Positions 1 to 64,000 are shown, counted from the first letter of the stretch. The stretch is DNA of 64,000 bases from Klebsormidium nitens (GCA_000708835.1 DF237249.1:1-64000), one strand, 5' to 3'. The notes: generated from the sequence alone by a model not told the origin. Numbers and translations: made by a program.

Positions 1-346
1 ATACATCGTGACAGAAGAAAGTCGACTGTGCATTGCAATCCAGATCATCCATCCGTTTGAAATTGCGAATGGTCAAACGGCGGCCGCCCCGGGTCGCGGC
101 TCCATCGGACAGACCATGGCATGCTTACAAAGTGTTATAACAAGGATATGATATCGTAGCTGCGCTGACTGGTTCACATGCAATGCGGTCTGCATAAATG
201 CAGTACACATAGCAATAGGTCGGAAGGAATCTGATGAGCAAATTTGGGTGACCCGGTGAGAAGACTCAGATTAGCGTGCTTTAGTGACTGTGCTTATAAA
301 AGTTCCTAGAAACGATGGAAACGACGATCGTCCGTGAATTCCTCCA

Positions 347-543
347 CTACCAGAACATCTTGGTTATTCGACCAAACAACCCCTCCCCAGCTGCTTTTTC
401 TGCTGACTCCTTTCGTTCCAGCTTGGCTCTCGCCTTTTCTGACAAATCGTCAGGATGCAAATCGCCAACATAATATTGTTCTAGCATTTTGATCGCACTC
501 TTACTGTGCCCCACATCGTCAAAGTCCTGGCTCGCATCTTGCG
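347..543 (-). CDS. Second (alternative) terminal exon of cytochrome b5, no transmembrane tail
   Basis: Acceptor ctcttgcag, phase 1 like the 601-875 exon. Encodes AQDASQDFDDVGHSKSAIKMLEQYYVGDL...GLFGRITKMFW*, a paralogous second half of the b5 domain. Confidence 0.8.
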
Positions 544-600
544 CTGCAAGAGTGGACGCAAAAAAGTGAGTCCATCTTGCAGCGCAAGACACGGCGTTTC

Positions 601-2051
601 TTAATCAACCTTGACTGGTTCCTTGGCTGTTAAAAACCGGACCGCAATGGCGAGCCCTAGGATAGCTAGCGGAACGAGAATCTGCAAAATCCGTCGGAAC
701 AAACTGGTTTCCTCCCCCGACTTTGCTGCGGCTCGTGTGGCAGCTGCCGCTCGAGCTGCTACCACCTTTGCTGGGAGACTGCTCATGTCAAACTCTCCGA
801 TGTAGTAACTCTTTAGCATGTCCCGGGCACTGTCGCTGTGGCCAACATCCTCAAAGTCTTCTGAGGCATCCTTGGCTGCACAGAGTAGTATCCCCAAACA
901 TCAAAATCAGAGACTTTGTAAACTTTCAAAGTCTGAAGGTTTCTCAATGGGAAGCAGCCGTCTTGACAAAAGGAAGACTCGACATAAGATCCATAACACA
1001 TCGTGACTCGCCATAGCAGAAAGAAGAAGCAGAACATACTGCATACAGCGCTTGCTTTGAGACCCCCACAAAAGCTCTTCTATTATTCTGAACATTAACA
1101 AGCCCCAAATTGACGCCCCATCCTGAAGGGACTTGCATGGGGCTTCAACGTCCTCATGATGACGATTACGAGAAAGAGATCGAAAGTTAGTTCCTTTTGA
1201 GTCCTAGGCTGAACAGATGCACCCAGCAGCCCGTAGAACTCCATGAAATGCTGTTGATTTAAACCCCAAAATGTTCCCTGGGAGCTGTTGGCATGAGACA
1301 GGCTACACCAAGACAGAGCACCGAGCCTACTGCTGATTGCAGACACCAGCGAACCATCAGAAGAAGTGGCAGAGCGTTCCTTCACCTGTTGATGTCAATA
1401 GAACCTCGTCACCTCCCGGGTGTTCCTCTAAGAACTTGGTGACATCGTAAACCTGAAAGGGGAAGATTGTGAGTGAGCGCCGTACCGAAACCTGGGGCAA
1501 CAAGACGAGGACCCTCTGCAGCTTGGACGACCTTGACAAAGAACCAGAAACATTTTGATGACTAGTATCTGGACAACAGAGATGATCGATGCATGAGAAG
1601 CAGTCAGCGGATATGAGGGCTGAGACGCATCTACGAAGGTTTCTGAACCTGCCCGCTTAACACACTCTATCCAAGCTTTCCAAGTGGGCGCCAAACCCTA
1701 GATCCAAGCTCACACTTGATATCATGCTTCCTCATCATCAATTTTGGCTGGCACCCATTGATGCCATTGATTTCCAAGGCCTCAAGCAGACACTTCGAGT
1801 CTTGCTTTCCAACTTCTTGTCAACACCCCATCAAAGCATTCAGTGGCAGCGCCGCTCTGAGATACGAATCAACCAGAAGACGGAAAGGTAAACTAGTGGC
1901 TTGCAGTTGCTTCAAGCAATCAGCATCACTCAGGGCCCCCATCTCTTCTGCTGACCTTGCCATGAATAACAAGCCAGGCGTCCTTCTCTGTGGTGTGCTT
2001 TGACGCTTCCTCAAGCGTTATAACTCGTCCCTCCGTCCCCTCTGCAACCAT
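601..2051 (-). CDS. CB5: Cytochrome b5, tail-anchored isoform (exons 1956-2051, 1386-1452, 601-875)
   Basis: Spliced translation MVAEGTEGRVITLEEASKHTTEKDAWLVIHGK|VYDVTKFLEEHPGGDEVLLTST|AKDASEDFEDVGHSDSARDML... contains the HPGG and GHS heme-ligand motifs. C-terminal hydrophobic tail ILQILVPLAILGLAIAVRFL. Splice sites are GT-AG and phases are consistent. Confidence 0.95.
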
Positions 2052-2596
2052 CGTGACCAGATCCTTGCACAAGCACGCTGTGAGCTCAAAGGTCGTTAGA
2101 AGGCGCCTCAAACAATGTCTAGTTCTCAAAAGATTTGTCAGCGTTCACGTCTTTCCAGGTTCCCCTTGTGCAGAACAGGCTTTGTCACTGTGATTCTGAA
2201 TGTCTGAACTTGAAGCTCAGATCTGAACCCTGGGTGTTAAAAACTGCAAATTTCTGACTGCAGTGGCCGGGGCACTTCAAGCCCGGGTAGTGCCAAGCCT
2301 AGATTTCTCTAAATTAGATGCCCGGAAACTGGACACTCAAAAGGTTTAGGCGTCTGTTCACATATTTCCAAATGACAAGAAGTGCTGCGTTCTGCCAGGT
2401 CAAAATGCACACTGAATTTGCAGCTGGCTCCAGACGCAGCTCGCCACGACGCCAGCATTCAATGGCAAGACGCTTTTGCTGCCAGTGCATCGCTAATTCC
2501 TGCCGGTGACAAAGGGCGCCTAAATGCAGTCCTGTGAACGAAAAGCTTGGTCTAAGGTTGCAGCTTGCAGGGCTAGATCAGGCGCTCGCACGAGCG

Positions 2597-5500
2597 ATGG
2601 CTTTGTGTTACCGAACCAGCAACGCCTTTGCACAAAACTTCCAGTCAAATAGATTCAGCGCCAAAGCTGCTGTTGCCAGCACTCTTGGTTGCTGTGAGGG
2701 AGCTCCCGCCTTGTTGAGTGAATCAAAATGGGCTTGCCTGAGAGCAGGACACTGTGGCAAACTTCCTTGTTGTGTTGACCATCGAAAAGTGGAAAACAGG
2801 AATTGGGGTTGTGCGCTAAATCTTGGCAAAGAAAGGCTGCGATTACGGTGGCGGTTGCAAGACGCAAGGTGCCGTTTGCCAACAACTAAAACTGCAAGAG
2901 ACATGCGCGCTGAGCGGAAAGAAAGCACCTCTTGCTTTTTGGACACGGGGCCCGCCGTAGCCCCTTGTTCTGCGAGGCTTGTTGTTAGAAAGCGGAAGTC
3001 TGACCTGAAGAGAATAGCTGCGTCGGCTGCGGTTCAAGCGGGGTGGAACGTTTTCCTGCCTCAGCAGTACACTTACAGCACTGACCTGAAGGATGTTGAC
3101 CCCCAGCAGGTAAGAAAGGAGTGGTTCCATGTGCAGATAACGCAGTGTTTAGTTTGATGGTGGTTCCTAACGTAGGCCCCGGTTTCCATATTATCATTCC
3201 ACAAATTGCAAGTATGCTAGGCCCACATTGATCAGATAAAAATCATTTTCCCTCAGCATGCACTGTACTGGCCTCTATTGGACATGTATCTTCCCCCAGC
3301 CACAAGTTGCACAAAAGAGAAGCCCTTCCCAACCAATATGTTTTCGTCCATGGCAGCTTAGTGACCTCTGGGAACGTACTCTAGGAGAGAAGCGGAGTCC
3401 CCACAGGTGCGCGCTAGCAATGAGGAAAAGTTTTGCGGTGAGTCCTGTAGTAAGCATCAGTCCCAGATTTTTCTTTCAAATTGAGCACGTATCTTTATTC
3501 CCATTTGGCGCCGGCGTGCCTACAGGCTGGCAATTGATACATTTTTTGCAGTCAAATGGTGCAGTCGCATGCACAAATACGAAATGGACAACGATCAAAG
3601 TTGGCAACTTGGCACAGACTTCTCCGCCTTCGTACTTGCTCTCCTTGGACCTGTGCAGGGGACTCAGTTCAGGGACATCTCGTTGTAGAGTCTGCTTTCT
3701 GAAAAGGTCGTTCGCCTTGCTTCTACAGAATGTGATTCATGGGGGCTTCTTTGAGATGCTTTAAGTTCCCTGCAGTTTGTTCTAGTCATTGTCAAGGAGC
3801 ATCATACAGAGACTTCGAACTGGCGGCCATCGCTCGTTAATCCAGGCACACGAATAGTTGGTGAGGTCTTCTGTCATCTGTGACGGCATCAAACTGGGCC
3901 TGATTGCCCTTGCTGTGATGTACTCTCACATAGCCACAATTGGTCAGTGTTGCTGTTGTTGCGGATGTTGGACAAAATTACTTGAGCACGTAATGTGAGC
4001 TGCTTCAACTAAAACGGCTTTGGTTTACACTACCCGTATCCAAGTCTAAACGTAGTGTGTTGTATTTCGTGTTGCAGGGGTAGCGCGAGCAATATCCGAT
4101 GGGGAGTTTATGGTACGTTCTCTACAGCCAATTTGCGCGGGGCTGTGTTGTTTGATTTGCATGGCCCCCTTCTCTTCCTTCTTCTCGTGTTTGGAAAACG
4201 GGCCGTTTGGGTGTTGCAGGTCGCCAGTGGGATCTGTCTGGCTTTGATTTGCGCACGGGTTTACAAGGGCTTCTCGCTGTTGAGAAAGCAGAAAAATTGT
4301 TTCGGAATCCAATTGCGACCGTTGCCTTTGGGCTGTCATTGTCTAGCTCAGCTGGATTCTTCGTCAGCCAGGGTCAGGTCAGAGGTTACCCGATTATCAA
4401 GATGGTTAACGAGCCGTTTTCTTGATACATGCGCTGAGCTCGAACCGCCGTAGGCACATTGCTTAGGCCTTTCACGAGGAAGAATTGACGCTGGTTCTCG
4501 TTTGGTCCCAACCTTGAGCATCTATTAGCCAAAAAAGACGCATGTAGCACCTGTTCGTTGATCCCCTGCAGACGACTTTTTCACGACTTTATCGTTGATC
4601 CCCTGCAGACGACTTTTTCACGACTTTATCGGCAGAGCCTCCATCACAATTGGAACAAAGATCATCTTGACCGACCTCCGATTGGTTCCTGAAGCGCCTG
4701 TCAACCATAGCAATCTTTGGCACTGCTTTATATGTTGAGCCCCTTCACAAGAATTCCTTCATTGGCTTCCGACGTTGATCCTTCTCTAACCCGTCGCGTT
4801 TTGTTTCAATGTCCCAGGCGACCGTATGTGACGTGGCCGTAGACCCGGACTATACTGGACGGGGCATTGGACGCAAGGTGGTCCAGACGCTGGTCCGCAA
4901 CATGAAGCTGCGGGGTCCCACCGGCTTTGCCGCCTTTCCTCCACCCAAGGCACGGCGCTTCTTCTTTATGTTAGGCTTTAGGTAAGGGCTGCAATCGCTG
5001 GAAGTATTGTGATGACGGGAGAGGCATGGCGGTCGCCAGAAGCTCTCTTGCTTAGTCGGATAAAGCTGTGCAGCCTTTCTCCAATCAGTGACTGTCAGAC
5101 TCTTTGAGTCACACGCTAAATCGTCTTTTGAAGGAGGGGATGTTGCAATCCTGGGAAGAACGCTGGAGTTGTGAGAGGAGAGCTCGCAATGTATTGCCAC
5201 AGAAACCCGCTTCAAACCCTGGGCGATCAGCTCTCTTTGGATGCAAGTATGCTCTTTAGTCTTCCACGAGAACGCCCTTTGCGGAATACAAGTCGAAGGA
5301 CCTCGTTTCAAATGACCTGCAGCCTGGCAAAACTTAAACTGTGGTCTCAACAGACTCGAGAGCTTCTCCCGTCTTGTAGTGCGTGCTTTGATCAGTTTTT
5401 GCATTGATAAATGCCTGCCTTTGTGTACAGGATCGATAAGAAGTACCGGCTCATGTCATATGAGGGCAAGGGCGAGTTCCCGGACTTGCGGGACGAACAG

Positions 5501-5623
5501 GCAAAGTTGAAGGGGGCGAGACGAGAAAGCCAAGGTCTAATCGGGAAGGTCACCGGTTCGCAACCTGGTTTTGATTCAAACACGAGCATAGCTCCCGAAG
5601 GCGTAGCCGAAACGGGGGAATAA
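2597..5623 (+). CDS. GNAT-family N-acetyltransferase, probably plastid-targeted (NSI/GNAT1-3/SNAT-like); exons 2597-3109, 3357-3437, 3776-3860, 4078-4112, 4818-4981, 5431-5623
   Basis: All splice phases close. The product contains RIVGVARAISDGEFM|ATVCDVAVDPDYTGRGIGRKVVQTL (GNAT motif A with the acetyl-CoA loop) and a long Ser/Ala/Arg-rich N-terminal extension. Confidence 0.88.
4556..4631. repeat. Perfect 37-bp tandem duplication in a GNAT intron
   Basis: cgttgatcccctgcagacgactttttcacgactttat occurs at 4556 and 4593. Confidence 0.95.
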
Positions 5624-6768
5624 ACAAAGCGTAGTCCTTTTCTGCGTTTTGACATTTGGTCAGCTTACAGTCGTCCTCGGACTGCCAAACAGGCAACGAT
5701 AGTCAGAGTTAATGGAGGAGCTCATGCAGCTTTGCCAACATACACCACTTCGTAACCCCATCGCCGGTTGTCGCTGTTGGAACCCGGGGAGCGATCGTTT
5801 GAACCCGGTCAGGTCAAGGGCCCTTAACTCTGCTCTTGCCAGCCCAAGCTTACAAAGCATGAATGATAGTTTGTGATGACCTTGGCACCAAGCATTCAGT
5901 CAGTGCCCTAAGCCCACCTTACTCAGCGTCCCTTGCAGTTCATTTGCATGACAAGGACATCATTGTCCCTGATTGCTGGCGTTGATAGTACATAATATCA
6001 TTTTGGGAAAGTGAACGACTCGTTGAATTTACGGAGCAGGTTTAGCTTTTCTGAAGGGGATTGGCTGCGTGCATTCAATAAACTCCCGTGAGCTTCAAGT
6101 AGCACTTTGTTGAACTACTTCGAATTTGTTTCATGCAATTGAATGCACCGAATGCATTCAATTCAATTATGCAGGCATGAGTACGTGGCATAGGTAGACT
6201 CAGACCGCGATGCACTACAAAATGCATGCAGAAGTGCATACACCATCATGCATCATCTATGCCGGGACTGTATGTGCAGGCCATGCGTCCAATCCCCAAT
6301 TCCGCGGTTCTGGCCAGGCCGCGCGCGCAATGATTCTGGTCCATAATACATATAGAAATCGCGCGCGCGCTGTGCATGTGTGCGCTCGCGAGAATTGAAC
6401 GCGGCCGGGTGCTGTGCCGCGGCCGCCATGCGCATGCACATACCCCTTGGGGCCTTTTGTTCACGATGGGGACGCAGTTTTAGCCCGTGACTCTGCCCCC
6501 TGCTAAGGAGACTGCACACTTGGAGATTCGAGAATATCTCTTGAGGCCAATTCAAGTTTCTGCCATTCCCGAATCCCATGGTGCTTTGAAAGTTCAAGCA
6601 TTGGACTGGGGGGCGAAGTTCTAATGTGGAACAGCAGGCCTTCTATGTGCGCAGGAGTGTCAAAACCCCTTCAGCTTCTGACGCCCCTTGGCGGTTCGTC
6701 ACCGTTCTGGCCATTGGGAGGAGGCAACCACGCGGCTCTAAAGATTGGGTGGCAAGAAGGCAGGCACC

Positions 6769-9700
6769 ATGGAGTTCTGGGGTGAGTTGCTGCCGCTTGT
6801 TTGTACAAAGCTGCTGTTTGAGTCGGTGGTCGACGTGGACGACCTGGGAAACGCCAGTTATTAATCTTGAATGCGTTTTTGTCGCTCTTTCCAGCATACG
6901 ATCATTGGGATATTACATTGCTGGCAATGAAGACTGATTCGTTTTTACAAAATGGACGCTTCGTTGGTGCTTTTATCAGGTGCAGTGGGTACATGGAGTT
7001 AGTTTCATCCTTTTGTTCGGCTCGCAGTGCGATTCTACACTATCAGCATGGTAATGGTCGGACAGCTTGCACAACTGCATTTGTTTTACGACACTGGTTT
7101 TATCTGCAATGCATCCAAGTGTAAATTGATATGTGCTGTCAGTACCATTTTTTTCTAGACTTGAGTATGATTTTTTTTGGTGGCGATTAAATTGCGGCAC
7201 CCTGCCAGAGCTGATTAGTCAAATGCACCACTCAAGCGCAGAAGCACACTTTTCAAAGGGGTCCGAATCAGGAATCCACAGTCTTGTCCAGATCATATTG
7301 AGATGATATCCAGATTTACGCTTCTTGTGCTGGGGCTCATACCACCACTTTATCAATCACAATATTCTAATTTCTTGAGATGGCTATCGATTCTTATACT
7401 GTAAGCTATTATTTGTTGAATTTTGAGGAGAGTCACTTCTGGTACCAATGCCATTGCAAATGTTGTGCGTTTTGAATCCAGAATTCAGAGGCACACTCCG
7501 CTTCGTTCTTTCAGAGGAGTCCGTGTTGTCAGCTGCCCTGGTCCGCCTTTCCTTCTCGCTTACCTTTGACACCACCATGTTTCGTCCCAGGGATGGAGCT
7601 CCTGCCCAAGCAGGCGAAGCCAATCACATGCAGTGAGAACAGCTATCTGCATTTGACGCAGGTAAGAGCGCCTCGGTTCCGGCGGCCTTTTCTTTTTACC
7701 CGGCGGCCTTTTCTTTTTACCCCGGTTTTCTTTTCCTTGCTACCACAGGGCTCGAGGTCCCCCCCGGCGCCGTTCGGAAACGTTCAGACATTCACGGAGC
7801 AACTGCTCTGCACATCACCAAGGTGAGGGCCCGTTCGCACCACCTCCCGCTTTCTGAAGCGCCCCGCTCGCTCTGCAGTTCATGAGGTGCTCCCAGGAAA
7901 GCCGAGTGTGCTCAAAGGGGGCGGAGCCAATCTGCAAATCTCTGAGGTAAGGCTGAGCAATAGATACTTGAGAGTGGGTATCGTTCAGTCAATGGCTGGA
8001 GGCATTGTGTTTCTGTTGGCTTAACTTTGTTTACTACGATTTCCCTCCTTACTTTCTGTACTCTGCAGAATGGTCAATCAGCGCAAGCAGCACCAGCAAA
8101 GTTTTGTCTTGATCACAACCTCTTTTTCTCATGATGAGGCAATGATGTCATGCCAAAGCTCATTTGAGTTGGAAACGTTCCCGTTCAAGCGCTGCTTGCT
8201 GAGGAGTGGTGCTGAGCAGCAAGATGACCAACTTTTTGCACAGGACACTAGTCGTTCGCACCTTGTTTTGCAGCCATGTCGTGGCAAATCTGTAATGTCG
8301 TATCTGCTCGCTTGCAGATTTACGTTTAAAGTCATTGAGTCTAGATATAGCAGTAGACCTGACAGCCCGGGTCTTTCCTTCTGAGCAAAGCAGAACTTTG
8401 ACTTGCTTTGCCACTCGCCAAGGACTATCGACCAATGTTGCACCGATCTGTGTTGTAGCGCACTTGCTTGAGGTGGTAGCATGTGGCCTGGTTCAAGCAA
8501 GCACGACACACTTAAAAGTCAACCAGCTTCCTCTATTTTGCGGGTCCTTCACAGCAGACCTGCGTTTGGCCTTATGTTCCGACTTCAACAAAATGTGTGA
8601 GTCACAGTCTGAAGAAGAGGTATGAGTTTTCAATATTCAAGGGTTTGGTTACATCCTTTTCATCTGTATTTTGCTCCTGCACTTCCTCTGTTAAGAATTC
8701 CGGTACGAGCCCTGGAGTTGAGCAAAGCAAGGTTAGTGGAAACAACAAACGGTCCCAAAAGCTAATTGTCGACAAACTCGTGCAGGCTGCGCTGGGGACC
8801 AACCCAAAGGACGGCGAGCGCGTCGTCCTCCAGATCGGTTTCGAGAAGGAGAAGTTCGTTCTCGGGACGCTCGTCAAATCCACCTGCGACCAGATGCACC
8901 TGGACCTGCTGGTCGACAGGGACTTCACTCTGGAGCACACTGGCAGCACCAGCGTCTTTGTGACGGGGTATGTGACGGCGGCCGACTTGGAAGAGGGAGA
9001 GGAGCTCGATGATTTGGAAGAGGAGGAGGATGAAGAAGAGGACGAGGATGAGGACGAGGAAGGTAAGGGGAGGAAGCGATGCATCTTTTGGAGTAGTTTT
9101 TGCTGCCTGCATTTGCCCTTGCTATGATGGCAATGACGTGGCTTTGGAGCGGAACCTTAGCCTTTCTCATTGCAATGGATGGCGTGTGGCGCAGCTACGG
9201 ACAGTGGAAATCTCCGAATTTAGTAGTGTCCTTCGGCCCGCAGATCGAGAGAGAAGCGTTTCAGGTTATGTATTCAAGCTTCTCTTTAGTGTCTGCCTGT
9301 GTGACCTTCTCAGTACCTGGACTTCCATCTAGACCTTCTGACGTTTTGAAAGAAGTTATTGCTGCTCTCTCGAGAGGTTCTTTTGTCTTTGAGGCTAGCT
9401 AGAATAAGGAGCCATGGCCTTGAACCAGCAGCATTCGTGGCAATCACAAAGGGCGAGAAGATCAGGGACCATGGTCTTCAATGAACCTACAGGGACGCAT
9501 TGTTGCAAGTTTGTTGTGAGGAGCTCCGCCACGGACAATGTTGTTCCGGGACCCAGCCAAAGAAAAACATCTAAATCTTGTGCACACCCAGGTATTGACA
9601 TGTGGCGATCTGCTCACATGAGGCTCTTATTAAATGCAGGTGATGAGGAGGAAGAGGCGGCGGTGGTAAATGCGACCAAAAGCAACGGAGTGCCGAACAG

Positions 9701-12700
9701 GAAGGTTGGCAATCAAGCAGGTCAGGAATGGAGCGCACAACGTTTCTCAAAGTAATTTTTGCATGCTAAACGCCTCCCAAATGATTGCTGGTCATGTTGA
9801 AAACAAGCTGCTGTGTTGTTCATCTGCTGAACGGGTTCTTTAACCGAGTCAATAAGTTAGCTGCTTCTCTTACACGTTTCTTCAAGCCGAGAGTATGTGC
9901 CCATAATCACATGATTGAATGGCAGTCTGTCGTTCGGGGCAGGGCTGTGCTTCTTGAGGAGGATCGCAACTCTGCTCCCTTTCGAAATCTTCTAATTGGG
10001 ACGTTTTTCTTGGTGGATAGTATTGGTCGCTCGTCCAACCTCTTGCCGCCCGACCTCGTCAAGCCTTGCCTTCGGCCTGCAACGCAGCGATCCGTCAAGT
10101 TGTGACACGAGCTCGCTTTTCTCCATTCAGCGGCGGCGGTTGCAAAGGTAGCCAAGGCTGCGGCCAAGGCGGAGCCCATCAGGGTGTCAGGAGTGATTAG
10201 AAAACCTGATGCGGGCGACCTAGAGGAGGACGAAGATGAGGACGAGGACGACGAAGACGATGACGATGACGAGGTGAGCTTTTGGGCATCGATTTTTGAA
10301 TTGGGCGTCGGGGTGTTCTGACGTTAGCTGCATTCTCTGATGGCTTCAAATCTTCGATGGTTATGGACGATCCACGAGTACGGAACGACAAGTTAAGACG
10401 TTGCTGGGCGCTGTGGAAATCCACTTTGGTTCTGCGTGTCCATACACTAGTTAAAAGCTTTTCGGTGTTCATCAGAGCCGCTAAACCACCAGTTTTGAAG
10501 GCTTTCTGGAAGTTGTTGAAACAGCTCAGCTTCCTAATGCCGTGCTCGAAAAACAGCGTCACCTTAGTGCGCTTGCGAGGCTGCGGTTCTGGTTGAACTT
10601 TGCCGCTTCGACGTTGTCCAATCTAAAGACGTATTTCACGAAGCTAGATAGCCTGGAGGGTTGTCCGTCACGGGGCTTTAACAAGACCCCTCTTTCAGAG
10701 AGGCATGCAAGTGTCAGAAGCTATTTGGTTACGACCATGCATCGCAACGCACTGTTGCTTTGTGAATCCACCACATCGCACAAAAGTCCTCAGCGCAATC
10801 GCCTACGACCCCCTCCGTCGTGTGGCCTTTGCTGATACACTGATGTCTCAATATCGCTGTTGGAATTTCATTCGAGCGTGTTCGGCAGTAGCGGGTTGGG
10901 GTGCAGTAACGAGCGCTGGACGCTTGATGGAAAATGAAGCACGTTCTCCCCTCTGTTTATTCCCAAACGGCAAATTCTGAAGCGCAGTCTTTGGTAAAAG
11001 TCTTGAGGCCGGCTGCTTGAGACCAGCCCCTGACTGCTGGGCGGACCAGACTTGACGACTGTACTCGTTCGCGGGACTTACGTTTGCTTTCACTACGCGC
11101 ACTGTTCGAAATCAAGAAGCACGTATCCAGAAGCCATGTCAGTAAGCGATATTTTGATTTGTGCCAGGACGATGATGAAGGCGCGGTGCTGCGGGGCGCC
11201 AAGGAGTTCGACATGGACGAGGACGATGACGTGTCAGACGAGGATGATGACGAATTTGCGGACGGGCTGGCGGACGAGGACGACGACGATGACGACGAGG
11301 TGTGCATCTACTCGCACTGGTGCTTTGTAGCATCTTTCAGAGTCGACTGTTAAACTGCTCTCGTGCGTTCTGTTTTGCCTCCTTATTTGATTTCAAAATG
11401 CGTAGCATCTGTCTGTGGTTCCCTCTTCGTCTTCTCTTGTACATTCTGTGTTGTGTCAACTCGTAACCTTGGTTTCTCACGAATCGACCTTTCGTTGTCA
11501 CTCGTGTGTTGTACCTTTCATTCTTCTGTAAGCTTCGATCTGGTCGTGTGGTGTATCACTGTCGGATCAAATGGTTTGCCCTTTTGCAACAAGCTCTTCA
11601 TGTACTTAGAGCGGTCTTTCTTGAGAAGAGCTTCGCCTCGAGACATTGCTTCCTTGAGTCCGGCCTTTCCGGCTGCCGCTGCGCGGATATTTGCCAGAGG
11701 TTGTACGTTCTATTGAAGCAGAGTAGCGAAGCTTTTGGGCCCCAGTCTAGTTCCTCACTTGTCGAGCCTGATCTCTCCAAACCGAAACTGATTGTGGCAA
11801 TGGAGAGTAGTCAAGAGACGGTTAAAGAAACTTTTAACGAAGGCAAATTTCAAATTTTTCTATCCATTGCTTAACCCTTTCTCCTTTCCATCCGTCAGGA
11901 GGCCGACTTCGACGACGATGATGACGACGAGGATGACGATGAAGATGACGAGGAGGATGACGACATGGACGAGGACGAGGAGGGAGTGGAGGTGAGGTCC
12001 AGGCTTTGGTCTCTCTTTCTTTCTCTTCTCTCTTCATTTCTCATATCCGTCCAGTATCCTTGATTTCCGGAGTCGTTTGGGTGGTGTCGATGGTATGCGG
12101 AAGAACTGGTTAATGAAGTTTTCTCGCGGAGACACGTTTCGAAAGACAGTGGAATTCCGCACAGTTGGCAGTTGTGAACGAGACGGAGATCTGCGGCTTT
12201 ACCGCTTGCGTCTATCGTCTCCTTTGAAATACGTTAACTGATTACCAGCTTTCCTCAGGCGAGCCCGCTGTCTTCGTAAGATCGCGTCGTTCGAAAAGAA
12301 CTCTGAAAGCTTCTGCTTCGAAGGTGCGACGGTCTTGAGAAGACACTCGTGCTCAGAAAAAATGGTTGCCTTTACTTTTGCCCGATCTCTCTTCTATGGA
12401 AGACGTATCTTCAACGCAAACTCTTCCGAGAGAAACGTGCATCCTCACCCGTTGGTTTCTCGGCAGAACGTGCAGCCTCCCCCCAAGAACGGGAAGCGGC
12501 CGGCGGCTGAGCCCAAGACGCCGGGTACGCAAAAGAAGGCCAAAGTAGACGCCACGACACCGAAAACTCCGGCAGGTGAGACGCGACACTGAGGTTTTCC
12601 CTTGTCAGTTTCCGACAAAAGAGTGTGGGGGCGCCTGAGGACTCGGAAACCCCCTGGCATCCGCATCAAAAAAAAAATCAGCGGATTGTCAACAAGCGCG

Positions 12701-15006
12701 CGTGCTCCTTAGGAATTGGGTGTACCGCATGCGCAGCATGCGAATTTAAAGAAACTTGTGACCCGTCTGCAGTTCGGAATTGCTGCATCTTCGTTTTCAG
12801 GCTTTGCTGGGTTAGTCAATAGTGGCACTCGTCAGCGTGTCACTTTCGGTCTCTTACATTGAGTTGACGGTCTGGGGATCATTTCAAGATTGCTCTGGCA
12901 GATTGGAGCAAGCTTCTTTCTGCAAATGCATCGCCTCGAGCTCCGACGCGCAGAGAATTCAGCGCTTGTCCAGGCATACGGTGTTCGAATCACACTTTCT
13001 GCACTCCTTCTGTTGGTCTCTCGGGCATCAGTTGGAACTCGATCACTGTATTCGGTTCGAGGGGACGCAAAATTGAAAGGCTCTCTCTGGAGGCTCTTAA
13101 CGAACGCATATCTACCGTTGCAGCTGCTCCTAGTGCGAAGAAGACGCCCGGAAAGGACAAGACGCCGGCCCCAGCCAAAACGCCCAAGGTGGGTGCTTTT
13201 CCCTTCTAAACATTTGCCTGCTGGATTGCTCGTCTCAGGGCGAGGGACGCCTTTGTTGCTTCCAACCATTATTCCATCGGTCGACTAGTTGAGCCGCTCA
13301 TTCGCGCTCTATGCATTATATCGGGGCTGATTTATGAAACCTGGCACAGGCCAGGTAGAACCCTCAGCTAAATGGAAGTCAATGAGCATATGCTCGATGC
13401 TTGAAGAGGTTCTTCGCGTGTCAAAGTCACGAAAGGTTCTGCTTGGTGCAATGCAAGAGCAATGCCAGAACTTCTGGACTTGTTCAAACCTATCCTAAAT
13501 CAAAAGTACTCGCTTCCAGGGATTAGGCTGCCCGTTCCATAGGCCATCGTTGCCAGTATATGCCGAGAGATACTTTGAAGAGAGAACTTCATCTTTTCCC
13601 CGATTCGAGCACCATGCTGGTTGGCTGTGAAAGGGAGTCCCTCTCGATGCGTCCTGTAGCAGGCTCTGCGATACCAGGCTTCGAAGCAGGAGAGACAGGA
13701 TCTGGCGGCATTTGCCGTGTTGCATCCAAGCGGGGAACGTAGTTCGTAGTTCCCCATACTTAGAATTCTAAGCTCCCTGTTCCGTTCCTTTGTAGACGCC
13801 AGCCGCCTCGGGCAGCCTAGGCAAGTACCAGTGTGAGCCGTGTAAGAAGTAAGTCGTTCTTTCCCGCTCTTCGTTTCAGTCTGCGCTTTACGCTCGCCGG
13901 GGGGGAGCGGCGCGGGCCCGGGGAAGGGGCCGTCGGGGGCGGGGGAGGGAAGAGGGGGAGGGGGTCTGGGCGAGGGGGGCGCCAAAGCGGTGCTCAGAGG
14001 TTCAAATGTGCGTTTGTCGAGTCCAAGCTTTCCGCTTTGCCTTCTCCTTGTTTCGAGTGGAAGACGTCGGTCGTTACAGAGTCGCGACTCTGCATTCACG
14101 AAAGCCTTTCTATGAATCATATTCGGCTGCTTGTGGTGTTCTTCTCGTGGAAGAGCACCCGTCGCTCGTCGCCTTTAACTTCGACAGCTGAGCGCTATAG
14201 AGATTGTCGCCAACTGTTGTTGAGGAAAGTGTGTTCGCCTTCGAGCTTGTCAGGTTGTGTCCTGCGAAATGCATCATCAGTCAATGCATCATCAGTCAAG
14301 TCGAGTCCGTCTGAATCTGGAGTTTCTCATACGTCTGGTGCTGGTCTGCTCAAGTGACACTGCTTGCGGGTCCTTGTTTTGGCGTGTTGATTTCTGGTCG
14401 GTGCATGTTCTGCTCGGGATGCAATGATTACACACATAATCTCGTTAACCTGAAGGGGCTTGCCCCCTCATGGAGACAAGCAATATCCAATTTTTATGAG
14501 CATCCACAGAGCCTTGCATGCACCGTTGAACCCTCACCTAGAGGGAGGCTTGTTTCAGAGCGATTTTGTCAAGATGCTAATGATTGCGCACTTGTAGTGG
14601 TCCTTCAAGGTCTGATTGAGGGTGTCCGGGCGGTTCTTGGTTGTTTGTCATTTGGTCAGTCTGCTGCATGCAAGGGGTGGTATCTTTGCCAGAAGTCCGG
14701 CAACCCCCTGCTTGTTTATACTCGCTTTGCAACTAAAGTAGCTTCTTCAATTCGACCTTTCAAGAGTTTCCAATCACGTTGTTTGCTTCTGGTAGAGCTT
14801 TGAAGGCATTAGAGGTTTCGCCAAGTCCTGCATCTTGGGAGTACTTTTTGAGAGCTCAAGTCGTTTCGTGGAAAAATGTCAAATCCTCGAATATCCGTTC
14901 TTGATTGCTGTTTGGGCAGCGCTGATGACAATGTAGCGTCCATTGTTGCAGGAACTTCACGACAGAAACGGCTCTGAGCCAACACAACAGTGCAAAACAT
15001 AAATAA
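6769..15006 (+). CDS. HDT: HD2/HDT-type protein (plant-specific histone deacetylase / nucleoplasmin-like histone chaperone) with acidic tracts and a C-terminal C2H2 zinc finger
   Basis: N-terminal MEFW|GLEV (exons 6769-6781, 7749-7822). NPL domain AALGTNPKDGERVVLQ...FVLGTL...FTLEHTGSTSVFVTGY (8786-9062). Several D/E-rich exons, then K/P/T-rich exons. Split finger YQCEPCK (13796-13848) plus KNFTTETALSQHNSAKHK* (14952-15006). Confidence 0.92.
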
Positions 15007-16590
15007 AGTAGTGCGAGAAGCTGGTATTCGAGAAGGGCCTTTGCCCAAGCAAGAGCTGTTTGTGTCTCCTTGCATGCTTCATAAAATGCTGGCGGAGGCT
15101 TTGCATTGAGGGGCGACGGAAAAGGACATACAGGTTTTCAGCTAGCCGGCTTTTGGTGTGTCTCAGCAGATGAGTCATAGGTCGTGTCCCTACTGATGGT
15201 GCTTGTGGGTGTTCATAAATTGGCACGGATCAAAATAATTGTTTGCTTGTAGGCTCAAGCCCAATACAAAGAACATGACACGCAGTTTTTTCATACACCC
15301 CAGATTCTGTGAGGGAAGACCGAGAGTAAGCAGTATCAATTGTCCTCGATAAGGTCGTATACTTTTCGAATAATGGATGAGGTGTTCCTTTGTTCCTCTT
15401 GACTGTTGCGAGCCAGCCGTAGGCCGCACATGCATGAAAACTTAAGATTGCAATCAATCTCGTCCACGGCTTTCACGAGTTGCTAGCACGTAGTGCATGG
15501 CGTTGCTTGCAAGTGCATTGAATGGCTGGTCGGGCAAGTTTAGTTTTGTCCCTATGTGGCATTATCAACACTAAGACTTGCAGTCAGGCGGCCTGGCATA
15601 CATGTATGGTAGATGAGAGTCCATGGCGGACATGATAGATCGTTGATTGAAGCTAGCTTCATGCAATCGATCACATTTTGGCACGAATCGCCTAATAGCT
15701 ATATGCGCCATGGTACTAAGCCAGTCGCCGGCCGTCCAATTGGTGATTTCTATTACATTTCCCCTCCGGTTAGTCGGATGCAACTTAGCGATTATAAGTA
15801 GCACTATAGACAGACATATATGTATGTTGATCCGGCCACGCGGGCTGCATGCAATCTTGCGGTTTCGATGTGCATATACGACACATGCAAATCGACACAT
15901 GCCACATCCCTGCACCAAACGTCTTGCAAGGTTCTGATTGAAGCTAGGCCGAGGCATTAATCGTGTCAAAATCCATGTGCAAGCTAGGGCCTGATGGTCC
16001 GGAATTACCCTTTCCAATCGCTCGAGACGCCCTGTATTCGCACCTAGCGCGCATATGGCAGTTGAGTTTGCGTTGTCTTCGGGCATGTCAATCAGGACAC
16101 CCTGTGAATTAAATTGGCCTGAAAGAACTGACGGGGGCCGTGCGGGGCCTGGTGGAATGAAGAGTCAACTCATTGTAGTGACCCCGGTCACAACTGGCAA
16201 GCAGGTTGCCCGGAAACAAATTAATGCGGCTCGGATCGTTAGACACCGCTAGTGACCATTCTTTTGAATCACCACTAGTGACCATTCAATGATTCTTTTG
16301 AAACACCACATGCTCAATTGATTTAGGCGCATACACAGTTGTGTATGTTGACATTAAGAGGAACTAATGGATCTTGAGAGCCCAGACCTTGTAACTTCCA
16401 AAACGTTGTTAAACTGGGGCACTAAGTTATTGATACTCCGCTCAAAATAGCATGCTACATACGGGTCATCTGGTCCAAACGGCCACGCCCCTATTGTGTT
16501 CCACTAAAAGTCGAGATGACAATGATGTACAATAAGATTAAGCAACAGGGCCAAACCCCACAGCGTACAAGAGATGGTTATGTTTGCAGG

Positions 16591-18354
16591 TTAAAAAGAT
16601 TCAACGGAGACTGACACTTGACAGGGGGTTCCCGGTCTGTGATGGCAAAGCTCAAATCTCCCCCGCGAGTGTAGCCATCTTGATGACCACACAATACCAC
16701 ACGATAACCTATTTAATTCCAGCTTTGAAAACCGATTCACCCTCCCAGGCCCCTCCATCGCTTCCCTTCCTGAGATGGCCAAGGTATGCAGGGAAACATC
16801 TGAGCTCAATCTGTCCAGTTGGTCCGTAATTGACGGAGGCGCTAGATCTATCAGACTTCCCACCAACACTTGGTGTTCCAACACTTGAAAACAAGCTTCC
16901 ACATTGTCTACTTTTACCCCCCTTTCCACTATGCTGCCAAAGATTGCCGTACTCTCAGAAGCTGCTGCCGGCACTTGCATGTGCGCGATTTTTAACAACC
17001 TCCGGTGGAAATAGTCTGCTGCGGATTGAAGGCCATGTTCGTATGCAAAGATATTTGGCAGCATAGAGAGGCTCCGATCTTGCCAGCCTTTGGGTAATGT
17101 CATTGTCCCAGAAGATATGCAGTATAAAAACCAAAATACTAAACCAAATAACGAAAAACCGAAGATCGGTATCGCAATCAATCCAAGGGCCGCACCGCAA
17201 GTGATGAGGACAAAGCCTGAAAACCCTCCAACATCTTGCGCAGCGGTAAGTGCAAGTGCCCCCGGAAGAACCCCTAGCACCAAAAAAAGGCCCATCAAAT
17301 ATTCCCTCGCGCCGTACAAGGTATCCACAATATCTCTGTTGCATCTCAGGATATCAACCAACGATGTTGGAATGTAACCCTGGTCTACCAGATTGTTGGC
17401 CAACAGGATCGAGAAAACGGCTCTCAATTCCTTGGGCGCCTTTGCTAGGAACTCTCTGCTATCCGATGGAACTTCAACAGCCTGCTCTGCAGATGCTACC
17501 GTAGATCTTTTTGCTAGAACCAGCTTCTTTGCGCGTTTGATGCCCCATATCTCGACAATGCTAAGGAGGGCTCCAGCTCCTTCTAGAAAACAGATCCACA
17601 CAAGGAAGGCATAGATAGGCACCCTCCCATAGTGCCCCTCAGTCCCAGAGATATACCAGGTCGCCACAGCTGTGATCAGGATACCAGCCGATTTGAAGGC
17701 TTGCCAGCCAAACCCTGCCCAAGTTTTCGCAGTCAGCCAGCGTGCAACCCCCCTTTGTGAAAGCAGTGTCACTACGCTGATGACCATGAGGCCCTGAACC
17801 TGGGTATGAGAGTAAGCATTGGCGAAACCCACCAGGGCCAACTGCAACTCGATGTTCAAGCCGAGCATGACCATGAAGAACGAGTGGAAATTCAGAAAGT
17901 GATCTGGTCGCCACTCGCCACCACGTCGGACGAAGCCCCCAACAGAAAGCGTATGCAGGATGACCATCGAAAGGCCGACAGTCAACGTCGAAATGTCCAG
18001 CAACACAACCACAAGTACTAAAACTTCTGTCTTCCTGCTCAGCTGGTTCCGCAGGACTTGCACTAAGCCCGCCGCTGGAGCCTGGGCAGATGCCATGATG
18101 GCCGCCACAAACTTACAAACCTCAGCTGAAAGGCTTGCAGGGATGCCTCCTTCCTGGCCGGGGAAGGGGGTTCCCCTCGCGGACAACATTTGACGTGGTC
18201 TCTTTTCGAAGTTGTCGCCGTAGCCATAGGGTCCGCCATTGGCATACCGGGTACTAATACCTAGGCTTATATGAATACTTGCATGATTACTTACGGCAAT
18301 ACCGTACCGTATGTGGTCACCGTCGTGGTATGTACAGTTGACTGGGACTTCAGT
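16591..18354 (-). CDS. Orphan multi-pass membrane protein ORF whose 5' part is interrupted by a hAT MITE; possibly a pseudogene
   Basis: About 590 uninterrupted codons with many hydrophobic segments (e.g. VLVLVVVLLDISTLTVGLSMVIL, LIAIPIFGFSLFGLVFWFLYCI). The ORF-track start (TTG at 18366) lies inside the MITE terminal repeat. No family recognised. Confidence 0.65.
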   Translation of the reverse strand, partial: TEVPVNCTYHDGDHIRYGIAVSNHASIHISLGISTRYANGGPYGYGDNFEKRPRQMLSARGTPFPGQEGGIPASLSAEVCKFVAAIMASAQAPAAGLVQVLRNQLSRKTEVLVLVVVLLDISTLTVGLSMVILHTLSVGGFVRRGGEWRPDHFLNFHSFFMVMLGLNIELQLALVGFANAYSHTQVQGLMVISVVTLLSQRGVARWLTAKTWAGFGWQAFKSAGILITAVATWYISGTEGHYGRVPIYAFLVWICFLEGAGALLSIVEIWGIKRAKKLVLAKRSTVASAEQAVEVPSDSREFLAKAPKELRAVFSILLANNLVDQGYIPTSLVDILRCNRDIVDTLYGAREYLMGLFLVLGVLPGALALTAAQDVGGFSGFVLITCGAALGLIAIPIFGFSLFGLVFWFLYCISSGTMTLPKGWQDRSLSMLPNIFAYEHGLQSAADYFHRRLLKIAHMQVPAAASESTAIFGSIVERGVKVDNVEACFQVLEHQVLVGSLIDLAPPSITDQLDRLSSDVSLHTLAISGREAMEGPGRVNRFSKLELNRLSCGIVWSSRWLHSRGRFELCHHRPGTPCQVSVSVESF

Positions 18355-18727
18355 CAGGGGGACCAAACGCCACTCAAAGTCCGTGAACCGTGTTCCGCAC
18401 CGTCAGATGAGAAATTCTTTGACTTTGACGGTCAAGATTGGTTCATTTTGATGTCCCGAGGCAGCTGCGGTCCTCGGTTGGTCTCAGGAGAGGGTTAAGA
18501 AGATTGTTAGAAGAAGGTTAATGGGTTTTTGCCTGTGATACCCACCTAAACCAGCCCTCTACATCTCCTGAACGGCGTTTTGCCCGGACACGAAACCTCG
18601 GGGTTTCGAAGGTGACCCTGTGGAGGTTCAATCCCACCAGCTTTCGGTTCCGGGCAAATAAGCCGTTTGGCTGCTGGAACACTGTTCATGTTGCTAACCT
18701 ATTTACCCGGGGCGTTTGGTCCCCCTG
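18355..18727. mobile_element. Non-autonomous hAT-superfamily element (MITE), 373 bp
   Basis: Perfect 17-bp TIRs CAGGGGGACCAAACGCC (18355-18371) and GGCGTTTGGTCCCCCTG (18711-18727). Exact 8-bp TSD ACTTCAGT at 18347-18354 and 18728-18735. An 8-bp TSD with a CAGGG start is characteristic of hAT elements. Confidence 0.9.
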
Positions 18728-20566
18728 ACTTCAGTCTCCGACAGAGTAGGTAGGTACTCTGTGAAGTCATGTGAGGCTCACAGCCAAGATATACAGGGGA
18801 AAAGAAGAGAGAAAAGAGTTAAAAAATCGGAGAAAAAAGAGAAGAGAAGAGAGAATATATGACCAGATTTATAAGGAAGTTTTATGGTTATCAAATGGCA
18901 GTGCTTCGCACACGGGCATTTGAAAATCGATTTTCATATCCAATTTACGACATCCCCAGCCTGCCATCGATCATCTGCATCGGACGGTCCCAACATTTCT
19001 TGATTTCGATGACGCGGTTTTCGCGTCACTATTCGTACACTTATATTTGGCCGGCCTCCCTCTTGATCGACACGCGGCAAAAGTAAGTACTAAGGCCGTC
19101 GACATTTGACAAGGGGCATTCTGAGTGGGACCAATAATCACGTATCGGTACGATCTTGTAACTCTACTGTGCCCTACGGTATATAACCGCAGTGTGCCTT
19201 GAAATAGGCGCCCGGGGGACGGGCGAGGACCGCGAGGTTGGCTTGGTGGTTAGGGCAGGTTGGGGTGCGGAGCGCGTAGGTTTCTTGGTTATTGGGTTTT
19301 CAATTGAGGTGCCCGGGGCTTATGTACCGGTATCTTAAAACAATTTCCTCTACCAAATGTTTTACAATCAGTACGCATTTGACTCATCCGGTATTACCGG
19401 TTAGGCCTTAGCGAGGCTCCGCGTTCGGAGATGGCTTCATCACGGTCAGCAGAAAGATGATTAGGTACCTCAGGCTGACAGACAGGCTAGCTACGACTCC
19501 GACTCCGACTCCGGGGGCCCGGAGGCCCGGCACGGCCAAGCCTCGCCAGGCCCGGCACGCGGGTGGGGTCAAACTTCCTCGACCGCTCGTGCGGCGAATT
19601 AGATTTGATTGACACTGGACCGTACGGAACAATCCAGGACTCCCATGTCACCGTGCGATGACAGCGGTAATGCTTGTAGAGCAGCCTAAAAAACTTACTG
19701 CAAACGTAGTGTAAAACCATTACCAAGGGCGGGTTGGGTTACTATCAGGGCTAACCTCAATTGCTGTCACGCAAAATCCCGAGAAAAATGGGCTAGGAAC
19801 TGAAATTTGACAAGCCTACCCCACCAATGCACTCAAAATGGACAAATATGCAGAATTTGCCTTGACAGTCTTGTTTCTCTTTCTTTGCTGATGCGTTTTC
19901 AGCTATCGTATGCCCTCATTGGCCCAAATACGAGAGAGATTTTTAGAGATGAATGGAACCCAGCACAGCGCTGAGCGCTGCAGACAGTCAACAGCTTGTT
20001 CAAGAGGTATTATAGAAGGGGTAATGTGACAAATAGGGCTTTGCGCATTTGCATGGCCACTAATAGCTAAGTCCAATCAAGTAGAATTGCAAAGATTATA
20101 ATGCTAAACCATAAACTATTGAGAAGTAGCCATAAAAGTCTACACATGACCGTAAACTGCGTGCTTCAGCAATGGACTTGTGCCGTTTTGCCATGTAACG
20201 GTAAGGTTATATACATGTTTAACTAAGGTGCGCAACTTGCTTGAAGCTCAAATGAGTTTCAAAATATTGCAACTATGGCCTCTTTTTGTTCTAGCTCATT
20301 TTTGCGTTGTAGCTCTCTGCGCAATTCTCTGTGCATGCATATCTCATGCACAGTGGTTTGGGAGAGCATGCAGCCTGGCCACTGATCAAGCTACTGAAGC
20401 CAAGGTAAGTACACGGGTAGTACGATCCTACCTGTGCGATCAGAAGTTTCGAAGTTAGAACTCTGAGCAGTCACTAAATTCTACCGAATACGGCACCAGG
20501 AGTGTACCTTCGCCTACCCGGGACTGAGAGCGCCGCGCGACCTACTTGATTTTGCGTAGGGCGGTA

Positions 20567-21281
20567 GCACGGTTAGATCGCCCATTTACGAACCGAGCGC
20601 GTTTGTCGAAAGTTCTCGGATTTACGTGTTTGATAGTGCATTATAATTAGTACTAATTATTCTGCCCGGACCGAGTTCGAAATTTTGCCGCCTAGCGGCC
20701 GCGCGACGCGGCCGCAGTTTTCAGAATTCACACGTGCGAATGTTGCGTGGCTCGGCGCACGGTCACTTTGACATTTTCTGCCCGGTTTTGGGGGCCGTGC
20801 ATGTCAACCCGACCCCAGGCTACAGCCTGAAACACTCACATTGATGAAAAAAATAGTGCCCGGTTATAGTGCAAATGGCCCTACGGTTAGGTCAAAACGG
20901 AATATCCGGATGCCGACCGGAGGTGACGTCAGTGTCAGATCCGCCCGTGCAGTGTGTCAGTCGACGCAGAATCTTCCAGGCTTTCCAACGAATCCGAAAG
21001 CGCCCGAATCTGACAAAATCTCATAAAGTTCAATGATTGCAAAACTGGGGGGGGTGGCCGGATGGACGGTCGGGTCACCGAGCGCGACAATTCGGCCGCC
21101 GGTTGCTGACGTCATGTGCCGAGCGGCGCGACCCTCGAGGTCGGTAGTTCGAATCACGAAAGTGCCATAGGAACTTTGAATCACTACTTTTGGACCAAAT
21201 GCCACAAAGTTATCGCCCTTTGAAGATTAGATTCCCTGTTTTTTCCAGCATGGACGCTGAAAATGGGCGATCTAACCGTGC
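20567..21281. mobile_element. Non-autonomous TIR element with TA target duplication (Tc1/mariner-like MITE), 715 bp
   Basis: Perfect 21-bp TIRs gcacggttagatcgcccattt (20567-20587) and aaatgggcgatctaaccgtgc (21261-21281), each flanked by TA. The reconstructed empty site cggTAccg is palindromic. No transposase ORF inside. Confidence 0.8.
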
Positions 21282-21424
21282 TACCGGTATAAACCTTCGG
21301 CTGGTCAACGTTTCCGTCGATGTCAGCCGCGTGTTACAATCGAACGGTGAATCGAGTGGAGACCGCAATTCGGCCTGAACCTCCGGTCTTCGCGGAAACA
21401 AGTTAGCTCCAATTTTCTCCACTC

Positions 21425-21660
21425 AGCTGCCTAGCCTAGCTACGAGTGAGCTACGAGCTTGGCCCTCGCTTGGCCTCGGAAATGGTCTTCTTGACGATGG
21501 TGCGTAGTGTACCTAGTACCTACTGCACTACGGTACCAAGGTTCCAAGGTACTAGGTACCTACCTATCATCACGCATGCACAACCTACCAACCTACCTGA
21601 GTATGTACGCGCTAGCATCACTCATCACTCTGACTACTACTACTGGTTAAATGGACTGGC
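21425..21660. repeat. Cluster of short tandem micro-duplications
   Basis: cctagcctag, gagctacgag x2, gtacctagtacct, ccaagg x2, caacctac x2, catcact x2 and (cta)n lie within about 240 bp. Confidence 0.7.
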
Positions 21661-21878
21661 ATGCCTATGGCATCCAAGTCGCACTCCCCGTTTGAGCCGC
21701 CATCACGTGGGCCGAGTTCCTGTCGCCTGCACTTGCTGCATCTGATGCTTTCTCCCTGATGATGCACTGGGCATTGAAGTTATACTCAAGTCATGCAATT
21801 TCCTGCACTGGCATGTGACGTACGCCAGCGCAGTTCCGTTGCATTCTGCGGCCGCCTGCGTGGCGCGCCGCGGGCCGG

Positions 21879-21917
21879 GGGACCGTCGCGACGGTCCCAT
21901 TGCGGTAGGGAGCCTAA
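21879..21917 (+). mobile_element. Possible Helitron 3' terminus
   Basis: Perfect 20-bp GC-rich palindrome gggaccgtcgcgacggtccc (21879-21898), then CTAA at 21914-21917 followed by T. This matches the hairpin + CTRR|T signature. The 5' end was not located. Confidence 0.4.
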
Positions 21918-23612
21918 TTAGTCGCCAGTCTGTTATATTTATTATCTGTTACAGTGTAAGAACGCCACTGGCGTCAAAGTCGTCAAGGTAGCTTGGACAA
22001 TGATGCCTACTAAGTCCTTAGTTTTGTCGCATATCTGTAGAATATACTGAGAGTCGAGAATAATTGTTCCTTAGTACGTCGCGGAAGGACATTGGCCGCC
22101 CCCCGGCCGCCAGGCCATTGGATGTCCACGCCTCTGACAAGGTTAGACTCGGATGCTCGTCTCCTCGTCAATCGACTTATTGCGCATGGGCGTTCCGACA
22201 CCCTTTGCTCAGGCTCCTCACAGTAGTATAACAACCGGTTGTCAGCCTCGGCGGCACTCCCTCATCCCCTCAAGGTGTCCAAGCAGCGGTCCTGCGGACG
22301 GCCCTTTCGAATAGTTTGATGAAATTATAATCAAGAGCTTCAAAGATGCGCAATGAAGCTCATTATCGGAGTCCTTGCATTCTCAAGGCCGTATCAAGTG
22401 TATGATTGTTTGGATTCGGAGGCTTGAACTGCCTGAAAAGCTTAGGATCTGCATGAGACCATTCAATGATGAACGGGTGCAAGTCGGAAGGCGGCGGTGA
22501 CAAATTAGACGAGGCGACCGCTGAGATCCGTTTGACCCCCATGCGTATTAGTCAATCTGCATGATATCTAGGTAAGTGTGTTTGGTATCAACTTCCAACA
22601 CTGGCGTACGAGAAAGAATACATTTGGAGTTGTGGGTTTGCAAACGCATCCATGTCCTGCTAGCTACCCTATCGAACTGCAACCCCAACGTCTATCAAAC
22701 TTCGATTTTGGGTTAGTCTTTTCAAGTCCCGGGCTGCTCGTCTTTCAAGTCCCGGGTGCGGACGGGCCTGCTCCACATCTAGTTTGGTTTCGGAAGCATC
22801 CGGTTCGCCACAAAAGGGTTCAATCTGCGCGCACCAGAACCGGCTTGAGCTGTCGAATCCAAGCTGGACCCAGTCCAGTTTGCGGCTTCGGTTCACAACC
22901 AACCCGCCCTGTGTATGGATCAGCATGTGCCCTTAGCCGGGGGTTGCGAAGCAAATGATGTATTCAAAGCGCATCTCTTCCCAAAAATGGCTGCGACATC
23001 TGAACAGGCGTGAAACGTATTTGGTGCAATAGAATTGAAGGGAATCTTCGCCATCAACAATATAATCCTCAAGGGCAACAATGCACGGGCCCTGCATGAG
23101 AAACTAGTGCCGATCTATGTCCTCGATTCATTCAAACATCGATGCACTGTCCACGTCTGATTTGAGCCAAACGGTACACTGTTAAGGTGCGTCAATATGC
23201 ATCTATGCACAGTCACACTGGGGAGGCTGATATGAGAGACCACGCGACACATCCCGCATACACCTCCGCTTCATCGGCTGTGCAAACATGGGGCGCTTTG
23301 TCTGCCTCGGCTAAAAAGGAGAGTGAAGCGTGACCATAGGGTGTCACGGGCCCCTATAGCATCATAACACCCGCATCTTGATACGCCAGCAAAGATGGTT
23401 GGAAGAGATTCTTGCCGAGAAGGTGGCTCGTTGGGTACGCTTCGGTTCAAAGATGGTTCGAGAATGGAAAGTTCCAAGGGGTCAAGCCGCCTGATAGTGA
23501 CTATGATGGCGGTTGCAGACTAGTACAGGCTCGTTGCGGAGAGGTTAACCGCCAAAGCCACCCTTTATTGCACATCTCGATCTTCAACCCAGCCTGGTCC
23601 CTTCGCCTCGAG

Positions 23613-26600
23613 TTACTCACGTCGATCGACCACGATCTCAATCTCCGCGCCGGCCCCCGCCGGCGCCCCCCTCCCGTCCCTTGACACGCTTGCTGCCGAC
23701 GCCTTTCCCAAGGTAAGCCCACTTCCCGCCGCTCTCGTTGGCAGAGCCGTTGCCGCCGCCGCCTTCCCGAAGGAAAGACGATGGCCCGTCGCTCTAGTTG
23801 GCAATCCCGTTGCTGCTGACAGTCTGCCGCTCCTTGCGGACATTTTTTCCGCTGGAAATGCGGACGCTGCGGACACCGCCTCGACCAGGGACACGGTTGG
23901 CGAGAGCGTTCCGGGGGGTTCCGCCGAAGGGACATTTGACCCGGGCGGCGCGCTGGAAGCGGCTCCCGGTGCGCGAGCGCGCCTGCGGAGCTTCACGAGC
24001 GCGCGGCTGTTGAGGAGCGCCTTGGAGCCTGGCACGCGCGCGTCCTGCGGGGTTTAAGGGTTTGCTTTTAAAGCCGTTCCGTCAATACGAATCTCAACCT
24101 CCTCGTAAGGCCGAGGAATGCGTAGACAAGCTTGTTTCTTGGTAGTATTACGATTTCTCGTCCTCGTCCTTTTACACTACCTTATCCTGAAACATTGGGT
24201 TTTGCTGCAGCTTGCTAAAATTTGGAAGCATGGAGCGATTGGATGCGTTGCCTCTTTAACGTCTGTAGGTTATGCATCTTCCGTTTGCAAGGCAATCAAC
24301 AATATCCAGAATGTCTTAGGTCCCATCCAAGTGCGTCGCAGACTATGAAGAAAGCAAACTTCTCGATTTAGCGCACACCGCGTTCAAGTTACTCCTCCAA
24401 GCCGATGACCTGTGCGCATCATTTGCGCCGATCGAAAAGGTGTGCAGTACGAAACAATTACCGCTGAAGTGAACGAGAACCATCACACGTTATATCGGCT
24501 TCCAAACACGTGTCTTTGTGAGAAGTTGCAGAGGACCAAAGCTGGCACAAGCAAGCGCTTGAAGGTGACCGGAGCAAAGCGAACCGGGATCTCACTTACG
24601 TGCACGCAAATGCCAGCGAGAGGCCCGGTAGCCATTCCCCGACCCTGCTGACCCCCGCGCGAATGATTTTGGGCTCAAGACAATGGAAATTCGTAATGGA
24701 GCTGCCAACACGTCGTCTATGGAAAGAAGCAGGCAAAAGCAAGCGCTTCACAGTGACCGGACGAGAACTAACCGGGGGCCTGGATACCCAAACTCAGCGT
24801 ACCGAAAATAAATAATGAACCATTAAAAGCCAGCGTGCTCACCAGCGTGCGCGCAAACGCGAGCGAGGGGCTCGGCAGCCATTCCCCGACACGATTGACC
24901 CACCCCGCGGGGGCGTCCAACGCGCGGACCCACGTGGGGTGACGTTTCCCGGTCTCCTTGCACCGGGCGACGATGACGTCATACCGCGCGAAGACGCGCT
25001 GGATGGCGACCTTGACGAGGTCAGCCAGGAGCCACCACGCGATGACGTAAGCCCACGTGATCAGGATGGGCACCCAGCCTGCGGACACGTGGCAGAAAAG
25101 TGCGTGCTGTGATGCTTTTGCAATCAGATCGACGCTCACTTGGAAGCATCAAGTGTTGAGCTTTGGAATGAGCAGAAAGTAGTGCCGACTTTGCACGGCA
25201 AATATACTGACATTTCCGCCGCAATTCGCAACCTGTGGCAGCAAATCGCAGACGGTCAGGCACCAGAATACCACCCCCCCTCTTCAAAACAGAGCTCCAG
25301 CGTTGATATCGTCCGTGCTTGACTCACTTGACGGTCTTTCTGCTTGACTCGACAGCTTTTGACCTCAGTCGTACCCGGTCCAGACTGGGCATGAATATTG
25401 ACAGGAGGAACTTGCGACTCTTGTCCCCCCCATGTTGTAAAACCCCTGGTTCTACTGTAGTGGACACTCGTTCATTACGACGTATAAGGAGGCCGAAAAG
25501 CTGCGTCAGTGCAGAACCGAACGTGAAACGGATCGCCGTGCTTGAGCGTCGCCGCGACGAATACATGGATGTATTGCGTCTTGGCAACTGGCAAGCAGGA
25601 GTCTGGCTGTTACAGTCGCTTCCTGACGTCGCCTCTTCAGACACATCCGTGTAAGCCCAAACAAAAGTAACACTCGGTCCAACCACCAAACATGCCACAC
25701 TACAGATGTGCTCTCACCTGCGCCTTCCATGTTGCCAATGCCCCCATCCGGTGCCACGTCAGCCGGCCAGTAGACCGCAATAAATGTCGCCGCGAGCAGG
25801 AACGCGCACATGGGCAGCAGCAGAATCACGGACGGCCGCGGCGCCGACGTGCGTCCGAAGCGCCAGAAGAACGTCGGGTTGCGGGTCAGCAGAATGTTGA
25901 GCTGGATCAGGGCGACCAGCGCCAGGAACATCACCGCAACGACCTGTGGGAGACACGTGGAGAGCGTTACGTCAATTAAGCTTACTGGGTCGCCCTTAGC
26001 GGGCACACAGTTGATAGTCTGACTTAGGCGACCAGTGTTAGAAACACAACCGCGACGACTCGGAGAGGAGAGTTCTTTTGCTAGGCGTAAGTTGGTTGTC
26101 CTCAGCTGGCGACGAGCGAGTGCCTGCCTGTTACGAGAGAGTTCTGGTTACTCGACCAGGGCAACCAGAAGCAGTACGCAACGATTTGAGAAAGATGAGG
26201 GGAGACTTTACGTTCCCTAGGGTGCTTGGTCGCCCACTTGAACCATCTGGTGAGCAGGCTTTTCATCGAATCGAGGGTAGGAAAACCGCGACGACCTGCG
26301 CCGTACGAAGAGCAGGGCTATCCAGGAAAGAAAACCAAGACAAAGAAGACTTTTATCGTAATGGTCCATGTCAAATCCAGGGTCACTACAGTCATTTGCT
26401 CAGGTTACTAACGGGCTAAAAAGCTCTGAGGCAAACTCTGTTGCAGCCCCCATCTACACGTCCATCTCCTCCTTTTCTATGTAGCTTCAATTGACAATCT
26501 AGTCACTGTCTTACCGACAAGGAAAGTTTCTTATTCAGAACTCCCAAAAAGGCGAGACAGCGAGCCGATTCACGTATCCTTTAGGAAACCCTCAGCTTCT

Positions 26601-29600
26601 TACCTGCCCGGGGGTGATCCCCGGTTGCCCAGTCCGCTCCAGCTGGTAGTCCGCCGGCCACCAGTTAAGTTCGTCGAGCGACGCGAAGTAGAGGAGCAGA
26701 ACGGAACCCAGGATTCCGACGGAAGCGATGCCGAGGGCCACCAGCAAGTCCTTGGACATGTTCCACACCATTGGCTTGTCGGAGCTGTGCACCTGGGTTA
26801 GCGGAACCCGGTGCGGGTTTAGATGGAAACAATCTGGGTTCATTGAAGAACAGTGTAGGTTACGTGGGAAGATTGTGGGCTGCTGAGAACCGTGTGGATT
26901 GAAGGAGAAACGGTGTGGTTCAAGTTGAAACAGTGTGGGTCAAGTTTAACCAGTGTGGGTTACTTGAAGAAAAGCGATTGTGGTCGGCTGCGATAGCCAT
27001 TTCAGTGTGATCCGGCAAACAATGAGCTTATGTACGGCTGAAGCGATCATTATTTGCGTGGACAAACCGAGGAATCTGCTTTCCAAAGAACAGCGAAGGG
27101 AGATGTATCCAAGCGGCATTGTGATAGCATAATTAACCAAGATCAGCCGCGAAATAGACCTGACAAGGATCGGCGCCCGACTCGTGAAGTACAGCAGCGC
27201 GTATGAATCTGTACGAACCATCAGGCGTGACAGCTATGCAATAAAGCATCGTCGAAACAGCAAAAGGGACGCGAGCTGCTCATTGTGAAATTACGTGCGC
27301 CAAAGATACGAAGTAGAGAATCGTTGATTGGCTGACGTCATCAGAGTTCGCTGCCAGCAGCATGGTAGGCTTCAAGGGATCGTGAAATCTGTAAGCGAAC
27401 ACATCAACTAGCTCATTTTGACAGCGGATTCCGGTCTGCTGACGTCACCTTGTCCAGCGACGTGGCCATGACGGAGAGGTCGTTGAAGAGGCTGATCAGG
27501 ACCAGCGTCCACGTGGGCATCTCGAACGTCATGATGACGACAGCGAAGAAGAAGAAGCCGAGGATCAGGATGCTGCTGGCCATCCGGTAGATGATGTACG
27601 TCTCGAGCCGCCGGAAGATCATGCGGCTCCGCCGGATCGCGGTAATAATGGTGGAAATGCCCTCCTGCGAGGACCAGTGTGAATGCGCGCCGGCGTTAGT
27701 GCAATTAAGTGACTTCAGAGAATGACGAGGACAATCTCCAAGAAAAGTCCTTTGGAAGGGAGAGGGCAGATGGCGGTGATGCTGGTGGAAATTGCCTCCT
27801 GTAAATGCGCGCCGGCGTCAGTCAGTCACGTAACTTCAAGGAATAATGAGTACAGCTCTTCCAGAACGACTTTTACGAAGGCATAACGCCGTAAACGCAG
27901 TGCGAATGCGCGCCTGTGGCTGGTGTGACCATTTATTGTCATCCCCTTCCACAAAAAGGTTGGAGGAACGGATCAGATCAACAGAACCTCCAGCCCTGAT
28001 TGATTGAAGTTTCTCCGCGAATTGTCTACCTTATCTCCTCCTTTCTCGTAAAGCGCTCTCTGTCTTGTTATCGACGCTGCAGTCAGTGTCTCGCGCACTC
28101 TGAATCTGCACGGAAAGCGGAATATGAACCGAAATGGAACGGAAGACGATCTTGAAGCCAGGACCTGCTGCCTAACGGGTCATTGCAAACCCGCTCGATC
28201 CACTTTCTTCCCTCGTCGCTGTGTCAGCCCCGCAAGTTATTCCAACCACAAAATGGAAAACCTACCTCCGTCAGGATGATGTCAGCCGCGCCCTTGGCGG
28301 CCGCGGTCGCGCCCGCGACCGCGATCCCGACGTTGGCCTTCTTGAGCGCCGGGGCGTCGTTAACGCCGTCCCCGGTCATGCCCACAAGACGGCCCTTGCG
28401 CTGAAGCGCCTCCACGATGCGGTGCTTGTGCTCGGGGTAAACGCCCGCAAACCCGTCGACTTCATCCACCTGATTTAACGAATAAAGGGTTAGGACTTGC
28501 ATTTGGGCAAAAGCGGGTTCAATGCAGGTCTAGCTGCCCTTGACAATTCGGTAAGTCTGTCGGGTTTGAGGTTGGTGTATTTGCGGGTGCACCTGGACAT
28601 TGAACGGTTCAAATAACCGGGTCAACATTATCGGAGGGCTCAGAATTGTCCTTTTTGAGCCTCGTCCCAGCTTTCCTCAGGACTCAAGTCTCACTGTGTG
28701 CTTCTTCGCCCATTTTAACCTCGGCCACGAAAGTTCATCGGTTCTCTCACCCGAGCAATGAGGTCCCCACCGAGCTCCCGATCGCCCATCAGCTCCTTCC
28801 CTTCCATCATATCGGTTCCGAGCCCCAGACGCCGGCTCGTCTCAATGGCAATCGCCAGCTGGTCTCCGGTCACCATCTTCACCTGAACGGAACGGAACAT
28901 ATCGAAACAAACTGAGGTTGCGGAAACGTACTCCGGGTTTTGGTTCACCTGTTCCTCTGTGCGATTTGGGCTGGATAAGATGCGTGGGTGCTCGGTTCGG
29001 CGGTTCCAAGCACGACCACAATCTCGTTAAGACTCCTCACATTTCAAGCCGACACCCCTGACACGACTGAAAGCAAGCTTCTTCTGAACGGTCCGTTCCC
29101 AGGTCTCTTCACTGTCAACTTACTTGAGTTTCTTGCACATCATCAGGGATACTCAATTATGATGATATCAAAAATCTGAACATACGAAAGAGAAGTACAA
29201 AATGAAAGGCAAACCATCTCTCAAAGAATCTTTTAGCTCACCTCCACCCCCATGTCTTGTGCCGCCCTGACCGTAGTCGCGGAATCCGTCCTGGGGGGGT
29301 CCAGCAGACTGATCAACCCAGTCAGCGTCCACCCCTCCTCGGCGTTGGAGGATTTCGCCACCCCCAGGGCACGCAAACCCCGGCTCGCGCGCTCGGCGAT
29401 GTAAGCGTCGCACGCTTCGCGCGCCGCGGCATCGCTCAGAAGGTCGCGAATGACCTGGAATGACGTCACGGTCAGTGTGATGAAATCACGTTCTTTCGTG
29501 AGCAAGAGCAGGGGTTCAAACTTAGGCCGAGGATTGTGATCTTCTTTTGCAGCTAGTGAACCGGTTCTATCCTCTCCAGCAAGGTCGCAGATGTGCCGAA

Positions 29601-32600
29601 CTTGTTGGGTTGCAAAGTGGATTCTTGATAACGGTTAGGCAAGCTGAGAGTGACAGATGAGCATGATTGTACGGCTCTCTTACTAACCGTGCTCCTCCCT
29701 CCAAGAAGGTCGTGTGTGGAATTTCGAAGAGACCAGCAGCTTCCGCAGTGCGTCAGGAATATGCACTTGCGGTTATCGAAAGGGTAATCAAGAAAAGATT
29801 GATCAATCTTGAACAAGAATTTGGTTAGGAACTGACCTGCGGGGCACCTTTGGTGGTTAGGATCTGGGTTCCGTTTGGCAGAGTCACGTGGGCGACGGTC
29901 TTTTTGTCGACCGGGTTGAACGGCACGAACTTCGTAACAGTGTACTCCGAGATGATCTGCAAACGAAGTATTGCGCGCGTGAGAAAGGAGATATGCCAGA
30001 ACGATACATGACTATATCTTGATCGTTATATATCTTCGGTAAGAATGGGGAGAGGAGAATTTTGGTTCTGAAGATTACCATTGGAAGATCGCTTACAAAG
30101 CGATAGACAACAACAGGCTTTAAGCTTGTCTTGAGATCATACATCCGACATTTTCTCGACCCAGATCAGTTCATTACAAAAGCCTACCCGATTCGGCATC
30201 ACTCTGACGAAATGTGTCGCCGTCAGGTGCCTCGATTGCGTCCAAACGTGAGTCGCTGAAAACAGATCTGCGGAGGCGAAAGAGATCCGCTTATGAGGCA
30301 AAGCATTTCTAGGTAAAAAGGATGCCCTTTTCAAAATTCATTCTGAAAACAGGAACCTCTATGAATAAGGAGGTCATCATACCAGGTAACGACAAACGAA
30401 AAACTCCCACCCAGACAATCGTGCGCTCACACCCAAACCTGCGCTTCGCACCTAAACCCACCTCTAAACCCCAAGCAAACCCCCCGACCCAGTCTTCACG
30501 TTATTGTCACTGATTCGTTTATCCAATTACTCGACCATTCATTCACTCATTCAAAACTTTTGAAAACTAGTCACCTTAGCATCTCCGCCCATCGCTTCAG
30601 TTACGGCTTTATCGATGGCGTCATTATGGTCCCACTTCGCCGACAGGGATGCCGTCAGCAGTACGTCATCTTTGGAGCTGGCCCCCCACGCCAGAATGTC
30701 GTCCTTGTCGAGGGTCAGCCGGTTCAGGGTTAGCGTTCCGGTCTTGTCGCTGGCCAGAACCTCCATGCCGGAAAGCTCCTCCAGAGCGGAAAGCCTGCGG
30801 AAAAGGTATGACCGACGTCGGAAAGGTATGACCGACAGTCCTGGACTGGAATTTGAGTCGCATCAGCGGGCAGACGTCTGACTGTTTGTTTCAGGAAAGC
30901 GGCTGAACAGTGACATGAAAGGGTTTGCGGGATCTAAGTCTTTAGAACAGTGCAGTCACAACAATCTGGTCGTATTGATGTTTTTTCGTTTCCTGCAGAG
31001 TGGATTCAAATGACCGATCACGTGGAGGCAGAGTAGCCTTGGTATCGTCTAAGACAAAAAGAAGGTCCGACTTATGGTTTTTTGGAGGAAGCGAGAGACT
31101 GGGTGAACAGACTCCAAAGTCGTGATACTTGAGAAAGAAAAGCGAGGATTGAGTCCCTTAGAAGATTTCGTAACAACAATGTTCCAGAGAGACCCCAGGG
31201 TCGTGACCCGCTAAGCACAACTGTGACCTAAACAGCCCACACAATTCCAGGCTCCGATCCACTACCAAGAATACTCAGCTCAAACAGTTACTCCACAAAT
31301 CCCCACTACAAAAGGAATTTGAACATCAAAAGTATTTAAACCAAAACCCTAGACTTGAAACCCTCGGAAAACCTACCTGGTGACGATAGCGCGCTCTGCG
31401 GCCATCTCGCGCGCGCCGAATGCGAGCACCGTGGTGGTGACAACCGGCATGCCGACGGGGACCGCCGCGACGAAGATGACGAAAGCGGTGACGACAGCGT
31501 AGCTGGGGGACGCGTCCTGGTCCACGAGGAGGACTATGACGATCACGAGCACCGCGAAGAAGGAAATCACCGCGACAGCGATCGAAACCTGGTTCAGGAC
31601 CTGCGGAGAGAAACGAAGATTTGAGAGGTTCAGGGTTTTGACTTGTTCTTCTTTTCAAAGTGTGAGGGTTTTGGACTGGTGCACTCTTTCTGCAAAAGCT
31701 GATTTGGCTTTTCGTTTTCCGGAGTTGAAAACCGTCAAGGCAGAGATTGCCACGAGAGCGATGGAGACCCGGTTGAGTTCATCTGCGAAAAACCCAAAAT
31801 CTTGGGTGCCCGAGTCCCTTATTGGCACCTTACTTGTTCACCCGGTGAGAACCATTCCCCAAGCGAGCAAACAAGAGTACACAGATCCTTCGTTTACAAG
31901 AGTTTCATCCAGGTGTGACCAATAAACAGTTTAGACACCACGCTTCCTCGAGAGAGCAACGGCAATTTGAAAAACTCTTTCAACGCTCTGCGGCTTCTGC
32001 TACAGCAAGCAACAAAAGCATGCACGCAAGGTTCCTCTTGTATGAGACTTTCTCCTTACCGTTTGCAGATGGCCTCTCTCTTCGGGTGCCCCCAAGAGAG
32101 CGATCGTCTTCCCAAAGAACGAATCGGCGCCGGTAGCAGTGACCTGCGCCTCCAGTTCGCCCTGCGTTACCGTCGCACCCGCCAAAACCTGCGGGGTTAC
32201 GACAAACCAAAGGTTTCAGAGAGGCCCCAGAAACGGTTTCAGAAAGCTGCGATTAACATCAGGTCAAAAAACTAAGAGACACTTGTCATGAGCCTTCCTT
32301 CTTTGAAGCTTCCGGCTCTCTGGATCCGATTGCTATAAGCCAGAAGTTTCTGTGTTGCAGACGGAAAGATCTAGTATGGCTCAAATTTGACCAACACGGT
32401 GACGCAAAGGAAGGACTTTTGTAAGAACCCCAAGATTCCTTCCTCAACACGAACTGAACATTCACGTAAGGAACGTTTGTCGCAGTCCTTATCAGACGCT
32501 TTTTAGGACCCCCTTCCGGCCATGTACAGCGAAGATTACATTGGGCAGCTTTGCGGCAATTGCTGACCTGATCGCCAGGCTTTCGCGTCACCGGAAGGGA

Positions 32601-33893
32601 CTCTCCGGTGAGAGACGACTCGTCGACCAGAAGAGGCTCTCCGACGCCCACCAACTGCAGAGAGAAAAAACTTCGACGCTTAGCGACCAAATGCAAGAAC
32701 CTTCCGTCCACTTAATTAACTTTCAACAAACTTGGTACACCCCGTCTCTGTGGACCAGCAGGTGAATCTTACCCAGCTTCCGGAAGTGTGTAGACGTTTT
32801 CGTGTTTCTGAGAGGCGACTTGTCTCTGAAGTACGCGAAAAGCCAGCTGATGGGTCAAGCCACATGCTCGTCCAAAAGCATCACAGCTGGAGGTCACAAG
32901 ACTGAATATCTGCAGGCCACCGAAATATTTACTATGAAGTATGCAAGATTGAGGATACGGAGAACCTTGATAGCCTGTTGATATTCAAACGTGGGCGCGC
33001 TGCAGATCTCCCCAAAACCTCAACATTTCAGTCTCAACCTCGTCAAATAAGTGACATCAGCAAAATGGTACCTATTTGCACGCACCTGTGCATCAGCAGG
33101 GATGACGTCACCCCCCTTGAGCGCGATGATGTCACCCGGGAGGAGCTCCCGGGCGGGGACCTGCTGCCACTTGCCCTCCCGCTTCGCCTGGGCCATCGGC
33201 ACAGTGAGTGCCTGAGGATATGGGGGGATTGTGACGTCAGCATTGTGAAGGAACAGTGACATCAGCGATGATATGAGTCGTCGCATGCTTAGAAGAGGCA
33301 TGAGCGCGTAAAGGGGCGACTTATCCTTTCTTTTTTCATCAGCCTCGTCAATACACTCAAGCTTGTACAAAAAAGAAACGGTTCGTTGGAAGTTCTCCGC
33401 CTCCATTGGATAGACTAAGCTACAGCGATCATTCAAGAAACTCTTTCAAAGTAACCAAAACTACCGAGCCCCACCCATGTCGGAGCTGCTTTGTATTGTG
33501 CATTATGTTTATTCCCCAACCCCACTCCCTCAAAAGCTGGAGATTACATCAATCTGGCCAGCAAACTCACGAATCATCTTCTCACCAAGTAGATTTATCT
33601 CCCCTCACCTCTAGTTCTTTGACCGCGTTGCCTGCATTCCGCTCCGAATAGTACCCCACCCAAACAATCAGGTTCAGCTCCAGAATTAGCAGCACAAAAC
33701 TGGTCCACCCCCGGCCCCCCTCCACTTCGACCGTTGCGCTTATGATAGCCGCGACGAAAATGATGATAGACACCCAGTCCAGGTAGCGCCACAGGATCTT
33801 CTTCCACTCGGGGGTCTGGTTAGTCTTAACCTCGTTGAAACCATGCTGCGCCCGGAGGGTTTCGACCTCCTGGTTGCTCAACCCATTCATCAC
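23613..33893 (-). CDS. PMA: Plasma-membrane H+-ATPase (P3A), algal/fungal-like non-pT type, multi-exon; additional 5' exon(s) probably lie up to about 35356
   Basis: Exons encode [24 protein letters not shown] (phosphorylated Asp), [18 protein letters not shown] and [21 protein letters not shown], plus transmembrane segments. The last exon (about 23613-24045) ends IEIVVDRRE*. The start codon is not resolved. Confidence 0.95.
26820..26960. repeat. Degenerate intronic minisatellite (about 21-bp units, aacagtgtgggtcaagtt-like)
   Basis: Recurrent aa(c/a)cagtgtgg(g/t)t core in an H+-ATPase intron. Confidence 0.55.
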
Positions 33894-35735
33894 CTGAAGG
33901 GGAGTAAAAGCAGAAAAGTGTATTGGTACGATTTTGGTTGTCATGATCTTGAAGGGGTTTCAACTCATGCTGGCTCAGTCCACTCATTGCCTGGGGTGGC
34001 AGCTTGAGTGTAGGGAGTGGAAAGAGTTGGGGTTGTTTTCTTTAACCTCTCTTCCCTGAAGGTTTCGACCTTGTGGTTGTCACCCCACTCTCAGTTCTTG
34101 AGATAGATTGGAAGCCGATGTGACTTTGCAGATCAACTCTGCGCCCGATTAGCTCACACTTATGGTGCATTCATTCTGCTTGGAGGTACCTGGAAAAGTC
34201 AAGCTGTCTATGGAAAAGAGCTTTAGCATGTGGCGTTGCTTTTTTTCAGGTGTTGAGTATGCCATGAGAAGGCCTCCGGAGTGAACCTGCGGAATGCGGA
34301 ACAGAATGGGCCCCCAAATCTCTTGGTTGGGTGGGGTTAAATGCTTGTAGTAAAGCTCAGCTGGAGTAAAGCCGATTTGGGCAGAACCGCCTGCGTTCAA
34401 AGAATGTCAGATGTACAGTTGTAAAGGGGACAGCACCCTGACATACACTTTCATTTAAAAAGTACGTAGGGAGGTCAGATTTCAAATGAATTCATTTTCA
34501 CTTTCAGGGCCTGGTCTATGTGTGGAATCTTGTGGAGCGAATCAAGACTTTATCTCACAGCTGTGAAAGCAGTTTCCTGCACGTCACAATGCAATGCAAC
34601 GAATGGCCTAACGCTCAGTCTCCGGTAAGCCCAAACCTCAAAAGAAAAACTGATCAGACCCAAACAAGCCTCTCATTGGTGTTCCTCAGCTGACGATGCT
34701 CTTGTAGACCAAGAGTTCAAAAGTGGATTATACCAGCTGTCTTAACTTGAGCGCGTCAGCACACAATCAATGCAATGGCGCCTGCAGAAGCATTTCATTT
34801 GGAGGACCACAACGACAAAGCAGCATACATCCAGTGAGCTTACCTCTCCTCAGCACTGCAGCATCAATTGTAGGAATCCGCACGCTGTTTTCGAACCCCG
34901 CCCTTTTCTTGCTTCAAAGTGCACGCAATGCGATCAATCAAGGATTAGCAATCTGCATTCTTTTTGCGAGGATTGCGCAATTGGCCGCAAACTTTTTTCC
35001 ACGTCGCAATGCTGTCTCGGCACTCTCTCGGCAGCTGGAAGGAGAAAGCAATTGGTTCCAGAGCTCTTTTGAGCAGCTCAGTTTGAGAAGGAATGCAATT
35101 CTGTTGTCCAGTTTTGTCCTCTGTACTTTATAACCGGCTCAGAGCTCATTGCAGACGTCAGGATCGTTTTGTGGCGGACGTGAGGGTGCCTTCTGTTGTG
35201 ACCACGTGGCAGCAAACGAGCAGATGAATCCATCAGAATATACGCCATGAGAACACTCCAGGCACTCTCAGCAGGTCTTTGATGAGAACACAGGGCGCTC
35301 ATGTCAACATTGGATCCTTCTTCCTTGTTCTTTTTGGCCATACCTAGCTGCGCCATGGTTTGTCATGTCGCTTCAGCCTTCAGATCAGTCTGCAATCCTG
35401 TGCTCAGTGCATGCATCGCGGCACCCTTGGACCTATTCGGGAGGACTGCCGTGTCGCCATGGAGACAGCCTGGATGTTCGCTGCCAGCTGTTCTTGTCTC
35501 TCGCAAAAATATGAATGTAGATCATGCAAGTGAGTGAGAAGAATGACAGGCTGGCCGCTGGAGTGTGGCCCCTTGGGAACTCCCCCAAATCTTTGCTCGC
35601 TCAGCTGGCAGCTTTTGATTCGCCGGAACAAAAGCAGTGGGCGCCACCAGCTGATGTTTTCAGTGTCATGTCATTGGTGCCGGTAATGTACCGTGCAATC
35701 CACCGGATCTCTGCCATTTTTTTAAATAGGTATTA

Positions 35736-36030
35736 GGCGACTCGAAGTTAAATCCCGGTTTCCGGTCCCCGACCGACCCAAAATCCGAAGGATTTTGGAA
35801 AAAATTAATAAATATAGGCAGCATTTTGGCCCAAGTTTTCCGATTTTGGGTCATTTTGGATTGAAAATAATGAAATCTGGGCCAAGAAATGAAGTTTTTG
35901 CCCCAAAAATATTCCATATTATTTCATATTTCAAACATACTAGCAAAAAACCAACTATTATTTCTTCCCGACCGACCGACCCACCCAAAAGGGGGTAGGA
36001 CCGGAACCCGGGAATTAAATTCGACCCGCC
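35736..36030. mobile_element. PIF/Harbinger (Tourist-like) MITE, 295 bp
   Basis: Imperfect TIRs of about 33 bp (ggcgactcgaagttaaatcccggtttccggtcc versus the reverse complement ggcgggtcgaatttaattcccgggttccggtcc). TTA target duplication at 35733-35735 and 36031-36033. AT-rich interior. Confidence 0.85.
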
Positions 36031-36331
36031 TTACCACAGTCAAGACCAACCGCTTGAGCCACCTGTGTTGAGCCGGTTTCTCAGCCGGTGGTTTGCCGTT
36101 GACACTGCTACAAGACTGCCACATAGGTAGGTAGCTTGTGACACGCTCTGGAGTCTGGAGAATCACATCAGTGTTCCACGGTCCACCAGGCTACTGACAC
36201 TGTACACAGCGGTAAACCTTGGTCAAAATCTAGCCTTCAGTTGCTTCAGCTTCAGAATCATCTGAACAGAGCAGCAGTATTGGCGTTCTGAAAGAGTCTA
36301 CCATTGGCCTTGGCATCTGGCCCCTCTCGAG

Positions 36332-39300
36332 ATGGCGCTTGTAAGGAGCATGAAGCAGTGCAGACCGCGAGACGTGACTTGGGCTCTCAGCTGTGCTACT
36401 TATCCAAAGCATCTTGAAATTGGACGATCATTGTCTTTGAAGTCAGTCCTGCAATCTGGATGCAGCAGAGAAGCATTGGCACTGCCGTGTACTTCTGTAA
36501 AGGAAAAGCTGGTGTATGCAAGAGCCGCCAGAACAAACCAACAGCTCACTTCATCAGGACTTCAAGCACATCTGCAAAGATTGGCAAGTCAGGCAATTGT
36601 CGCTCCCACAATTAAAGGGCCGACAAGGAACCGAATGCTTACAAGAAACTTGGTGTCAACAATTACCGAGGCGGTGAAGTCTAACGTGCTGCCCGAGACA
36701 AATAAGCAGCAGCCTGCCGAGAGCCCCCAAGCGTGTGGCACCATTTCAGCTGAGTGGAAGCTGTCAGAGGAGAAGGTGCAGCAGATTGACATGTTTGTGG
36801 ACCTGCTGCTAGATTGGAATCAGGTGAGCTGCGGTTCAATCATATTGTAGCATCGGGGATTCCTTGGTATGTTGCCTCCACTGTTCGGCGTCGTGTTGGC
36901 CTCTGTCCATCTGTCCACTTTTGGGTACGAATAGGTGGCGCTATAATTTTGCTGGTACAAAGGTTGACTCTCATCTATGCAACGTTGCATAATGGGAGTA
37001 CTTCCGCATCGTGAAACCTGCAATGGAGATACACCTGCTTCTGACCGAAAGACTTGGCTGTGAAGTGGTGCCGTTCCAATGGGAGTGGTGGTGCAATGGA
37101 GTAGGGCAAAGTTGTTTATATATTGTCGACCAGGATTCAAAATCAAGTGACCTCCTGTAGTATAATGGAGGTGTGGCCCTGAGTCAGTCTGCACAACAAT
37201 CAATGTTGATCCAAAGAAGCGTGGCGATCTAAACATACAGTCTGGCTGCTTCCAATTGAGCTTGTAACATGCTGCATGTGACCTGCTTTAGTGCACAAAC
37301 CCGACCACAAATCCTGTCAATCTCTCCTTTTCAGAAGTTTCTACTCTTCTATCACTTGTTGGACCGTCACCGTCCTTCCTTCTAATGGGATTCTCAGATC
37401 TCCCACATCCTTCATTTCCTTTCGCAGCGCATGAACCTGACTGCCGTCACCGAACGCGATGCAGTCATGGACCGCCACATCGGCGACTCTCTTGCCCTTC
37501 TTCCGGTGATTGAGCGCGCTTTGTCTGAACATGCCATCAACCAGGGACGCCTCACGTCGGCCAAGCCGCAACCCCTCAGCTCATCCACCGAATCCACCCT
37601 CTTGCCCAACGTCGGCCCTTTATTGCTAAACGTCGATCCTTTAGAGGCCAGCAGCTTGGAATTTACAAAGGGCTTTTCCCTTGCCAATGGACGGACGAAG
37701 CAACCTGTCAAACAAAAGCAGCAACTCAAAGCGGACAGCGAAAAAGGTGCAGAAGAGGCCCCCGCAGGAGTTGCAGGCGGTGTGAACAGGCTCCGAGTGG
37801 TGGACGTGGGAACGGGGGCCGGGCTGCCGGGGCTAGTGTTTGCAATCGTGCGCCCGGAATGGGACCTGATCCTTGTGGAGTCCCTGCGAAAACGGTGCAA
37901 CTTCTTGGAGCACGTGGTCAAAGAGGTGAGCTGCGGAAGTGTCAAATGACCCCTTGAAGCTAGACGCAAAACGCGGTTTGGTTCGTTTGTCGGTACGCTT
38001 TTGTGTTTGAACACGACTGTGCCTCTCATTCTTGTATTGTGGATTGTTTGGAAGGTTGCTTGTTTGGGACTCATCAATTGAAACCGATCTTAGAACCGAT
38101 GGAAGGAAAACGCATTCGCTTTGGCAAACTCTTTGGGACTCAGTTCTGTCATCCCTCTGCGGAAGCGACAGTTCAGATTGTCGTCTTGAACCAACTCGGT
38201 CACACTGATGGAAGCAGACCTAAAGTTCCTGTTGTTGTGGGTATGATGCCTTTTCCATAACGTCAGCTTCCAATATCTTGATTCCACCTTGTGATTGTCA
38301 AACATGGCTTGCATACGACTGCCTCCGTGTCTGTCCCGCCTCCATATAATCGATCAAAGAGTTGGGAAATTCGAATCGCGGTACTTGAGACGAAGCCCGG
38401 AAACAAAGCTGCACCGAAGACGCCTAGCGCCGGAAACCTTGTATTCGCAGCAAGGGCCGAGCGATTTGCCTCCGCGGCCAAGATGCTTCAGCATTCGGGA
38501 TGCTTCAGGATTCACAATGCTTCGATCAAAATTCCGATCGCTTCTCACCACATACCCACTCAAACGGAGCATGCAATGCAACATATGGAGCTCATTCTTG
38601 CAAGCTGCGGTCACTAGCATCGTAATCGTGAACCCCTCTCCAAGTGATCATGTTGGTCTTCGCATATAAAAAGGAAATTTGTCCTCATAAACTGGTTTTG
38701 ACTTGACTCCGCAGGCAGGTTTGAAAAACGTGACCGTCGTCTGGGGCCGCGCCGAGGACACCGCCCGGCTCCCCAACATGCGCGCGAGTGCTGACGTGGC
38801 AGTGGCACGTGCCGTTGCGGACCTCCGCGTCCTGGCGGAGCTGTGCATCCCGTACGTCCGAAAAGGGGGGCTGTTTGTAGCGGCAAAAGGGCCCAACCCC
38901 GAGGAAGAGGTTGCGGCGGCTGCGGGGGCGATCGGCGTGCTTGGGGGAAAACTGTTGGGCGTCGAACGAGGTGAAAAATGCAGTTGCCTCTGTTTTCTGT
39001 CCTTTAGCTTTTTGATCCCTAGAATCCCTAAAAATCTCGCCCTTCTTTCCTGCCGAGATTCTACTTCGCTTCCCTCTTCTACGAGTTGAGCAAGTCTGAG
39101 GCCCTCTTTGAAAACCGGGTTGAGCCTTGAGTCCGCTCGCAGCGTACCGGTGAGAGGTTCCCGCTTCTGAAGGTCTTTTCTGATGTCCATTGGAGAGCGT
39201 CAAACGACTGATCGAATGTCGATCCGTCCGACTCGTTTGAGCTCCACCGCCTCTTTCAAACCTGCGCGCACTGCTTGGAGGCCCGATGGCGCCCCTCAGA

Positions 39301-39622
39301 AAAAAGAGGTTGTCCTTTGATCGGTGCATGGTCAAGGGTTGCCTCCCTTTCCTGTCTGCGAAAGGAAACGGCTTCTTTGAATCCGCACTACGATCGAATC
39401 ACGCATGTCTTATTGGTGGATTCGAGACGGCTGCTTGAAAGGCGCCTCCTTCCATCCAAACTCCCCTCCCCCTTTCATCTGATTATGAATCTACCGACTC
39501 GTTCTGCAGTTGCTTCCACCGGACCTGGCGGTCAGCGCACGGCCGTCGTCTGCTTGAAGGAGAAAGCGACCCCGGCGAAGTACCCCCGACGGGCTGGCGT
39601 TCCCACCAAGAGCCCCTTATAG
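36332..39622 (+). CDS. rsmG: 16S rRNA (guanine-N7) methyltransferase RsmG/GidB, probably organelle-targeted; exons 36332-36823, 37428-37925, 38715-38970, 39510-39622
   Basis: LLLDWNQ|RMNLTAV...RHIGDSL, VVDVGTGAGLPG (SAM motif), LVESLRKRCNFL, GRAED, ARAVADL, KG, and C-terminal TPAKYPRRAGVPTKSPL. Splice phases are consistent. Confidence 0.93.
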
Positions 39623-41228
39623 CCCCCGGCGTAAATCGACCGGTCACTCGAAACCTTTTTTCCCCCGAGCGCCTCTCTTGCGCTCAATTTCGATCTTAAG
39701 AGGAACCATAGGTCAATCGGCTGTAACTTGCTCGATGCGTGGGACAGGGGCAGATTCTCTACTTCAGGGGGGACAGAAAAGCCGAGCAAGCGCACTTGAA
39801 CCTACGTTGGGTGTCAATGTTGGGTCGTGGCTCCCATCGGCATTGCCCCGGACAGAGGGTATGGACTGGAAAAGGTCAGCGGAGCTTTTCCTTCCAAGGA
39901 AGAGCTAACAAGGGCCGACGAGCCGCCAAGACAGAGTGGCACGTGCATGAGCAGACACGGACAGCCGGACCTCTTCATTATCCAAAAGCAGTGCACAACA
40001 AGGAGAGTTCTCAGGTAGCAGCAGATCAGCGGGCCATGCGGGCTTCAAATCCTCGGGACATAGCTCTCTAGGCCTACAGCCCGCTATGAAGTTAGATTAT
40101 TGTGTCCAAGATTGTTGACTGACATTGAGGAGCTAGATTCCCCCGTGGCGTGGTGCACGAGCTTGCCCTGCAGAGCTAGACTCTCGCATGAGCGGCTATA
40201 GGCTGTTGAAGCACACTGACTTGCAAGGGCTGAAACGTATTGGTTTATTGTGTGTAGGTGGGGTGAATGAGGACAACGGTATGAACCGGGAGCCTTGATG
40301 CATACAACTTAAGCAACCGAAGGTCAGGGTCACGCGCATTAGATTCCTGCCAAGTCAAGAGATAAAATTCCTAGAGCATGCAGCTCTGCCAGGCGAGCTA
40401 CCGTCCTTGCATGCTTCTACGTTGATCGATCTCTCCGTGCATTGGCCTCATAATTCATAGCCATATGCGCAGATTTGAAAACAATCACAGTGCGCACATT
40501 CTGTGATCATCCGGGTGCTGAAACCTATAGGTGGATAGCTCCTCATACTACTAAAAATAACATCATGCTGCAGTGCTGCAGCCGGATCATTATCGAGGGG
40601 ATCAATCGACTTATTCCGTATACAATATTGCTGCTCATTGAGTGCGCCGCCCGGCGCGCCGCGGACGTGCCCGGATCATCATGCCACCGTCGGTCGTGCG
40701 CATATGTACGTCCGCACAGATTATTGAGCCAAATACTGGCGCGCAATTTCGTATGCAAAGTAGAATCTGATCGACCTATCATCGCCGCGCGGGCCGCCGC
40801 GCACATTGCCACATTGTCGAACTCGAACATGACCATTGCGCTTCATATAGGCAATCTTCCTGCCTCCCGCGTCACAGCTACAAGGTTGAAGTACAGACTT
40901 GAAATGAGGAAAAACCTTGGATTGATGCCCTGCTAGGAACATCGTGAATCGAATATCGATTCTGTTCGGTACAGGTCAATTGTTGGAAGAAAATAGTATT
41001 TACCTAAGATATACAATAATCTATAATGTCTCAGCTTGCTACAGTTGATGTAATCCGGTATTTGAAAACTCGCAGATAGCTCCTCAAATCCACCGCTGTC
41101 TTAGAGACGCACGGCCCTTTGACCCTCTTCCAGATTTTACACTCACATGGACGGTCAAAGCAAACACTTTCGGAAACTATCTGAGCGCGCAGTACCTCCT
41201 CCACTAACCCGACCCTAGATGGTTAGTC

Positions 41229-44200
41229 TTAACCCTCACCGGCCAGCGTCATGACGGCTTCAAAGCCCAAAAAGGTGACCGCACCAACGGGAATCGACCG
41301 CAAGATGGTCGGCGCTGCACCAACACAAGAAACAATTGATCAGCGCTCAGTAAACTTCGAGGAAACAGCATGTCAGGCCCAAATAAACCGGATAATAATC
41401 ACTCCAAGCTTGGACTGTCGGAAAGTGCAGTGCAACATCGCAAAATATACAACAGACATTGTATTTTTGGCAGGATGGAGCTAAAGAGGGTCAAACTCTG
41501 TTCTATAAGTTGAATCGATCCTGTCACGAGTAGGTTGCTATGAAACCAAAGACGTAAAGTCTCGAGTTTGCTCCAAGAGTAAAGTGCTAAGACTTGCTGG
41601 CATCCTTTTCATACTTCGATCCATCAGAACAGCAATCGTGCAAAAATCCCACTCGTACTCGCCGAAAGTAGATTCATCAGACTAGTCGCACCTCCACGAA
41701 ATACACGCCTTATTCCCCACTACGAACAAGCAACCAGAGGGTGCAAGAGCGCCTTTAGAAATCGCAAACGACGCTCACTTGTGCGACAACAGGAGTGATG
41801 TACACTTACTTTTACACTTCTGCTGGTCGAAAAGTCGCTAGCGAAAGGGAACAACTCACCAAAGCCCTTGAAGAACACCCCGACTCCCCCGCTCTTGTAC
41901 GAGTTGATCGCACACTGCACCATGCCAACCGGCTGCTGGATTGGTTTCGACCGCAACCGCTCGCCGCTCGTCGCCGGCCCCCCCGCGACGGCGAGGACGG
42001 GGCTGGGGTTATGTGCTGGGATGATTTCTTGAGACTGGAGCCGCGATTTGATCACATCCAGGGGGTACGTCAGGGCCCAGCTGGCAGCGCCGCACACACT
42101 CCCGGCCTGCAGAGAAAGCGAGAGTCTTAGAAAAAAATAATTGGATGGAATTTGATATACTTCTTGCTGCTTATCTCTTTAACGTTATACACGATATCTT
42201 TAGGCGCATAGGAGGTCTTGGGAGACTGCTTTGCAATCATTCGGGGCGGCTCGACATTCTGACGTTTCGGATGCTCGGGCGTTTGGGGTTTGACGTTTCG
42301 AAATGGACCGATTAAAGATAATCCCCACAGTACCAACGCAATCCTTCGCCTGACGATACTTCGTACATGCCTGGCACTAGAGGTCCCCCTGACGGGTTAA
42401 GAAAGGCCAATTTCGACGGGACATCCAAGCAGCGCATTGTTCCTCTTGAAATTGCACCGAAGCTGAAGGCTCGAAATTCATAAGAGAGGGAACCGTTTGC
42501 CGTATGCAAGAGCAGCATGAAACAGCTAGCGTGCGGCTCAGAACAAGTACCCCTCCAATACGGAATTCGCCAACTTGTTAGAATCGTGCGGTTCGCCATC
42601 ACTAAACAAGCGGGTTAAGGGGCGGGCAAACGTCAAACTCACAATCATGGTCCTGATCGGGCTCATCTGGCACCCGGGGGTTTCTGACGCCGGCGTCAGC
42701 GCGCGACACGTGCCCTCGTAGAACGAAAAGTAGATGGCAAACGCGAGCGAGTCCCGGAGCGCCGTCGTCCAAAACCCGCGATACAAACCGTGAAGCCCCC
42801 CTATCCGATAAATGTGCTTGGCGCATTCTACGGGCCCCGTAAACCCGGTGCCGAGGGCGCCTTTGACCGGCTTTTTCGTCGTTTCTTGCTGCATTTGTAG
42901 CTTGATTTTGACGAGCTCTGCGGCGAGAAGGAGGACGAGTCTGGTGTCAGAGGCATAAACTTTCACCTTGTGAGAGATCTCAAAAATTGCGTTCGAGCTT
43001 GCGAGAGGGGCTCCATTGTCCATGGGAGATATCTACAGTACGAGACAACGAGCCCCCGCTGATCCTGAGACTAAGCTGGCTGTTTGTGGCGACTGGACTC
43101 TTCAGCTGAGCTACTTAACTAAGTTAATCTGCACCAACAAGTGCAACGGATTATGAGCCCGATAAATCGCCCAGGATTCCTTAGCAGCTACACAACTCCA
43201 AAACCCCACCTGTCAGGATTCCAGAACTGGCAGACTGCTCAAAAGTTGGACCGGAGCTTAGCAACAGTCCGTTCCCTAGTATCAACAATCCAGAAAAACG
43301 TCTCGAGCTCTACCCTTCTGCCTCTCACCTGTTGGCGTGGATATGAAGCAGTTTGCGAACCCTGCAAACCCCCCCGCTAGGGCGACTTGATGCAATGGTT
43401 GCTGGGAGTAATTTGTGATGCTGCCTGAGCCCCCTTCTAAACTATATATCGCTCTTCGTGCGGCCCCATAGGCGCCAAAACAGATGGCCTGGATTGGGAC
43501 ATTTCCGACTACAGGGCTCGCCAAACCTTTAAATAGCCCACGCGCCTGTAGACATTGTGAGAAAAAGTTCAAGGCCCGTTGTAATATTCAATAGTTGAGA
43601 AAGTATAAGACCTCAAAAGAACATCAGGGTGAAGCTGTGAGCAAGCTCAGCAAAAAAGATAACACGGACATGAGCTTGATTACACAGGGCCCTCTCGGAT
43701 TGTGACCGGCACCAGCTTTCCTGGTTATGAAGCACTGACAGCATTTAAAACCCTTTGCTCGGAGGGCCTAGTAAGGTTCCAACAATGCAATCTAGCAGGG
43801 ACATCTCTCACCAACAAAAGAACAGTTTAGAGAAGAACCAGAACTTGAATAGGAGGCACATACACTCACCCCTTCCTTTTGCAGGGTCCTCTTTAGACAG
43901 TCCATTGGCCCCTTGTATAGTCCGGCGCCTGAAGTGGACGCCTCACCCGCTGACCTCGCAGCTGACGCCACGCTGACATCAGGCTGGGTTTGCAACCGGA
44001 CCTGCCCAACAGAACAAAGCTACCGAGATTCAGGAGAATACATAGGAGCTAAGGAGAACGAGGACAGCTAGGCTGCCATGGCAACTTGAAGGCAATCTCC
44101 AGCTGCACGAAAACGTGTGTGCCAAAAGGGTTTGGCTAGCCAACAGCTGCTACAAGTGATAGGACGGGCTCAGAAAGGGGGCTTCTGAGAGCGGTAAGAT

Positions 44201-44651
44201 TGCAAAAAACCTATATTAGGGTTCAGAGATTAGGGTTTGCAAGGCGTTGACTATTGAGGAAGTAGATTTCAGGTTTCGAAAGGTTCATGAACCCAAGAGC
44301 CAGGGTCTTACATTTTTGAGCGATCCACCTTGGCTTTTAGGACGAACCGCCAATACACCGATGAGCGCAATCGTTATTCGGGTCACCACTTATGCACTTC
44401 AGCAATCAAACAGAGAGCAGTCTAGAAGTCAGCACTCTGCAAGACTGACTCAGACACTCCTGCCAGGACAGCAAAAGAGACTATTTGCTCTGTCAACTTT
44501 TCTCTGAAACGAACTTGGACCATCCTGAGAAAGATGACAGCATCAAACAAGAAAAAGGGACCCAGCGGCTCACCTTTATCAAGTCAAATGGATGCCCCAC
44601 AACGATCCCTGCGCATCCACCCACAGTCCCAGCCACAAAGTCCAGAGCCAT
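41229..44651 (-). CDS. Mitochondrial carrier family protein (BAC2 / carnitine-acylcarnitine / SLC25A29-like), 6 exons
   Basis: MALDFVAGTVGGCAGIVVGHPFDLIK|VRLQ and three Px(D/E)xxK signatures (HPFDLIK, TPTELVK, YPLDVIK), plus GLFKG, GLYRG and VFFKG. Ends FLGFEAVMTLAGEG*. Confidence 0.92.
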
Positions 44652-45141
44652 CTTTCTGGGCCAGTCAAGACTGTCTAATCTTGACCCTTATGAAAGCTGA
44701 ATCAGCATCCTAGGTTTTACAGATGAACATGACATTGGGGTGCAGTTTGCAGCGCTGCTTAGATGTGCATTCATTTACTGGATATGTTTACGTAGCATGC
44801 CAGGACTTCCTCCGCTTGAGTTTCACAGCCCCAATGCTTCTAATGCAGGGCATTCGCCAGTGGAAGGATTACTGCAGACCCCGCCCCCTCTGACGCACCC
44901 TGTGTGATCGATGACCAACCAGCAAGCTCGATTCACCAATAGTACGGTATCCTGGACCTTCTGCGGCGCCAAAGCTTCAATCCAGGAGTCTTTTGACGGC
45001 CTCTGACGCTGCCACAGGCAAAGAGGAGGGGCGCCTTCCGACCACCATTGCGCCCACGATTGCTGGCAAGATCCTCGGCTGGGAGGAGGTTTTCAATTCA
45101 CCGCGTCTGGCTGAGCTGGCAGCGGGCCGTTGTGAAGAGAT

Positions 45142-45151
45142 GCCACGTGGC
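45142..45151. promoter_or_regulatory. Perfect palindromic G-box (GCCACGTGGC) between the divergent carrier and CBR genes
   Basis: Motif seen directly in the 920-bp head-to-head interval. Function not shown. Confidence 0.35.
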
Positions 45152-45571
45152 GACCCGTAAGTCTCAAAATTCTATAGGTCCAATTTGGCGGGAAGCCGGC
45201 GGCCGCTCCGGCCCGCGGCCGCGAGAAACGCAATTGTCTTACCATTTCCGAGCGGTAATGACTTTGATTGAGGCATTTGCTCTAGTCTAGTTCGGCCTTG
45301 CGAGCGCTGGTCCAGCTTGCTGGACTTCTCCAGCTTCAGCCTTCACGGTTCACCACGGATGTCACCAGCGTTTTCAGCGACTTTGCATCGACTCGATCAC
45401 ACTGACAGCGTAGAGCTTGAAGGTTCGAAGAGAGGGGTTGCACCCAGTTGCACCTGCGAATGATCCGCTGCTCTTCACAAAGCTGGTTCTGTGTTTAGAT
45501 CTAGCAAAACCGATAAGTTTCTCACTCCGACACAGCTGGTAGACTTTTCTTGCTGAAAGCGGTGCCGCATC

Positions 45572-48500
45572 ATGACTGCTAAGGAGGAGATTCTTCAGAG
45601 TCTCCGTGATGCAACTGGGCTGCAATTGTCCGATGACCATCTGACGATCCTCATTGCTTCCGCGGTGGTGTTCCTGACGGCTCTCTTTGTGTGGGCGCTG
45701 ACTCCACGAAAGGCAAAGCGCAAGTGTAAGGGTCATCAGATCTGACAATCTGACCTCCTTAGCATGTCATCCGACGTATCGTTCCGGGTTGGAGCGAAGC
45801 GCCGATAAAAGGGTCGAGAACCAGATGAATTCTTGAAAGATCCTACTGCAGCAAGGTGCAGATTGTTGCATTCGCTGGTGATACTTACAGTTTCTGTGCC
45901 CCAGAACGGGACTCTTCGCAGAGTGTGATACCTTGAATCCTGCGCTTAGCTGGGATTTGTGTTTGTCAGCTCAAGAACCGCCGCAAGACAAGGATGATTG
46001 ATGCTGCTTCATTATTCCTCCATTGGCACTGACAAATGAGCCGTGTCGTTAGGATGATCCAAGTCACCAAGAGTCAGGTGCGGTAGTCAGGCATTAACGA
46101 GCGGTCAGTAGTTTGTGGTTAAGAGGGTGCTCTGATCTGGGTGTCAATGCCACTCACTTCACTTCTCCGGTCACTCTTGGATTCTATTTGAGACCTAGCA
46201 AATAAGTTACATAATCACTTCAAAGCTGGGCTACATAAAGTATGTCACTCGCTTTGGTGCTCAAGGCAAGCACTTGAGCTCTGACTCAAACCCACAGATT
46301 GCCAGGAAACTCATGTAAATGCAGCAGTGACCGGGGTCAGTACTCAATCAAGTTTTGCTACCAACAAAATGAATCCTGATTTTCTTACCAACAGACGCTC
46401 CACCACCCAAAAACAGTACAGGAAATTTCTGCTTTTAAGGCAGTGTAGCTGTTTCTGCCCCTTGTGATTGCTTTTCAGGCCCCATCGGCTGAAAGCCTCC
46501 ATAATCCGGCCAGTGGTGTCAAAGGAAGGGTTTTTTAGTGGTGTCAAAGAAAGGGTTTTTGGCGGCGTCAAAGAAACGAATACGGCGGTCTGAAAGAGAA
46601 TGTTTTTAGTGGTGTCAGTGGTCAACTCAAGTACCCTGCATTAAAAAAGTCGAGCCCTTGTTCCAGGTTCTAAAAGAGTGCTTCTGGGCCCATCGACAGC
46701 TGGCGATGCAAAGTATCTGCCGTTGACAGCTGTCAGCGCTTGTTCCGTGCAGATGCCCTTGACCCCGAGTCGTGGACCAAGTTTCAGATGGTCAAAAAGG
46801 AGCACGTCAGCCACAACTCACGGCGCTTCCGGTTCGCTCTCCAAACAGAGGAGACGATACTTGGCCTGCCGATCGGCCAGCACATCTCAATACAGTAAGG
46901 AACATGAACCCGTTGCCCAGATCTTTTTGCATCATGTGGCAAAATGCCGACGGTGGTCGATGCAGTGTCCGAAGATGGTAGGTCATCGGCGATCCATGCA
47001 TTGGGCAGTGTGCACAGGGTGTCCAACTTTCTGGGCTCTGGTTAAAATTCTGTGGATGCTTTGGTCCAAAGCAGAGGAAAGCCCGACTCGAATTTATGAA
47101 GAGTCTCTTAGATGCCTTCCTGTATCATAGATCATTCAAGACTCGTACAGGCTTAATGTCCAATTCTTGCCTTCACCATGGTGCACGGCAATAGCAGGAG
47201 CATCTGGGGTTGTCTGCAGGCGAGAAACTACATGCCCAGTGTTTTGCTGGGGCTCAGTGTCCCAGGTCTATGTCAATGAGAGCAGTTTGCATGTTTGCCT
47301 GGTTATGTAACAACTCGGTCCGTTGCATCTTCCAGGGGGGTAGATGAGGAGGGCAAAGAGTTCAGCCGCCCATACACGCCCACAACGTTGGACGACGATG
47401 TTGGCCACTTCGAGCTCGTCATCAAGGTACGACAAAAACGCCGAAACTTCAGACGTCGTGTTAGACCCACACTTTCCTGGGCCCTGAGTTTTTGAAAGGG
47501 GCGCAATGAGACTCGATGACGCAACAGGAATACTGTTGGCCTGTTAGATGTGGCCTGGCAGCTGTAACAGTAATAGCCTTTGGGCCAACGATCTGTCAAT
47601 CTCCTCTCCGCGAGCATCTTTGTTCGCTTTACATATCGGAGTCCTACAAGACCATTACGAACCACCTTGACCGCCTGGATTCGTGCACAAGGGCGCACGG
47701 ATTTAATCTGAAGAAGACATGAGTGGTGACCTTCAATCCTTCCGCCTCAAGCGACCCTCACGTTCAAAGTTCTGTTAACGGCTGCCCGACTGCTTGAGCA
47801 GAATCGGAACCTCAAACGCTGAAACAAGTCCATCCCCAACTGGACAGGCCAGATTGGTGGGCCCGACCCTGCTTCTTGTGACCTTTTCCGGCTTGTTGAT
47901 GCATCCGCTTTTAGTGAAACACTCGTCCATCATTTGTGCAGGTGTATCCGCAGGGGAAGATGTCGCAATGCCTGGAGAAGCTGTCTGTCGGAACGTACGT
48001 TCCGTTCAAGGGGCCGAAGGTGGGGGCACCGTGACGTTGCTCGCCGACGCCTGTTTGTTCCTGTTGATTCTGAAATAAGGTTTACTTTTATCTTCGCTCC
48101 AATCACGCAAAAGTGCGCTTTTTTACCCAGTTCACGGACTGGTGCTCATGTATGGCTGGCCAGTCCGCCAAAAAAGTGCGTTTCGAAAGCTCTTCAAAGA
48201 CGTATTTGTGGAGGTGCTAGGCTACACGATACCCTCGGAGAGCCCAAAGCGAATGGCTTGGTTGGGAGCGCTTTTCTCAGCATGCTTTTGGTATCAAGTC
48301 AAAAGGGTGAAGAGAGGATGGGCCGTCGGCAATCCTATCAAAATAGATCGAAGCACCATCGCGGGCTCTTGTGCGCGAACGTCTTCTTGGGTTCGGAATA
48401 AAGCTTTTGGGGCCTCACAAAAGGAGAGTCAACGTTTGCAATGTCGCTTGATTCATCCCTCCTCACGGAAGGAGACTCAACGTTTGCAACGTCGCTTGAT

Positions 48501-51189
48501 TCATCCACCCCTCACGATTGGGAGATCTAATATCGTCAAAAAGAAATCCGTGAATATTAAAAGCACGTGTCTCCCTCCTGCCCCAGGGCCGTTTCACGTA
48601 CACTTCGGGGCAAGTACGGGAGTTTGGGATGCTTGCGGGAGGAACCGGGATCACACCGATGTTCCAGGTACGCCACATGTCTCTTTGATCTAGCAAAAGT
48701 AGGCTCCTACGCTAGCAGTCATACCTAACTCACAAATTACCTGCTCCGTACCTAACTCGCCTGAAACCCCCAGACTAACCCCACCCGTTTCAGGCTGGGC
48801 AGCTTACGTTTGCCAAGTCTTACTTCTGCTGAATCGAAGCCTCTTGTACCCCCCCGTTTCCGCGCCGATTACGTTGGACCCGATACGTACTTCTCCTACA
48901 TTGGAACTTTTGAGACCAAGCCACTGGTTCAAGGTTTTTCAATCCCGGTCATTTGGTGGTCCTTGTAAGATACTACTAGAGTTCCTAACGTTTTGCACAG
49001 CGCCCAACCTGCTAAGCAAAAGGATGGCTAGGAATCTGTCCGTTCGTGCATTCGAGATTGGGGGCAATGGTTTTGCGTCCACATGCTTAGCATAGTGCAG
49101 CGAAGCTTTTATCTTTAGCACACAGCCTAAGACATGTTCCTGCCATTCGTGGGTCGTTGGACCATGGACGCTTCCGTGTTTGACAGTACTCGCTTCTTAT
49201 CGCCGCTTGGGCCAATCTTGCTGAAGGTATTTGGAAACGGGATGAACAATGCTGGTTCTACCGAGCTTCGAGGTTGCTCGAGAGGCCCTTTTCAGAGAAG
49301 CTCGGTTATCAAACTTGAGTGCGTAGCTTCTCGACCTGCTTGCCACTTGGTTCTAAGATTACCAGATCTCCTCCTTTTCTTACCGACTTACAGGTCCTGA
49401 AATTCATCTTGAAGGACCCGTCTGACAACACGAAAGTAAAGCTCATTTACGCGAACATCTCGTTAGGGGACATTCTTTTGAAGGTAAGGATCGTTGCGTC
49501 GAAACGGCGCGCGCGCTTCTTCTTAAGAAGTGGTTGCACGGTCGATTCCCTTCGTGTAAGCAGAATTCCGACTTCCATTGCAATGATTGGTCAAAGCCCA
49601 CAAAAGCCGCAGGCTATCAACCTTTTCAAACAGGGGGTGACCTTTCCCCGTACGCTGCCAACAACCGACCTCTAACTCGATAAGGATTTTTTTCTTTTCT
49701 CCCTCAGTAAATGTCTTTGAGAGCAAATAGTTGCACTTGAGGGGCGTGCGCTGTGCCAGGTGTCAGACCTTCAGACCCGAGCTGCCTTCTGTTTGCGGCT
49801 GTCGCAATGAGCAGCAATCCTCTCGATTGGATGGGTACTCGGCATGCGATCTCCTAAGAAAGCCGGACTTGCGATTCCGCAAGGCTCCCTCATAATCATT
49901 CCACTGCATAAAGCTCATTCAGCGAGCTCTAATCTATTGCTTGACAAGCCGAAGCCACCACAGTTTGGAAAGGCAGCTGGGTTCTCCTGAAAATCACGGT
50001 CTGACCCATTTCCGGTTTCTGTGTGCTTTTGCACTGATTAGTTTTTGCAGCACTAAAAGTTGAGTCTGACTGACACGCTTCTCGTCTCTTCCGCAGGACG
50101 AACTAGACTCGTTTGCGAAGCTGCATCCGAACAAGTTCAGCATATACTACGTTCTGAATGACGTAAGCACACGTCCCAGTCCCGTGTCTATCGCTGCTCA
50201 AAACGAGCCAAGGAATCCCCTCTCATGCTCTTGAATCTGCTTCGAACAGCGCAGGCTCTCGCGCAAAGGATATTAATGGTAATGTCCAGTGCTTTCGACT
50301 GGCAAGCTGCTCTTGTTTGTTCCTCTGGTTAGGGTTCCAAGTAAGTCAGCAATGGTTGCAACTTTTCCAGCGAATATGCGCAGACTTTGGACGTCACTGG
50401 TGGAAACGCGTGTTCGCGAGTCACATCGGAATCATTGCGCCAGTTACCTCTTGTGAACGTTCAGCCGTCAGATCGACGGCGCTCAGAAAAGCACTTTGTC
50501 AAACTATCTATTCTTTTACGTCTTTCGTTTTGCCTCCCTAGACAAGTGCGTTTCCGTACCCGGTACGTTGACACCATCCTCGTCTTTGTTATGCAGCCGC
50601 CGCCAGGGTGGACCGGCGGTGTCGGCTTCGTTTCCGCGGACATGATCAAAGCGCACTTGCCAGCACCAGCGGAAGATGTCAAGGTGAGTGCTTGGAACAT
50701 CCGCCTTCATGATTCCACTAATTTGTCGCCTTCGTAGTTCGCTGTTCCGTGCGAGCCCCTTTTGTACAGAAGACTTCGAGAACCGTTTTTAGATACATCG
50801 CACTGCCGGTTTGAAGATGCTTGAACTGCTTTGAGTAAGTTCGGCGGCGGAGGGGAACTGAACTGGCTGACGACTTTCGATAGAGTGCCTTCCTCATTGA
50901 AGAGAGCTGCTCCTCCACTTCTCAGCACGAGGAGCTTTGCATTGTTCCTTGTAAATCTTGGAGATGATTTTATTCTGCTTGACTGCTTCCATCCCTCTCC
51001 GATGCGCAGCTGGTACCGCCCGACAATCTGATGCTGTTGCGAGCCTATCGCCTACAAACGGATGCTCATATGAAAGTTCTTTCTTTTGTGGCGCAGATTT
51101 TGCGATGCGGCCCGCCTCCGATGAACAAGGCCATGGCTGCCCACTTGGACGCACTCGGCTACTCCAAGGAGATGCAATTCCAGTTCTAG
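45572..51189 (+). CDS. CBR1: NADH-cytochrome b5 reductase with N-terminal membrane anchor, 9 exons
   Basis: [31 protein letters not shown]|[36 protein letters not shown] and terminal QFQF*. Splice phases are consistent. Confidence 0.95.
46510..46620. repeat. Degenerate intronic minisatellite (gtggtgtcaaag(g/a)aagggttttt-like)
   Basis: Three to four imperfect units of about 24 bp in CBR intron 1. Confidence 0.6.
48421..48516. repeat. 48-bp near-perfect tandem duplication in a CBR intron
   Basis: aaggaga(g/c)tcaacgtttgcaa(t/c)gtcgcttgattcatcc... occurs at 48421 and 48469. Confidence 0.9.
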
Positions 51190-53277
51190 ACACAAAGGAA
51201 GTTTTGGCTGCTGACCAGGCTAATAACCAGACTTGAAACTGGGGTTGCCGAAATGATGACCGGGCCTTGACTTCGTTCCAAGGTTGCTTGCCGCCCAAGT
51301 CTGGTTTCTGGTGGTTATAAGCACTTCGTAACGAGGTTCATAACCATCCATGGTTAAGTGCTGAAACCTCCTGTGACAAGAGACGTTGCTTTCTTCCAGT
51401 AACGGTCTGGTGCCCAAACAAACCGAATTCCACTGGAGACACTAATTTCAAAGCTTTTGCAAATGACGATTGGTTGGGAAGGCGTACTGACATTGAAACG
51501 TGCAGAGTAGTCGTTCGGCTCCGGGGCGGCTTCTGCCTGGCTTGTTCTGGTTCAGGTGATGACTGTGTTTGCTTCAACATAGGCTCGATATCTTTGCAAG
51601 CCGGAAACTTTCGCGAACATCCGCTATTCAAGCTAGACACTAGGTGGCCCAGTACGTGCTGGAAATCACAAACCACTTGAATGCGGCGGCCTCTTGAGGG
51701 GTTTGTGGCACCAACATACTCGATAGCTGCATGACTTCTTGGATTCTCGGACATAAGGTTCGATAATCGAGATTGACAGGAGACGATATAAAAGACTAGC
51801 AACATACTCCGAGTACTTGATCACCCGCGGATCCGAATCAAGAACACGGTTGCATGTCCCCAGCTCGATGTAAGGAGTGCAACTAGTGCCGGAGAAAAAC
51901 GTCGCGACTTTTGGCCGTGAGGTCCTTGAATTGCCTTATCAGAACCTATTGTCGCATCCCGGCCACATGGTTTTCGTGAAGCAGTATATAATTCGTATCG
52001 ATCCGCTGCCAAGAGCATGACTTTCTGGAGTACCAGCTCGCGCCACTTCCATGGCAGATGACATGGTCGCGCCATATAGTCTTCTCGATTCGTGGGTCAG
52101 AGCAAGCTACTAGGCCGCTTGAGGGGATTCTGCTTTCATGTCGGGGCCCGAGGGGACTCGAGGAGTGCTTTCAGGTTTCCGACGTAGCGGGACTAAGCCG
52201 TGACGACATAATATGTCGAGCCGGCCGCTCAGCTGGGCAAGATCTTTCCCATGGCTCGGATGATCCCTGGCCGACAGATCACGGTGGATCCCGCGCTGAG
52301 TCGGCCCGGTGCCGGCGCCGCCGAGTCCGAGTCGGACTCCAGCCTGGAGTTCGACTTGGTCGGAGAGTGCCACGTGGACTTTCCTCTCTTCCAAAGCTGA
52401 GCTCCGGCGAGTACGGAAAACGTACCCGGGCGGCCTCGGCTTGCATCGGCGACTCTGGCCCGGGCCCCTGCTCACTAGCCAGAACTCAATATGTACTGCC
52501 GGTCGTAAGGTCGACGAAAGGACAAGCCTTGTAAGCCAGTGCAACCTTACGCAAACAAGGTTTCTAGGTTTCGCTGTCACCTCGGAAGGACCATGCTCTC
52601 CACAGCATCAGGTCAAAAGTTTCTGCATACATAAGCTTCCGTCGTTGTGTAGCTGAAGCACGTTGAAAGTCCATTGGCACTTCCTTCGCTCCACAAGCCG
52701 CCCTCAGCAACCAAGCCTTCCTGCATCTTCGAGCTCTCAGACGCTTCCTCGCTACGGAGGTCACGAGTGTCTGCGCATCTCAACAGCGCTTCACCACCGA
52801 ACGAGAGCGAGAGCGACATCGCGGCGGCAGCGGCGCCAAAATTTTCCCTTCTGGTGTAAGGGACGGTGAGAAGGTGCGCTGAGATTGGTTCTCCTTGGAT
52901 TTTTCCGACTACTTGATCATCAGTGCGCCCACCACCTCACCTAGCGTTCTTTCTAAAATGAGCCCAAGTGATCAGAAGCTGCCTTTGTCGCTTTACTGCG
53001 TTCTGCAATCCTGATCAGGTGGACTGTTTTTCAGAGGGCCGATTTGCTTTCATTGTTCTTTGCGCGCTTGCGTGTGCGTACCCCGCCTTTTACTATCCCA
53101 AGTTAGTTGCCTCGCTGAGGAACTTAGCGCAGAATTGTGCAATTTCCCAGGCATACCCGTCTCTCCTTTGGTAGCCATCGATGCTGACACGTGTACGGCA
53201 ACGCTCCTCTCTGTCGGGATCAAACAATACTATAAAATACTCATGGTTGTCAGATTGTGTTGCAGGTCCAGCGAAAC

Positions 53278-55009
53278 ATGGCTATGAACTCTGTTCACGC
53301 TCCGACCTTCGCCCTGTTCCTTCTGTTGGGGACCCTCTGTGCGGGCCTTGCAGCCGCGCAGTCGCCCAGCAATTCCACTCCGGGCGTTCCATCCACCGGC
53401 TGCACTTGTACGTGTCCGCCCAGTACCAGTAAGTACTTGGTTAACGTACTCGACACTATCGCCATCCAATCAAGTTGCAAACAATCAGATTAGAGAATCA
53501 GTTTTGACCTCAACTCCATTAAAGCTTCAAGTCGCAATCGCCATTCTGAAATCTGAGTAAGCTTGAGTTTTGCACGGGTTATCAGTATTGAGGCTGGGAT
53601 CACAGCACTTTCGGGGGACTTCACCCAGATGGATTTATCTGCCTTTCTGAGTGCGTTAGGTCTAGAATAAGCGGCTTCTAGCCTGCACTATTCTCCTCTG
53701 GCTACGGACCAGAGCGAAAGGTGTTCATCAAACCGACATCCAGATCCCTTCTGAGACACTGTCACCCTTCTTTTTGAAACAAAAATCTTCATCTTTTTCA
53801 CCTTAACTCTGAAACCGCCTCCATCTTTCCGCCCGAGTCAGCTGCTTCTCCAGCGAAAAAGCCGTTGCACCCAATTTGCACGTCGCCAATCCGCAACGCT
53901 TGCGTCCCGCAAGGATCCCCCTGCCCCCTTGAAAAAGTCCCTCAAGTGGGGTTTGCACCTGAATTGAATGTTCGGTACGTGTCGACACCTCTCTGACGTC
54001 ATCTTTCTCACCTCTCTGACGTCATCTTTCTCACCTCTCTGACGTCATCTTTCCCACCTCTTTGACGTCATCGCTCCCCAAAAACTGCAGCTTGCTCCGA
54101 GCTTCAGGGCCGTTGTGATTGGTACTTCCTGGGCAGTGGCCCCGGCAGCCCCACGCCAACTTTCAACCTTAGAGACGGCCAAGGGGATCATGCCATCAGC
54201 CCCCCAATCACTTACAAGTAAGAGTTTCTGACTTTTTGGAAATGTGACTGCTCCGGCTCCTTTTCAGTCCACGTATCGATTAGTATTCGAGGCAACAATG
54301 TCTGGTAAGTGGACAAAACGAGTTATAAGCATTTTCAACTGGAGATGACGTTGCAAGTTGAAGGCCCGAGCGAAGCTTGAAGGTCCAACAACCAATGTCT
54401 GATTTGTTTTGCGCTCGGTCTCATCACTCCACTTGGAAAGCTCCAATCGAACGATGAATCACAGGCCCCTTTGACAATCCACAAATCTGTTCTAGCAGGC
54501 ACTTACCTCGAGAAGGCGGTAGGATCCCGTCTGGCGTGGTAATTGCGTCTAAAAATCAAAACGACTGGTTTGCGTTCTCTTTAAGTGAGTTATTGTGTCA
54601 CAGGACAGACCCTCTCAAACAGAGAAGCGGTCTCGTTGATAAAACCTCTTATCCATCAAACGTTTTGAGAGTACGGGGAACTTACTCGAGCTTGCCCAGT
54701 TTCTGAGCGAGCTTCTCAATCTCCTGCAGGGACGGTCAGACGGTTCTGGCAGCTAACACCAACGGCGGCTACACTTACACGGGTGCGGCAATCCCCAACG
54801 AGAGCCAGAACCAATTCTATGGGAACGGCGCTTACGTCTACTACAGAACGTTCAACTACCCTCTGAGCGTCGAGAATTACAAGGGTCGCTGCTTCCTCCT
54901 CCCCCTCACTGAAATCGAGCTCGGCGATGGGTCCAACCTCAACAGGGGCGACGGAAACGCGGCCTACTTGGAGTCCCGCCGCTGCGTCGTGTTCGCGACT
55001 CAGGCGTAA
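53278..55009 (+). CDS. Secreted Cys-containing protein of unknown family
   Basis: Signal peptide MAMNSVHAPTFALFLLLGTLCAGLAAAQ, then CTCTCPP. Candidate exons give ICTSPIRNACVPQGSPC, CSELQGRCDWYFLGSG and DGQTVLAANTNGGYTY...RRCVVFATQA*. One junction (about 53973-54091) did not close in phase, so the model is incomplete. Confidence 0.65.
53986..54072. repeat. 23-bp tandem repeat, about 3.8 units, each carrying TGACGTCA
   Basis: cacctctctgacgtcatctttct units start at 53986, 54009, 54032 and 54055 (the last is partial). Confidence 0.92.
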
Positions 55010-56755
55010 TGAGACGAATTGTACCTCAGCCTCAGTATGTTTGAGGCACCTAGGGAGAGGTTTGAGTTTGGAGGGATTGAAGGAGATGAAAGATTGCACG
55101 GATGACTGAGCAATCGAAAGATTGCATGCAAGGGTCAGTGTAAACAGATTGTGCGTGAGAGTCTAAAGTTTCAGCAGTTAAGATCTATTATATAGACCAG
55201 CATAGGGTTTTCAATGAGTGTACTTCAGAGAACACTTCGCATGAATAGAGATTTGCATTTTCAATTGATAAGCTCAACGTAAAATGTGCGGCTTTGACTT
55301 TCTGTACCATAGAGAACAATAAACTGTCCGGTCACAGTGTCAAGCTGATGACCTGACTGAAGTACTCTTTAATTAATGCTTAGTGTAGATCCTTCGATGT
55401 ATTATTCCAAATGTACTCCGACCTGATTGTGTTCTCTGAATTAATGAAACCGGCGGCTCTCGAGCTGAATGAGTGCTCGAATCTGCCAGTGAATGTGTGA
55501 ATACGCTTCAGACTATAGTCATACCAAGCGATATACATGGAAGAAACAGGCGTCCGTTGAAACGTTTAATGGTTTAAACTCTCCTGCCTTCGAACGTTTG
55601 AATGTGATGATCAGGCGTGAGTCATACCGAATGCCCAACAATGTTGACCGTATATGGCTGACCCACTCTAGTATTTACTTTGCACCGTGCACCCATTTAG
55701 ACGCTAACAGGATACGTCAAGGATCTAGCTGGACGATGTTGTGCATGTGCACGTGGTAATATTCGTTCCGAGCTCTGTGCTGCTTACACTGGACCTGCCA
55801 AGTGATTTCGGAGGAAAAGCCGTTTGCTACCGTCAGGATCCAGCTGTTAACCGAATATTTTGGTGAATGCCCCGGCGCCTATTCAGCGGCTCGGTCCACT
55901 CCGGGCTCTAATCGACTGCCTCTGCCTTTACCCTGCTAGTTTTGAATCCTAGATTTTTGAATCAAGGTGGCCTCTAACCAACGTCGAGAAACTGGTTTGC
56001 TCTGAATCGAGGACCGTTTGCCGGCCTCCCCCTCCCGTAGGGGCGCACGGAGTTCTCGGTGAAGGGATTCGATTGAGCAGGAAGCCTGATTAGCGGTTTA
56101 TCCATCTTTCATGCCTTTCGTCTCTCCTCCCTGAATCTGCCGAGGAGCCGCATCACCTCGTTGCGTACGTCACCTCAGTATCATGCTCGTCGAACTTTTT
56201 CGCCTCGGAAAGTAGGTCGCATCATCTTCTCCGAAGGCTCCTGATTCCAGCACAGTGCTCATGAAGCAAGAGCAACGAGGCAGGCGTTGGGGTCTCTAGT
56301 AGATCCGCACTGGGCGGAATGCTTCTCTTCGTCTCGCGCTGCCTCGATCGCCGGCCCCCATGATCCAACCTTGTGCTGGCAAGGATCTCTTCGTCTCCGT
56401 TTGAAAGAGTCTCTAGTGCTCCCATGATCGCCTCGGCGCAAATATACGCAGGCGCAGCTGACTGGGCCTCAGCACCTACTGAGCCGAAAATTGCGCGAAA
56501 TAGAGCGAAGTTGTAACCATGTTTCAGACTGCGAAGGGGCCGAGTCTAGAGCTACCTTCCGAAGCATTTTGCTTCTCAAAGGCCCACCGTGACTTTCCGT
56601 CCAGGATCACCGTGCCAGAAAGAAACTCGGCAATCGCGTCAAGTCACATTTCCATTCGCAGAAGTTGCGTTGCGGATCAAGAAAGTAAGGCGCGCTTGAG
56701 TGGAAGTTCTCTGGCTCGTCATCCTGCCTTTGTCTTCACCCCCTTCGCGAGGAAC

Positions 56756-59135
56756 ATGACGGCGTCAAGAGGGTGTCTTACCAGCATTTCGGCCCTGCTT
56801 CTCGTGATGGGCGCCAAGAACCAGGTGAGTCCAAGATGAGGTTTGCAATTTGATGGGTTCAGTGACGGTCGAAGTTCTCAGAAGTTTCTAAATCTTGTAA
56901 AGCAGATGGTATAGGGAAGGTCCGCTACAGGCCAGATGGTAGCAGCTTACAGCGGGTGTGTATCTATCTGATGCCTGTTTCGAACCCTCACTTTCTTCTG
57001 CCTTGAGACTATTATATTGCTTTGAATGTTCTAAGGACAATTGTATAGCAGTCCGAGCACAGCTTACGTTGCAATCTGAACCGATTTATGTCAACGAGGG
57101 AATCGTGTAATTACATCTCTTTATCTCGATTTTGTCCTGTCGGTGCTAGGCGTCCGGAAACTCGCTCCAGGCCCTGGCGAGCGAGCGCAATTCCGGTGTC
57201 CGGAACAGTTCCGCTGTTCCGCGCAAGCTCCTCCAAACCCCCGCTCCAGGTGCGTTGCTTGGATTGCACCGGAGATGCATTCAAAGCGTTGTAAGGAGAA
57301 AAGTGAACGGCTGGTTTATCAGTTTAAGCTCAGCTAAGCAGGCTTTTCGAGAACCCGAGAACATAAAGCTCAGGGAAGAAAGGAACAGGCTCGAGTGGGA
57401 CCAGGCTGGGCAAAGGAAAATTCCAGATAAGATGCTGGGAAGAAACTATTCGGTTTTCTCACGTGGCCCGCTCCAAATACCTTGAGCACCGAGCGTGCGA
57501 TCGAGACTATTGCTTGGTTCTCACTGCACCTAACTTCAGCCCCCTTCCCTTAGTGAATGGAGCCTGCGTTTTGCATTGCTCAACAGAATGAGTGTAGAAT
57601 GTCTTACTCCGCTAATCTTAGTGCCCTGGTGCATAGCCTACCGTCCTTGCTAACGTCTGTAGTGTTCTCGTCAGCCTATGACTTCAAGATCCAAACTGTA
57701 ATACTGCGTAAGATCTCTTTCGAAGATTCTTTTATTTCCCCAGGTTCATCCCCTTTCTGCCCCGCCAACTTCATTCTCTGTACTTTCCTCGACATCCCAT
57801 TGGGAATTCCACGACCGCCGCCCCTGTGTTGCCGGGCCTCAATCTGCCCAGTCCCCAGGGGCAACCTCGTGCAGTGCGTCTTAGTGTCAAGCCCTCGCAC
57901 AGCTCCACCTGTTATCCCGACCACTCCGTCGCTTGCTCCGACGACCCCCACCCCAACCCCGGCGGCCTCTGCCCTCACCCCGGTCATACCGGTCCCGACC
58001 CCGACCACCCCGTCCCTAACCCCGGTTATTGTCCCTACTAACTCCGCCCCAATTTCGACCACCCCGGTCGTCCCGGCCCGCACCTCGACCGCCCCTAACC
58101 CTACCCCAACCACCCCCGCCCTTACCCCGGTCATACCGGCCCCGACTACCCCCGCCCTCACTTCGATCGCCCCTACCCCCATCCCGACTCGGACTACCCC
58201 TGCCATGACTCCGACTTCCCCTGCCCCAACCTCAACCACTCCTGTCCCTTCCCCGACCAGTTCCGCAACAACTCCGACCATTCCGGCGCTTATCTTGACT
58301 ACGTCCCCTACCCCTACCCCGACCATCCCAGCCCTTACCCCGACTACCCCTGGCTCCACCCCGACCATCCCGGCCATTTCTCTGCTCCCCGGTTTCCCAG
58401 CCTCGACCACTCCGAGAGCCACTCCGACCGTTATCCCTGCCGAAGGACCCGCCGTTCGACCGCCCCCAGTGGAGGTACTCGCAGGTACTTCCGCTGGAGG
58501 TTCCGCCAGTCCTGTTGAAGAAGGCCGGATTATCAAAGAGTTGCCACGAAACTGCGGCATTCAGTTTGCGTCCACGCGGGTCCGGGGGAAGGGGGATGAA
58601 TCGTGCTTGTTTTGACGTAGGGAGACCGAACGTAGTCGTGCTATTTTCTGTACTTGGGCTCCGTTTTGAAGCTTTAGAAATCCTTGTTCTGTCTGTCGAC
58701 TGACTTCACGTCGCCGAGGTAAACGCTGTTGACGTAACGGGAGTGCATCTGCTTTCGAGCACGCAAAAAACGACAAAACAGAATGGACGTACGTGCGGGG
58801 TGGATCAACAGCTCCTACTTTCAGGGGAGGCAGCAGCGATTGTTGTTGGGAGTCTCGCTTGCATGAACCAGATTTGCTTGACCCGCATCGCTTCCGTGCT
58901 TTCCCGCAGTATAGCTAACACGCCTCTCTTATGGCTGAGTGCAGGTAGTCCAACGTGCCTCAATAGTGGTCCCGCAGGAACGAAGTTCACCGGTGAATGC
59001 CCTAGTTCCTCGAACACAGATGTGCTGTGCTGCTCATTCATCGGCCCTTATTGCCCGGCCGATCCCCTTGACGTAGAATTTGAAGTCGACCTCGGATTTT
59101 GCATCTTTTTCCCGCGTAAAATGATCCGGCCGTAG
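56756..59135 (+). CDS. Secreted Pro/Thr-rich (AGP/mucin-like) protein with two 6-Cys domains
   Basis: MTASRGCLTSISALLLVMGAKNQ|ASGNS...PRKLLQTPAP|GSSPFCPANFILC...LCCRASIC...VQC, then about 200 aa of TP/AP/SP repeats, then |GSPTC...GEC...LCC...YC...GFC...RP*. Junction phases close. Confidence 0.8.
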
Positions 59136-60547
59136 TAGCCGCCATGTAATCCAGCTCCTGGCTCCTTTACACTGGGTCGATTATTGTGGAGCGCTGTCTT
59201 TCATTACAATCGCTAAATCAGAAAAGAATATGGATGTCGTGCGACTGATTGGAGTCAGGATACAGGCGCTAGCAAACGTTCTTCAAATAGAACAGGTTCG
59301 AGATTATAGAAACTTCCCAAGGCACTTAGAATTGGAGTTTGGCTGGCCAACGTGTCTAGTCTAAGTAAGAGTTTAAGCGGGCCTGTGCAAAGCCGCCCGG
59401 ATCCAGAGAGTAAGCTAGCTTCGATAGGCAAAAGCGACAGACCTCTTTTCGGACACCACGTAGTTGTGAGGACAAGAATATATATGCAACCCATGTACTA
59501 AGAGGATTCGTGTCTTGGCACAGCAACCATACCGTCAGAGAGGTCTTTGACGGCGCCGGAAAAGTGTGCTTGCAGAGCCACAAAAGGATGCTTTGAGTCA
59601 AAAGCTTTCCATTCTTGAAACATTTCTCTTTTTAGAAGGTTTGGATTGATCAAATAGCAGGCAGAATAAATCTGCAGGTGTGAATATCTGAGACAAGAGG
59701 CTTGCATCAAGCGATCTTATGAATAATGTACAAATCTCTCAGGAGTTGAATCTCGTCCGTAGCTGACCCATAAGCTTGTTGGACAAGTAAATAAGAATAC
59801 GTTTCATGAAGATAAGTATATGCGTTATCCTTATGAAGTATACAGCTAGCACTGGAAAAGAAATGAAGTTCATTACTTCTGCTCGCGAGCATGGAGCATC
59901 ACGATCGATGCACGGATGCGGGAAATCAATTTAAGATGAATAATCCTCGTTGAGGGAGGTCTAACTACTCGAGAAACCCCAGGCAAACCGAATATGAAGA
60001 AAGTGACTGAACAAGGTTGACACAAATTCGGATTCATACGGATCAATTGAAAGGGTCGATGAATCGATTACACTCAGGCGGTGAGAGTGGCTGTTCCAAG
60101 TTGAGTTGGTAATCCTTAACGTACAGTTTCTACTTGGTAGCTGGCATGCAGCTGGTAATTAGCCCTCCTAACTAAAATGTTTGTTCGTTGCATGATCCTC
60201 TACGGGGTAATGCACGCGAATGCGGCAAGGCCGTTGAAATTTAATTTAGCTTACGTTAGAAGTACGTCTGATCAAAGCGAGCTCTTTGTGCTACTCTACT
60301 TCAACCACCCTCCACTCAGTCACTACAAATTCCTTCCAAGTCTTCATAGTTATATGGATCACTCATAGCCGGTCGGCAGCGGCTTTATGAACATTCTGAA
60401 GCCCCGCTTTCTCCATTTACAACCGCTGATTTACTCATAACACACAGTGACCGTGGGCTAAAATGCATTGATTGTGGGCGAACTTGGCAGACTCGTCTTG
60501 GGCCCTAATTAAGAGCTCCTCTTGAACCCCTCTCTTAATATACATTC

Positions 60548-63500
60548 CTAGATGAAGCACACAAGCCCCCCGCTGCGCATGTTCTTGCACGACAGCTCGC
60601 CATCCACCGTCCATTCCGTCTCATCGACGGCCGAGAGGCCCAGCAGCTTGCGCGCGATGACGTTGATCTTGGAGAAGGCGCCGGCGCTCATGGGCCTGAA
60701 GCGCTTGTACGCGAAGTCGGTGCTGAGCAGGGATGACGTCATGTAGTCGACGTCCTTGCCCTCGACGACGTCAGCCTCGTCGAACTTGACGGCCGCGGCC
60801 TTGAGCGCCTCGGCGCGGTGCGCGGCGAACGTCTGACCCAGCGCGCCGTGGACGGTGCCTGCGAGAAGGAAGAACTAGACAGGGTGAGAAAACAGGACGA
60901 AAGAGCTAAAAGCAAAGGTCTGGCAGAGCGCGATTGAAATGTGCGTGAAGGATTGACATCGGGTGAGAGGAGAGGGAAAACACTTTGTGCTCAAAGCGAA
61001 GGTTTGGCCGAGCGCGCCTGCAAAAAGATAGCATATGCTTGAAGAAGAGCTATGATTTCAGAAGCTAGAATAAATGATACGAAAGGGCGGAAACGTTGTC
61101 CCAGCGTGCCGTGGAACCAAGGGTGAAATAGAGAGGGGGAGAAGCGAGCAAGGGAGGTTCATGCGGAGGGCGCGAGACTGAAGAGCAGGGTTGGATACCA
61201 CGGTGGCAGAAACAAGCCAAAGTTTCCAGACGACGAAAAGGTGAGCCAAATGCGAGGAGTTTGGAATGCATGATTCTGGAGGCCACAGAAACTAATCTTG
61301 AATACCAATAGAGGGCGAGCCGGCAAAGAATGCTCCATGGACGTATAAAAGCAGACAGATACGGATACAATTCGAGCGGACCAACTCTTGATACAAAAGC
61401 ATGACAAGTTCTGCGTTGACTGGGACCAGCAGCGTCACGGCCTTTTTATAGTCAAGTTTGACCGGCGTGACGTCTTCGGAGTACCGGAACACAAGCATGA
61501 CAAGCACCGTCTCCCGAGAACTGGCACGCTGACGGTCCAGCCGCTGACGCACCGGTGACGTTAAGCTTGCTGATCCCGATGTCGATGTGGTTGCCCGCGG
61601 GGTGCTCGTGCGCCGCTGCCGTCACGATGACGTCAATGTGCTCGCGGATGCTGACGCGGAACGAGTAGGCGAACGGCGCGACTTTGATGGTGAGCCCTTC
61701 GTCTTCGAAGAGGGCCGCCTCCTGATTCAAGACGGAGGCGAGGAAGGACTCCGGGCGCAGCTCCTGGCCGTCGATCTGAATGACGAACGGCACGGATTCG
61801 GTGAAGGCGGCGGAGCCCTGCAGAGGGGAGGAAGGAGTCCTGTCAGCTGTGCAGGCAGGGATGACGCCAAACAAATCATCGGGGGAAACTTTTGTCGGTC
61901 GGAAAAGAAAGCCGCGAGTTGGCTTTTAAGCAATTGTTTTTGCCCTTTCAAATTAGCAGGAGGAATGGACTTTCTTGACACCCGCGAGGCCATGCAAGTC
62001 AGGTCGCACCAAAGTCACTGGCAAGACGCCTGCGCGAGCCAGCTATACCCACGACAGTCTTCCTTTTCCGCCCCAACCTTTGATACGCACCGGCTTTGAG
62101 CGAAGGGTCATCAATATGGCCGTTAAAGTTCGCACGATGGAAGTCGATTATGTTTGCGGGCCTGTACACGAAGTTGGCCTTTCTTACAATTCAAAAACCC
62201 ATAATGCAGGTGATGAGAGGAGCTCGAGGCAGCTTACCTCCTTGACGGTAAAGGTGGCGGAACGAACGCCGCCGTTTTCGGCCCACATAAAGCCGAGGGC
62301 GGACATCCAGGTGCCGTCGAAGCCGGTCTCGAGTCCGTCCTGGCCGATGAAGTGGGCGTTCATGGTTAGGCCTTGGTCGGTGATCAGGTTGAAGTCTCTG
62401 TCTGTGGGGCAAAAAGAGTGGGGTTAGTAGAGACGTACCGATTGCTGAAGACAGCTCACTCCAGTCGAGCTTAAACCTTGCTCAAGCGACTGATACTACT
62501 GCAAAGACTCATCTCAGACCGGTGCCCAAAAACTGCCGAGAAATCTTTTCACTGGGATATTTACTAGTGGTAGAACGTCATTTTGAGCCAGATTCAGAAG
62601 AGGACTTCTTTGCTGTTCAACACAGACTGATAATCGAGGGTTAATGTGAAAGAGCAAGGGGCTTACCAGGCAGGCCGTGGAAGTCGTAATGGATACCGAA
62701 AGCGCCGCGGAAGTGGGGGTCTGTCGGGAGAAGAAGGACACTTCAGAATCTTCAAGTCAGGCCAATGCTGCAGCAGATTGGAAGCCAACGAAGACAATCC
62801 TGGGTCAAACTTGTACACAGAATATGCATGCACATCACAGAAAGCTCCTTCAGAACTTCCGCTCATGAACTCGAGGGCCTAAAGAAGATGAGAAGAGGGC
62901 CCGGAGAAGATGAGAATTCCTTCAACTGACAATGTTGACCAATTGCCAAGCCCAGGGGAGTAACTGAAAACTGGACACTCCAAATAAAGCTTGACAAGAC
63001 AAAGCAGTCCTCACACCCTCACCCATAAAATAAAGACAAGCCACAGGAACCCTACGACTCTAGTGTTTCCCACCCCATTTCCGGCCGGACAAGGGGCAGT
63101 AGTACCTCCAACCACTAAACTTCGAGCGGCACAGTCTTCCTAATCCGCAGAGAAAGAGCAAACTGACTCACCGGCGCAAGCGCCAGTCGATTGCAGCTCG
63201 TCCGCCTTTGCCTTGGCGTTATCCTTGGGGGGGCCACACAGGCAGAACGTCTTAATGTTGCCTTTTCCCTCCTCCTTGCACGCCAACGTGCAGCAGTCGT
63301 CAATCCTTTGGCCCACGCCGTTCTTGCAGTCGCCGCAGGTGACGTACGCGTAGGCCTTCGCGCATGTGTCGACGCTATGGCCCTGCAGAGACAGGAGGCC
63401 TCACAATGTGAACCATTCGTTCAAAAGTTCGGCCGGTGGTTCAAGCGTTTTGTTCAGTCGATTGGCTCTTGGGAAAGGCGGAGGGAAAGGGGCTCGAGCT

Positions 63501-63986
63501 GGAGTCTACTTAAGACACACAGGTCTGACACTCTTGCAGCTATGGATGACAGCTGTCAAGCCTAAAAACAGGACCAGTCAGGAACCTGCAAGACTCTGCA
63601 CCCGACTGGTATTGGACCCCAAATCAATGAATCAGCGACCGTGGTGTTTGCCGACATTTCAGATGGCAGAAGGTCGTAACTACTGAAGAGAATGATCAAG
63701 CCTCTGAAGCAGCTGTGTCTCTGCTAGTTTCAGCGAGTGACTCGAACCTTCAAAGTGAAGTGCTCAAGCTAGAGAACGAGCAGAGAACTAGAGCTGGAAG
63801 ATCCGCTTGATAAGCACTTCAGTCGCGCCGGCTCACCTGGATGTAAGTTGGGTCCCCATTGAGAGTGGCCACACCGCCCTTGTCGCAGTCGTTAGTTCCC
63901 TTCTTGCAAATCTCGCAGTCGTTGGCAAAGGCAGAGACCGCGAAGAGAGAAAGGAGGAGCGCGGCGGTGAGAAGGCGGGGAGCCAT
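60548..63986 (-). CDS. Root_cap / LEA-related secreted protein, 6 exons
   Basis: Signal peptide MAPRLLTAALLLSLFAVSAFA and a Cys-rich N-terminus. DPHFRGAFGIHYDFHG, FNLITDQGLTMNAHFIG...TWMSALG and VHGALGQT...YMTSSLLSTDFAYKRF match family motifs as I recall them (DPRF.G.DG..FYFHG, INAHFIG, VHGVLGQT). Confidence 0.85.
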
Positions 63987-64000
63987 GGTGACAGCTGGCG

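What the first reader, a model, noticed from the sequence alone, without database searches (positions are those of the whole stretch)
347..875. Cytochrome b5 with duplicated terminal exons: membrane-anchored versus soluble isoform from one gene
Seen: two tandem exons (601-875 and 347-543) each encode the second half of the b5 fold, including the second heme ligand (GHS). Both have a good cag acceptor and the same phase 1. One ends in a hydrophobic tail anchor; the other ends GLFGRITKMFW* with no transmembrane segment. They differ at many positions, yet both keep an open frame and the heme motif, which implies selection. Established: vertebrates make soluble and microsomal b5 by alternative splicing, while land-plant b5 proteins are typically tail-anchored. 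Inference: this lineage independently evolved a localisation switch by exon duplication.
Basis: partly seen in the sequence, partly recalled or inferred. Interest (0 to 1): 0.75.

Follow-up and report, generated by a model that had tools for sequence, protein, structure and literature searches.

The report
One b5 gene, anchored and anchorless forms
A cytochrome b5 gene of the alga Klebsormidium nitens carries two diverged tandem copies of its last coding exon, and RNA data show both are spliced in, giving a membrane-anchored form and an anchorless, probably soluble one; a conserved RNA hairpin covers the second splice site.

Summary

**Gene structure.** On the minus strand, exon 1 (2051-1956) and exon 2 (1452-1386) can join either 3a (875-601) or 3b (543-347).
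- 3a gives a 145-aa protein with a C-terminal transmembrane tail.
- 3b gives a 119-aa protein with no hydrophobic segment.

**RNA evidence.**
- Contigs of public runs carry the joint 1386->875 in four runs.
- They carry 1386->543 in two runs from two studies, at roughly a third of the junction depth.
- No joint leaves about 350.
- All contigs end at 248-290, so isoform A mRNA carries 3b in its 3'UTR.
- A K. subtile Trinity ORF is exactly isoform B.

**Conservation.** Two further Klebsormidium-like lineages keep both exons. dN/dS is 0.07-0.14 for 3b and 0.01-0.12 for 3a. The 3b stop is in the same column in all of them, and similarity collapses just after it.

**New here.**
- A hairpin of -46 kcal/mol (595-531) encloses the 3b acceptor. 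Its non-coding arm is invariant.
- The public model GAQ86607.1 (176 aa) fuses 3a to 3b. No contig supports that joint.

Localisation and the hairpin's effect on splicing are inferred, not tested.

The parts
1956..2051 (-). Exon 1, coding part (ATG at 2051; 32 codons). It holds the start of the b5 domain. RNA contigs reach up to about 2139-2142, which is 5'UTR.
   Evidence: joint 1954/1956 to 1450/1452 in all four runs
1386..1452 (-). Exon 2 (67 nt). It encodes VYDVTKFLEEHPGGDEVLLTST with the first heme ligand (HPGG). It ends in phase 1, and its donor is G|gtgaag.
601..875 (-). Exon 3a. It encodes the second half of the b5 fold (DVGHS), an Ala-rich linker, a transmembrane tail and the stop TAA (603-601). 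The product is isoform A, 145 aa, tail-anchored.
   Evidence: Joint 875/1386 in X19, X20, X9 and X17. dN/dS 0.01-0.12.
544..600 (-). 57-nt spacer between the 3a stop and the 3b acceptor. It is 3'UTR in isoform A and intron in isoform B. It holds the 5' arm and the loop of the hairpin.
531..595 (-). Conserved RNA hairpin. The perfect 15-bp core has arms at 589-575 and 551-537, and pairing extends to about 26 bp. The 3b acceptor AG (545-544) and the first 13 nt of exon 3b lie in the 3' arm; the pyrimidine tract lies in the loop.
   Evidence: dG -46 kcal/mol, z -7.8; relatives z -5.5 to -6.4; control at the 3a acceptor z -1.5; I2; core arm 15 of 15 invariant
347..543 (-). Exon 3b. It encodes an alternative second half of the b5 fold (DVGHS), a charged helical linker, the conserved end FGRI(T/S)KM(F/L)W and the stop TAG (349-347). 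The product is isoform B, 119 aa, without a transmembrane segment.
   Evidence: Joint 543/1386 in X19 and X9. dN/dS 0.07-0.14. Stop in the same column in all relatives.
248..346 (-). 3'UTR shared by both isoforms. RNA contigs end at 290, 280, 259 and 248. A small conserved block, AAGCACGC, lies at 281-274.

Best explanation
The window is from Klebsormidium nitens. Its b5 gene KFL_003000010 has a tandemly duplicated, anciently diverged terminal coding exon.

The donor of exon 2 (1386) is spliced to either of two acceptors:
- The proximal acceptor (875) gives a 145-aa plant-type tail-anchored b5. Its mRNA carries the second copy as untranslated 3'UTR.
- The distal acceptor (543) removes 3a as part of an 842-nt intron and gives a 119-aa b5. 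In this protein the whole second half of the heme domain is replaced by the paralogous version, and the membrane anchor is replaced by a charged helix and a short conserved C-terminal motif. It is most likely a cytosolic (soluble or peripheral) b5.

Both forms share one 3' end.

Shown here: both joints, the shared 3' end, purifying selection on both exons, and conservation of the layout in at least three Klebsormidium-like lineages.

Inferred: the localisation of isoform B, and the origin by exon duplication.

A very stable conserved hairpin, whose 3' arm contains the 3b acceptor AG, most likely tunes how often that acceptor is used. This step is also inferred.
For: **Gene structure and products.**

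**Joints in RNA contigs.**
- 875/1386 is present in four runs.
- 543/1386 is present in X19 (depth 48.7 against 99.7) and in X9 (32 against 56.9). These come from two studies.
- Both joints have CT..AC ends on the plus strand, which is GT..AG on the gene strand.
- No other joint was seen, and contigs end at 248-290.

**Independent assemblies.**
- P0002, a K. subtile Trinity complete ORF of 119 aa, equals exon 1 + 2 + 3b.
- L003, a spliced contig from a JGI sample of a relative about 81% identical in DNA, is exon 1 + 2 + 3a running on through 3b.

**Selection.**
- dN/dS of 3b is 0.07-0.14, including its tail (0.08-0.13).
- There are no indels, the stop is in the same column, and invariance falls to 11% just after it.

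**Fold.**
- P0002 matches human b5 type B (3ner) at E 6e-30 over residues 12-89.
- The AlphaFold model has pLDDT 83-91 over residues 9-90, and Foldseek gives TM 0.83-0.90 to b5 structures.

**Hydropathy.**

**Hairpin.**
Against: - The B joint is carried by short junction unitigs of 56 nt, with 27 and 29 nt on the two sides. That is below the tool's 31-nt bridging rule, although it is the length expected of a k=31 branch between two shared nodes.
- The B joint was not seen in X17 or X20. Contigs drop minor variants, so this does not show absence.
- The runs are only guessed to be RNA, although the spliced contigs themselves show it.
- No protein-level or localisation evidence exists.
- Contig depth is a poor measure of isoform ratio.
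- The hairpin shows no compensatory (both-sides) change, because its core is invariant. Its structure is therefore supported by conservation and energy, not by covariation.
- At -46 kcal/mol the hairpin should be almost always folded, yet the acceptor is used. The direction of its effect is unknown.
Confidence: 0.85

Rival explanations
1. Exon 3b is a decaying relic of a duplication that merely sits in the 3'UTR, and the 1386->543 joint is splicing noise without a functional product.
For: - Isoform A mRNA does carry 3b as UTR.
- The B joint is missing from two of the four runs laid.
- The TM-coding part of 3b is cut short by a stop.
Against: - Orthologue dN/dS is 0.07-0.14 with dS of 0.3-1.5. 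There are no indels and the stop column is identical in three lineages.
- Junction depth is about one third of the total in two studies.
- The B form is the ORF kept for this gene in the K. subtile transcriptome.
- Similarity collapses right after the 3b stop, as it does at the end of a coding region.
Confidence: 0.05
2. The public gene model GAQ86607.1 (176 aa) is the true product. It uses a donor inside 3a (ACCA|GTTTGT, last exon base 704) joined to 543, giving a b5 with an extra half-domain and no anchor.
For: The model is deposited for K. nitens, and its residues are identical to the window.
Against: - No 704->543 joint appears in any of the four runs, while both other joints are present.
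- The product would carry one and a half b5 domains.
- The spliced contig of the relative (L003) and the K. subtile ORF show the 145-aa and 119-aa forms instead.
Confidence: 0.03
3. Isoform B is not free in the cytosol. Its conserved C-terminal motif FGRI(T/S)KM(F/L)W, a remnant of the start of the anchor, binds membranes peripherally or docks on a specific partner. The switch would then be between integral and peripheral or partner-bound b5.
For: - F56, G57, R58, I59, K61, M62 and W64 are invariant among lineages, while the linker before them varies.
- dN/dS of the tail is 0.08-0.13.
- The motif aligns with SLFRRILQILV at the start of the 3a anchor.
Against: - Ten residues with two basic side chains cannot span a bilayer.
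- AlphaFold leaves residues 107-117 disordered.
- No known targeting motif was recognised.
Confidence: 0.25
4. The conserved inverted repeat at 595-531 acts at the DNA level or in the mature mRNA (protein-binding palindromes, mRNA stability or localisation of isoform A), and not on splice-site choice.
For: - Each arm is itself a near-palindrome (6 bp plus a triloop), and the two arms are also direct repeats (D3).
- The stem begins 6 nt after the 3a stop, so it is present in every isoform A mRNA.
- The stem is too stable to melt physiologically.
Against: - The acceptor AG lies in the middle of the 3' arm.
- Synonymous sites of the first codons of 3b inside the stem are invariant (3 of 3), against 46% outside it.
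- Structures that conceal splice or branch sites are a known way to control alternative splicing (PMC11162794, PMC8824230).
Confidence: 0.3

Closest known systems
Vertebrate CYB5A: microsomal (tail-anchored) and erythrocyte (soluble) cytochrome b5 from one gene by alternative splicing
   Same: One b5 gene gives an anchored and an anchorless protein by alternative splicing near the 3' end of the coding region.
   Different: - In vertebrates a small extra exon brings in a stop, and the heme domain is identical in both forms.
- Here a duplicated exon replaces the whole second half of the heme domain (61% identity) as well as the tail.
- The lineage is a streptophyte alga, so the origin is independent.
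Chloroplast ascorbate peroxidase APXII of spinach and tobacco: stromal and thylakoid-bound isoforms by alternative splicing of the 3'-terminal region (PMC9434269)
   Same: In the green lineage, a 3'-terminal splice choice decides whether a heme enzyme carries a C-terminal membrane anchor.
   Different: A different protein. No duplicated homologous exon is involved, and the catalytic domain is unchanged.
Tandem duplicated exon substitution / mutually exclusive exons (PMC9741552, PMC9013439, PMC6071210)
   Same: - Adjacent homologous exons of the same phase.
- Only one is translated per mRNA.
- Both are under purifying selection, and the duplication is old.
- A conserved RNA structure lies between the copies.
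   Different: - The duplicated exon is the terminal one.
- The choice is between two acceptors, and the mRNA of the first form still contains the second copy as UTR.
- No competing docking/selector pairing was found: the arm-to-3a-acceptor duplex at -20 kcal/mol is within background.
Pre-mRNA secondary structures that conceal splice or branch sites (PMC11162794; tomato HsfA2, PMC8824230)
   Same: A conserved local stem holds the 3' splice site of the alternative exon. The loop holds the pyrimidine tract and a possible branch site.
   Different: An effect on splicing is not tested here, no covariation is available, and the stem is much more stable than a thermosensor would need.
USP19 ER-anchored and cytoplasmic variants by alternative last exon (PMC9842591)
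   Same: A tail anchor is present or absent depending on the splice choice.
   Different: An animal deubiquitinase, with no exon homology between the alternatives.

Membership tests
Cytochrome b5 (Pfam PF00173) | First axial His in the HPGG motif | tested here: met
   EEHPGGDEV lies in exon 2 and is shared by both isoforms. H43, P44, G45 and G46 are invariant in a 28-sequence alignment.
Cytochrome b5 (Pfam PF00173) | Second axial His in the VGHS motif, in each alternative exon | tested here: met
   DVGHS is present in 3a and in 3b. H67 and S68 are invariant. Pfam matches positions 45-73 of the profile for both exons.
Cytochrome b5 (Pfam PF00173) | Significant whole-domain sequence match for isoform B | tested here: met
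   The K. subtile orthologue P0002 matches human b5 type B (3ner) at E 6.1e-30 over residues 12-89. PF00173 is precomputed for P0002. The half-domain of 3b alone scores 22.4 bits, just under the 23.7 cut-off.
Cytochrome b5 (Pfam PF00173) | b5 fold | tested here: met
   The AlphaFold2 model of P0002 has pLDDT 83-91 over residues 9-90. Foldseek against the PDB gives target TM 0.83-0.90 and rmsd 1.7-1.9 A to b5 structures.
Cytochrome b5 (Pfam PF00173) | Binds heme and transfers electrons | not testable with these tools
   Needs recombinant protein and spectroscopy.
Tail-anchored membrane protein | Single hydrophobic segment at the extreme C-terminus, with no N-terminal signal | tested here: met
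   Isoform A: 19-residue Kyte-Doolittle mean of 2.30 at residues 120-138 of 145. Isoform B: maximum 0.07, so not met for B, which is the point of the switch.
Alternative splicing of tandem duplicated exons | Adjacent homologous exons of equal phase, each with its own acceptor | tested here: met
   57 nt apart, both phase 1, core 61% identical.
Alternative splicing of tandem duplicated exons | Both joints present in RNA | tested here: met
   (875/1386 in 4 runs, 543/1386 in 2 runs), plus the Trinity ORF P0002 and the spliced contig L003.
Alternative splicing of tandem duplicated exons | Strict mutual exclusion of the two exons in mature mRNA | tested here: not met
   Isoform A mRNA contains 3b as 3'UTR. 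Exclusion holds for the translated sequence only.
Alternative splicing of tandem duplicated exons | Both copies under purifying selection | tested here: met
   dN/dS is 0.01-0.12 for 3a and 0.07-0.14 for 3b.
Structure-masked splice site | Stable stem that contains the splice site, conserved in relatives | tested here: met
   The non-coding arm core is 15 of 15 invariant, against 51% at third codon positions (P about 4e-5).
Structure-masked splice site | Compensatory base changes | tested here: inconclusive
   0 of 28 pairs have a both-sides change. One G-U to A-U change was seen, and the core never varies.
Structure-masked splice site | Opening or closing the stem changes acceptor use | not testable with these tools
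   Needs mutagenesis or structure probing.

The most novel reading that the evidence does not exclude
The invariant hairpin over the 3b acceptor is a regulated switch, opened by a helicase or RNA-binding protein or dependent on transcription speed or condition. It would let Klebsormidium partition one b5 gene's output between the ER membrane (desaturases, P450s) and the cytosol (soluble reductase chains) in response to stress such as cold or desiccation. The soluble form's swapped heme-pocket half would be tuned to different partners. The apparent difference between runs (B joint at about one third of depth in two runs, absent from the contigs of two others) would then reflect regulation.
Probability: 0.2. 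Interest if true: 0.75.

Novelty: new variant of a known kind. Interest (0 to 1): 0.6.

Why it matters
- It is an independent, mechanistically different case of the anchored/soluble b5 switch known from vertebrates. It occurs in a streptophyte alga close to the land-plant ancestor, whereas plant b5 proteins are described as tail-anchored.
- The alternative exon swaps half of the heme domain as well as the anchor. The two forms may therefore differ in redox properties or partners, which is directly testable.
- It is a clean, conserved example of tandem-exon alternative splicing outside animals, with a candidate RNA-structure control element.
- It corrects a public gene model that fuses the two alternatives.

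Tried and rejected
- **Onward splicing from TG|gtagtg near 350 to a TM exon.** There is no joint, contigs end at 248-290, and no hydrophobic ORF lies in 346-1.
- **Readthrough of the 3a stop into 3b.** The frames differ, and the spacer has indels that are not multiples of three in relatives.
- **Competing 'selector' pairing of the hairpin's 5' arm with the 3a acceptor.** The duplex is -20.1 kcal/mol, against a background of -22 to -25 elsewhere in the pre-mRNA and -45.3 for 3b.
- **The arm as a repeated element.** It has no other copy in the window.
- **Rfam over 1-3000.** No match.
- **Metagenome scan with the 3b alignment.** It returned only two unrelated intronless b5-like genes, L007 and L008.
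- **Exhaustive HMMER with 3b against 1.84 billion representatives.** Only one full-length cluster (P0003) was found. The rest match the b5 core only, or are tandem-domain b5 proteins.
- **A 54% relative (L010).** It has a single GHS exon and no second copy in the 370 nt available downstream.
- **Earlier notes of this scan.** Nothing at this place.
- **Literature.** No paper on Klebsormidium b5 isoforms was found.
- **Paralogue dS between 3a and 3b.** It could not be estimated because sites are saturated, so the duplication cannot be dated beyond 'older than the sampled lineages'.

Full report
**What is in the sequence**

The minus strand of 2051-347 holds a small cytochrome b5 gene.
- Exon 1 is 2051-1956 (32 codons from the ATG).
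- Exon 2 is 1452-1386 (67 nt). It carries the HPGG heme-ligand motif and ends in phase 1 at a G|gtgaag donor.
- Two candidate terminal exons follow: 3a (875-601) and 3b (543-347). Each sits behind a pyrimidine-rich ...gcag acceptor, is 2 mod 3 in length and ends in a stop.

Joined to exons 1 and 2, 3a gives 145 aa and 3b gives 119 aa. Both encode the DVGHS second ligand. Each half-domain alone matches Pfam Cyt-b5 positions 45-73 (E 4.7e-5 and 1.2e-4).

Isoform A has a C-terminal hydrophobic segment (Kyte-Doolittle mean 2.30 over residues 120-138). Isoform B has none (maximum 0.07) and ends GLFGRITKMFW, which aligns with the start of the 3a anchor, SLFRRILQILV.

The two copies are 61% identical in protein over the 28-codon core, and synonymous sites are saturated.

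**Which organism**

A word search with 3b found three protein clusters only. Cluster look-up names two of the proteins:
- P0002 is EukProt Klebsormidium subtile, a Trinity 'complete' ORF.
- P0128 is GAQ86607.1, 'hypothetical protein KFL_003000010 [Klebsormidium nitens]'. It lies in the 90%-identity cluster of P0001, a Logan ORF.

P0128 is residue-for-residue the window's exons, so the window is K. nitens. Earlier notes of this scan on other pieces of the genome name the same organism.

**Are both exons used**

Contigs of four public runs were laid on 1-2600. Their exon-only coverage and spliced contigs show that they are RNA.
- The joint 875/1386 is present in all four runs: X19, X20, X9 and X17.
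- The joint 543/1386 is present in X19 (depth 48.7 against 99.7 for the A joint) and in X9 (32 against 56.9). These are two different studies.
- Both joints have GT..AG ends on the gene strand.
- The only other joint seen is the exon 1-exon 2 joint. There is none near 350 and none from inside 3a.

The contigs that cover 3b run on past its stop and end at 290, 280, 259 and 248. The graph in X19 shows one shared 3' node (280-546, depth 184) that branches into the A path (517-875) and the B junction unitig.

Two caveats apply. The B junction unitigs are 56 nt long, with 27 and 29 nt on the two sides. That is what a k=31 branch between two shared nodes should look like, but it is under the tool's 31-nt rule of thumb. 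Contig depth is also only a rough guide to isoform share.

Independent support comes from two other assemblies:
- P0002 of K. subtile is exactly exon 1 + 2 + 3b and ends ...KMFW.
- L003, a 978-nt contig from a JGI sample of a relative about 81% identical in DNA, is exon 1 + 2 + 3a spliced, and runs on through the spacer and 3b.

So the two forms share one 3' end, and isoform A mRNA carries 3b in its 3'UTR. The event is a choice between two acceptors, not between two poly(A) sites.

**Is 3b maintained by selection**

Genomic contigs of a closer relative (L004, about 87% identical) and a more distant one (L001, L002, L005, L006, L009, about 81%) all have the same layout. In the alignment:
- Neither exon has an indel.
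- Both stops are in the same columns.
- Introns are barely alignable.
- Invariance drops from about 90% at first and second codon positions to 11% immediately after the 3b stop.

NG86 dN/dS between lineages is 0.01-0.12 for 3a and 0.07-0.14 for 3b. The non-b5 tail of 3b is at 0.08-0.13. The last ten residues of 3b are among its most conserved. A relic in a UTR would not behave like this.

**Is isoform B a sound b5**

- P0002 matches human type B b5 (3ner) at E 6e-30 over residues 12-89, which is the whole heme domain including the 3b half.
- An AlphaFold2 model has pLDDT 83-91 over residues 9-90, a helix at 90-106 and a disordered end.
- Foldseek gives target TM-scores of 0.83-0.90 to solved b5 structures.

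Heme binding and localisation themselves are not tested.

**How far the arrangement reaches**

An exhaustive HMMER search with 3b against 1.84 billion cluster representatives found one full-length cluster, P0003. Everything else matched only the common b5 core, or was a tandem-domain b5 protein. A 54% relative (L010) has a single exon and no second copy in the 370 nt available downstream. A metagenome scan added nothing relevant. The data fit an origin within, or at the base of, the Klebsormidium lineage. Sampling of other streptophyte algae is thin.

The 57-nt spacer and the start of 3b form a hairpin at 595-531. Its perfect 15-bp core has arms at 589-575 and 551-537 (I2), and pairing extends to about 26 bp.
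- The energy is -46 kcal/mol, with z -7.8 against shuffles.
- The 3b acceptor AG (545-544) lies in the middle of the 3' arm. The pyrimidine tract is in the loop.
- The same fold is predicted in L004, L001 and L005 (z -5.5 to -6.4). The equivalent stretch at the 3a acceptor gives z -1.5.
- The non-coding 5' arm core is 15 of 15 invariant across lineages in which third codon positions are 51% invariant (P about 4e-5). The synonymous sites of the first 3b codons inside the stem do not vary.
- No pair shows a both-sides change, so the case rests on conservation and energy.
- The arm has no other copy in the window and no Rfam match.
- It does not pair with the 3a acceptor better than with random sites in the pre-mRNA.

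My reading is that the stem modulates use of the distal acceptor, as described for structures that conceal splice or branch sites (PMC11162794, PMC8824230). The direction of the effect is open. The stem is too stable to melt, and the acceptor is nevertheless used. A role in the mature isoform A mRNA, or at the DNA level, is a live rival.

**The public annotation**

GAQ86607.1 (176 aa) joins 3a at ...SGEET (donor ACCA|GTTTGT, last base 704) to 3b at 543. This gives one and a half b5 domains and no anchor. None of the four runs has that joint. The two supported products are the 145-aa and 119-aa forms.

**Comparison with what is known, and verdict**

- Anchored and soluble b5 from one gene is known in vertebrates (my own knowledge). 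There the heme domain is unchanged.
- 3'-terminal splicing that adds or removes a membrane anchor is known in plants for chloroplast APX (PMC9434269) and in animals for USP19 (PMC9842591).
- Alternative use of tandem duplicated exons is well described, mostly in animals (PMC9741552, PMC9013439, PMC6071210).
- I found no paper on b5 isoforms in Klebsormidium.

This is a new variant of a known kind. It is a convergent b5 localisation switch, built by duplication of the terminal exon, in which half of the heme domain is swapped together with the anchor, with a conserved hairpin at the alternative acceptor.

Noticed in passing
window 347-2051 (-): The public K. nitens protein GAQ86607.1 / KFL_003000010 (176 aa) is a fusion of exon 3a (up to ...SGEET, donor at 704) with exon 3b. 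No RNA contig in four runs has that joint. The supported products are 145 aa and 119 aa.
   Followed up: yes
window 575-589 and 537-551: Each hairpin arm is itself a near-palindrome (TCTTGC-NNN-GCAAGA). The RNA could therefore also form two 6-bp mini-hairpins instead of the long stem. The two arms are also 82% direct repeats (CATCTTGC...GCAAGA on the plus strand).
   Followed up: partly
window 274-281 (-): A small block, AAGCACGC, is conserved in all relatives about 65-70 nt after the 3b stop, in otherwise unalignable 3'UTR. It lies close to where the RNA contigs end (248-290). It may be part of the cleavage/polyadenylation signal.
   Followed up: no
window 2421-2600: Contigs of X17 and X9 cover 2421-2600 and run over the end of the laid stretch. 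This is a separate transcribed unit upstream of the b5 gene, with a coverage gap between about 2176 and 2349. It was not examined.
   Followed up: no
L007:930-1043 and L008:1465-1602: Two metagenome contigs encode intronless b5-like proteins that share the exact stretch GHSKSAIKMLE with exon 3b but are otherwise unrelated (NNKKYDITEFLNEHPGG...). This is probably chance convergence within the b5 core.
   Followed up: partly
window 350-460 (-), exon 3b linker: The 3b linker begins GDLHPDD, as in animal b5 (human type B: GDIHPSD). The 3a linker, GEFDMSSLPAK, resembles land-plant b5. The two copies thus resemble different b5 subtypes. The stretch is too short for a reliable tree.
   Followed up: no
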